A stretch of 64,000 nt of DNA. Source: Octopus vulgaris (lineage: Eukaryota). A program made the position numbers and the translations under genes. Under the pieces are notes generated by a model. It saw only the letters and a program-made list of their open reading frames with translations, had not been told where the DNA came from and ran no database searches. Positions within the stretch are counted from its first letter, which is position 1. Every line of letters starts with the position of its first letter. Shown piece by piece: positions 1 through 64,000 of this stretch. The stretch covers positions 69,440,001 through 69,504,000 of the forward strand of contig OX597823.1 in the NCBI GenBank assembly GCA_951406725.2. Reading direction: 5' to 3'.

Positions 1-1396
1 CAGCACTGCATACGAAACACATCTTTTTACTGCAACATTGTTCTTTCTGCCGTTATACGTATAATGTACGTCGGAGCTTCTTCTTCATATTCTTCTCTTC
101 CTCCTCCTCTTCCCCATTCCCTTCCTCCTTCTCTGTCTCCTTCACCTGAAGCTTCAGACCAACCCTACTTAAGCTGGGCTATGACAAAAGGCATTCGAGG
201 TATGACCAGCATATTCCTTATTTTTCCATATATGTATCTAAGATATTATTCGATTACGTTCTGCTCTTCCAGTTTTTTTCTACAAGGTAGGGTAGACGCT
301 CTTTCGTTAGTTCATTTGGTAGCCATTTTATCTAAGGGGTAATGACATGTCTATCTTTTAGTGTATTTTATATGAGCGAACAACAACTAATATAACAATC
401 GGGCCTTTGTACAGTCACCCCATTTGGCGTTTATATCAAGGCCAACTCTGTTTGAGCACAACTTTAATCAACGACTTTCCATATTAACAATAACCATCCA
501 AACTTTACTCACTCATAGTACACCCTGAATCCTATTGTCCAATGTCTATGAGTAAAAGCAGGTGGCCTTGTAGTTAGGCTGTTTGGACTCAGGATCATAA
601 ATACGTGGGTTAAATTACTAGAGCGGATGACACGATGGGGTCTTTTCTGTTCTTGTCACAGTTTTTTAAATTTTTGAATTAAGTAAAAATTTTCAAATTT
701 GGTATATCGATGTAATTTTTCACGCTGAATCTGATTTTGTTGTTCACTTGTTCCAGAAAACTTGAAGAAAAATGTTATAAAGATTTACAGTTTGGTATTT
801 TTATCTAATCGGAAAATAGTGTTTGGAAGCTGGCATTTTCTACATGATAGCTATCACAAAATGAAAGCAAGACATTAAAACGACGATGCTTTATTAAACA
901 TAATGAAAGCAAATCATAACGACAATGAAAGACGTAAGAAGTTTTGAAGTTCAAATAAGTTTTAATGATTAATATCATGTGAAACGGTTCGAACAGTCAA
1001 GTAAATAATTTAAGAAAGAAAAAATCCTCGTTAAAAAGACACAGTAATGTAAAACAATGTTAAACAGATACAGTAATGTAAAACAAGCGGTCGAACAGGC
1101 ATGTAAACAATTTAAAAAGGAAAAATCCTCAATCAATTTTTTAAAAAATAAATCTTACAAAAAAAAAAAAAAAATTTGTACGTTATAGTATTGTAATAGT
1201 TCAGTTCATGCAAACAAATAATACATTTTTATAGCGAAAATCAGAAATACGAAAGTTCAGAATATAGGTATTCGTCAAAGAAAATAGGTCAACAAGTAGT
1301 GGTTGTAGCAGATTTAAACAGACGACATCTTGGATCGTTACTATAGAAACCAGCACCGATATGTCTGTGGCTTTCCATTAGCTAAAATTACTCAAA

Positions 1397-1602
1397 GGTG
1401 GTGAGATGACAGAACCGTTACCGCACGAGGCAAAATGCTTAGCGGCATCTGCCTTTACGTTCTGAGTTCAAATACCTCCGAGGCAGAATCTACCGTTTTA
1501 TCCTTACGGGGTCTATAACATAAGTACCAGATGAGTACTGGTGTCGATGAAATCGACTTACCAATTTCCCTGAAATTGCTAACCTAGTGCCAAAACTTGC
1601 AA
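1397..1602 (+). mobile_element. tRNA-derived SINE, family A (diverged)
   Basis: TTACGTTCTGAGTTCAAAT B-box region and TCCTT.CGGGGTC.ATAA..TAAGTACCAG central domain shared with the other copies. Confidence 0.75.
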
Positions 1603-1967
1603 GGTTTAAAAGCTATAACTTATTATTTATTAATTTATAGCAATAATGAATTTCATTTTCCTAATTAGCATGCAAAAGTATACCATTACACCAAATTTGA
1701 AAACAACTGGAACAAAAGTTTTTTTTTAACTAGAAAACTGCGATAGCAACAGGAAAGATACGCGCGATGTACACTTGAGGAAGGCAATTCGTGTCACGAT
1801 ACCCAAGTACACTGAGTTGTAATGAGCACTATCTAGGTGCTGGTACAGGCTCTCTTCTCCTCTTACTGTCACATCCATATCGTTGAGTGAGTTAAAAATC
1901 AGAGTACTGCGTGGATATTGATTAGTTGTACTTCAATAATGTAAGGTATGATTTGAAAGAAACTTAC

Positions 1968-2060
1968 CTGCCACTTCTTGCATGAAGAAAGACTACACAG
2001 TGGCTTCTTCATTGGCTTTCTCGACTTTGTAGTTTCTATAGGTGACGTGGCTAGCTGCAT
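1968..2060 (-). CDS. Possible host-gene coding exon (MQLATSPIETTKSRKPMKKPLCSLSSCKKWQ), product unknown
   Basis: ATG at 2060, 31 open codons, then a consensus phase-0 donor CAG|GTAAGTTT at 1968/1967. Non-repetitive sequence. No recognisable homology. Confidence 0.3.
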
Positions 2061-5000
2061 ACCAACACAATACCTCACTGTGATAGAGGAATTTGATATC
2101 TTGAACACCAACCAACCATCCGTACAAATGTAAAACATCGAGAATATATAGGTGCCAGTGAAAAAAATTTAATTTAAAAGAAATTAATTATTGCTTTGTT
2201 CTGACAACCGATTGCACTTGTCAGTGATTACTATAAAACTACTTTGTAAAAAATAGCGTAGTTATGAAATTTAATTATACGACTAACACGTATAATTAAA
2301 AGGTCTAAATGTCTAAGATGAACTGCTATTAATAAGAATATAATTTTTCAGTCTATAATTTTAAAATAACTTTTCTACAGAATGCGGTTGACCTCGTCTT
2401 TAGAGATGACATTTTAAAGAAATTATCCCTCTCTCTCTCTCTCTCACTCTCACTGTGGGTGTGTGAGAGAGAGTCTATTCAATCAAAATCTCAAGGTACG
2501 CCTACAATATGCAAGATGCTGGTTGTGAAACGTTCAAATCAGAGACAAAGATCGAGAAATGAACGTTGGCGACAAGTTGTTATTGTTCTACTCTCATTAC
2601 GCACATATGCAGATAAAATGACAAGGATAACTAAATCCAAGAAAATATAAAGGAAAAACTTTTTCCAAATTTCCACATTGTTTTCATAAATGATCATCAG
2701 ATAATTTGTACTAAACGTGTCTTCTTCTTATTTCCAGACGAATAATAAAATTTATTAGCCCACTATAACATTAAGGAATAAAGTATCTTTTTTCCAGTAG
2801 ATGGAACGTATTAAGATATACAATAAATGCAAATAGGAAAACGAAAGCTACAAATTTCATTTTGAATGATAGATTAATAAACAGAAATAATATAATCTTA
2901 ACGTTTTTTTTTTACGTGCGCTACTAGTAATAATAATTCGTATTTGATGGTCATGGGCTTAAATTTCCTATATATATTTTACGGATAATCGGTTGAGTTG
3001 TTCAGATTTGAGGATACTGCCCAGTGTCAATGGTGTGGTACGAACTTCTGACACTTTGGTTGATTGTTCGGTATTGTCCCTACTCAGTCAGCTGCTTCTT
3101 GTCGAAGATCAAGAAGATTGTGAATTCAGGACGGATTTAGTTGGTATATATGGTAAAAGCCGAAAGAAATATATGTCATAGTAATTATCTTTCTCATATG
3201 CTACGCATTTAAATCTTCCGGAAATGGATTCTACGCTTACGGGCTCCGTCAGGATCGATAAACATGTGTGTGTGTGAGTGTGTGAGAGAGAGAGAGAAGA
3301 TCACTGACTAGTGAGTCTGTTGAACCGAGGCCAAAACGGTCTTTTGATAGTCACTTGAAAGAACTAATTTCAGTTGACTATATTAGAAATACCTTTCCCC
3401 TATTTGAATGAATTTGCAATTGAAAGGAAGTAGTCACGAATATATTGGAGATTTTTCCAATGTAATCTATCTCTGAATAAAAATTAACCTTGTGTGCAGT
3501 CAAAGAAAATATTTCTTAATTTAAAATCAGTGCATTAGGCAGGGATGCATGAGTGCTACGCTGAGATATTTAGATTTGTATTTCTTCGTATATTGGATAT
3601 ATTGTAAAATATATTAATCCAAATGTTAAATATTTCCATCTCACTCTCACCCAGTTTCCTATCTCCCCTTATTTCCTATCTATCTATTTATCAATTTATC
3701 TCTTTTTCTCACGCACACACAACCACATATAAATGCCTATTTAACTGATATATGCATTCGCATAAGGACTGCAAGAAATGAAGTTCGCCTTGCAATAGTA
3801 CGACGCCATATTTGACGAAGCTGTTGTAAGCAGATCAACCCAGTAAACATCTTTTTAAAACGAATGAACCAAGCCCAGCGAGCTGTTTTCAAAATATTAT
3901 GATGAAATACATAAACATCAAAAACGAAGAAGGTCAGTATAAACAGATGTTAACCAGATATAGATAATTAGGAGGAAAAGCAATGCAACGATAAATATGG
4001 GTTCAGAACGTTCCTCTGTTAGGATAAAATATTCTAAAGAAATCAGAATTCAAACTAAAATTATTCTTCGCTAATATTTGCTGAAAGTGTTTCGATTCCA
4101 CCGATTCTTGTTCATTGTTGATACTCATTTTCTATCATTGCCAGATAGATAAATGGTTTAAATAGTTCGCGCTAAGATTTGAAATCGAAAACTGAAGGAA
4201 ACAATCAGTAAACGGAATGGGAAATCATTTAAAAGAAAAGAAATAAGGGCAGTGCCAGGTATTTGTTTCAAAATGTAAATTAATAATAGAAAAATCTGAG
4301 ATATTATCGAAACCGTCACAATATTTAAAACCGTAATCTATGAAAGTCAGCTTAATATTGCATTTTGGAAAGAAAATAATATTGAAAGTATTTAGAGAAT
4401 AACATCGAGACAGAAGTCAAAAGTAAATAAATCTACAAATATACAAGTGTATTGATGAAATAGTCAACTTAAGGTATTTGTTTTATTAGATTTTTGTAAT
4501 GTAATTCAAATGCTTCTTTTAAAAGCTTAGAGACAGGATTCCTGATAAATGTAACCCTGTAGCGATATAGAGAAAAAAGAACAAACAAGTTTTACCTTAA
4601 AGAACGAGCATTACAAACAATATTTTATGAAAATGTTATTTGTGAATATTGGATTGCAGTCGTAAAAAAGGATTAAAACGGCAATATGAAGTTGGATATA
4701 TGGCATATATCCACAGTTTGTTTCCTTTCTTGTGATTATTGCCATATTTTATTATTAGTATGGTAAATATAATTGCATTGCAGACAATGTTGCAGTGAAT
4801 TGAGTCAGTAAACCAAAATTTAAATTTGAATGCAGACATTTCTAGAAAGCTACAAAGAAAGGAATCGCAAGAGTTCGATCAATAATTAGGTTAATACACA
4901 TTTAGTCGTTATATATTGAACCAAGGGACTACTAGATGATACAGCTTGTCGCAATCGGCAGTCATAACAATGTAACACGCTACGACGGAACTACCGCGTG

Positions 5001-5094
5001 GGTACTCAACCTGCTAGAAACAAAAGCCAAATATCCATCAGCTCACACCCTACATTCTTGTAAAAGGAGTACATCTTTTTTCTTTATTGACCAC

Positions 5095-5490
5095 AGGGGT
5101 CTAAACATAGAGGAGGCAAATAAGAACAGACAAACGGATTAAATCAATTACATTGACTCCAGTGTGAAACTGGTACATTTAATCGATCCCAAAAGGATGA
5201 AAGGCAAAGTTGACCTCGGCAGAATTTGAACTCAGAATGTAACGGCAGATGAAATACCTATTTCTTTACTACACACAAGGGGCCAAACAGAGAGAAGACA
5301 AACAAGGACAGACAAACGGATTATGTCGATTATATCGACCCCAGTGCGTAAGTGGTACTTATTTAATCGACCCCGAAAGGATGAAAGGCAAAGTCGACCT
5401 CGGTGGAATTTGAACTCAGAACGTAACGGCAGACGAAATACTGCTAAGCATTTCACCCGGCGTGCTAGCGTTTCTGCCAGCTCGCCACCC
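5095..5490 (-). mobile_element. Two tandem SINE family A copies (one partial, one near complete)
   Basis: Duplicated AAAGGATGAAAGGCAAAGT.GACCTCGG..GAATTTGAACTCAGAA.GTAACGGCAGA.GAAATAC. Head GGTGGCGAGCTGGCAGAAACG on the minus strand. Confidence 0.85.
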
Positions 5491-6136
5491 TAAAAAGGAG
5501 TACGTATTGAGCAAGCGAATCATAGATACATAATGCTCGAGAAAAGAGCTGAGTGGACATCGATGTAACGCTTTTGTCATAGTCAGGGGTGACCTGAAGC
5601 GACACAACAGCAGCAGAACAACAACACTGTAGAACTGATGGAGTTTTTTTTTTGTTTGTTTCTAAAGCTGAGTTCGGATTCAAAGAGTTTAGCATGGAAA
5701 TAGGACTTTGATATTTTAGCTGAATTACAAACTCTTTGAGAAAAATACGTGAGTTAACATTTGAATAAATAGTATTTTTTTATGGTTAATCATGAATTTA
5801 ATAAGGTAGGCTGGAGAAAAATTCCATTCCAGTGTGAGGCTGAGGGGAATGCCACACTGCTGCTAAAAGCTATGACACACACGCAAGCATACACACATAT
5901 ACACAAATACATACACACACATACACAAACACGCAAACACACACACACAAACAAGGATACAAACGCATGCGCACATAAGGATACACAGAATGGAGTAAGT
6001 GGAGCAAGAACACACGGAAACGAAAAGTGTCAGTGAAGAGGTCACAGATGTGTGGAGAAAGATTTCCAGACAATGGACATAAAATAAGAACAGTAATAAA
6101 CGAGTGAAGAAATATATATATATGTGTGTATATATG

Positions 6137-6189
<53 letters not shown>

Positions 6190-7829
6190 GTATATATATG
6201 TATATATAGTGCATGTGTTTAATCGGCAAAAACATAATTAAATTAAATGACCAGCCAGAAATACAACAATATCCATTCCGAGTATATTTGATAAATGACA
6301 TTTTAAGCTAGATATACGAGAGCAGAGATAACCGAGTCAAGACAGCTAGAAGAAATACCAAAAGTTCTTGACTGTCACTGGTATTGAATTGTATCTCTAG
6401 ATAAGAAAAATATTTAAAACAGAAATACTGCTCAATTATTTCTAAGGGCGTATAGTAAAGGACACAATCTACTGTTAAAGGCGTAAGCGCACAGTGGGAT
6501 TGAAAGATTCTTTATTTTGTAACAGTGTAGTTCAAATCATCGAGCGAGAAAATTAACCAGCAATATACCATCATTTTCAAACTGTAGATTTATTTATCTT
6601 TCATTCCATTTACGCATCGAAGAACTAGAAATGTGCACACATCGTACAAATGCTTATGACTCACAATAAGAATAGTCATGAGGTGTAAGCAAACCTCAGG
6701 CACTTAGAATTAAAATTTCTGTTAAAAGATTGGTGTCTTCTGCAATTATAAACATAGGAAGCAACGGAGCTTATAGCGCTACAAATCCTGTACGATAATA
6801 TTTGACTTTCCGTATAAATATTTTCTTCACTGTTTTTAACACGATAATATCAGAACGGCAAAAGCTTAGTTTACATTTGAAATATACTATAAAATTCATG
6901 AGAGAAATGGTTTTGTTCCAGAAGTTACAGATTAACAAAGGTTGAGATTCAATTCATGCTTATATACACTTGTTACACACACACACACACACACATTTCA
7001 GATAGACACAAACCATATTCAGACATTATCGAATTGCGTGTGCGTGTATGTCTGTCTATGTATGTAATTATGCATTTAAGTATGAATACTCGTGTCTCGT
7101 TTGTAGTTAATATGATTACAAGCTAACTGCATTGCCATGAATTATATGGCTAATTTTATGTCCCATCAGCAGGTTACGAATAGAGAAAGGAAACCAGTAG
7201 ACACTAAAGAACCTAATGACGTGTTAAAGAATTTTATGATTTTATACGATAAAACGAAACTTAAATTTGCATACCAGTTTTGAGAAGACGTGATATAAGC
7301 TTGTTCTTCATTTAATATAATACTTCGGCCCAATAAGTAGACCTGAATTATTCGGCCAGCTGTATCTTATTAAATCTATGATACATATTTGAGGTTTAAT
7401 ACAAACTCCTACATCCTCTGTTGTAAGCATTTGATTCATGTCTTCCAACTGGTGTTAGTTTCTCCTTTATTTTTCTATCAGTTTCTGAAAAAGCTCATGT
7501 CTGCGGTCTTTCCTTCTCTGAATAAGCCATAACCTCCCTCTTTCATCTCTCTATCTCTGTCGTCCGATGAAACATATTATAAAAGTTTGATTGCTGCGAA
7601 TTTAAGATTCGTATGATAAATGTATAATGTCCGTAGTTAGTTAATCTCAACAAGTCTGTAGAGGAAATGAAAAAGTGTAATGTTACAATGTAGGCAAAAC
7701 ACTGCAATTCTTTGTAGTAAAAACAAAGTTGTTGAAAACGTTTTGATTATACCGCTTTATATATACATACATATATATATGTGTGTGTATGTATGTATGT
7801 ATGTAGTTCAATATGTGACCGCGTGTGTG

Positions 7830-8010
7830 CCGTTGGCGATTTATACTTTCTCCGTCATCCCTTCCTTGGACCGTTCTTTTTTCTCTGTTTCTGATGAAGA
7901 GCTCCGCTCGAAACATTAAATCCTCCTTCTTTCTGAGCGTCCAATAACACTATACTTGTTCCACGTCCTCGCGTTGTTGCGTTTTCTCTTTGTTCATATT
8001 TGGATTAACT
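7830..8010 (+). mobile_element. Probable solo PLE pLTR remnant with hammerhead-like motif (7887-7921), ending in (TA)n
   Basis: GTTT-CTGATGA-A-GAGC(tcc)GCTC-GAAA-CATT-AAAT, followed about 90 nt later by (TA)n. Boundaries approximate. Confidence 0.5.
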
Positions 8011-8069
8011 ATATATATATATATATATGAGTGTGTGGATGTATTTTAATTTTTACTTATCTCATTCAC

Positions 8070-8440
8070 TAGACTGTGGCCATGCTGGAGCGCCGCCTTG
8101 AAAATCTCAGTCGAAGGAAACCTCCCATGCTTAACTTTGTCAAGCATGGTATTTATCATATCGGACTCTTTTGTCGAACCGCTAAATTACGGGATGTAAA
8201 CACACCAGGACAGTTTGTCAAGCGGTGGCGCGACAAACACAGACGCGATCGCACACACGCATACATACATATATAGAAAGGACGGGATTCTTGCAGTTAT
8301 ATTCTACTATACCCACTCGCAAGATTTTGATCTGCCTAAGGCTATAGTAGATGACACTTGCCCGAGGTGACACGCAGTGGGATTGAACCTGAAATCATGT
8401 AGTTGGGAAGCAAGCTTCTCACCACACAGCCACATGCCTA
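8070..8440 (-). mobile_element. tRNA-derived SINE, family C
   Basis: Minus strand TAGGCATGTGGCTGTGTGGTGAGAAGC..GGTTCAATCCCACTGCGTG..GGGCAAGTGTCATCTACTATAGCC. Related to 19097-19240. Confidence 0.75.
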
Positions 8441-9679
8441 ATGTATTCCTGAATCTCAGAATCTGTTAAGTTTGGAATTGTCTGTAGCTTTAACTGGACC
8501 ATTTCACCTATAGCAAACATTTAATGTCAACGAAATGTATATTTGGATCAACGACTCAAGAATTTATTGTCGTCTTGTCGACCTAAGATTACACTATGAT
8601 TTCCACAACTCGTGACTGTATCGCTACTTCCAGATGTGCTGTGCTGCATTGAGGCTACTAGACAATGTTGGGACTTTCGGGGCCCACCATCTAAGAGGCT
8701 GTTTCCTCTCCTGTCATTCAGGCAGTTGCCACTCCAAGCTTCTATTGAACGTATCACAGGACTGCCGAGATGTAGTTTTTAGCAGAGGTGAGGAGATGAT
8801 TAGTGCATGTTCAGAGAAAGAAAGTAGTGTCCAGTAAGATTTTTCGCTAGAAAGAGAGAGCTCTAAGAACGTCTACCATGCAACAACTGTTTTTTTAACT
8901 ACTCACTGAGGATTTGGTCCTTACTCTCATTTCTGTTTTGTTTTGCTTTGTTTTTACATAGTTATCAATTGTTCTATGATGAAGCATCATACTTGCCGAC
9001 GGTCTGAACTGATCTGCACCAAAAACCAAGTCTCTTCCGATGAATTTGCGTTACACTCACTATACTTGGTGTGTAAGAGAAGACAGAATGTCATCAGCGT
9101 CTGCTTCTACTTCCCACATCTTGGCCGTTTTGACATCTGGTGTATTACACCTGATTTCTATGCCCTTCGACTCTCTCATCATCATCACCGTTCGCACCTT
9201 CCTTAGTTTATAAATTTCGACTAATCACACCAGTGGTAACTGCAATGAGCCTCTTTTACGATAGGGAGATGAACTGTTCAATATTCGATGTAGGACTAGC
9301 CACTTCCTAATGAACACATTACATTATTGTTCAATGATTTGAACTCATGACAGTGCTACCTCATATATCAAAAGTGCCCACGAATGTCGCGCATACAAGC
9401 CGAACTGCAAGTACCAAATTTTATATTTAGCTGGTAGCTTTGAGTTATCAATTGCTGTTAATCCAACCTCGGCTTGTTTCATAATTTGTATCTCCGCTTT
9501 GTTTATTCTTCTGCATTGCCATTTCCGATACTACCTGTAGAAGAGATCATATCAGAGTACAACTTAATGTTGATTCTTATTTTACTGAAATTGATGCATT
9601 GCTCTGTCTGTCTGTCTGTCTTTGTGTGTGTCTCTCTGTGTCTCTCTCTCTCTCTTTCCCACACTTACACTTAAACACA

Positions 9680-9725
<46 letters not shown>

Positions 9726-9761
9726 CATACTTAAGGTTACCTCTACATACATCATACGTGC

Positions 9762-9804
<43 letters not shown>

Positions 9805-10129
9805 ACCACGTACATATTGGCATACATTTGTCTTTGTCAATAATTGTGCGTGTTTGATCTCAGGCTAATTATCGTTTGATTTTCAGATTCCTCACTGTCC
9901 ATAAAAAATATTATCAAATTCACCTTTGAAGTTCTCTCGGAAAATAACTCAACTAAATCGATTTGAAAAAAAGCACAGAAATACGAAAATATCAAAATAA
10001 TATGAGTTAATTTTCCTGTAATAATTACCTGTTTCATTTACTACAATGTTTGAATCTGTGTCAGATAAAAAGAAATATATGTACATGCAAACATATATAT
10101 GCATAGATATATGTATGTATGTATGTATG

Positions 10130-10168
<39 letters not shown>

Positions 10169-10176
10169 AGTAAAGG

Positions 10177-10211
<35 letters not shown>

Positions 10212-11094
10212 TATACATTGATAAAAACATACGTGCATGCACGCACACATATATATATATACATACTCAAATACATACTTTAAAACATGCGTAAACAACT
10301 GTTAATTTCTATTTTACTAGAAAAATCGAAAATATCTGAGTATTTTTTGTTTTCCACCGGAGACGTCTTGAACGTTCCAACCCTTCTCAAAAAATAAATT
10401 AGAATAAATAATGAAAAAAAAAAAACAGCCGTAGCAACAACAGAAACAGAAACAGGCTCGGTATTGAGTATTCAATCCTCTGCTCCCTCCCCAAAGAAGA
10501 ACTAAATAAAATTTTAATTTGCTTATCTTGTCCCCATCACTCTCTCTCTCTCTTTATCTATCTATCTGTCTGTCTAGCAGTCTATCACTTTATCTATTTA
10601 TTTATCTATTTTCCTTTCTCTTCCACTGTCACCAGCCAAGATGAAAATTGTTTGCTAACCGATGTTTTTTCTCTGAACAAAATATGATGTTGAAGCTACT
10701 GCCTACATACAATGCCACTAATTAAACAATGCCGTTAATCTAGCTTACACACAATTAGTTTACACAATTTGATACCTAAAAATTTGACTGGAACATTTAC
10801 CTTCTATCTTTTGTACAACGAGGGCTGACCTTGAGATAAATAACATTAACAACAGCAGCAGTGGTTGCAACAGAGAGTGACTACGCTGTCGTCCGACTTG
10901 CTCAGAACAACAGCAAAGTCATGCCTTATCGTATTCAAGTCAATGGATATTGGACATTAGAGAGACAGACATTTCAAAAGACGGTATCTATTGTATACCC
11001 TGTTCGTTCGACATAGACCAGCACTTTACGAAATGTGTGTATATGCAAACACACACACACACACACACACACATATTTATATATATATTGGTTT

Positions 11095-11297
11095 CCGATT
11101 TAGACACACGGAGAGCAAGTTCGGGTGAGGGTAAGCCTATACATCGACACCAGTGCTTAACTGGTAATTATTTCATTGACTCCGAAAGAATGAAAGGCGA
11201 AGTCAACCTCGATAGAACTTGAACTCAAAACGTAAAGACGGACGAAATGCTGCTAATCAGTTTTTCCTGACGTGCTAGCGATTCTGCCAACTCTACT
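11095..11297 (-). mobile_element. SINE family A
   Basis: Similar to 5330-5490. Confidence 0.75.
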
Positions 11298-11309
11298 AAC
11301 ATATATATA

Positions 11310-12506
11310 GCTACCATCAATAGTGACACACTTCTCCCCTCGATTTATGCAGCTGTGAAGACCTCGTCGACATGTTACATCTGCAATGAAGACTTTAACT
11401 CAGAAATAAGTTCATCATCACCCGAAAAGTGTTTCCCCTTTATGGTTGAAAAGAAGTAGAAGTCAGATGGTGTGAGGTCGGGAGAATAAGGGCGATGAGG
11501 AAGGATTTCTTAGCCACAAGACTGTGCTTTCATCTGGGCAACATGCGCATTGTGAACCGGGGCATTGTCGTGGAGGAGGTGGACTGCTTTGGTCAACATG
11601 CCACGCTTCTCTGCTGTGGTGGCATCCTTCAATTTCAGCAGCAGAGAAGCATAATATGCCCCGTTAATTATGATGCCCTTTTCCAGAAAATCATCACTAC
11701 TCCGCGCAGGTCCGAATCACCACTACACCGCGCAGGTCCCAAAAGACTGTGAGCATCACCTTGGGTTGGCCACAAACTTTCTTTGGAAGTGGTGAGTTAT
11801 CATGCTTCCTTTTCCTCGACTGGACGTTAGTCTCAAGATCATAGTGATGGATCCATGTTTGATCCTGTGTGATTAGTCTGCCGAAAAAGTCCCCCTTCGT
11901 TTTCTTGGTACATTGGCAAAGAACCTGGGAGCAATTGACTCGTTCCTGCTACTGAAAAGGTGTGAGCATCCAGAAAATCCATCGGGCAAACAACTTCTGC
12001 ATGTGCAAATGGTCGTGAATGATTTTCTCCACGGATCCTACATTTATCTTCACTTCTTGGGCTAGTTATCGGATAATTATGCAGCGATTCTTCAAAATAG
12101 CGGCTTCCACTTTATAGGTTGTTTCGACACCAATGACGGAATGTTGTCGTCTAGAAATAGGAGCAGTTTTCACCGATGTCCAACCACATTTGAACTGGCG
12201 TTGTCTGTGATTGACTACATCGTATTATGGTATGTTCGTCACCATAAACGTCTTTCATCTCATCGTAAAACTCTTTCGGGGTACGACATTTCAAGTATAA
12301 GAACCTGATCACCGATCTGCATTCAAATACCTCCATTATAAGACCTTATTTTTCTTCAGCAGCCGTAAAAGACAAATGAATGAGAGTGGAAAACTGCAAT
12401 ATACAATGTGACGTGTAGAGACATGTATGATTATACCTGTACAAGTTCCGTTTCCTGCAATAAACGGAAGTTGGTCAGGGGAAATCTTTAACAAACAACC
12501 CTCGTA
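11310..12506 (-). mobile_element. Decayed mariner (DD34D-type) transposon
   Basis: Minus strand MEVFECRSVIRFLYLK (HTH), ITQDQTWIHHYDLET, LLHDNAPVH, PHRPYSPDLTPSDFYFF. TACGAGGGTTGTTT terminus at 12506. Other end not clearly resolved. Confidence 0.88.
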
Positions 12507-12904
12507 TATATATATCATCTGTCCATGTTTTAATTGACGTAAAGATATATTAAATCATAATAAAACTTTCTCTGATAGAGTTCTCTGTAGCTACATAAAA
12601 GTTAAGGATATACTTGTTACTATTAAGAAAACTGACAGCAACTTTAAAGTTTTACCTGAAATACGGCTTCTTGAAACTGTTTGAATGTGTCGTATCTTTG
12701 CAAACTTGAACGTCATTGCCAATTAATTTTATAAAAAAAGTAAATGTAACTTGTACGTGCTTATGCTTGCATGCGTAAATCTCTCTATATATACACACAA
12801 CACGTATTTATATATACAAGTTGTTTGTGCATGTAAACACACACGTATATGCACATACATGTAAATTATACGCTTGTGTGCGTTTCTCTCTCTCTCCTTC
12901 CCCC

Positions 12905-12941
<37 letters not shown>

Positions 12942-13837
12942 AATATAAATATATATATATATGTATATATGTGTGTGTGTGTTTGTGCGTGTATGTGTGT
13001 ATTTATGTATATATATATGTATATATATATATGTATATATATATATAGGTGTTTCGTACATGTATGATATACATATGTTCACAAATAATGAAGATGTTTA
13101 TACACAATTTTGTGTATATAAAGACATAAATATACATATACATACATATGTGTGTGTGTGCGTCTATATTTGTGTGTGTGTATGTCTGTGCATGCATATA
13201 TTTATGTATGCATGTACGTATGTATGTGTACACAGAGATGGGAAAAGTGGGGGTAATGAAGCATACATGTATATATATATATACAATCAAACACAGGAGC
13301 ACACGTATTTACATGAAGAATTTTGAGATATATCCACTACCGCAACTACCACAAAATGTACCTTCAGGTTAACATCTAAATTTACATGCGTATACACTTA
13401 CATGAATAATGTAAATATACTAGCAGATATTCTCAAGAAGCGATATAATACGAAGCAATAATAAAGAATTCTTTAAAATGTCGTTTACACTTGGTTGGAA
13501 TAATCTGCACCAAATGTTTTCTTTTAAAGAACTAGTAATTTGCTTCAAGGAACCAAATACATTCATTCAACTAAACAATGTATCAAATATTCTACGGTTG
13601 TTAGCAACTAAAACAGAATACGTGTATGTGTGTGTGTGTGTGTGTGTAATTTATGGATATATGTAAATAATTGTGTATATTTTTCTATTTCACTAATGGC
13701 TATGTTTGTTTGTTTGTTTTTTCCTACTGCTTGCATATTTCTCTGTCTTACGTATCTCCGTCCCTGACTTTTTGTTTCTCTGACGTTCCTGTCACTATGT
13801 CTTTATCTATTTGTCTTTATGTATGTATGTATGTATG

Positions 13838-13871
<34 letters not shown>

Positions 13872-15761
13872 TGTATGTATGTTTCAATGTATGTATGAAT
13901 GTGTGTATGTATGTATGTATGTATGTTTCGATGTATACTTGTGTGCCTGTGTATGCGTGTGTGCGTGCGTGTATGCGTGTGTATGTCTTTATATTTGTTT
14001 TGCATGTGTATAAATGAATGCAAGTTTTTTTTTTATTTATTTTCTATTAAGCTTTATATATATACAAATCATTTACGCCTACCGAGGAAGCATATATAAG
14101 CTCCCTATCTCTCTTCCTCCCTCTCTTTCTCACTCTGCATATATGTGTGTGTATGTGTGTCTGTGTGTGTAGTCATAAATACATACATATATATGTGTGC
14201 GTGTATGCGCTTGTATGCGCGTGTGTGCTTGTGTGCGTATGTATGTATAAACGCACACATATCAACAACACGCATTCATACATGCAAAAGATTTTACGTA
14301 TGCATAGAATTATCGCATGGAAGCCTAAGGTTTATTCTAAGAGCCATGACGTAACTGAAGTTCCATGGCATTTATTCTATTACATGCTAGAACGTATTTG
14401 GCTAGGTTTCCGCCTATTGCATGTAGGTTGCCTAAATGATCTTGTAATTGATCCCAAGAAGATACACCTAATAGGAATATAAATCTATATATTGTAAAAA
14501 GGCTAACCATATATCATACTAAATACATGTATTAAGGGATGCCAATTACATTTCTATTAAATTCGTAGTGCAATATTAGTGAAGCAAAATTCTTGCAGTT
14601 GTCATTTCTAGTTAGGATCATTTCGGGCGCCATCGAACAGACCTGTAACCAAAGTATACTATCCCTGACTGTTTTGTCTTATATTCATACTTTGTTTACT
14701 TAGAACTACATCAGTCTACATTTCGTTCGTTTCGTATTTAAGTGAAAGATGTGACTTCAGGTAGATTTAGCTTCTACTTCTTTAAGGCGCTCATGTCGTG
14801 GACCGTAACAGAAATCTCCCAAATTCTCTCTTGTAGCTTTTTACATACTAACGCAAGAAATTCAACGCAGTACTATGAACAGTGCATTTCTGCTACAATA
14901 CGGCCCTTTAGAACCAATTTAAAAGCATTTCTTTGAAATATCGGTTGCTGAACACAGAGTTGTAGAGCAAACCTCACGTTGTCCCTTTAACAAATCACAT
15001 GCCGTGGCTCTCTTGGTATGGCTCTCTTGGTATGTGAAATATCGATGAGTTATTATGGAAGGAAAGAAGGGAGGAAGACCTGCGAGAATAACGATGATAT
15101 GCAAAACGAGGTGAGAGACAATACAGATATAGTTTTTGATAACGATACTGGTGCTGCTTATGGAATTGTTGCGTTGTGATGAAAAGAGTGTTAAGTGTAG
15201 TCAAAATTTGGTGAGAGATTATACAATGTATGAGGTTGACAAGAAGATGACTATGATGATGATGATGATGATGATGTTGATGATGGCGGTGGTAGTGGTA
15301 GTCCTGGTGATGATATTAACTTAAACAACGATCTGAAATTTGCGTTGTAAAGCAGTAAAATTAAGAATCTTATTTTTAAACCCTCTTATTTGGTTCTTTC
15401 ATTCTTCTATTGTCTCCCACTTATATTTTATTCGAGAAATTCTGAATCATGATTTATGAATAGTTTAAACATTTACGTTCGTATTTGTATAACTAGTTTC
15501 ATGTGTCTTTTACAACCCCTTAAATATTTGCTATTCAGATTTAAATGTTTGAATATTTTGGGCTTGGATACTTAATTGATGCAAAAATAAAAAAGACAGA
15601 GAAGTATAAAACGAAAATAAATTCATTCTTTAGAATTTTCAATCATTTCGTAAAATAACATTACATAAAATTCAATGAATCTCATTCCGAAAAATATGTT
15701 TTTGGTAAGAAGTAATAAAGTTTCACAATAAACGACTAAATAAACACGCAAACACATACAA

Positions 15762-15815
<54 letters not shown>

Positions 15816-16533
15816 ACACACGCACATATACATGTATGCACATAGGTACACATACAAGCACCTGCATATACACAGATGTATGGACATTCAGATACAGTGT
15901 AGAAGAAAAGCTGAAACAAACTCAGACATAATTATATTTTTCCCACGAATCTTAGATTCTTTGGAATATTCCAGTTGCACTCATATGTTGTGACCGATCA
16001 TTAACATTTAGTAACGTCTCCATTCATACAGAGGAATGGCAGGTACATCCTCTAATAAAAATATATATTCACTTACAAACAAGCATGGAATTGTTTTGTC
16101 CAATAGGAATTTGCAATCTACGATTCCTGATAAAGCGTCTGTCTCTTAAATGCAATCACACTAAAGGTATGTTCATAAATCTTTGTCACCTGTCGTATTT
16201 GAGAGCACTCGTGCTTCATGACAGTTTTCTATGTCAGTTTTTTCGCTTAACAGACCTACCAACCATCTTTAGGGCTTGAAAATACAATCTCAAACACTGG
16301 CACTTCCCCTCCGACTCTCAAAATACTTTACTCTGGTCCTCAGCAGCTACAAATCCTCTACAGCGGTCAGAGATTAAATGTACTGACATCTTGGAGCGCA
16401 ATGAGAGATAGTCTACTTGCCTAATTGACATCTAGTCACTCGCGGTTAGAATCGAACCTCAGGCAGACAGTGTTACTCTTTGCTCTTTCTCTTCATTATT
16501 CTTCTCTCTCTCCATCCCTCTCCTTCTCTTTAT

Positions 16534-16578
<45 letters not shown>

Positions 16579-17100
16579 CTTATTCTACTGCTACTCATAT
16601 CAGTGTCCCTTTGAGCTGGCTGGTCATGATATCTTCATTCAGCTGTTCTCTATTTACTTGCCTTTCCTCCTCTCATGACCATGTTGCACGTTCCCCTCCC
16701 ACCCACAAATGAGCAGCACGAACCACGACGCTCATTATATCCGTCTAAGAGTGTCACTCTGTTGGAAGTGCCATCGTGCATATGTCCTTCTTACATTCGT
16801 AGATATATATCAGTTTAAACGGAACATTAACATGATCGATCTGACTGGTTTCTGAAGGCCTGGAAACGAAAGGTCCACAGCTCCTTCCTCCATACAAAAT
16901 TGTGTGAATGACTGATTTTTCCTGGTTAGTTTGTCATTTTACAAATTACTATGAAATATTTCACTGACATAAAGTTCAGACAAATTGAAGGAGATCAAAT
17001 GATACAGAATAATGGTAAATACTAGTGTTTCGGACAGGATTCAGCTGCATAGATAAAGGAAAAAAATCCCCAGAAAACAAGTAATAAACATATGCCCACG

Positions 17101-17175
17101 GCCATATGGCATCTTGGTTAAGAGTGTGGGCTACTAAACCCAAGATTCCGAGTTCGATTCCAAGCAGTAACCTGA
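17101..17175 (+). mobile_element. tRNA-like SINE head / tailless tRNA retrocopy followed by (AAT)n
   Basis: TGGCATCTTGGTTAAG A-box and GAGTTCGATTCC B-box, but no acceptor stem. Confidence 0.55.
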
Positions 17176-17178
17176 ATA

Positions 17179-17240
<62 letters not shown>

Positions 17241-17400
17241 TGCGCTGTTTACCTTGATATGAGATCACCATGTCGCGCACATATGGTTGTGATGCATGTG
17301 CCTGGTGTACCCTTATCAGACGGGTAGTCATGATGGGTATATTGGGCTTCGTATATTCTACTCCAGTGTCACTTTGATGGCATGCACTGCTCTCTCACTC
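17241..17400 (+). repeat. Dispersed repeat fragment ending in (AAT)n
   Basis: GTCACTTTGATGGCA.GC.CTGCTCTCTCA.TCAATAATAA also occurs inverted at about 41740-41800. Confidence 0.6.
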
Positions 17401-17453
<53 letters not shown>

Positions 17454-17479
17454 TAATAATAATAACAACAACAACAACA

Positions 17480-17668
17480 TCGAAAAATATCTTAGGAATG
17501 AGAACCCAGGTTCGAAATTTCCCCTAAGACACCTTAAGAATGCTGGAGGGTATATCAGCCGAAACGGTGTGTTAACAACAAACAAGATTAGAACAAATAT
17601 CCGCCGAATGTAAATAATATAATAATAATGTAAATAATGTACATAATTCTTCCACATCTCTTAAATAA
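17480..17668 (+). mobile_element. Probable PLE pLTR remnant with degenerate hammerhead (17528-17573), next to (AAT)n
   Basis: GACAC-CTTAAGA-A-TGCTG(gagggtatat)CAGCC-GAAA-CGGT-GTGTT. Confidence 0.5.
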
Positions 17669-18619
17669 AAAACTGAAGTAATAAACACTTAAGTATGAAA
17701 TAAAGTGGAAGAACAGTAGTGGGAAATTTAGAAGGGGTTGTGGTGAAATTGTTTTAAAAATTTCAATATATCTGATCAGAAGTAATAGGGCACTCACGTT
17801 TATTCGCATACACATGAAATGAAAGCAGGAAGTAGTGTTAAAATGCTCAAAGTTACAGGCTACTAACGTTGACACAGAGGTCAAATTAAACCCTAACTTA
17901 TAGCATCATCAAACCCCAACTTATACCATCATCTTGTTTTCTGAAAATGGGTCTACATGTAACTTTACAATTTACCTATCCTTTCAGCACATGCTTTATT
18001 CGATATTTCAGAAAATTTTTCAAATGATTTTTACTGATTTCAATCAACATTTGTGAATGTCTATGAACTGTAGATTCTCTTTTCCTGTGATGGCTAACAT
18101 TAAACACAGCGATTAAAAGAGATTGGCATGAAACAAGCAGCTGCTTTTAGAAATCACGTGAAAATTGTGAATATAAATTCAGACTTAAATATTTGTGCAG
18201 TAAAGAAACAGCCGCTGCAGGGTATCAATCCTAAATATTATTAGCTTTGAAAAGCATAATGTTAGGAACAATGCCACAAAGATCATATGTAATTATCGGG
18301 ATGTATGATGAGTCCGTCATCATGGCTCGACGGAAATATAAGCTCTGCTCAACAAAAGATGAAGGTAGAGAAGCAGAAATTTCATGGTTTAACTTCAACG
18401 CTGATATCACTACCAACACCTTCCTCACCATCACTATACGAACTTCATGATGGCAAGCCAGTGCAACAATTGTTAGATATCATTACTTGTCTTTTACTGA
18501 CAACACCACCACTGGACCACCACCACCACCATGTTTGTATCATCATCAGTATAATATTCCAGTTCCATGCGTCTATACCTGAACTGCACGAGCCAAAATT
18601 GAAGCCACCCCGTCCTCAC

Positions 18620-19000
18620 TCAACTTGCTAGGAATAGCGGCTAAATATACAAATTACATCAGAAGAGAACGCGTTATATCGTCTGATACAGGGTTCTATG
18701 TAGATAAGAAATATAGGAGATTGCTATGTCTGGAATGGCGTTTATCACGGGGGTCTAAATGACCACAGCTGATGTGGGTTTAAAATCAGCAACTGCACCC
18801 CACGTAAACTTGACGTGCTAGAATTAGCAGCTAACTTAACCCAGGAATCACATGTAACCGCTTCAAAATAGCGAAGGACACATCGATATGGTCTTGGTTA
18901 TACTATTCCCAAAAAGACAGAGTACTCATGGAAGGAAAAACTTTGAACATAGATCTGCTTATTCAGAGCAACGTGGGTCTGAAAAACAACAACAACAACA
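18620..19000 (-). repeat. Old dispersed repeat (two tandem copies; others near 220-540, 10820-11010, 14610-14830, 51470-51640, 54520-54690, 56520-56710, 61190-61260)
   Basis: Recurrent CTTGCTAGAAATAGCAGC.AAAT...TGGAATG.CTTTGATCA.AG.TCTGCT...CAG.GCTGAC.TGGG..TAAA.CAACAAC-like pattern, highly diverged. Confidence 0.55.
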
Positions 19001-19096
19001 ACAATAATAGATAGCAAAAATGGAAGTAAATTCCAAGCTTTTCTTTGGTGCTTTTTTGTATAATTTAGTAAAATGATGAAAAGTGGAGTATTTCTA

Positions 19097-19575
<479 letters not shown>

Positions 19576-19576
19576 A

Positions 19577-19717
<141 letters not shown>

Positions 19718-20140
19718 CTAGCCCCGTAAATAGTTGCTGACTCTTAGTTTAGTCAATAGTCTGTTGATAAATATGCTATTATGAGTACGTAAATGAGTAT
19801 AACATTTTGTCTTTTACTTACACTATTTGTCGAATACATTTGTAAGTTGCTTTCTCTCTTCTAAGGAAGAAATTATTTCTTTTTCAGAGAACAAGCATTA
19901 GGATTGAATCAGAGTAGAGTGTACAGGTGAGTCAAGATATGAAAATCATATCTAAAATGACCAAAACTCACTGTACGCCATGGCAGTGCCTGCCAAACTT
20001 TTCAGGAAGTTAGTGTCCCATGGTACACACGTGCACACGCGCGCAGGAACACACACACAAGCACATACGCACACTTATATACATAAAAATATCTCCAAAC
20101 CCGAACGATATACACATACACATACAAATGTACAAATATG

Positions 20141-20184
<44 letters not shown>

Positions 20185-20313
20185 TAAAAAGAATTCCAAC
20201 CTTGTCTGATTTTCACGTTTTATTTACAATCTTATAATGATATATTATAAGATAATATATTATAATTGAATAAAATAAAATGAAATAGTAGAATGTTAAA
20301 TATTCATTCTGAT

Positions 20314-20358
20314 TGAACTAGTACTTTCATGCATTGAATTCTGCAATCTTCGGGTTCA
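20314..20358 (-). ncRNA. Minimal hammerhead ribozyme in the inverted pLTR
   Basis: Reverse complement of 27604-27648. Confidence 0.75.
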
Positions 20359-20852
20359 TGTAGTAGTGTTGACAGTCATGCTTCACAATTTTTGACTGTA
20401 GCAAGATGAGTGATTCTGTGCTATAAATACAGCTGGGTAGGCTCCAGAGTGCTAGGTTTTGCAAACTGTATTCTGACCAATCAGTGTGTAGTATCACTCA
20501 ATTACTTAAGCTGATTGGTTGGTTGAGCTGATTGGTTTAGGCATCACGCTTTGTTGGACAGGTCAAGAGTCCTGTATCTTGACCCTGGCCGAAGCAGCAA
20601 TTGTTGGGTTATTTTTAGAAATGTTGTAAATATCCTTTGTCAGAGATTTTTATATTTTTATATTTCAATTGTCATCATCATCATTGTCAGCACCTTAATT
20701 ATTGTTGCTAGTGGTGATGGTGGTGGCAATAGAACTTTTAACCCTAAATAAGATAATTTTCCTGCTATCTTCGTCTTGATCACCTTTAGTATTGTTGTTG
20801 TTGTTAGTGGTCATGGTCGTAGCAGTGGAAGTAATACCTCTAAGTATTATTA

Positions 20853-23109
20853 TTATTGCTTATTTAGCTTGGGTTCGAATTTATCAATAAAATTCTTTTC
20901 TCTGATTTTCCTCTCGATTTCACTTGGGCTGTGTAATTTGTAGAATGGAAATATTATATATATTTTCCGACCACATGTTGCTAGGTGGTTACTCAAAGGT
21001 ATCTGACGGACCTCTGGGTCTCTAATCTGTTGCCGGTGTACACGTGAGCGTTCTAATAGTGCGTTTCCCGTCTGACCTACATATATTTCTTCACAATTTG
21101 GGCATTTGATGCAGTAAATTAAATTTCTGCTTTTGCAGTTCATATTCGCGTTTGTGAATATTTTCCCGGTTTTTGTGTTTATATATTGACCGGTATGTAT
21201 GAATTGGCATGTGCCACATCGGCTATCATTGCATTTAGATACCGTGAATGTTTGGTCTTTGTTGCTGAGGTCAAATTTTGCCTTTGTTAGTAATGTTTTC
21301 AAGTTTTTAGGCTGTCTTTTACTAAGCACCATAGCTCGATCCTTGATTATGTCTTTTAATTCATTACTTTGGGCAATGATTGGTAGGTTTGCTTTGGCAA
21401 TGTTGAAGATATTCTGGTGACATGGGTTGTGTGTCACTATGAATGGTATGACTTGTTCTTGTTTTCCTCTTCCTTGGGTTGTCCTAAGTTGTTGTATAGG
21501 TATTTTTATAGCCCGCTGTATGCCATTTTCTATAAGTAGAGATGGGTATTTTTGTTTGAGCAAAAATTCTCTTAGTTCTATTAGGCGTTTGTTCCTGATA
21601 TTTGCATCTTCTACAATAGTACAAATTCTTCTGGCTAGGCAGTATGGGATGTTACGTTTTGTATGTGGTGGATGGCACGACTTAAAATTTAGGTATTGAT
21701 GTGTGTCTGTGTGTTTATAGTATATATCTGTGGTGATGGTGGTGTCTTTTTTAATTACCATTATATCCAGGAATGGTAATTTGGTACTACTCATCTCCTT
21801 TGTAAATTTGAGAGATGGGTGTAGGTTGTTCAGGAGGATATTGAACTCTTCCAGAGTATTTAGAGATTCTGTCCAGATTATGAAACAGTCGTCTAGGTAT
21901 CTCTTCCATGCCTTTTCAATATACTTTCTAAATCCAGTGCCATAGTTTACCTCCACCTCTTGGTAGAGTTGTTCTTCTAAGTATCCCATTACAGAGTTGG
22001 CGTAAACGGGAGCAAACCTCGTTCCCATCGCCGTGCCTCTAATTTGGATGTAATTCTTTCCATTGAAGAAGAATGTGTTATTTTCTAGAATAAGTTTGAC
22101 TGTGTCTAATATAAATGGCACTGTGAATCTGCTGGGAATCACTTCTCTATGTTTTTCTAACCAGTATTTAGTCGCCTTTATTCCTAAATCGTGTGGAATA
22201 TTGGTGTAGAGGCTTACCACATCAAAACTTAGTAAAACTGAATTTGTTTCTGTTGTTTTGGGAAGATGGGACAGGAAGTCGATGTCATCCCTGATGAAAC
22301 TTGGTATGTAAGTACATAGTGGTTTCAAAACAATGTCAATAAAATTGCTTAGACGGTGTGTAGGGCATGCTGGACCAGCTATAATAGGTCTAAGTTTTAG
22401 GTCTTTTGGATGTAATAATTTTATGTACTCACTTTCTTGTTCTTTTACTGCCTGTTGAATGTTTTTTGATTTGTGTATTTTTGGTAAGCCGTAGAAGTTG
22501 CTGGGTTTTGGTTCAAAATTGGTGATGTAGTCTTTTTCATTATCCGTAAGTGAGTTGTGGTGTGTTGAAATCAGGTTGTTGATCTTTTTCATGATGTGGT
22601 GGTCTATATTTGCGGGTATTTCACAATAGAAGGTTGTATCCTTCAGTTGGTCTTCAACCAAATCCTTATAGTATTCGGTATCCATAATAACAATTGCACC
22701 ACCTTTATCTGCTTGTTTAATTATTATTGTTTGATCGTTTTGTATACGTTTACATGCAGACATCTCTGATTTGCTAATGTTTGGCCTAACATTGGTATTG
22801 CGTCTAAGGGGAAATTTAGACAGGATATCAATGTATTGGTCAAGGTAGTTATTTCTTCCTTTTGGTGGGGTGAAATTTGATTTATTCCTTACTAGGGATT
22901 CATCAATCTCATTACTTTTGTTAGCGAAGAATTCTACAAGTCGTAATTTTCGACAGAATTTTTGGATATCCTCCTTTAATTCTTGGTGGTTGGCTGTTGG
23001 TGTAGGTGTGAATTTCAGTCCTTTTGACAGAAGTTGGATTTCATCATTGTCAAGATCTCTTTTTGATAAATTAATTATTTTAGGATCTATACGTTCAGTT
23101 GTTTGGGGT
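20853..23109 (-). CDS. Inverted, 5'-truncated copy of PLE-1 ORF2 (ATG-defined part 22763-20853)
   Basis: Protein identical to 25199-27109. The arm mirrors 24853-27786 and lacks ORF1 and the slippery site. Confidence 0.9.
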
Positions 23110-23155
23110 CAAGATACAGGACTCTTGACCTGTCCAACAAAGCGTGATGCCTAAA

Positions 23156-23269
23156 CCAATCAGCTCAACCAACCAATCAGCTTAAGTAATTGAGTGATAC
23201 TACACACTGATTGGTCAGAATACAGTTTGCAAAACCTAGCACTCTGGAGCCTACCCAGCTGTATTTATA
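23156..23269 (+). promoter_or_regulatory. Putative Pol II promoter in the pLTR: three CCAAT boxes plus a TATA-like element
   Basis: CCAATCAG at 23156 and 23173, CTGATTGG at 23207, TATTTATA at 23262-23269. Confidence 0.5.
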
Positions 23270-23332
23270 GCACAGAATCACTCATCTTGCTACAGTCAAA
23301 AATTGTGAAGCATGACTGTCAACACTACTACA

Positions 23333-23377
23333 TGAACCCGAAGATTGCAGAATTCAATGCATGAAAGTACTAGTTCA
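23333..23377 (+). ncRNA. Minimal type I hammerhead ribozyme (U4C core variant) in the 5' pLTR
   Basis: TGAAC-CCGAAGA-T-TGCA(gaattcaa)TGCA-T-GAAA-GTAC-TA-GTTCA. Helix I TGAAC/GTTCA, helix II TGCA/TGCA, palindromic helix III AGTACT. Predicted cleavage after CUA (23372). Confidence 0.75.
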
Positions 23378-23582
23378 ATCAGAATGAATATTTAACATTC
23401 TACTATTTCATTTTATTTTATTCAATTATAATATATTATCTTATAATATATCATTATAAGATTGTAAATAAAACGTGAAAATCAGACAAGGTTGGAATTC
23501 TTTTTATTAATATATTCTTCTATACACAATCACACACACCCATATATATATATATCTATATTCCTATTGTGTATATGCCAAC

Positions 23583-24875
23583 ATGTCTGGAAAGCAACAA
23601 ACAAAATTAACAGAATCCGAAAGAATTCTAATGGAAATTTCATCGAAATTATCAACACTCATCACGATGATTGACACACAATCCTCTATTTTAAAGGAAA
23701 TAGAAAAACAGTCTACAGACGGAAAACTTGGAAATGAACACATAAACTCTGAAATTAAGAATTTAGCTGAAATGATACCAACAATTATAAAATCTACAAG
23801 AGAAAGCCTACCACAACCTCCTTGGATGTCAGAAATAAACGAAAGAAATCTGGAAAAAGAGGCACACCGAAAAAGAGAAGAGATACAGAAGACATGGAAA
23901 AAACTCCTTAACATAAGAAAACAAAACTTCTGGAAGGCATATAAATGCGAAAAATATGCTGAAATACATTCGAAATGGATATCTTTAGCGGCACCCATAC
24001 TTCCTCGGAAGTACCTAATTAAAGAAATTGCAGGAGAACCAGAGGAAGAAACTAAACTTCGATGGGACCTTAGTTTGATAAAATTCAGGACCGACATCTC
24101 CATTACCCTGTCTAAACAATCCCGCTACAAAGCCAAATACGAAGCTATCGATGATCAAATCAGAGATGAAATATCCAAACTAACGACCGGCAATATAGCA
24201 GAAAAAATGCGAGAACTATGGATCAGAGATATCTCAAAAGAAGAAAGCAGATCAAGAAAGTTTTGGCAGCGGAAACAATTATTTCTCGACAAATATGCTA
24301 CAAATTACGGTAAAGACACCAGAACTCCGAGAAATAGCATTAAAAGTGGACAACCTCACCAACGCAACATACACCAGAACACGTGGCAACATGAACACCC
24401 GTTTCACCACGAATCGAAGACGAACTACGGTAAGAACTCTTCCCATTTTGTATGCAAACACCCTAATGCACACAACATGAACAAAAAGCACAAACAAAAT
24501 AGATATTGTTTTGAACAGACCATTAGCAGTAGAAATAACAGGAGATCATTTTCAAGACCTCAACAGAGATTACCCACAAGAAACTGGACAAAAAACCGAT
24601 CTAGATCTAGAAGTAAACCCAGATCATTTCTCCAGGTGGTTAAAAACAATGCTAACAAGAAATTGAAAAGTAGCATACATAATACCAAAAACAAGACAGA
24701 AAACATAACGAAACCAAGTAAAGTACCACAACCAAAACGCAAAATTCATCAAGCAAACATCAACAGGAATATAAATCATAACCAGAAAAAAATCCATTTT
24801 TTTACGTCAGGACAACAAACACCGGAGAAAGAAAAAATCCAAGAGGAAACATACCCCAAACAACTGAACGTATAG
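23583..24875 (+). CDS. PLE-1 ORF1, 430 aa: N-terminal predicted coiled coil, conserved helical middle domain, basic/RS-rich low-complexity C-terminus
   Basis: Long uninterrupted ORF starting 28 nt after the 5' pLTR. Clear homology to 34459-35628 (RKxxFW, WI...ILPRK..IK.I..EP, FR..I, ID, W.....KEE..S...W, F..KY). Confidence 0.85.
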   Translation: MSGKQQTKLTESERILMEISSKLSTLITMIDTQSSILKEIEKQSTDGKLGNEHINSEIKNLAEMIPTIIKSTRESLPQPPWMSEINERNLEKEAHRKREEIQKTWKKLLNIRKQNFWKAYKCEKYAEIHSKWISLAAPILPRKYLIKEIAGEPEEETKLRWDLSLIKFRTDISITLSKQSRYKAKYEAIDDQIRDEISKLTTGNIAEKMRELWIRDISKEESRSRKFWQRKQLFLDKYATNYGKDTRTPRNSIKSGQPHQRNIHQNTWQHEHPFHHESKTNYGKNSSHFVCKHPNAHNMNKKHKQNRYCFEQTISSRNNRRSFSRPQQRLPTRNWTKNRSRSRSKPRSFLQVVKNNANKKLKSSIHNTKNKTENITKPSKVPQPKRKIHQANINRNINHNQKKIHFFTSGQQTPEKEKIQEETYPKQLNV

Positions 24876-27109
24876 ATCCTAAAATAATTAATTTATCAAA
24901 AAGAGATCTTGACAATGATGAAATCCAACTTCTGTCAAAAGGACTGAAATTCACACCTACACCAACAGCCAACCACCAAGAATTAAAGGAGGATATCCAA
25001 AAATTCTGTCGAAAATTACGACTTGTAGAATTCTTCGCTAACAAAAGTAATGAGATTGATGAATCCCTAGTAAGGAATAAATCAAATTTCACCCCACCAA
25101 AAGGAAGAAATAACTACCTTGACCAATACATTGATATCCTGTCTAAATTTCCCCTTAGACGCAATACCAATGTTAGGCCAAACATTAGCAAATCAGAGAT
25201 GTCTGCATGTAAACGTATACAAAACGATCAAACAATAATAATTAAACAAGCAGATAAAGGTGGTGCAATTGTTATTATGGATACCGAATACTATAAGGAT
25301 TTGGTTGAAGACCAACTGAAGGATACAACCTTCTATTGTGAAATACCCGCAAATATAGACCACCACATCATGAAAAAGATCAACAACCTGATTTCAACAC
25401 ACCACAACTCACTTACGGATAATGAAAAAGACTACATCACCAATTTTGAACCAAAACCCAGCAACTTCTACGGCTTACCAAAAATACACAAATCAAAAAA
25501 CATTCAACAGGCAGTAAAAGAACAAGAAAGTGAGTACATAAAATTATTACATCCAAAAGACCTAAAACTTAGACCTATTATAGCTGGTCCAGCATGCCCT
25601 ACACACCGTCTAAGCAATTTTATTGACATTGTTTTGAAACCACTATGTACTTACATACCAAGTTTCATCAGGGATGACATCGACTTCCTGTCCCATCTTC
25701 CCAAAACAACAGAAACAAATTCAGTTTTGCTAAGTTTTGATGTGGTAAGCCTCTACACCAATATTCCACACGATTTAGGAATAAAGGCGACTAAATACTG
25801 GTTAGAAAAACATAGAGAAGTGATTCCCAGCAGATTCACAGTGCCATTTATATTAGACACAGTCAAACTTATTCTAGAAAATAACACATTCTTCTTCAAT
25901 GGAAAGAATTACATCCAAATTAGAGGCACGGCGATGGGAACGAGGTTTGCTCCCGTTTACGCCAACTCTGTAATGGGATACTTAGAAGAACAACTCTACC
26001 AAGAGGTGGAGGTAAACTATGGCACTGGATTTAGAAAGTATATTGAAAAGGCATGGAAGAGATACCTAGACGACTGTTTCATAATCTGGACAGAATCTCT
26101 AAATACTCTGGAAGAGTTCAATATCCTCCTGAACAACCTACACCCATCTCTCAAATTTACAAAGGAGATGAGTAGTACCAAATTACCATTCCTGGATATA
26201 ATGGTAATTAAAAAAGACACCACCATCACCACAGATATATACTATAAACACACAGACACACATCAATACCTAAATTTTAAGTCGTGCCATCCACCACATA
26301 CAAAACGTAACATCCCATACTGCCTAGCCAGAAGAATTTGTACTATTGTAGAAGATGCAAATATCAGGAACAAACGCCTAATAGAACTAAGAGAATTTTT
26401 GCTCAAACAAAAATACCCATCTCTACTTATAGAAAATGGCATACAGCGGGCTATAAAAATACCTATACAACAACTTAGGACAACCCAAGGAAGAGGAAAA
26501 CAAGAACAAGTCATACCATTCATAGTGACACACAACCCATGTCACCAGAATATCTTCAACATTGCCAAAGCAAACCTACCAATCATTGCCCAAAGTAATG
26601 AATTAAAAGACATAATCAAGGATCGAGCTATGGTGCTTAGTAAAAGACAGCCTAAAAACTTGAAAACATTACTAACAAAGGCAAAATTTGACCTCAGCAA
26701 CAAAGACCAAACATTCACGGTATCTAAATGCAATGATAGCCGATGTGGCACATGCCAATTCATACATACCGGTCAATATATAAACACAAAAACCGGGAAA
26801 ATATTCACAAACGCGAATATGAACTGCAAAAGCAGAAATTTAATTTACTGCATCAAATGCCCAAATTGTGAAGAAATATATGTAGGTCAGACGGGAAACG
26901 CACTATTAGAACGCTCACGTGTACACCGGCAACAGATTAGAGACCCAGAGGTCCGTCAGATACCTTTGAGTAACCACCTAGCAACATGTGGTCGGAAAAT
27001 ATATATAATATTTCCATTCTACAAATTACACAGCCCAAGTGAAATCGAGAGGAAAATCAGAGAAAAGAATTTTATTGATAAATTCGAACCCAAGCTAAAT
27101 AAGCAATAA
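24782..27109 (+). CDS. PLE-1 ORF2: reverse transcriptase + Cys linker + GIY-YIG endonuclease; frame open from 24782, first ATG only at 25199
   Basis: PLE N-terminal motifs KIINLS..LLSKGLKFTPTP lie upstream of the ATG. RT motifs ADKGG, SFDVVSLYTNIP, GTAMGTRFAPVYAN, WKRYLDDCF, LPFLDI, YYKHT. Linker CNDSRCGTC. Nuclease NLIYCIKCPNCEEIYVGQTG..R..H. No stops. Confidence 0.95.
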   Translation, partial: PEKNPFFYVRTTNTGERKNPRGNIPQTTERIDPKIINLSKRDLDNDEIQLLSKGLKFTPTPTANHQELKEDIQKFCRKLRLVEFFANKSNEIDESLVRNKSNFTPPKGRNNYLDQYIDILSKFPLRRNTNVRPNISKSEMSACKRIQNDQTIIIKQADKGGAIVIMDTEYYKDLVEDQLKDTTFYCEIPANIDHHIMKKINNLISTHHNSLTDNEKDYITNFEPKPSNFYGLPKIHKSKNIQQAVKEQESEYIKLLHPKDLKLRPIIAGPACPTHRLSNFIDIVLKPLCTYIPSFIRDDIDFLSHLPKTTETNSVLLSFDVVSLYTNIPHDLGIKATKYWLEKHREVIPSRFTVPFILDTVKLILENNTFFFNGKNYIQIRGTAMGTRFAPVYANSVMGYLEEQLYQEVEVNYGTGFRKYIEKAWKRYLDDCFIIWTESLNTLEEFNILLNNLHPSLKFTKEMSSTKLPFLDIMVIKKDTTITTDIYYKHTDTHQYLNFKSCHPPHTKRNIPYCLARRICTIVEDANIRNKRLIELREFLLKQKYPSLLIENGIQRAIKIPIQQLRTTQGRGKQEQVIPFIVTHNPCHQNIFNIAKANLPIIAQSNELKDIIKDRAMVLSKRQPKNLKTLLTKAKFDLSNKDQTFTVSKCNDSRCGTCQFIHTGQYINTKTGKIFTNANMNCKSRNLIYCIKCPNCEEIYVGQTGNALLERSRVHRQQIRDPEVRQIPLSNHLATCGRKIYIIFPFYKLHSPSEIERKIREKNFIDKFEPKLNKQ
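24797..24803 (+). promoter_or_regulatory. Candidate -1 frameshift slippery heptamer U_UUU_UUU (PLE-1)
   Basis: Correctly phased in ORF1 (CAT TTT TTT), inside the ORF1/ORF2 overlap 24782-24875. ORF2 is in the -1 frame. Confidence 0.65.
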
Positions 27110-27376
27110 TAATAATACTTAGAGGTATTACTTCCACTGCTACGACCATGACCACTAACAACAACAACAATACTAAAGGTGATCAAGACGAAGATAGCAG
27201 GAAAATTATCTTATTTAGGGTTAAAAGTTCTATTGCCACCACCATCACCACTAGCAACAATAATTAAGGTGCTGACAATGATGATGATGACAATTGAAAT
27301 ATAAAAATATAAAAATCTCGGACAAAGGATATTTACAACATTTCTAAAAATAACCCAACAATTGCTGCTTCGGCCA

Positions 27377-27810
27377 GGGTCAAGATACAGGACTCTTGAC
27401 CTGTCCAACAAAGCGTGATGCCTAAACCAATCAGCTCAACCAACCAATCAGCTTAAGTAATTGAGTGATACTACACACTGATTGGTCAGAATACAGTTTG
27501 CAAAACCTAGCACTCTGGAGCCTACCCAGCTGTATTTATAGCACAGAATCACTCATCTTGCTACAGTCAAAAATTGTGAAGCATGACTGTCAACACTACT
27601 ACATGAACCCGAAGATTGCAGAATTCAATGCATGAAAGTACTAGTTCAATCAGAATGAATATTTAACATTCTACTATTTCATTTTATTTTATTCAATTAT
27701 AATATATTATCTTATAATATATCATTATAAGATTGTAAATAAAACGTGAAAATCAGACAAGGTTGGAATTCTTTTTATTAATATATTCTTCTATACACAA
27801 TCACACACAC

Positions 27811-27826
<16 letters not shown>
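27377..27826 (+). repeat. PLE-1 3' pseudo-LTR plus tail running into the (TA)n target
   Basis: Matches 23106-23555. Its reverse complement, without the tail, is at 20176-20585. Confidence 0.92.
27604..27648 (+). ncRNA. Minimal hammerhead ribozyme in the 3' pLTR
   Basis: Identical to 23333-23377. Confidence 0.75.
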
Positions 27827-27854
<28 letters not shown>

Positions 27855-28011
27855 TCATGATCGAATGTATATTGGCAAACATACAACCGCATACATACAG
27901 GAATAAGCGTATAGAGTCGGACACAACCCCGTCTCTTTCGTTTCTTATCTCACTATTTTCCCCTCTCCATATATATACATACATATATATATATATATAA
28001 GCGATAAACGT

Positions 28012-28302
28012 CGCCCTTTTCAAGCCTAGCCAGGCTCATGGGCCCGCTTTCCCGGTTTCTGTGGCGTATGTGTTCCCCCCAGCTGGACGGGACGCCAGTT
28101 CATCGCAGCGTTACTCGAGAAACAGGAAGAGAGAGCGAGAGAAAGTTGTGGCGAAAGAATACAACAGGGGTCGCCACCCCCCACCCCCCTGCCGGAGCCT
28201 TTGAAGCTTTTTAGGTGTTTTTGCTCAATAAGCACACACAATACCCGGTCTGGGAATCGAAACCGCGATCGAGTCCGCTGCCCACTGGGCTATTGCGCTT
28301 CC
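28012..28302 (-). mobile_element. tRNA-derived SINE, family B
   Basis: Minus strand GGAAGCGCAATAGCCCAGTGG..GGTTTCGATTCCCAGACCGGG. Body shared with 47435-47738 and 60785-61150. Confidence 0.8.
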
Positions 28303-28304
28303 AC

Positions 28305-28536
<232 letters not shown>

Positions 28537-29089
28537 TGGGAGAGATATAAATACACACACTCGCGCATACAATTCCATATATGTACACACACACACGTGT
28601 ATGAAATCATATCTATATCGAAATCAAAGTGAAAGTAATTAAAAGCAAGCAAATGGCGTATTTTTAGTTTTATAACTTAAAATTTTAAAATACACAAGAT
28701 TCTGCTGCAAGCTTCTTCGTGTAATTATAGGAAATAGAAATAATAGTTTTCTCACGTATGATTTAGAATTTTCCAATTGTTTCTCCTTCTTTTGCTGTTT
28801 AAATTCTCCCTTTCTCGATATGTATTTATGTTTCAAAACCATCGCAGTAAACTTATATTTACCTTCTTTAAAAGTAAAATCATATGATTTTTCAAAAATG
28901 GCGATACTTCAAATATAAGAATACTAGAAAATATTGTCTTTGAATTTCGTATCATAAGAAACAAGGCATATCAGGAAGTATGGATAACATTCTGAAATGA
29001 AAGGATAAAGATATAAAGACAGAGAAGTATGATATTGCTTTAAGTACACGTATCTTTCAATTGTTCTAATGCAAAACGTATATATGTAT

Positions 29090-29870
29090 ATATTGCGTTA
29101 TCCCATAAATAACGCGGTTTTTTCAATTGTATGAACTAAAAGTCGGATGGGGACAGGATAAACTACCTGCATCAACTTGCTATAAAAGCAGTTAGTGATT
29201 TTACCTTGTACTTATTCTTACAAGTTTTCAAGAGTGCAGTTCCATCGTAACAGTTTTTTTCTTTTCAAAGCTATAACGGAAGTGGCAAAGGAGCATATTT
29301 GGCATATTTTGCTTTATGAGTTCAATAAATGCAACAACGCAACGAAAAGTGCGAGTAATATTTATGCAGTATATGGAGATCGGACAATAAGCGTAAGGCG
29401 GTTCCAGAAATTCCGAGCCGGAAACTACAGCCTAGAAGACGAGCCTCAGCCTGGATGATCAGTAGAACTCGACGAGAACGTCCTGCAAAAACTGGTGGAA
29501 GAAAATCCCATTGTAACTGCTGAGGAACTAGCAGAGAGGCTTCGATTTGGTAATTCAGCCATTCATCGATACCTGCGTGTCAGCAGATTGGGTTAATGGG
29601 TTCCTCACAAACTTTCCGAGTCTAATCGCGTGCAGAGTGTAAATGTGAGCTTTTCTTTGCAGTCACGTCACACGAATGAACCTTTTTTGGACCCTTAAGT
29701 GACTGGTGACGAGAAATAAGTTCTCTATGAAAATGTCAAGTACCGAAGACAGTGTGTAGGGAAAGGAGAAACACCGGCCCCTCTGGTTAAAGAAAGTGTT
29801 CACTCACGTAAGATTTTGTTATCTGTTTAATCCACTTTGAATTTTTAAACCTAAATCAAACAATAACGAA

Positions 29871-29872
<2 letters not shown>
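29090..29872 (+). mobile_element. Decayed mariner transposon, 5' part only
   Basis: EHIWHILLYEF..YAVYGD..FQKFRAGNYSLEDEP, WVPHKL, VTGDEK*VLYEN. TIR-like TATTGCGTTATCCCATAAATAACGCGGTTTTTT. Ends at (TA)n. Confidence 0.88.
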
Positions 29873-29926
<54 letters not shown>

Positions 29927-29980
29927 TATATATGCATGAACACATGTACAGACAGTAGATAGATAGATAGATAGATAGAT

Positions 29981-30017
<37 letters not shown>

Positions 30018-30044
30018 CAGACATACAGACAGACAGACAGACAA

Positions 30045-30095
<51 letters not shown>

Positions 30096-32466
30096 TCATA
30101 TATGTCTAAATTATGTTATGTGAAATCGCATTTTCTTGGCGATAATGAATAACTGTATCTCTGGTCACAAGGTTGTCAAGAGATATTGTGGGACTAAAAA
30201 CCACTTCACATCGCACGTGGAATTCCGAGCATTTATATTTCCAAATGGATCTTTAGAACTGTTTGTATCTATTCTAATAAAAACTATTGATTTGTGTCAG
30301 CTACAGATTCTTTATCGGAGTGATGTACATCGTCACGCTGGAAACAATGAGAGCACAGGAGACAACGACAGAGCTTCAAATTGGTTACTCTTCTTCATTA
30401 AAGTCCCTGTTCTGGTTAGTTCTCAGTCAGCAAATCTTTGTTGAAAGATATTCGTGCTGTGAATGTTCCGTGTTTTTATTTTTCTGTGGAGACGATAGTT
30501 ACACTACCCAATGTATTTTCCTTCGAGACGGTTCTGAGTTCTAGCAAATATCATACCCGCACGTATTCATTTCGTGGTTATTTGTAGGAGGCACTTGCCA
30601 TATGTGTCATCTAGTACGATCAAACCAAAGTCGACATTGTTTCAAAGCAATCTTGTGAACGACAAAGCCATTCTTTTATTCGTGTTAACTTCTCTTTACA
30701 TCACACACTCAACCTGACTTTCTTGGCTTCTTTCTCATACACAAACGCATCCACAATACTCTGTCTCTCTGTGTGTCTGTCCGTCTGTCTGACTCTCTCT
30801 CTCTCGCTCTCTTTGTCTCCTCCTCCCTCTCTCTGTCTCTTTCTGTATCATGCTCACTACAGAGCGGCACCTTAGTTAAATATCATACAATCTTAATGTT
30901 CAGGATTGATATACCTTTGACTACAAGTGATTTATACATCCTTGTCGATGTACATTTCACCGTAATGCTTCTCTTTATATAAATCAGCTGTCCTTACATC
31001 TATATTTACACAGCTTTTATAGTACGTTACATAGTTTCTGTATGTGAGTAGTTATTATTGGTAATATCTGTAAAAAGAGAAGAAAAAAACATTTATGACT
31101 GTAATCTCATCTTTTCTGTTGTTTCTATTTCCGTTTATATTACACGCTATATTTATCAAGTTTATGTGCTGTGTTCAGGGTAGATACAAATTTAATTATA
31201 TCTGGACCTATTTCAGTAATGGCAGCCATACTGGTCAGAAATTGCCGCAAAGCTTGCTATGTTTTCCGTGTTATATGTATACCTCTTTCTCCAGTGTTTC
31301 CTTCCCTATAAAACTTAATACGATATTTGCACAGGATTTCGATTTTCGCACCTTCTTTTTTCTATACGCTAGAACTGTAGCTGTTTCAGTTCAATACACT
31401 TCTTTCTGCTGGTGGTTTGGAATTTCTCCCAGGTTTACATTCAATCCTAAGGCTTCTTTTTTATCAAACCTAATGTTGTTGCCATAAAACTATATGTACT
31501 AAACGTTCTGCGACTCTACTATTAAAGGCCTATTTTACATACTCTTTGTCAATTTGAATGAATTTTCGTGGGTTGTTTGACTAAGCCATCAAATATTATT
31601 AATTATGATTTATAAAGGTAGTTCCATTAGAAGTGCTTAACATTGAATCCAGCCCTAATACGTGTACATATCGACTTATATGTCACAAGCTGTTGTAAGT
31701 AGCTGATATTTTATCATTACGTCTGTATCGATTATATTTTCTCTTCTAGTTTAGTTTCATTTGTTCTTATTGTTTTGGTGTGGTTTGTTAGTATTCCTGG
31801 AGGGTTTTATGTCTCCAAAGAATTTACTTAAAATTTATGTACGTGAAAGAAATGTGGAGGAGATACAAGGGGACACTAGCAGATATTGCCTCGTACAATG
31901 GTTCGTGAGATATATTCTCGAAGCTATGTACCCCATGTCTCCATTACCCATGGCTTCAAATGCAATAGATTGAAAAAAATAATTAATGGCATTGAATATT
32001 TGAAGATTTTTGTTCTGCAAAAACAGAGGCAGAACTCGCTAGAAGACTGCAATTTTTCACATGGATTTCAGCAAAAGATCTGTCACAGTACCCAAAGATT
32101 TGAATCATACCAGCTGGTCTTTTGCAATCTCTGCGAGAAAAAAAACTACTTCTTTCAGATGGATATTTATTGAGGAATATTCTCCATTCATTATCATCTC
32201 CGAACGTCTTGACGTGTAAGTCTGTGTAATCTCAAACAATAAATTGGAGACCTCTACAGGTATTCAAAGTATTTTATATAGCATTTTACAAACAATAATT
32301 TCATAGGTTACAGTTTTCCAGTGGACGGGCTATCAACTAGTGCACATCAAATATGGTGATGGAAGTGACAAAGGATCACTTATGTAGCACGAGAAGAGAA
32401 AATATTACAGATGATTTCTATTCAAAAGAAACAGCTTAAAGATTTTCTTTCGGATGTTAACATATT

Positions 32467-32518
<52 letters not shown>

Positions 32519-33347
32519 CTGAAAAAGATAAATATTCGATGGGATTCACCATAGTTTCCACATTTGAAATTCTACGCTTGAAGCCCTGATCAAACAGACT
32601 TAAGATGAAAGACATTCCATCTACTGTTATTAGTGTACTCACGACATGATCCACTCTTCTCTTCCTTACCTATGTGGATGGGAGATGTAGTTGATTTCAC
32701 TTTTGCAGCGGTATGTAGAAATACACGAAGAAATTAATATTTCTTTTGTTTTAAGACAATGGGAGTAACTTGAAGATTTTGCTGATATTTTTAGCACTTA
32801 GTGCGGCTATAAAGAAGATGCTGCGTGCATCGGTTTGTAATATAAGTGCGTTTGTACGTGTGTGTGTTTCTACATGTGTGTTTCTAGTATGATTGTGCCA
32901 GATATGAGGGAAGCGATCTAATATTCCTTACAGTTGGTCTTATTACTCAACGCTGAAGGATTTTTATGGTTCTTAATGGATAAAATCTACGTTTTGAAAT
33001 TCAGTTATATATAGATATAAAATCGCTGCTCCAGAACATCGTATTAAGGCTTATACAGGCGCGTTGTCAAGCGTGTGAAGCTTATAATACCAAATTAGTT
33101 TCTTGATATCATGTAGCTATGGTTTCTTCTTGCTATCGAGAGGCACCAGCATACTTCATATGAATTGGATAACGTTGTCAAGAGATTTTTTCCTGTCTAT
33201 AGTGCAGCGAGTATGCGCGTGTGTTTCGCATTTGTGACGAAGGTTAAGGAAGCATGAAATGTTATATCCGCTGCGTAGGACACAGTAGTAGGAACAGCCG
33301 ATAGGGTATTGAATATATATATATATAAAAACACACACACACATATA

Positions 33348-34212
33348 CAGGGTGCGAGGGGTAAATTGTCGCCATTTTATACATTTGATTTCGCGTATGC
33401 ACATTGCTTGCTTTTGATTTTGTTAACTACACAGTATAGTAGAGTCGGTTGGGCACCGTTACTGAGACAAACAGCACCATGATGCAATTCACTCTGCCAG
33501 AAATTTGGAAACGACATGATGCACTGCTTGGCATTCGCACCGGAAGCTCCAATACGGGCATTTCAGAGTGCTTGGCTGTCAATCTAAGGACACGTACCGA
33601 GAATGAGAAAAATCAAACATACTGTTAACACCATGGTGTTTGGAGTGATCACTTGTGATGGCTGCATTCATCTCCCCACTCGACCTCACACTCAACACGA
33701 AAGGCCTACATCAAGTGCTTGGATGAGGTCAAGTGGGCGACACTGGGTCAATATGGTACCTGCTGGAAGACCATATGTATGGTAACAGGACTCTGCACCA
33801 TGTCACAAGTAAGGGAACCCAGTCATGGCTGTCAGACAACTTCTGCGATCACATCACCCCAAACATCTGACCACCTAACTCCCCAGACTGCAACCACTTT
33901 GATTATTATGTGTGGTGCGCAGTTGAGCGACAGACCAACAAAACTCCTTGTAACATCAAAGATGAACTGAAGACTAGGATTATGGCGGCATTCGCCAATT
34001 TAAACAAGGAGACCGTCCAGAAGAATTGCATGAGATTCCGAAGTTGTCTAGAGGCTGTGGTTGAAGCAAATGGCAATTTTATTGAATGAATTTACTCTTT
34101 ACTCTTTCAAGATATTTCTATTGAATTTTGGTAAATATATCTCTTAAAATGAAATATTAGTGTTATTTTCATTTTTGCGTAGTTGAGGCGACCGTTTATT
34201 TACCGCACCCAG
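33348..34212 (+). mobile_element. Internally deleted Tc1/mariner-superfamily element, maT/DD37D-like
   Basis: Imperfect TIRs CAGGGTGCG..TAAATTGTCGCC / GGCGAC..TTTA..CGCACCCAG. Motifs MVFGVIT, VW*QDSAPCH, *PPNSPDCNHFDYYVW. Confidence 0.8.
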
Positions 34213-34282
34213 AACAGACACACACACACACTCACATACACAAAATACACACACACACTCATACACACACACATACACACAT

Positions 34283-34341
<59 letters not shown>

Positions 34342-34375
34342 TAAGAAAGTTGATTTGTGAAAGCACGTGGGTGAA

Positions 34376-34447
34376 TATATAAAAAATAGTAAAGAGTGAA
34401 AAAACGACAGAAGGCTTAAATATTAAAAAATATATATATTTGCGTCA
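34376..34447 (-). repeat. Inverted copy of the PLE-2 3' terminus (72 bp)
   Basis: Reverse complement of 38134-38205 with one mismatch. Confidence 0.9.
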
Positions 34448-34458
34448 CAACACTAAAT

Positions 34459-35628
34459 GTGTTATACACAACACTAAATTCAATTTTCATCAACAAATCT
34501 GAAAATAATACACACGCACCAAATGAAACACAGCAGGACATCATACGCACCCAAATTAACCCAGCAAAAAGAAAAATAGGAAACATTTGGAATACTATCC
34601 TGCACAACAGAAAACTCGCCTTCTGGAACATGATAAAAAATTCCAACAAAGCAGATATTTACGAGGGATGGATAAACTCAACACCAATTATCCTCCCACG
34701 CAAATTCCAGATAAAATTAATTCCTAACGAGCCTGACGGACAGAGATCTATTAGGGAAAAGTCAGCTCTGTTCAATTTTAGATCAGAAATAGAGCTTCTA
34801 AGACTCAGGGCCTCCACAAATGAGGAAAAATTTAAAAGCATAGACGAGGAGATGCACAATATAATACTGAAACATACCGAGGGACAACCCCTCGAAAATA
34901 CATTAGATCATTGGAAGGAAACCTGTGAAAAAGAAGAGAGAAATTCTCTCCTACGCTGGGAGAAAAACATGGACTTCTTCCAAAAATATAGTGAAACTTT
35001 CAAAAATGAATTGGGTACAAATAATCCCTTCCTTAAGAAAATTACAATAAATAAAAAAGAAAAACCAAACAACCCACGAACAACCCCCAACTATCCTCCA
35101 TACACTAAAAACAGAAATCACCCACAACCAACCTTTGCAAACCACGCAAGACCTAACAGGGAACTAGCTGACAGAGGACACGTCTATGAAATAAATTACA
35201 CCAAAAACAGAACACACCAACAACATCCTAATACCAGACCCAACCACCATACAGCACAAAACGACACTAGAATAAGAAATACACCACACACAAATCGCTA
35301 CTACCCCATGAACCAAAATTACTGGTCCCCAATAAACACAAGACAAACGCAAAAAAACACTATGTCAAGCAACATCCCACATATAAGCAGTTCGAAACAA
35401 AAATATTTCCCATACAGAAATTTTACACACACGACAAACAATAACAACCATAGATTCACACACACACACAACGATCGGGGGCAACAATACCACCACTCCC
35501 CCGACCAAATACCACACAACCTCACAGACAACTCATACAAACAAAATTACACCCAACATTTTTTAGCCAGGGACCAGGGACACCAGGACACAGGCTGGAA
35601 CCTAGTAATAAGGAAAAACCGAAGATAA
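34459..35628 (+). CDS. PLE-2 ORF1 (N-terminally truncated, 389 aa open)
   Basis: Homologous to the PLE-1 ORF1 middle domain. N/H/Q/T/P-rich C-terminus. The predicted start is GTG next to the truncation junction at 34448. Confidence 0.8.
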   Translation: MLYTTLNSIFINKSENNTHAPNETQQDIIRTQINPAKRKIGNIWNTILHNRKLAFWNMIKNSNKADIYEGWINSTPIILPRKFQIKLIPNEPDGQRSIREKSALFNFRSEIELLRLRASTNEEKFKSIDEEMHNIILKHTEGQPLENTLDHWKETCEKEERNSLLRWEKNMDFFQKYSETFKNELGTNNPFLKKITINKKEKPNNPRTTPNYPPYTKNRNHPQPTFANHARPNRELADRGHVYEINYTKNRTHQQHPNTRPNHHTAQNDTRIRNTPHTNRYYPMNQNYWSPINTRQTQKNTMSSNIPHISSSKQKYFPYRNFTHTTNNNNHRFTHTHNDRGQQYHHSPDQIPHNLTDNSYKQNYTQHFLARDQGHQDTGWNLVIRKNRR

Positions 35629-37894
35629 TCAATCTTTCAACCAAACCTCTTTCTAACATAAAAATTGACATCCTCTCAAAAGGGCTCAAGTTTACACCAA
35701 CTCCACGCAGAGCCAACCTAAATGAAATCAAAGATAATATAACAGAATTTTGCAGAAAATTAAGACTAGCAGAAGCATCAACCAGTTTCAATACTGAAGA
35801 TGAATCACTAGTCAAGAACAAAAGGGAACACATCCCACACAGAGGAAGAAATAAAGATCTTGACGAATTCTGTAACCACATTGAGAACTTCCCCTACCAT
35901 ACTATACATAAACAGAAAGCTAACTCAAATTTTAACACTACACAATGGAAAGAACTGATAGAACTTCAAAATGATGAGGATATAACCATTAAGGAAGCAG
36001 ACAAGGGAAATGCAGTTGTAATAATGGATACATCATACTACAGAAATCTTGTAATTTCCTTGCTTGATGACGACCTACATTATGAAAAAATTACCAACTA
36101 CACACCACAAAAAATAATGGAAACTCTATCTTCACTAATTAAAACCCATGAAAAGGAACTAACAACCAAAGAGATTGACTTCCTAACAAACTTTAAATGC
36201 AAACCTAGCCTTTTCTATGGTCTGCCAAAAATCCATAAAAGTCAAATTATAAATGAAACCATTAAAAAATCACCAAAGACATACATACACACACCTAACC
36301 CGGGGGACCTAAAACTACGACCCATTGTAGCTGGCCCAACCTGTGAAACACACAGACTAAGTCTACTTATGGACATCCTCCTGAAACCCTTCCTTAAACA
36401 TATCGATAGCCACATCAGAGATGACTTAGATATATTAAACCACCTTCCAAAAAAAGCCAAGGAAGAAACAATCCTGGTTTCATTTGATGTAGTCAACTTG
36501 TATACCAGTATACCTCATAATTATGGACTGGAGGCAATACAGTTCTGGTTAGACTAATTTCCGGAGGAAATACCAAAAGGATCAGTAAAGAATTCATTAC
36601 TAAATCAATTGAATTCATCCTACACAATAACCACTTCATGTTTGACAATACATTTTACCGTCAAAAATCCGGAATTGCTATGGGTACAAGGGCAGCACCA
36701 GTCATTGCGAACTTAACAATGGGATACATGGAAATAATCATTTACCAGGAATCTTTATCAATCTTTGGAAATCCCCTCTCTCAATACATAAAAGAGAACT
36801 GGAAACGATTCTTAGACGATTGTTTTATTCTCTGGAATGAAAACACAGATAAACTCCTAAAATTTAAAAACCTATTGAACAGCATAAACCCAAATATACA
36901 GTTCACAATGGAATACAACCAAAAGGAGCTCCCGTTCTTGGATATACTAATTAAAAAAATTAACCTTAAAATAGAAACAGACATTTTCTACAAAGCCACA
37001 GACGCCAAACAATACCTTCTCTTTAATTCATGCCACCCAAGACACACTAAAACAAACATCCCCTTCGACCTTGCAAGAAGGATATGCACAATAGTGTCAG
37101 AACAAAATACCAGGAACTTTAGACTGCAAGAACTCAAAAACACCCTAATTGACAGACATTACCCAGCTCAACTCATAGAGGATGGGATCAGACGTGCAAC
37201 AGAAATCAACATAGAAACTTTAAGAAAAGTTCAACACAACAACACACCTTCCCCGAAAATACTACCTTACATATCTACATACAACCCCAGAAACAAAGAA
37301 GCCTTCACCATCATCACCCAGAATTTACCAATACTTCATAAAAACCCCAAATAAAAGGAAATTCTAAACATACACCAAATCATTAAAAGCTACAAACAGC
37401 CTAAATCACTTAAAAAGATTCTCACAAAGGCAAAATTGTCTTCTGAAATTACGGATGCAAAAGTAAAAAAATGTGGCAGATCGAACTGTGCAACATGTCC
37501 TAACCTACTAGAAGGATCAGGATTCCTCTTTAAAGAGGGACAGAAATTCAAGATCAAATCTAACTTTACTTGTGCCTCTGAAAACATAATTTATGTCATA
37601 AAATGCTCGGGCTGCCACCAAGACTACGTGCGTTCCACGGGACTATCACTCAGACGTAGATGCACACTGCATCGACAACAGATTGCATTCCCAGAATATA
37701 AAATGATACCTTTTAGTGAGCACATTGAGAAATGCGCAAAGCAACTACTACCACAATTTTTAATCTTTCCATTTTACCAATGTGCTTTCGGATCATCAAC
37801 ACAAATTAGACTAAACAAGGAAACATTCTTCATTGAAAAGTACAAGCCCAGACTCAACCATCCGAACATACTGATACAGAGAAATTCACATTAA
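35454..37894 (+). pseudogene. PLE-2 ORF2 RT-GIY-YIG, disrupted
   Basis: KIINLS..ILSKGLKFTPTP, ADKGN, SFDVVNLYTSIP, GIAMGTRAAP, WKRFLDDCF, CGRSNCATC, IIYVIKCSGC. Stops at 36555-36557 and 37352-37354, a frameshift near 36578, and YVGxT changed to YVRST. Confidence 0.92.
35559..35565 (+). promoter_or_regulatory. Candidate -1 frameshift slippery heptamer U_UUU_UUA (PLE-2)
   Basis: CAT TTT TTA in the ORF1 frame. The -1 frame is open and ATG-free from here to 36024 and encodes the conserved PLE N-terminus. Same heptamer as the HIV-1 gag-pol site. Confidence 0.7.
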
Positions 37895-38025
37895 GAGAAA
37901 GGAAAAAACATTTTAAGCGATTATCTCCCTTACACCGGAAGAAATCACTCACTACCTTCCCTTATTTAGAACTCTCCGGAGCATAAGCACAAGGATAACT
38001 CTATTCAACATAAACATAACGTCAC

Positions 38026-38064
38026 AAGAAATTTGAAAAGCTAAATGCGAAACCGGTCTTTCTT
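38026..38064 (+). ncRNA. Degenerate minimal hammerhead in the PLE-2 3' region
   Basis: AAGAAA-t-TTGAAAA-GC(taaat)GC-GAAA-CCGG-TC-TTTCTT. Helix I AAGAAA/TTTCTT, palindrome ACCGGT, GUC triplet. Core has two substitutions versus CUGANGA. Confidence 0.6.
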
Positions 38065-38222
38065 TAAAAATTATGTCATTATAAAGGAACAAAAAATTTT
38101 TTTTTTTAATTTTCTAATATTCTTCAGACATATTGACGCAAATATATATATTTTTTAACATTTAAGCCTTCTGTCGTTTTTTCACTCTTTACTATTTTTT
38201 ATATACATATATATATACATTC

Positions 38223-38311
<89 letters not shown>

Positions 38312-38915
38312 CACGTGTATATACATATATAGACACATATACGTAAGTAAATGTATAGGTATGTAGGCATATATATAATACATATATACATATATATATA
38401 TAACACATATACACATTGTGGATGTGTGGGTGTTTGTGTGTGTGTGCGCGCGCGCGTGTGTGTGTGTGTGTTGAGCTTTATAAAACTCATTACTCGCTTT
38501 TTAGCATTTTCTCTTCTTATAATGCCAAAAACATCTCGGACATATTTCGTTGGATTAATTTTGGCTCCACTCAGCTGACTAACTAAACAATCTTTCGCAT
38601 GATTAATTATTTATGTCAAAACTAGTATCCAGATATACAAGTTATTTAAAGAGGCAAGCCTTTATCTAGCACACAATTCCAGCTGTCTCTTCAGATTTTT
38701 ACAGATAAAAGGGTTGAATTATGTAGGCAAGACATCGTTATATTTTCTCAATGTATAAATTAATATTTATCTATGAATACAAGATAGAGTCATAGTTTCT
38801 GTATTTCCCCAAACAAAATATGAATAGTTTCTAACATTTCTAAACTTTTGTGAATATAAAGAAGAAATGCATGTATTTTTGCTTGACCTAGGAGGTCTAT
38901 ATATAAACATATATA

Positions 38916-40090
38916 TATTGAGACATCTCATAAATAATGCGGTTTTTTATACTTTTATTTTTCAAAATTAAGATAAACAAAGATATTTTAAATCTAGAAT
39001 ATACTTTCCTTCATCTTTTGCAATGCCCTTCCATCTATCTTCACTTGTTCGTAACGAGACCTCGTCTGGAGAATTAATATTTTATCCATCTGAATGATTT
39101 CGGAGACTGCGGGATAAATGATAATGAGATGGGACAATGTCCTGCGAAGATGATGAGTCGCGCATCGTTTCCCACTCAAACTGCTCCGGTCTATCGAATG
39201 ACATCCTCGCTGTATTATCCTGATAAAAGAACACCTTTCCTCTTGAAACCAAATATGGTCGTTTTCTTCTAGCGGTGACTTAAGCTGCTCAAACTGCGTG
39301 CAGTAAATCTATTTTGTTATTATGTGTATGGGCTTAAAAGTTCAAAGTGGACTAAGCATTTCATATCCCATCAAAAAGATAACAACTTACGTGGATAAGA
39401 CTTTCTTTAGCCTGGGGTGCCGGTGTTTCTCCTTTCCCTACCCACTGTATTCGACGCTTGACATTTTTATAGAGAACCCAATTCTCGTCACCAGTCACTA
39501 TTCGGTCCAAGAAAAGGTTCATTCGCAAGATGCGACAGTAAAGAACAGCACACATTCACTCTCTGCATTCGATTAAACTCGGAGAGTTTGTGAGGAACCT
39601 ATTGACCCAATTTGCTGACTTTTCCTATGGCACGTAGTTGTTGATGAATAGTTAAATGTCTAAATACAAACTTCTCTGCTAGCTCTTCAACAGTTACGAT
39701 GGGATTTTCTTTCACCAGTGTTTGCAGGACGTGTTCGTCGAACTCTACAGATCTTCCACGTCTTTTAGGCTATAGTTTGTGGTTCGGAATTTCTGGCATC
39801 GCCTTTGACACTATCTTACGCTTATTGTCTGATCTCCATATATTGCATCAATATTCCATGCACTTTTTGCTGTATTTTGGCTTTATTAAATTCATAAAGC
39901 GAAATAGGCCGAATAATCCCTTTGTCGCTTTCGTTATAGCTTTGAAAGTATAACTGTTAAAATGGAACCGCACTCTTCAAAACTTAAAGTAAGAATAAGT
40001 TCAAGGTAAAATTACTACCTGGTGTATAGTAAGTTTATCCTGCCCACCCCCGAATTATTGTGCATGCAATTGAAAAGACGGCATTATATA
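38916..40090 (-). mobile_element. Decayed mariner transposon, same family as 29090-29872
   Basis: IVTGDENWVLYKN and *VPHK. 5' region aligns by eye with 29100-29330. TIR-like CATAAATAATGCGGTTTTTT at the left end. Confidence 0.85.
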
Positions 40091-40126
40091 TTTGCTGAAT
40101 CAATACATGCATTCAAAAACACACTC

Positions 40127-40170
<44 letters not shown>

Positions 40171-40173
<3 letters not shown>

Positions 40174-40837
40174 CATATAGGAGTACAGGACGTCACCAAC
40201 TGTAAACAACATGTAATACGAAAACAAATACGTTAAATACGCAAACAAGGAATGAAAAATGGAAAACCGGACAAGTAACACAATGACAGACCCTTCATCA
40301 GTTGTCGACTGTTATCTACTCCTCATTTCGAGCATTCAACGACAATATGAGTCTTCGAAGATAGTTGCTCCCATGAATTCCAAATTAAATTTTGGATTTA
40401 TGGCGAGTCGAAGTTGGAAACAAAACCAGGAAAGTGGAGACGTACAAGGAAACCGAACGAAAACAAACATAGAGGGTCGTCAAACTAGAACGAGGAGATA
40501 TTAGTGAACGCTAGGTGGAATATTTTCTTTGAAAAGAGAGAAGATAGAAGACGTCCAGTCCTTGGAAGAGAAAGTGAGAGAGAGAGACAGAAAACAGTGA
40601 AGGAAAGAAAAACAGAATTAAAGAAGGGTTGGTGAGAAGGATGGGGGAGGAAACATCTTTCGCTGAATCCCTTTTTCTCCTCATATTGTCGCTGAATGCT
40701 CGAAGAGAGGAGGAGATAGACAGCCGACAAATGATGAAATGTCATTCTTTGTGACACTTGTCCTGTTCTCCATTTTTTTCTCTCGATGTTTGCGTATTTA
40801 ACGTGTTTGTTTCGTACCTCATGTTGTTTACAGTTGG
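40171..40837. mobile_element. Diverged inverted-repeat element (arms 40196-40351 and 40680-40837), probably PLE pLTR-derived, abutting (TA)n
   Basis: Arms share CCAACTGTAAACAACATG, GTTAAATACGCAAACA and TTCGAGCATTCA.CGACAATATGAG in opposite orientation. The left arm has a 25-nt extension then (TA)n. Confidence 0.7.
40290..40351 (-). ncRNA. Candidate rearranged (non-circularly permuted) hammerhead ribozyme
   Basis: Minus strand reads CTCA-TA-TTGTCG-TTGAAT-GCTC-GAAA-TGAG-GAGTAGATAACAGT-CGACAA-CTGATGA-A-GGGT. Pairings CTCA/TGAG, TTGTCG/CGACAA, GCTC/GGGT. Confidence 0.65.
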
Positions 40838-40889
40838 CTGCAGTCAAATGACTGAAGCAAGAGAAAGACTAGAAGAATAAAATAATCTT

Positions 40890-41040
40890 TACAGTCTGAG
40901 TTCAAATTCCGCCGATGTCGACTTTGCCTTTCATCCTTTCGGGGGTCAATAAATTAAGTACCAGTTGCGTACTAAGGTTGAGCTAATCGACTGGAGCCCT
41001 CCCAAAAAAAATGTCGGTTCTTGTGCCTAGAGTAGAAAAT
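40890..41040 (+). mobile_element. SINE family A, 5'-truncated
   Basis: CTGAGTTCAAATTCCGCCGATGTCGACTTTGCCTTTCATCCTTTCGGGGGTCAATAAATTAAGTACCAG. Confidence 0.8.
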
Positions 41041-41912
41041 AAAAAAAATAATTGTACTTACTTTCGTATATCTTCATATGAGAGGAACTGGTATCAAATA
41101 TGTTTAGACTGGACCGTCAAACCAAAGATATATGCAATTTATTAACGTTCCCATTCCTTGACAATATGACCTCCTGCTCCATAGGCTCCTCCATATGTCA
41201 CACCTATTTGGTGAACCACTCTAATTGAAGCTGTTCAAACTCCTTATCTTTACTATGAGAGCAAGAAATAAACTTATTGATCAGTTTAAAATAGTTTGTT
41301 ACCAGTGCATTCCACCGAGCTCAAACACATTAATACAGCGATGATGATGATGATACGTTTTACTTTAAGTAAATTAGAGTTAATTGAATAGCTCTCGCAA
41401 GTGTTAAATATTTAATTACAGAAATTGTATTTGCTGTATTACATAATTAAGTTTATAGATGATTCTTCGGCTGAAATAATTTATTAATTTTTCCCACTTG
41501 GTTGCTACCAAAAGTCATGTGAAATAGAAGTACTTAAATGTGCAAACGTATGATATACTTACATTTTAATGTTTCTGGAAAAAACCCCAGATAAAACTTG
41601 TAGAAATGAAATACAAAAGGTATAATTAGATGTATATAATGTTTAATTTCTCATACATTTTACGTGATCTAGCTATTATAGTCATCTTCTGAAAGGTTTA
41701 GACAATGCAAAAGTTTAGACTACAGTATTCGACCGATCATTATTATTGAATGAGAGAGCAGCGCGTGCCATCAAAGTGACGCTAGGGTACAAATATACAC
41801 ATGGCTATGATGCTTCCCCACTTCTGTTCGTAATCAGAGATGTACACATCGTTAGCCAGTAAGGGCTTTGTTTGCATCAGGGCATTATCATTATTATTAT
41901 TATTATTATTAT

Positions 41913-41952
<40 letters not shown>

Positions 41953-41974
41953 TGTTGTTGTAGTAGTAGTAGTT

Positions 41975-42390
41975 ATTCCTTTTATCTCAGATTTTTTGTA
42001 AAACCTGGGGGGTCTTGCATGCGTAGCGGGTTTGCTGTCTGCAGCCTATGTTACATGCCAACTGTTGTTTTCAACTATCAAATACGTTCCTGATTATTCT
42101 GTTCGTGCCTTTTGTAACATTTCTACTGGGTACTCTATTCCAATTTCCTTCATATTTCTCTTGATGCTTTCGGATACAGTACCCAAGGAACCAATAATAA
42201 TTGGCACTATCTTCACGTTCATTTTTCATAGTCGGGCAATTTCGTACTTAAGAGGATTGTATATATCAATTTTTTCGCCTTCCTTCTTGACTATTCGTGG
42301 GTCAAAGGGACACGCAATATCATCTATATAGCACATGTGTTCATGTTAAAGTATTCCCATTTTAAAGTTTGAAGCGTTTTGTATACCAGC
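41975..42390 (-). mobile_element. 3' fragment of an RLE-type non-LTR retrotransposon (R4/Dong-like)
   Basis: Minus strand CYIDDIACPFDPRIVKKEGEKIDIYNPLKYEIARL*KMNVKIVPIIIGSLGTV resembles the restriction-like endonuclease C-terminus. The 3' end runs into (TAC)n/(TAA)n at 41885-41975. Confidence 0.75.
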
Positions 42391-42829
42391 AGGTTTCGGG
42401 TTGTAAATTGGTGGAGACCACAATTGACAGACAGTCATATGAATTCATATAATTAGATTAGTAAAAGCAAATTAAGATATTAACTAGTAATAACGAGTTA
42501 AATACATGAGTAAGAACTTCTCAAGAATAGCAGGACCTTACACATAATGAGTGTCATCAAGGACGTGAAGAAATTGCAAAGAAGATTTTGATAATCTTAA
42601 ACCATGTCACGGTTTATTTTCCTATTTTTTCTATCCAGGCAAATACTAGTTTTGTCATGAGCTTCAAATGCTCAGCTCCATGCCACAAAATTATACAGAA
42701 AGTTTTGGCGCCATCTCGGCTAAACAAAACTTTTGTTAATTATGCAATAAGAACACTATGCAATAAGACTGATCACTTAAAATTAAAAACTTCAAGCAAC
42801 ACGATATGCATACATGCATGAATGAATGC

Positions 42830-42862
<33 letters not shown>

Positions 42863-43075
42863 TGTATGTATGTATGTATGTATGTATGTATGTATGTATG
42901 TGCGTGAGTATGTATGTATGTGCTTGTGTATGTATGTATGTACTGTGTCAAGTGATATAATATACAGCACACGTAACAAAGGGTAAAGTGAGTACTTTTA
43001 TGTTATATACAACAAATTAATAGAAACCAATACATATACTCACACACAAATATATACACTTATATACATACGCAT

Positions 43076-43150
<75 letters not shown>

Positions 43151-43436
43151 AATACATAAGTACACACAACGATATGTATATATGTATATGTGTATATATT
43201 TATGTCCGTGTTTTATATGTAGGTGTAATTAAATATACGCTGTATAAATATGTGGTATGGTCCTATGTACGTATATGGTCTGCTTATCAGATTATAATTT
43301 ACCTTTGTTCCTATCTCCTTTGATATAGCATTGTGATTGATATATTTGGTGTTGTATATCTCAGATAGCAAAAATCTTTTGTCTGATTTCTTCATTGTCT
43401 GAGAAAATGGTGTTATCAGCATTTTGAGGCCTTTAG

Positions 43437-43665
<229 letters not shown>

Positions 43666-43925
43666 AATTTATATATCTTCATATAGATTAATATTACAAC
43701 TCTACCATAACCTTACTTTAGAAGTAAGTTTGTAGTAACTGTTCTGTCAAAAATAACTTATATATTATTTAAAGCAACAAAAGCAGTAGAATGTCGATTT
43801 CTCTTTCTAATTCAAATTTCATTACATATCTTTTACCAACGGTCGTACATCTCAATATAAACTCAATATATATATATATATATATACACAAATAGACACA
43901 CACACATACACACACATACGCACGT

Positions 43926-43956
<31 letters not shown>

Positions 43957-44154
43957 CATATAATTCCTGCTGGTTAGAATAAAGTCTCTATACAGGTTAG
44001 AGACAATCAAAGAATTACGTTGGTGTAATGGCAAAACGCCTTTCATGCTTACTATGTTTTTATGTCTCAGAGAAACATTCTACTTCGTCTGTCTAAAGGA
44101 TTTTTAACCTCACATTGAGCGCTATCGTTTATAATTTTGTATTCTTCAAGACAG

Positions 44155-44420
44155 TGAAGGCGCATGGCTCTGTGATTCGACCTACGAACTTACGACCGTG
44201 TGGTTGTGAGTTCGAATTCCGGACTAGGTTGTGTATTGTGTTCTTAAGCAAGACACTTTATTTCCCGTTGCTCCAGTTTACTCAGCTGTGGAAATGAGTT
44301 GCGACGTAACTGTTGTCAAGCCGCCTTTGCCTTTCTCTTGGATAACATCAGTGGCGTGGAGAGGGGAGGCTGGTATGCATGGGCGACTGCTGGTCTTCCA
44401 TAAACAACCTTACCCGGACT
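44155..44420 (+). mobile_element. tRNA-derived SINE with CORE-like central domain
   Basis: B-box GAGTTCGAATTCC followed by TGTGTTCTTAAGCAAGACACTTTA...CTCAGCTGTGGAAATG. Confidence 0.65.
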
Positions 44421-46784
44421 TCAAGATCTACCATTCCCAATATATACATATGTGTGTGTGTGTGTATGTGTGTGTGTGTGTGTGTGTGTGCGTGTGTGTG
44501 TGCTTATTTCTTTCTTACTCTACTTTGATAAAGACATATGGATTTACCGATCTGAAGATCTACTGAGGATAGTAGAATAAACTAACAGGAGTCTTTCTAC
44601 AGTCACTAAGGTTAACTGGCATTATTTAAACGCTAAAAGTGAATACGGTACCCGCTAGGATTGTATATTCCTACTAACCAATTTAGAAATGCGTGTCCTG
44701 TATTTGTGTATGTACGCATGTATAACGATATATTACACTAAACGGACGCGCATACATGTGTGTGTGTACGTGTGTGTGTATGTATGCATTTCTCTATTTA
44801 TTAGTCACCAAGGTGGCAATGCCCATCATATTCACATAGCTTCCTAAACTATAGAATGTGCGTTTGCGTGCTTGATAGTAAACATCCAGCGACATTCATA
44901 ACTAAATATTTATGTACTTGCACGCACCCACTTGCACAGTAGTAAACCTAGATGCACTTGCATGATTGTAACGACCATTAAATTCTATGTTGAATGTGAT
45001 AAAATGAAAATGAAATAAAAAGGCAAAATAAAAGTAAAAACATAGTGAATAATAACAATATACGGAGAACGTTTGAAACGAATGGCTGAAGAGAATGAAG
45101 TGTGGTTATGAATGAAAAATATACGATTTAATATGATATATTTGATGTGCGAAGTATAGAATATAGGTAGATTGATAACAGCCATGTATAAAGTATTCAT
45201 AACACCACCATCACTCTTCCTAGAATCTGAATGCTCATAGTCCAAGCGCGAACCCTAAGGTTAAAGAATAAAGGCTGGAAGTTTCGGACATTGAGCTACA
45301 AATCACCAGCATTTCTAACGTAAAATTTCAGGACCTGAAAGCTAAGACTGGTGTGTTCAGTGATTTCTCCCTGTCGAATTAAAGGCAAGGTTATGAATCT
45401 CAACGAGTACAATCCGTGGATTTCACTGAGAGTAGGGGATAGGTACAATAGGATATATGAATTACATGTTCCATTATCATGTACTGATTCACCAGTTCAT
45501 GTAAAGTACCCATATCGTGTTTTTTTCAGTTTCGTTCACTGGCATTTCTTAAACATATATAGTTTGGATATATCTCTACGTTCCCCAGATGTAAGAGGCT
45601 CTCTCATGTTTGGGCATTCCTATGGTAAACGGGAAGCGTGAAGTTGAGATTTACAGTTGAGATAAGAAGAATTAAATTAAATGAGACGCAGAACAGAACA
45701 GAGAAAAATGGGTCGTGATATACACTGAATATATTTGAATGTAGCTGTCAAGTATCTCGACTGCAGACGCGAGGTTTCAGGTAATTACATGATTTGTAGT
45801 TGAAATGCATCCGGAACGCACTTACTTGAAATCTTAATTTCCTTGTGTACAGAAAAGAATATAAATACTTTCTCAACTATTTGTTATGGTAACTAGAATG
45901 GTCAATATGTGAAGCTTTTAAGTTATTTGCACATAAATTTGCACATAAATTTAAGTTGTTCTATTGGAAAATTTACCATTGCGGATATGCTCTACATGCC
46001 ATGATTGTAGGGTCAATAACACCAACATTAAACTGTTGTATGGAACCCTCTGGTTTCTAATTTTCAACGTGTCTCGATCGTTGAATGAATTTTCAGTAAA
46101 CTGGTATTTGACGCCACATAATTCATCAAAGAAAAAAAGAATGGTTATCACAAGAGAGATTTAGCTAAAAGGTTAACTGATCAGAGTGGAGCTGGAACTA
46201 AACAGTAGCAACAATAACCAGACGCGTAATCATATATACCAAACAAAACTCACAGCGAGATATTAAACTATACAATGTAAAACACAGCATATAAGAAATG
46301 AAATACCCGTTGGAAACCTATTAGTTTTTAAATCAAAATTATTCCCCAAAATATCGTAGAAAATGCATATCATCATAAATGCAGAATTTCGCTTTCATAC
46401 GAACTGGCAATATTCCTTGTCAAATTCTGATTTCTAATATAAATCGTCACCATTTATGACCGCCTAAGTTACATAAATTTTAATATTAAACAATATTTCC
46501 CTCGTTGCATCTTAATATAATTGGCTGTAAAGTCACCATAATACTCTAATTAACGTATGAAATGTAAATATTGATCATTTCCCTTAGTTATGTATCTGAT
46601 ATAACAGCATTGACCATGTTGATATCGCGCCATGTATCTCACAAACCTAGTTGGGGAAATTATATTCAATGATTATAAATGTGGTAGGATTTAAAAATCC
46701 CTATAAATTTAAAATTTCAACTTACGCACATACAGATAAAAAAATTATATCTGGGTGTGTAGTACATATAAAGGCATGTCAGTG

Positions 46785-47000
<216 letters not shown>

Positions 47001-47434
47001 TTGTTTTGACTGGGAGGAATTCAAGTGCCAACTAACAAGTGGTTGCATCGATCTGATTCTTTGAATTTGACTCTACTTGTAGCATTGAGTCTTACCATCA
47101 GTAAACGTTCATGTCTTGTTTTTTTAATTATTATGAAATGACACCATTAAAAACATACAGACACGCAGTGTGCGTGTGGGGTGTGCGCGTTGTGTGTTTG
47201 CATGTATGCATTTGTGTGTGTAAATGCTCTGTTTAGTTTACTCATTAAAGCCTTATGTTACAAGAGTCTGATATATGCTGATTTATATGAAGTAAACAGG
47301 ATTACTTTTCAACTCGGACTATAATGTTTTTCGATAGTATCTTCGATCGGCGTTACACTCACCACGAAAATATTCACAATAATTGTTTATATATAAACAG
47401 ATCATAGAATTTTAGATTAGTACATTGAAGACAG

Positions 47435-47738
47435 TGGAGGCTCATGGCCTAGTAGTTAGAGCAGCGGTCTAGTAGTTAGAGCAGGGTTCGAATCTCAGAC
47501 CGGGCGATGTGTGTGTTTATGAACGAAACACCTAAGCTCCACGCGGCTCCGGCAGAAAGTAGTGGCAAACCTCTGTTGAGTCTTTCGCCACAACTTTCAC
47601 TATTTCCTCCTGCATTTTGCAGCTCACCTGCGACAGACCGGCGTTCCATCCAGGTGGGGAACCTATAGGCCAAGGCAACCGGGAAACCGGCCCTTATGAG
47701 CCAGGCGTGGCTCGAAAAGGAACAAACAACAGCAACAA
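47435..47738 (+). mobile_element. tRNA-derived SINE, family B
   Basis: TGGCCTAGTAGTTAG A-box (locally duplicated), GGTTCGAATC B-box, CACCTAAGCTCCACG..TCTTTCGCCACAACTTTC, GGGAAACCGGCCCTTATGAGCC. Confidence 0.8.
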
Positions 47739-47789
47739 CATTGAAGACAAATGATGTTTGGAATTATGTTGATTTAAACTTTTTTTAGC

Positions 47790-48168
47790 TCAAGACCACA
47801 AATTTTGGGGCAAGTCAATTACTTCGACCCCAGCACTTAACTGGTACTTATTTTATCGACCTCGAAAGGAAAAAATTAAAGTTGATCTCGGCGGAAATTG
47901 AACTCAGAACGTAAAGAAGCTCAAAATGCTGCTAAGCATTGTGCGCGGCGTACTAACGATTCCGCCAGTTCGGCACTCTGATAGTTGGCATTACATTGAT
48001 TATATTGATTTTTTGGCACAAAGCCTGTAACTCCGGGGGAGGAGCTAAATGTTCAACTAGTGCTTATTTTATCGACTCAGAAAGGAACTTGAACTCAGAT
48101 CGTATAGATGGACAAAACGGTGCTAAGCATTTCACCCGGAATGCTAACGATTCTGTCAGCTCGTCGCT
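47790..48168 (-). mobile_element. Two adjacent SINE family A copies
   Basis: Two occurrences of TTATTTTATCGAC..GAAAGGA...TGAACTCAGA..GTA...TGCTAAGCATT...CTAACGATTC. Confidence 0.75.
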
Positions 48169-49469
48169 TTGATGTGTTTTCTTTTTGCTTTGCATCATGC
48201 TAGTATTTTGATATAGGATATAACAACGTTTTCAAGAGAACTATTGGAATTGAAACTTATTCCTCTACGTTTGCAACTTCAATATCAACTTGACTTAGCA
48301 ATAGAATTTGCAAAACTTCCGTATCATTTTCAGTTACGTCTCAAATGGATTGGATAAACTCAGCGGGGTTGAAAGTATTACTCTACAAATTAAAAATTAA
48401 AGTTTAATTTCATAATTATCTTTCCCGTTTTGTTGGCAAATTAAGTTTATCTGGAAATAATGAGGAAATATTTAATAAGCATCATGATGGTTATATGCTT
48501 TTCTAAAACCATTCATCTTTGAAGTCCTGGCAAATAGTAACAAAGCAATCATATTGCAAAATTATTTGTTTTCTTTTTCTCTAAATTAATGAACTTTATT
48601 GGAAATGTGTGCTACAGCCATGCTATGCAATGCGGTCTTTTATATCTTTTAGTTGGTAAATTCTAGTTTAAAATTTAACTAAATACTAATTTTGATATTT
48701 AAAAGAGAATTTTTGCTCTCCGAAATTATAGCTTGTCTGTTTTGTTTTCTGGATTTCTCTAATGTGAACAGTATTGAAAGAGCGTACTAATTTGTTGTTG
48801 GCTGAAGCAACTTTTCAAATTCAATTAGAATTTAGTTTAGTATTGTATTCAGTAATAATACATGTGCCGTTAGCTAAGCAAACAATTAATCTTCTCTCCC
48901 TATTGAAGAACGAAAGCCTAAACAGTAGGCTTCTTTCTGCAGCAACAGAATTTATTTCATTCACACGCAGTAGTTGTGGTTAGTTTTTTCCAATATTTTT
49001 CATTGCAAACTGAGAAAAAGCATTATTAATATGCACACCCAAACCCTTCTCTGTAAAATATTGCAAGCACATTAGAGAGTACGACCCGCTAGATATAACA
49101 GTCAAATAACAATCAAATTACCCACTACGGTTAAAAACGGAAGAGCATATTCTATTTAATTTAATCATAGCTACTGATACCAAAAACAAAACTAGTTATT
49201 TTAGGCAAATTCATGCTATAAAGCAGGCGACTTTAGAGATTTGTTAGAAATATAGATAGACTGCTTCGTAGCATTTGTTTTGCTTCTCTTCACTTTGAAT
49301 TCAAACCCTCCCCTGAAAAATTTAACTTGTATTTTTTCATGTCGACAAAATACTTGCAATCTAGAACATTTTAGCGCGCTGGACGGGTATATGTCTGTAT
49401 CGACACCAGTATTGTTATAGGCGCTTCGATAGCAACACCTGGCATATATATTTTGTAAATATCTTTAAC

Positions 49470-49680
49470 ATGGCGAGCTGGCAAAATCTTTAGCACACCG
49501 GAGAAAATGTTGAACGGTATTTCGTCCGTCTTTACGTTCTAAGTTCAAATTCTGCCGATGTTAACTTTATATTTCATCCTTTCGGGGTCAAGAAATTAAG
49601 TATCAGTTGAACACTTTGGTCGAATTATTCGACTTACACCCTGCCAAGATTTTGCTAGTCTGGTGCCAAAATTTGAAATT
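49470..49680 (+). mobile_element. SINE family A
   Basis: GGCGAGCTGGCA..TTAGCAC head, GTTCAAATTC B-box, TTTCATCCTTTCGGGGTC domain. Confidence 0.8.
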
Positions 49681-51805
49681 AATATTTTACAAATATCTGA
49701 GACTGTTGCTATTTACGACTAATTGAATGTGTGTCTTCATAGTATCTCCACCTACACCAAGTTTCAATTATTTTGTCCCCAGTAATCATCGACTCACTCA
49801 TTACTGGATATATACATAACACATGCTTCACGTAGCCAACTGAAGAAAAGAAATGAAGGTTAATATTCAAATCTAAACTGTACATGTTATATATGTAATA
49901 TGTACATATCCAAACATTTTGATGACGATAGGAAATTAAACTGACCGAAACGTTGTGTAGGGTTAAACACTGGAAAATGTTTCATTCCTTAAGATGAGGT
50001 AAATAGATCAATAAACGCTTTAGCTTCTGAGTATTGTATTGATATAGAGTCCTGAACATGGACATTTTTCAAAAAACACATTAAAAATATTTGTGTGTGG
50101 TTTCAAAATTTAAAATTCCATCACGTGTGGATATGGAGGTTGTTTTTTTTCAAATGGTAGAATTCATAGAAGGCAGAGCTACATTAATGGTGTGTTATTT
50201 TTAAAAAGTGTTTCAAACAGAAATTTACCTATCAAATCGTTGCAATGCTTCTAGGTGGGATATGTAGAACTGAAAGGCTTTGTAACGCAAAGATGCAAGA
50301 TAACTGAATCTGCATATTTATTGAGTATGTAATGTACCCCCATCTCTTTTCTGCAATGTTAATTTTACATGGAATGTAGCTAGCTCCCTAGTTTCTCGAG
50401 ATCGAAAAGTTTTAATAGCTATCATGCGTTTATAGGAGTCAAATATTAGAAAGCGATTTCACAGTAAACTGATTTCACCAACCATTTGCAGCAATTTAAT
50501 TCTATCGCATTGCTAATAAATGTAAGATAAATGTTTTGTTCTAGCTACATAGCCTGATGCCGATGAGGGATAAACATATTCCGTTCTTCCCGTATTAGTT
50601 TCCAGTATGTTACGGAAACATCCCCATTCCAGACAATCCGTAATGTAAACTGAGGTATCTAAACCATAATAAACGATGAAACTATAAAAAAAAATTTACG
50701 AGGTTCATGAAAGATATCAGCTTAAAACAGAAGAATTCAACAGGAAACAATAGTGGATGATCGTTGAAGAGAAACTATGACAAACGATGTGAGCGGTCTA
50801 GAAAATACGTTGCGATAAACTACTTGAAACTGCTTTAAAGATAACATTATTAGAAATCAATAGTGAATGTGCACGGAAAAAAACATTAGGAACACAGATT
50901 TCATGTTCCTCATTGAAAAAAAATGCATTTTACAATGATGTGCTGTTAAAGAGGCAATGCGCTAAATATTTAAACCGTATAAACTTTAGTTGTGTGGAAG
51001 TTCTGAATTATAGCATAATACTAAATAAAAAGAGACAACATTGGAAGGCAGGTTATATGTTTTTCGTCTCTTGTATACTGATTTAGTTCATCTCACCACT
51101 TGTCCCTTCATCCCTGAATAACTGATGCCTCACAACCCGTCTCACAGTAACCACTTCTTCGAAATAACGAAATGGAAGTAACAATGGCTCACATCACCCA
51201 CCAGCTACCTCTCTAAAGTAATGAAATACAATCAAAGCATACCCCCATACTATCATTTACACCAAACAGAGCTCTCTAAAGATGTGAAAGGGAAACAGTA
51301 AGTCAATGAAAGATAGAGCTGATGATATATAAAAGTATCGCCTGGTCTGACTTGGTTTGCCTACAGTGTCGTTACTTAACAGCATAACCCCTCCCACCAC
51401 CAATCATGCAAAGTGGCGTTCGTGGATTTCGACTGGCCTCAGTATTTACCAAGGGAGTTTCTACATAATCGCACAAACTGCTAGAAACATTTCCCAATTC
51501 TCCCTCATATCACTTCCTATTTTTTAAAATGAAGGGTATGTTAGATAATGTGTTTTGTGTACAAAAAGGTAAGGTACATTTTACTAGAATACCTTTGATA
51601 TTTCGGTCAAGATTTATCTGGAGTAAAACAACAACAACAACCTACCAAGGAACTTAATTTCAAGCCAACGTAGTAAGGCCCAAGTGCGATCAAAGGTCCT
51701 TCTAGAAATAATAGAATTTGGCTCGTATTACATCCACTGACTTAAATTAAGAAAGGAACTACTAAATATTTTAGTTCTGTAGTTACAAGAAAATAAAATT
51801 TATAG

Positions 51806-51858
<53 letters not shown>

Positions 51859-54800
51859 TGTATATATACATGCATACATATATCATATATGCATACATGC
51901 ACTGTATATATATATATATATATATATATACAGTGCATGTATGCATATATGATATATGTATGCATGTATGCATATATGATACATACATTTTTGTTTGCTA
52001 AGTCTCGGGGAAGAGACAGAGCTTAGTAAAGAATACTTACACTTTATGATGTTTGATTATTAATTCTTCAGAAATTTTAATAATATCTGGAAAATACAAA
52101 TATATTGTATTACACACGCACAAAGACTTTATCAGTTATTACAGCTGCATATTTCATATTTTGTTGAACGTAAATATAATATATAATCACTTTTTCGAAG
52201 GTTTATAGCAAAACCTCTTTCTCGATTTTTGCATTGAAAATTAATTTAATAACTTTAGCTTCTGAAGATTATGTTTTATTTAAAACATGTTTCCCTGTTA
52301 CTAATGTAATTTTCGTGCAGATAGCAAGCAATTTTGTATTAAAATATATTTTTCTTAATATCTTACATAAGATTCCTAATTCTTTATTAATACTACCTCA
52401 AGAACTTTAGTATCATCTTGGATTAAAATGCTTTCTACAGTCATTGAGATAGACGCTTAATTCTACATTTACTAAATTTATCTAATCTTGCAAAATAGGT
52501 GCCATTAAAGTAGTTACCATGATAATCTGGAAAGTTTACTTGTGATATTCTGACTTTGTCTTAGAGATAATATCTATAGCATTGGCTTAATAATGCAGAA
52601 TTGAAAAGAGTTAAGTTACTTTTCTAAAAAGTATTATTAACGTATGTTTCTGACTTACTATACATACAAAGTAGCTTCAGACTCCAAACACGCTGGTAAG
52701 AACTAAAGTTGTGATTTCGACTGTTAGACAATCTGTACTATTATTAATTTCCAATGAATAGAAGAGACGGGAGTTCATGGTCTTTTTTCAAACCCTGCAA
52801 GAGAAAATTATACTTTCACAACGGAAATCCGGTCTTAGTGTCTGCAATAGAGTGGACCCCGCTAAAGACACATAAAAGCGATGTGCCCATGTTAAACTGC
52901 GTATCCGATTAGGTGTGCCGCCCACTCAATCAGTTACATGAGTAGATGTGAACAACTCAAGCATTATCAAACAGTATATATTTGTTTTGCTGTAAATAGT
53001 TGTTTTTCTACAACTTCTCATTGTACAACCACTTCCCGTAAGATAGGAAAGTTGGCTTGATGTTCTTATGTCTATTTTTAGGAGTGACTAGCAATATAGT
53101 TACGAATAAAAATTCTATTTTGTTTTTCTTTTGTATATACTTTGAAAATAATTTATGGATATTGTTCAAAACATTTCCTATTAATTATGGTTCTATTCGA
53201 TTTCTTTCATTCATCAGTCTTTGATTAGTCACTTGAAAGAGAGCCACTCATATAAGGAAATGGTTTTCTGTTTTACACTTTTACCGAAACTTCATATTCA
53301 CGTATGAAAACAAAAGAAGAATTGGAGTTTAAAAGAGGATTAAAGTATAGAGAATACGGTTGATCAGATATTTTATAGACATAACAAGAAATCTGATCAG
53401 ACCAATGAAGAAAATTGAAAGAAATTACTACAGTACTTGAGGCCATAACAATGATGTATTAGAAATCTTTATGAATTTTTTTCTTTTTTGCATTTTTGTA
53501 TAGCATTACTGTCTTCAATTGAATCAAAACTACTTTAGTAAAATTTGGGAGAAAATTGAATTTTTCAAAGAACTCTTAATATTCAGTAGCTAAGGATATG
53601 AAATCCATTTTCAATACAAAAATCAGGGAATAGCTTTCGCTATAACCTTCTGCAAGTTGATTATTTATTTTCGCTTTCAGAAATCTGCAGCTGTTATGAA
53701 TAAAAGAGGTATTTGTGAAACACAATGTTTTTGTATTCAACAGATATTTTGAAGCGTTATCAAAACGCTGAAGAATCACGAATCAAACAAAATCAAAGTA
53801 TGGATATTCTTTACGAAGACATTTCAATATAATATCATGGTATGATTTTTTAAATGTTTTTTTTTTCGTTTTCAGGCTGTGTATATTATTCCAATATTTG
53901 TATGTAAAGCAAATAAAATATAATTTTACTCTTTTCGAATATCACAGTGGATTTTATGCCATAGACACAATTTTTTTACATATCTGGATCATACAGTATT
54001 GTTCATTTTGTAAAGGTGGTTTGGTGGGGCACCATGCTAACTGCCATTTCGTAAACTAGAGATTGTTTTCGTGCAACACTAAAGTATTGTGAGCTAATGA
54101 AATTTTTGCGTATTTTTCGATCGTGATATTTCGTATAAGAACCAAATATAATACATTATTTTACTCTTTTCAAATATCACCATGGTTTGCCATCACAAAG
54201 ACACAACTTGTTGCGTATCTGAGGTCTATCGCATCGCATATTTTGATGTTTTGGTTTTATAGTCCACTGCACCAACCGCTTTCTCCTAAACCAGAGAATA
54301 TTTTCATTTAGTAATATTTCAACTAAAGCATAGGTAGCTAATAGCCATTGAGGGTTAAATGTAACGGACAGAGCACATTGTAACACATACTGTTTGTAAA
54401 TTAAGAGATTCTTATTTATTTGATCTTCTACTTCTCTTATTGAGCTTGTTGATGTACGGTGTTCCCAGAAATAAATTCGTAAAATACAAGCCCACGAGAA
54501 ATACATTATGTGACTGTTTCGACCTGCAAGAAATACAACCAAATCTTATTCAAATTAAACTTTCTATATTAAAAAAAAGGAACGTCACATTGGGTAAAGT
54601 AATGTAGTGCCCTGAAATAAATGGAATGGTCACTACTGGAATGCCACTATTCATAGATCACATCGGCCATCACTGATCCATGCTTAAACAACTGTGTGAC
54701 TAACAAGGAATTTCATTTAATCTATAATATTCACAAAGAATGATCGCCCTATGCTTTTCTGCTACGAATTTGAACGTATCAACATATTTTGGTTTGATCA

Positions 54801-55557
54801 GTTTAACAAAATAAAATTTCCTTCTGATAGAATAATTTACACGAATACAAGAAGATTGCATTTCTTCTATCTATTCCAATACAATGGAAGCCAGCACTTT
54901 CCAAAAGCTGACTAACTGACAATGATTACAATTTCCCAACAAAAATTACTGACATAACTCAAGTTCAATAATTTACAAACTGGAACACAACAGGAACAAT
55001 TCTGTGGATTCAGCTTTTTAGGGAATGTATTATTTATACTTGAGTAAGTCCACTCTTTGCTTATACATCGATAAAAAGAAACTCATCGTATCGTCTAAGA
55101 CTTTTATAGTTTATATACTTTGTATAATTTCTTTCTTTCCATTATATATTATATCACATTGATTCGACATGACAGTTGTATTATAAGGTACGTTTTTGAG
55201 GAATGCTCAGTCAAGAACACGTTAATTTCCTCAGTGGTAATATTCAGTTCATTGAACATCGTCCAAACCGACGAAGAAACCACCTTTTCTTTATTTTCGT
55301 CTATTAAATTATTTCACCGAATAAAGGAGTGAGTTATTGTTGTTGTAGTCCTATGGTGAAAAACATTCGAGCTGTAACCATCCCGTTCTTTTTTAAAATA
55401 TGTAAAAAAAAAGCACATGAAATATTTTTGGCTTTTCTTTTTCTTAGTATACGGAATGACAATATAGAGACTTTTGACTAAAATTTCTAACTTACACAAT
55501 GACGACATGGAGGGCTCGCTTTGCAACGAAGACAATGAGTTTTCAGAAACTGTCGAG

Positions 55558-55632
55558 CTTTACAATATTTATATTGCTTTATATTGCTTTACAATATTTA
55601 TATTGCTTTATATTGCTTTACAATATTTATAT
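55558..55632. repeat. 29-bp minisatellite (TTTACAATATTTATATTGCTTTATATTGC), about 2.5 copies
   Basis: Direct reading. Confidence 0.85.
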
Positions 55633-58600
55633 AAATACACAGATTATATGTCCCTTTTCCCTCTATTTTGAGTTCATCCCTCACTGGCTTATCTTGCCTT
55701 TCCTCTTGTGTGATTTTGATAAAGAAGGCAAACAAGTTGTGTAAGCAACCAATTGTATTGTACTTATTATATATAAATTATTTTTTGAATGAACAACGAT
55801 TCGGTTTTAACTCCTATTTTTAATAAACTTTGGCATTTTTCAAGCTTTCCAAGACAAGTAATCGAAATAGAGAAGGTTGTCATCAGACGGAAGAGCTCGC
55901 CAAATAGAAGTAATAGAGTGAAATCAGCTAAAAGGAACTAAACGTGCAGACATATTATGTCTTAACACAAAGAACAGAACCGTGGGATTTTCACTCGGTT
56001 TCCAGCACCCAAATTTCATTCCCAAGACTTAAGTTAACCTGAGGCTTTGGTAGACGAGTGAAGTGAGAATCGTGGGACTGAGAGGCAAACGTCTGAAACA
56101 TAACACTGCTCCCGTTTTAACGACACAGTTATTACTGCGTTCGTAATTAGTTAAAGGAAGAATATTCTACGATGGTATCTTCCATATCACAATTTCCACG
56201 TGCTTCCCTGGCCATTGACGAGATTTGAATCTGAGCTTAAAAAGCTGGAACAAATACCGCAAGATATCTAGACGGACATTCTTGTGCTTCCGCTATTCTA
56301 CCGCCGAAATTGATAATTTGAAATCAGAGCAGAGAGATTTAGGTTAAACATTGTAAGGTATGCTATGCAAAGCTCTAGCGATTCGGCTCCTCCGGTGCTT
56401 ATATTTGCTATAAACATCAGAATTTCCGTCATCTCTCGTTATTTGAACTTATATGTTCTTACTAATCGTTCGTACTGTCGATCAAGAAAGTTAAAATACA
56501 TCAAGGCATGTATCTGTTGTCGTTATTGTTATTTTTTTCGTTTTGCAGTCGGCCCCGACTGAGCAGATTTAGAAATCATGCTTTCCAGTATGACTATTAC
56601 ATTTTTTCTTTCATAAAGTGTACAATTTACTTTAGTTTATGAAAGGTGTGATTTGAATAAATTTGGTTGTTATTTCTAGGATTCCAAATGAGTAGGTAGA
56701 AGTTCCCCAGTTGGCTCATTCGTATTGCAGCCGATACTGTTTGTGCATCACAAATCAAGAAATTGCATTCATAGCATTCGGTCTTTGCGTCTCTACTGAA
56801 TTAAATAGTTTCTCCCAATTTACTAAAATGGATGTCAGGTTAGTATCATTTGAACCAGGAATTATCTCAGAAAACTGTTTCAATGCATATTCCAAGTGGA
56901 TGATAAAAGCCTATATTTTGTTTCTTAAATTTTATCATTATGTCTTAAGACAGAATTTATTGACACTAATTATAAATTCTATTTCTGAGAATAGGAATTA
57001 ATTTAAATCTAACATTTAGTCGAATCTAAAATCAATTTGAGATGATGACATTGTCAGCTTCACCGTTGACAACGAACGCAGGTATCCAGACAAAAACATG
57101 GCGATACATTTACTTTAAAAAATTGAATACGATATTAAAAAATGTTATTTTTTTTATCTAAATATTCTAACATCGGATTTTGATATTTTTTTTAAATCGA
57201 AAGTAGAATATTGTAACAAAAATTCAAATGTGTGTTGCATAGTTACCATTCATTCTCAGATAATTGTTCTAATAATAATCACTTTTAAGCAATCGTCATA
57301 TGTTGAATACTTTCAAAATTTAGAATTATTCAGTTGCAAACCAAAAGGTCATTCCAGATTAAGAATCTATATCTGTTCACCAAGGATAATGTTTTCAGCA
57401 ACACTGAAATTTTTTTAAAAATTTCTTTATTTATTTATACTTTATTTATTTGCCTCATTCTCAGCTATTCTACTTTATCAAATCGCTTCTTATGCATCTC
57501 CTTCCAGTGTCTCACATATCTGCTGATACTGTTTTCTTCAATCTGTCATCAACTAGAATTAGTAAATAATGAGAGACGGATGGATAACTAGAATACATAT
57601 ATATATATTTCATGTATTCATGTATGTATGTATGTATGTATGTATGTATGTATGTATGTATGTATGTATGTATGTATGTATGTGTGTATGTAAGTATGCA
57701 CGTATGTATGTATTTATTATGTATGTATGTATGTATATATAACTTTGGCTATTCAGAAAGTTGGCGACATAAAGAGAACGGCAAGTAATATTAATAGAAT
57801 CAATCAGACTAGAAACAAAACTATTATTAGATTTGATTTATTGATAAATAATATATTACTAAAATACTCTAATGAGACTTGGGAAATATCTTGTTCTGCT
57901 ATCTTTCTTGTAAGTTTAGTTACTCTTATTGTGACATAACTTCAACTGAAATATACAGCTAACATTGAAAATATTCTACTAGCACACTGATACGATATCT
58001 ATCAAACCAAACGAACCAATACTAACCCATTGCCATCACACTGCCATATCAAGAGCCAACCATGAATTCTCTATTCTACAGCTATCGTCAGTGCTATGAG
58101 TAAAAGTACCTCACTCCTGTAAACTATGCAAAGACATGAGTATTGTAAAATTAGCTGTTTTGATTCTGGTTCATTATCGATATTTTATGAAAGCAGCAAG
58201 TTTGAAAAGTTGGACTGCATTCTACATAGTGGACTATGTGAAGCTTTACACACTTTCACATGGTTACATATTCTAGTATCTCCCCACAGCTTGATTCATA
58301 ATACGTTTCATAAACCATGAGTATGTTATGGAATACTCTGTAACAGCAATCTGGTAGTTACAGTAGACAAGTGTTACACTCCTGCTGAGAAGAAATATAT
58401 TTTTCATTCTTATAGGGCATAAGTTATTGATTTTTAACTTGAGCAAAAACAAAAAATAATTCAAACAAACAACACGAATGCGTTTGAAAAAATTTTATAA
58501 TCGATCGAATCGATCCAGTTGCGTCACTATATTCTATCAAACGAGAGAGGTGAAAGCGAAAATAACCCACAGCGTTAATCTGGCTCTCTACCGTTACTAC

Positions 58601-59839
58601 AGTTATGTTACTGACTGGTTTTCTGGTGAGGAAATATACAACGCTCAGTAGTGTTAACTGCTGCGAACAGCACAACACTGAATCTTATTCAGGTTTATGG
58701 GTAATGAATGTATTGTAGTGCGTTTCATGAAGCAGTATATTTTTGATAAGAAATTTACGAAAAAATATCCATGGTCTACAAATCTTTCCTAAACAGTTGT
58801 AAAACTGAATAAACTGCCGACGCGGCCAATTACTTACTTCCACAGATCATACTACACTTCAAGTAGCTAACTTGCTTCAGGTACCCTTGTGTTAAACGTA
58901 TAAGTGGCAAACTTTCTCATGGATTGGATCCGTGATTCGTTAACATGATTTATAGATCCTTACCAATAGGAAAAAATATAAATTGAATAGAAGATGCAGA
59001 ATAAAACAGCACTTTATTAAGTTACATTACAAAACTTTTAAAGAGGATACGATCACCTAAAACATGACTTAGTACGCTATTATTTCACTTGAGCTGATTA
59101 CCGTATAACATACAAGTCAACAAAGCCATTTCTATGTCAAGGCTTGAGTCTTGTTCACCCACAATCATTTAGAATCAAGGAAGCATAGATTTAATTCCTA
59201 GATCTGATGATAGTTTACCGCATAAATGGGCGGAAGTTGACTAATTTTGAGACTTATGACATGGCTTCGGTGAAGCATTGTGGAACATAAAATGGAAGGC
59301 ATTTTAAAAATCAGCCGTCAAAAACTAAGAAACATTAAATCAAATGTAATCACAAGATTTTGAGGAGACTGGAAGAGGTTTATGTCGACTTCAATTTCGT
59401 AAAACGTAATACATAACTTATGTTGACGTCGTAAGAAGGATTGACTCCCAATGTATAAAATAAAACCAGTTGTTAATTGTGTATGTCATTTTAAGCAAAC
59501 GCAATGCAGTTTCCGAGGTAAACACGAAATGTCTTAAATCATAAACCTTCGCAACGTTAGTTGCTTCATATGAAGATATAATAACCGTAGACAGAAATGT
59601 GAATAGAATGTTTAAAGAATCATGTCAGGCAAGAATATTTATATAAACACACGAACACGCACACACACATATCTATCAATATACATATATCACTTTTTAA
59701 AGTTATCTCTACAGACTTTCTATAGGTATTAGAGCAAGCACTGTAAGTTACGCTATTTCGCATATGAATACGTCTATATAAATAAAAGATAGAAAATGAA
59801 GTAATGTGTAACACAGTCACTGGTGTTATGTTCCACCCC

Positions 59840-60012
59840 CCACCCCCCGCGGTAGGTGAAAATCCAAGAAATAGAAATAGTATTGTATATCTTTTAATAT
59901 TTTTATAATTTGTATATAATTTATTACGGAGCAATCGACGTAAGCTTAAATAATAAAGTGCGATAAGTGAACTGCGATAGGTGAACCGCGATATGGCGAG
60001 GGATTATTATAT
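59840..60012. mobile_element. Tigger/pogo-like MITE end
   Basis: GCGATAAGTGAACTGCGATAGGTGAACCGCGATATGGCGAGGGATTA resembles a Tigger-type TIR with subterminal repeats. Partner TIR not found. Confidence 0.5.
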
Positions 60013-60415
60013 ACAATTATGTTACACTGCTAAATTTTGTGGCCACTTCAACAATGTGTTCGTGGTTGGTTAATGGGTTGTATATGGCGCTGAAGAAGGA
60101 GCAAGAACTCCTAAAATATGCATATACACTCATTACCTATTTTTGCGTCTTCGATCGCATTATGTATATAGACGTATTCGTATATGGAACGATGTAGCTT
60201 TCAGAGGTGGCTCTAATTTCTGTAGAAAATATCTGAAGATAACTTTAAAACGCGATTTAAACGCACTGCTAACACAGGTAGGTCACAATGTTGATTAAAA
60301 AAGATTTTAATATGTTTGGTAGTATATTATGGTCGCATAAGAAAATACAATGTCCCTACCAGTGATTAATACACTCCCATATGTGTGTGTTTGTATACAT
60401 ATATATGTGTGTGTG

Positions 60416-60457
<42 letters not shown>

Positions 60458-60784
60458 GAGTTAAATGTGTCCATTACTCTTTTCATTTCCTTTGTTTCGT
60501 TATTACCATCGTTTAAAATTATACATAAACAGTAGTAGGGGTCTAGATTGAATTCTTTATCTTCACTTTCTATATGTCCTGACAACAAACTAAATCGAAG
60601 CGCATCTATCTTCGTATATATCGCCGTTGTTGCTGTCTTATTCTTCTTCTAATCAGGACTCACGCCATTACCCACAAAGAATAATCTCTGATTCGAGCCT
60701 ACTCTAAGCTACTAAGAATGTATATGTCACCTTGAAGATCCACACACCACACGCGATAGACTGGCGGTTGTACGGGCTCGAAAA

Positions 60785-61150
60785 CTATGTTGTTATCCTC
60801 ATTCCGTAAACGGTGGCTTTTAACGGGTGGAGAGCTGAACCATCCTGGGGTACAGAGGATTCGCAACATAGACTAGGGTCTGAAAGTTTACCACACCATA
60901 GTGGGTTACACCATGGTTCCTCAGCTTTGTTGCAGAAGTAGGAAGAAAGAGTGAGAGAAAGTTGTGGTGAAAGAGTACAGCGGAGTTCACCCCCCCCCCC
61001 CGCTGGAGCCCCGCTGGAGCCCCGCTGGAGCCCCGTGGAGCTTAGGTGCTTTTGCTCAATAAACACCCACAATGCCTGATCGGGGAATCGAAACCGCGTT
61101 CTTACGACTGCGAGTCCGCTGCCCTAACCACTGGGCCATTACGCCTCCAC
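60785..61150 (-). mobile_element. tRNA-derived SINE, family B variant, with internal (CCCCGCTGGAG)3
   Basis: Minus strand GGAGGCGTAATGGCCCAGTGGTTAGGGCAGCGGACTCGCAGTC..GGTTTCGATTCCCCG. The 3' part differs from the other copies. Confidence 0.78.
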
Positions 61151-61856
61151 CGTTGTTGCTGTTGTTACTATTGTAGTTGTTGTCGGAGTTGATATTGATG
61201 TTTTGCCTCAGGTCAGTCCGCCGGACTGAGCAGACTTTTGACCAAAGGGTATTCAATAGCAACAGTATCTAACATGTTCGCTTTTTGTTGTTCTTTATGA
61301 CTGCAGTTTGTGAGCTGAGGTATGTGGATCTGATTCATATTTCTGGCCTTTCATGCAACCACGAAAAGACTCTTTCATTGTTTCAAATTTTTCAAGGTTC
61401 ATAAAATATTTACCAACCAGCGTCATAGCTGCTACATCGATTAAACCAACTACATCGCATCAGTACAAATTTTTGACCTTGTACTAACATAAAAAATAAT
61501 TTCTTTGAAATATCACATATTATGAAATTGGTCAAACACTCAGCAGAAACTGAATTCTTACCTCTGTTCTTTCACCTAGTAATCAATAATGTCTGCCAGT
61601 TGACGTGTTCTTTTCTCTCTATGTTGGCGTAGTCAAATTTAGCAATCGCTCTCTTTATCTCCTACTATTGAAACTGTAACTTCATCCATCATACTGTCTT
61701 CGAACAGAGATTCGCATATATGTCATGACACCATCAGCCAAAATAATTTCATCAACATGAAACACATACACATTTGTCTTCTATCTTCCTCTTTATGTGT
61801 GTCTGTCTCTCTCTGTCTTTCTGTGTGTTTTTATTTACTCTCTATATACGAACATA

Positions 61857-61900
<44 letters not shown>

Positions 61901-61901
61901 G

Positions 61902-61966
<65 letters not shown>

Positions 61967-61987
61967 ATATATATATATATATATATA

Positions 61988-62026
<39 letters not shown>

Positions 62027-62990
62027 TCACACACACGCACACACACGTATGCATATACACACGCATATATGAATGTGTACATATATAAACATATAAACAT
62101 ATACATATATATATATGTGTGTGTGTGTGTATGTATGTTATATATATATTTATATATATATTTACACACACACACATATGTATGTATATACACCTATTTA
62201 CAAACAAGTGTTCATTTAGCTATTCAGACAAGCACCCCCCCACACACACACACACACTGATATTGATGATCAGGCAGAAATACCTATACACATATTTATC
62301 CAACGCGATATGTATGTTTAAACAGTCAATGTACGTTCTCTCGCCCAAAGAAACTTATACGTTTATATACAAACCGATATATACATATATGTACGCATAC
62401 ACATCCGTATAAAAAACTAACAGAAACAAACAGGAAATTGATATCATAAGTGCTCACATATGCATACACTCGAAACAAACACACATATACAAACAGAAAT
62501 ATATACACATGACCATTATTAAATGAAATATTTACATTTATTTACGTAAACTGGTTACTTACAAGATCATAAGACATTTTCGCTGCAAGCAAAACTATTA
62601 CACATATACACACGAATACATAAATGGATACATATGTGTACACGCGGAGGGGGTATGTTCATGTGTAAGCATTTATATGTATGTACATATTCAGCTACAG
62701 CAATAAAACCAAACTGGAAAAAGAAAATGTCCGCCCTAAAAGAACACCATTCATGCCCTCGTGATATGAATTTCAATGTGAAGATATTAAAAACAAATTG
62801 TGTCTGGGAATCTAATATCCTCCCAAGATCTACTACCTAGAAACAATTTGAATTTTATCGATCTCCAAGGCACTTGAAATAACACACAGCTGAATTCGTG
62901 CGCTTCATGCATTTAGCTCTGAGCCGTCTTAAGGTATGGGCACACTGAGAAACCATATTGCCCAACCATATTGTACGTCTGTTCTGGTTG

Positions 62991-63087
<97 letters not shown>

Positions 63088-63100
63088 AATATATATATAT

Positions 63101-63888
63101 ATAACTTAGAATAACTTAGAAAGGTTTTGGCCAGTATTGGCCCAGGCCATGTCTAACTTAATAGCACCACCTGGTGAAGTCTTTCAGTTCAGGATTTGGG
63201 CACCAAGGCCCATTCGAGCAGAGAGTTATTGTTTGCGGAGACATATCCGGGTGTGGGTGGTTTGTCCGGTACTGTTTGAAGGAATTTGTCCAAAGACTTC
63301 TTGAATTTTGTGTGGTCAGTTTCTTTTTTGACGTGCCCTGGTGTAATGTTGAAGAGAGCAGGTCCAATTGAGGTGAAATAGTTGTGCCGTATTGTCGTTA
63401 TGTGATGCGATTTAGATTTTTGTTGTGGACGGATGGCACATGGTCCAAGCCTTGGATGCATTTTGAAGGTGATGCCAACATCATTCGGACAGTGCTGGTG
63501 GAATATTTTCCACATCATACAGATAATGTAGCGTTCACGGCGTCGTTGGAGTGAATACAATTTCAGCTTCTCTAGTCTACCCCAGTAGTCAAGGTCTGAC
63601 ATGCCATCTATCTTTTTTGTGATTGACCTTTGGGGAGCTTCAATTCTCATAATATTTTGTTTTGTGTAGGGAGACCACAGTGGACAGCAGTATTCAAGGT
63701 GGGGTCGGGCAAAAGTGGAGAAGAGAAGGATAATAGCATGGGAATCTCTCGACTGGAAGGTTCTGAGAATCCAGGAACACATTCTGCGGGCCATGTCAAC
63801 TTTGCTGCTTATATGTGTAGCCCAGCTTATGTTGTTGTCCACTGTTACTCCCAGGTCTCTGATGTTGTTGGATGCCATGAGAATTTCT
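63101..63888 (-). mobile_element. 5'-truncated CR1-group LINE 3' end; RT C-terminal region open at 63878-63189
   Basis: RDLGVTVDNNISW..HI, RPHLEYCCPLWSPY, RLEKLKLYSLQRRRER. Short 3' UTR ending in two copies of TCTAAGTTAT. (TA)n on both sides. Confidence 0.88.
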
Positions 63889-63895
63889 CATATAA

Positions 63896-63926
<31 letters not shown>

Positions 63927-63930
63927 TTAA

Positions 63931-63987
<57 letters not shown>

Positions 63988-64000
63988 TATATATGTATAT

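Follow-up and report, generated by a model that had tools for sequence, protein, structure and literature searches.

A Penelope-like element (PLE) in the genome of Octopus vulgaris, here called PLE-1, carries an open reading frame (ORF1) upstream of the frame for its reverse transcriptase (RT) and GIY-YIG endonuclease (EN). A second element nearby, PLE-2, has a related one. What is this upstream protein, and how is the enzyme behind it expressed? The window that we analyzed is the whole stretch of 64,000 nucleotides from contig OX597823.1 (positions 69,440,001 to 69,504,000 of the forward strand), and the host genome is AT-rich and rich in microsatellites. We conclude that ORF1 represents a real, widespread, and unannotated protein family, joined to RT-EN at a −1 slippery site that is conserved. 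PLE-1 is best explained as a two-ORF member of a distinct lineage of endonuclease-bearing (EN+) Penelope retrotransposons, which we call Neptune-like because our RT tree contained no named references.

Two Penelope-like elements in the window

PLE-1 consists, in order, of an inverted 5'-truncated copy, a pseudo-LTR (pLTR), ORF1, RT-GIY-YIG, and a second pLTR, with (TA)n at both ends (Table 1). Pseudo-LTRs and an inverted insertion are present, as in EN+ PLEs. Pfam recognized RVT_1 (E 3e-6) and GIY-YIG (E 3e-5) in positions 24782-27106. The two pLTRs are identical across 300 nt, and the element looks intact and young. The inverted copy begins at the equivalent of position 24853, about 50 nt past the slippery heptamer described below. 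It therefore holds nearly all of RT-EN and has no ORF1, heptamer, or start codon.

By eye, the 5' pLTR contains a hammerhead-like minimal motif, which both the 3' pLTR and the inverted copy repeat. It had no Rfam match, and the window copy has one core change. Position 23339 is T in contigs of three runs, which gives the usual CUGANGA core. Contig depth peaks over 23333-23377, as if short hammerhead-bearing copies far outnumbered full elements.

PLE-2 belongs to another family than PLE-1. It has no ATG before the conserved ORF1 domain and its RT is broken, so it is a decayed copy. A degenerate hammerhead-like motif (AAGAAA stem, GAAA, palindromic CCGG) was seen by eye at its 3' end (38026-38064). 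Also by eye, the window contains decayed fragments of a mariner-like transposase (29250-29800 and 33400-34100) and a 232-aa C-terminal fragment of a LINE-type reverse transcriptase (63189-63887, minus strand). Runs X15 and X19, which carry the labels of other organisms (B and D), contained near-identical copies of 23571-25300, with 1-6 differences per kb, which can be read as either close species or recent transfer.

Table 1. Features of the two elements, and slippery heptamers at two further loci
Feature	Position	Strand	Remarks
Inverted 5'-truncated PLE-1 copy (RT-EN and pLTR)	20109..23109	−	99% complementary to 24853-27853
5' pseudo-LTR	23106..23560 (end approximate)	+	repeated from 27377
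Hammerhead-like minimal motif in pLTR	23333..23377	+	by eye; core CCGAAGA ... GAAA, palindromic GTAC
PLE-1 ORF1	23583..24875	+	430 aa, ATG start, intact
N-terminal heptad helix	23613..23807	+	ORF1 aa 11-75, predicted coiled coil
Three-helix conserved domain	23874..24326	+	ORF1 aa 98-248, with P-R-K loop
Basic low-complexity tail	24327..24794	+	ORF1 aa 249-404
PLE-1 RT, CxxxxCxxC linker, GIY-YIG endonuclease	24782..27109	+	−1 frame
PLE-1 slippery heptamer	24797..24803	+	T TTT TTT, phased; predicted −1 frameshift site
3' pseudo-LTR	27377..27830 (end approximate)	+	ends in (TA)n
PLE-2 ORF1	34420..35628	+	stop to stop; conserved domain 34567-35019
PLE-2 RT-EN	35454..37894	+	starts in −1 frame; three pieces
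PLE-2 slippery heptamer	35559..35565	+	T TTT TTA
L001 slippery heptamer	718-724		T TTT TTA
L003 slippery heptamer	1202-1208		T TTT TTG

The ORF1 family and its predicted fold

The first-pass annotation had placed the PLE-1 protein at 23583..24800. Its start codon was right, and the frame ends at 24875 instead. The motifs that it quoted are all present in the translations. It had also aligned a domain of about 135 aa by eye, without gaps, between the two elements. That domain is real and longer, covering 151 columns (PLE-1 residues 98-248, PLE-2 residues 50-200) with 46 identities (30%), no gaps, and an E value of 2e-21. The heptad-like helix noted ahead of it in PLE-1 agrees with a predicted helix at residues 11-75. 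Its best a/d phase is 63% hydrophobic, whereas four of the remaining six phases reach 5-21%. Coiled-coil structures are also among the matches of the ORF1 family profile (best E 4.9e-05). The tail of 156 aa in PLE-1 is indeed basic (K+R 36 versus D+E 4) and includes RSRSRS.

We searched residues 90-247 of ORF1 against 1.84 billion representatives. This returned 435 clusters (50% identity) at E<=0.001 and 141 at E<=1e-10, and the best 150 of the 435 were examined. Typical members have a median of 90 aa before the domain and a median of 146 aa after it, and the tail is net positive in 83 of 85 homologues. Nine positions, including W105, R112, P141, K143, E152, D190, and W213, are kept in at least 90% of 122 aligned sequences. 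The only named homologues came from a Mytilus edulis gene model and from a bivalve gill-symbiont assembly, the latter likely host DNA.

Pfam contained no family for PLE-1 ORF1. Neither an RRM nor an esterase was matched in Pfam by the ORF1 proteins of PLE-1 and PLE-2 or by any of the 122 sequences in the alignment (A2), and none of 154 ORF1 homologues has a CCHC knuckle, in line with the absences noted at first pass. Scattered Pfam matches in A2 (13 families, each in 1 of the 122 members) were rejected as single-member. The earlier suggestion of a conserved, undescribed ORF1 family holds. The protein is not accounted for by any Pfam family, by a relative of solved structure, or by an Atlas cluster.

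Where its genomic context can be checked, a check that the annotation had proposed, the family lies upstream of a PLE RT in 5 of 5 cases, namely four loci in DNA and a single protein in which the two are fused in frame. The fusion, P0039, carries internal deletions and is the only one of the 154 homologues with an RT. A search of longer proteins (957-2730 aa) with the ORF1 alignment found none among 5924 candidates, which is weak evidence. Locus scans based on ORF1 gave one locus in metagenomes and none in viral contigs or genome contigs. The RT-based scan found no locus in viral contigs; in genome contigs it found 20, among which only L003 had the ORF1 domain (E 8e-50); the others were mostly of other lineages or had no upstream DNA. 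L003 was thus recovered via its RT and not via ORF1. The PLE RTs of L002-L021 lie in contigs of bacterial genome bins, where they most likely represent DNA of animal hosts. One contig carries two copies (L005 and L006), and another set, L007, L008, L020, and L021, marks four places on a single contig.

By the NG86 method, dN of ORF1 was 0.47 between PLE-1 and L001 and 0.71 between PLE-1 and PLE-2; dS was saturated in both pairs, so no dN/dS ratio can be given. Third codon positions vary most in both comparisons (72 versus 46 and 37 for PLE-1/L001; 101 versus 71 and 65 for PLE-1/PLE-2), a pattern that fits purifying selection.

An AlphaFold2 model of ORF1 (122 sequences, pLDDT 92.5) has helices at residues 11-75, 80-100, 102-134, 154-200, and 203-241. 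The confident part (residues 1-257) contains helices only, and the remainder is low-complexity. ORF1 is predicted, then, to be all helical, with a coiled-coil-like helix followed by a three-helix domain. Foldseek with this model gave no match at E<=0.001 in the PDB and viral sets, and the ESM Atlas had a best score of 0.76 and no usable match thereafter. VIA gave best Z scores of 9.6 (rmsd 5.2, 146 aligned) and 9.4 (rmsd 6.6, 121 aligned). We rejected these top rows as relatives, since they are generic helical bundles and lie below the tool's mark for such folds. With regard to a capsid (CA) fold, too, the searches listed generic helical bundles alone. Weak rows for the duck hepatitis B capsid, to which the basic tail had drawn attention, were also rejected (E 1.3 and 0.21, TM 0.16-0.17). 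The fold searches thus show the absence of a known match, which is not proof of a new fold. A trimer prediction for ORF1 scored 0.02 and carries no weight either way.

The junction of ORF1 and RT

In all four DNA loci that hold the domain (PLE-1, PLE-2, L001, and L003), RT-GIY-YIG is in the −1 frame relative to ORF1, and a slippery heptamer phased for such a shift lies in the overlap (Table 1). The ORF1 stop comes 19-28 codons past the heptamer, and the RT frame opens 1-35 codons before it. None of the four has a Met between the upstream stop of the RT frame and the conserved N-terminal INLS-like RT motif. In PLE-1, the first Met of the RT frame is aa 140, downstream of the conserved IINLS (aa 35-39), so the RT has no start codon of its own. 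Three of the four loci are decayed (one ORF1 stop each in L001 and L003; the broken RT in PLE-2). The first-pass annotation had no mention of this junction.

Homologous proteins from the search extend the comparison. Among the 154 homologues (clusters at 50% identity), 89 were at least 300 aa long, and 73 of the 89 have F[L/F] within the last 50 residues (70 FL and 3 FF). Two upstream control windows had it in 9 and 6 of the 89. Its median position is 18 residues before the C-terminus. The residue before it was H (30), S (12), P (8), N (7), R (7), Y (5), D (2), G (1), or L (1). Residues with no U-ending codon (Q, K, E, M, and W) occurred there in 0 of 73, versus a background of 24% (binomial p 2e-9, which is too strong because the homologues are related). 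An x-F-[L/F] in which x can always be encoded by NNU is what NNU UUU UUN, a heptamer phased for a −1 shift, would leave as its shadow in a protein. The motif is missing from the last 50 residues of 16 of the 89 long homologues, several of them truncated or extended. Five of the 16 (P0067, P0094, P0111, P0123, and P0131) end with [N/D/Y]-F-[R/H] 11-12 residues before the stop, perhaps a different slippery heptamer. In a subfamily made up of L003 (1202-1268), P0083, P0095, P0099, P0107, P0110, and P0120, FL[FYW]HxQGA is kept after the slip site; such conservation is unusual for the overlap and may reflect RNA structure or a constraint from the RT frame.

We also examined RNA folding downstream of the heptamers, since a programmed −1 signal typically includes a stimulatory hairpin or pseudoknot 5-9 nt beyond the slip site. 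For the 72 nt past three of them, folding z-scores were −0.7 to −1.0. A downstream pseudoknot or hairpin beat shuffled sequences in L001 (10 of 300 shuffles did as well) and was borderline in PLE-1 (25 of 300); those of PLE-2 and L003 were no better than shuffles. One low-depth contig of another organism had two changes within the heptamer.

Could the break in frame instead be decay, or a homopolymer sequencing error, in one long ORF? Indels are common in T-runs, ORF1 and RT are fused in frame in P0039, and poly-A frameshifts detach domains in Naiads (PMC8557442). However, the same −1 offset is found in four families whose RTs are only 45-55% identical, the junction in PLE-1 is unchanged in long contigs from other runs, 153 of the 154 homologues have no RT, and PLE-1 is otherwise intact with pLTRs identical over 300 nt. 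Because the offset is common to four families and the one homologue fused to an RT is a deleted copy, we regard this reading as largely refuted and its residual probability as very slight.

The main rival to a frameshift is a splice acceptor. The T-run would then serve a 3' splice site as its polypyrimidine tract. ORF1 would be encoded by RNA left unspliced, and spliced RNA would join an upstream AUG exon to RT-EN and remove most of ORF1. The first AG past the heptamer ends at +1, +1, +7, or +13, a single phase in all four loci (7 nt in PLE-1), although the AG of L003, 13 nt off, is part of a weak AAG. After FL, at least 47 of 73 homologues have G, E, or D, whose codons start with G, and 31 of 73 have a G at +4. 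PLEs are known to keep spliceosomal introns (PMC8557442). However, splicing needs neither an ORF1 that is open to the T-run in one fixed phase nor a stop a median of 18 residues farther on, and it does not require RT at −1, which is where all four loci have it. Contigs of two runs guessed to be RNA (records 8 and 29) cross the junction unspliced, and no joint was seen at the site; contigs show what is present, not what is absent. We judge a splice acceptor to be distinctly improbable. Taken together, the frames, the heptamers, and their protein shadow point to a programmed −1 ribosomal frameshift at the ORF1/RT junction. The weak downstream folding, the 16 long homologues that lack the motif, the contig with an altered heptamer, and the decayed state of three loci weigh against it.

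Lineage, proposed mechanism, and known systems

An IQ-TREE quick tree of 36 RT rows placed the four two-ORF RTs and L002 on one long branch (SH-aLRT 100), apart from the long single-ORF proteins. L002 has no upstream DNA, the single-ORF proteins were picked for length (>945 aa), one of 37 rows was dropped, and P0199, P0206, P0208, and L005-L021 were not included. The closest RT among the proteins of >945 aa is 38% identical, and the two-ORF RTs are 45-55% identical to each other. In PLE-1, the RT-EN linker has a CX2-5CxxC finger (CNDSRCGTC) and a CxxC lies between GIY and YIG (LIYCIKCPNC); PLE-2, L001, and L003 have similar motifs. PMC8557442 gives the CX2-5CxxC finger as a Neptune and Nematis trait. 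By eye, the linker spacing is closer to the Neptune than to the Nematis rows of its supplement.

The single-ORF relatives start with an H..FL..C....P.G domain. A model of this domain (P0179 residues 1-138, pLDDT 92.1) has helices at 5-32, 54-99, and 104-131 and a three-residue turn after an invariant proline. The corresponding ORF1 helices are 102-134, 154-200, and 203-241, with a matching turn after P141. This layout was compared at the level of secondary structure. The first-pass annotation had named a confident match to the N-terminal region of ordinary single-ORF Neptune proteins as a refutation of its reading, and this condition is partly touched: the predicted helix layout is equal, though the profile match is not significant (0.1-0.3% probability). 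hhalign gave the same register twice, once against full-length proteins (0.34% with E 0.17, and 0.13%); 6 of 100 block shuffles scored as well, and global mode failed. Hydrophobicity-profile offsets between the two were not decisive. The single-ORF domain model had no Foldseek PDB match at E<=0.001, and the generic three-helix entries that it shares with ORF1 include 8eja, 9clb, and 4oyd. PMC11167929 describes the N-terminus of Anolis Poseidon as a putative nucleic-acid-binding domain, with a dimer predicted via an extended helix. We consider a common origin of the two domains to be about as likely as not. On this weaker reading, the three-helix domain would have diverged from the N-terminal domain that is in frame with RT in ordinary PLEs.

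These observations suggest a model of expression and assembly. By analogy with gag-pol and L-A-type recoding, most ribosomes would stop at 24875 and release free 430-aa ORF1, and a few would slip back one base at U UUU UUN to make an ORF1-RT-EN fusion of about 1175 aa. The ratio of free protein to fusion would set many RNA-binding subunits per enzyme in a retrotransposition particle. By analogy with gag-pol and LINE ORF1, ORF1 would self-associate via its helices, bind RNA via its basic tail, and draw the enzyme into the same particle, and it likely coats or chaperones the element RNA. We think it probable that the −1 shift yields much free ORF1 and little ORF1-RT-EN; ORF1 would then be self-associating and RNA-binding, and the enzyme would be co-packaged.

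The frameshift could also be real without free ORF1 being a packaging protein. ORF1 would then be the ordinary N-terminal dimerization or RNA-binding domain of a PLE, needed only in the fusion, and the shift would lower the dose of RT and nuclease. ORF1 and the single-ORF N-terminal domain share their predicted helix layout and proline-loop register, and single-ORF PLEs transpose without a separate ORF1. However, homology between the two domains is itself unproven. The two-ORF family also adds a median of 90 aa at the N-terminus and a long basic tail with a median of 146 aa, and its domain has more invariant aromatic positions than the single-ORF domain. These additions suit a role for abundant free ORF1, and we think a pure dose effect unlikely.

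Is any of this already described? In the parts of PMC8557442, PMC6431247, PMC11167929, PMC4209133, and PMC6515669 that we saw, EN+ PLEs are single-ORF and two-ORF PLEs lack EN. In Craig et al. 2021 (PMC8557442), the legend of Fig. 1 describes an ORF1 set off by a frameshift with a pseudoknot and does not name the clade; it may apply to Neptune as well. The searched text of its supplement did not mention such a Neptune ORF1. PMC5408684 places an esterase in some Neptune-like PLEs of fish and molluscs, and the parts seen of PMC3846280 and PMC9004415 had nothing further on ORF1. In the text of these papers, neither the ORF1 family nor a −1 site in any EN+ PLE is described, although frameshifted Neptune ORF1s may well have been reported in other sources.

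The textbook EN+ PLE has one ORF. The 435-cluster family, with its conserved recoding site, offers experiments a defined protein and a switch of only seven bases. PLE-1, seemingly intact and young, is a ready test case. The finding bears on how PLEs build a ribonucleoprotein and keep intron-containing RNA, and would account for such elements being annotated as RT-only or broken. The family may also show the origin of ORF1/Gag-like proteins.

PLE-1 shares the GIY-YIG RT, linker finger, and pseudo-LTRs of Neptune EN+ PLEs. However, canonical EN+ PLEs are described with a single ORF, whereas the PLE-1 lineage encodes its N-terminal part separately and in a different frame (4 of 4 loci). Some Neptune-like PLEs have an esterase, and PLE-1 ORF1 has none. 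Other single-ORF PLEs (Poseidon; P0174-P0207) resemble ORF1 in a helix, a proline loop with a three-residue turn, a helix of 46-47 residues, a third helix, a basic tail, and an NLS-like RT start. Their domain is in frame with RT and reads H..FL..C, whereas that of ORF1 reads A..Y..W, and the profiles have no significant match.

Athena elements are similar in having a coiled-coil ORF1 joined by a frameshift to a PLE RT. We take the frameshifted ORF1 of the published legend to be this coiled-coil ORF1 of rotifer Athena/Terminon elements. Athena has no endonuclease and is telomeric, whereas PLE-1 has GIY-YIG and (TA)n flanks. A pseudoknot marks the frameshift in that legend (PMC8557442), whereas only L001 among the candidate junctions here clearly beats shuffles.

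The annotation had likened ORF1, as a putative oligomerizing and RNA-binding or condensate-forming chaperone, to LINE-1 ORF1p or Gag, and here its reading, which we find partly supported overall, divides. The layout and −1 slippery site are indeed gag-like, and the model has no beta strand and so does not have the build of LINE-1 ORF1p. LINE-1 ORF1p and PLE-1 ORF1 are both basic, have an N-terminal coiled coil (predicted here), and lie upstream of an RT-endonuclease likely to use target-primed reverse transcription. However, LINE-1 ORF1p has an RRM plus an alpha/beta C-terminal domain, neither of which is present in the all-helical model of PLE-1 ORF1, and LINE-1 ORFs are separated by a spacer, whereas PLE-1 ORFs overlap at the slippery site. 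With gag-pol, PLE-1 shares a basic structural-type protein upstream, a polymerase at −1, and the same class of heptamer; the HIV-1 frameshift site is U UUU UUA. Unlike gag-pol, PLE-1 has no zinc knuckle, protease, or integrase and no clear match to a capsid fold, and its RT is of another class. A CCHC knuckle is not universal among Gag proteins. It is conceivable, though we hold it only tentatively, that an undescribed clade of EN+ PLEs (the sister group of telomerase) independently reached the gag-pol design, with the ancestral N-terminal helical domain of the PLE polyprotein freed by a −1 shift to become an abundant coiled-coil RNA-packaging protein of a new family that perhaps forms particles. 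If true, one could see here how the N-terminus of an RT gave rise to a Gag/ORF1-like protein.
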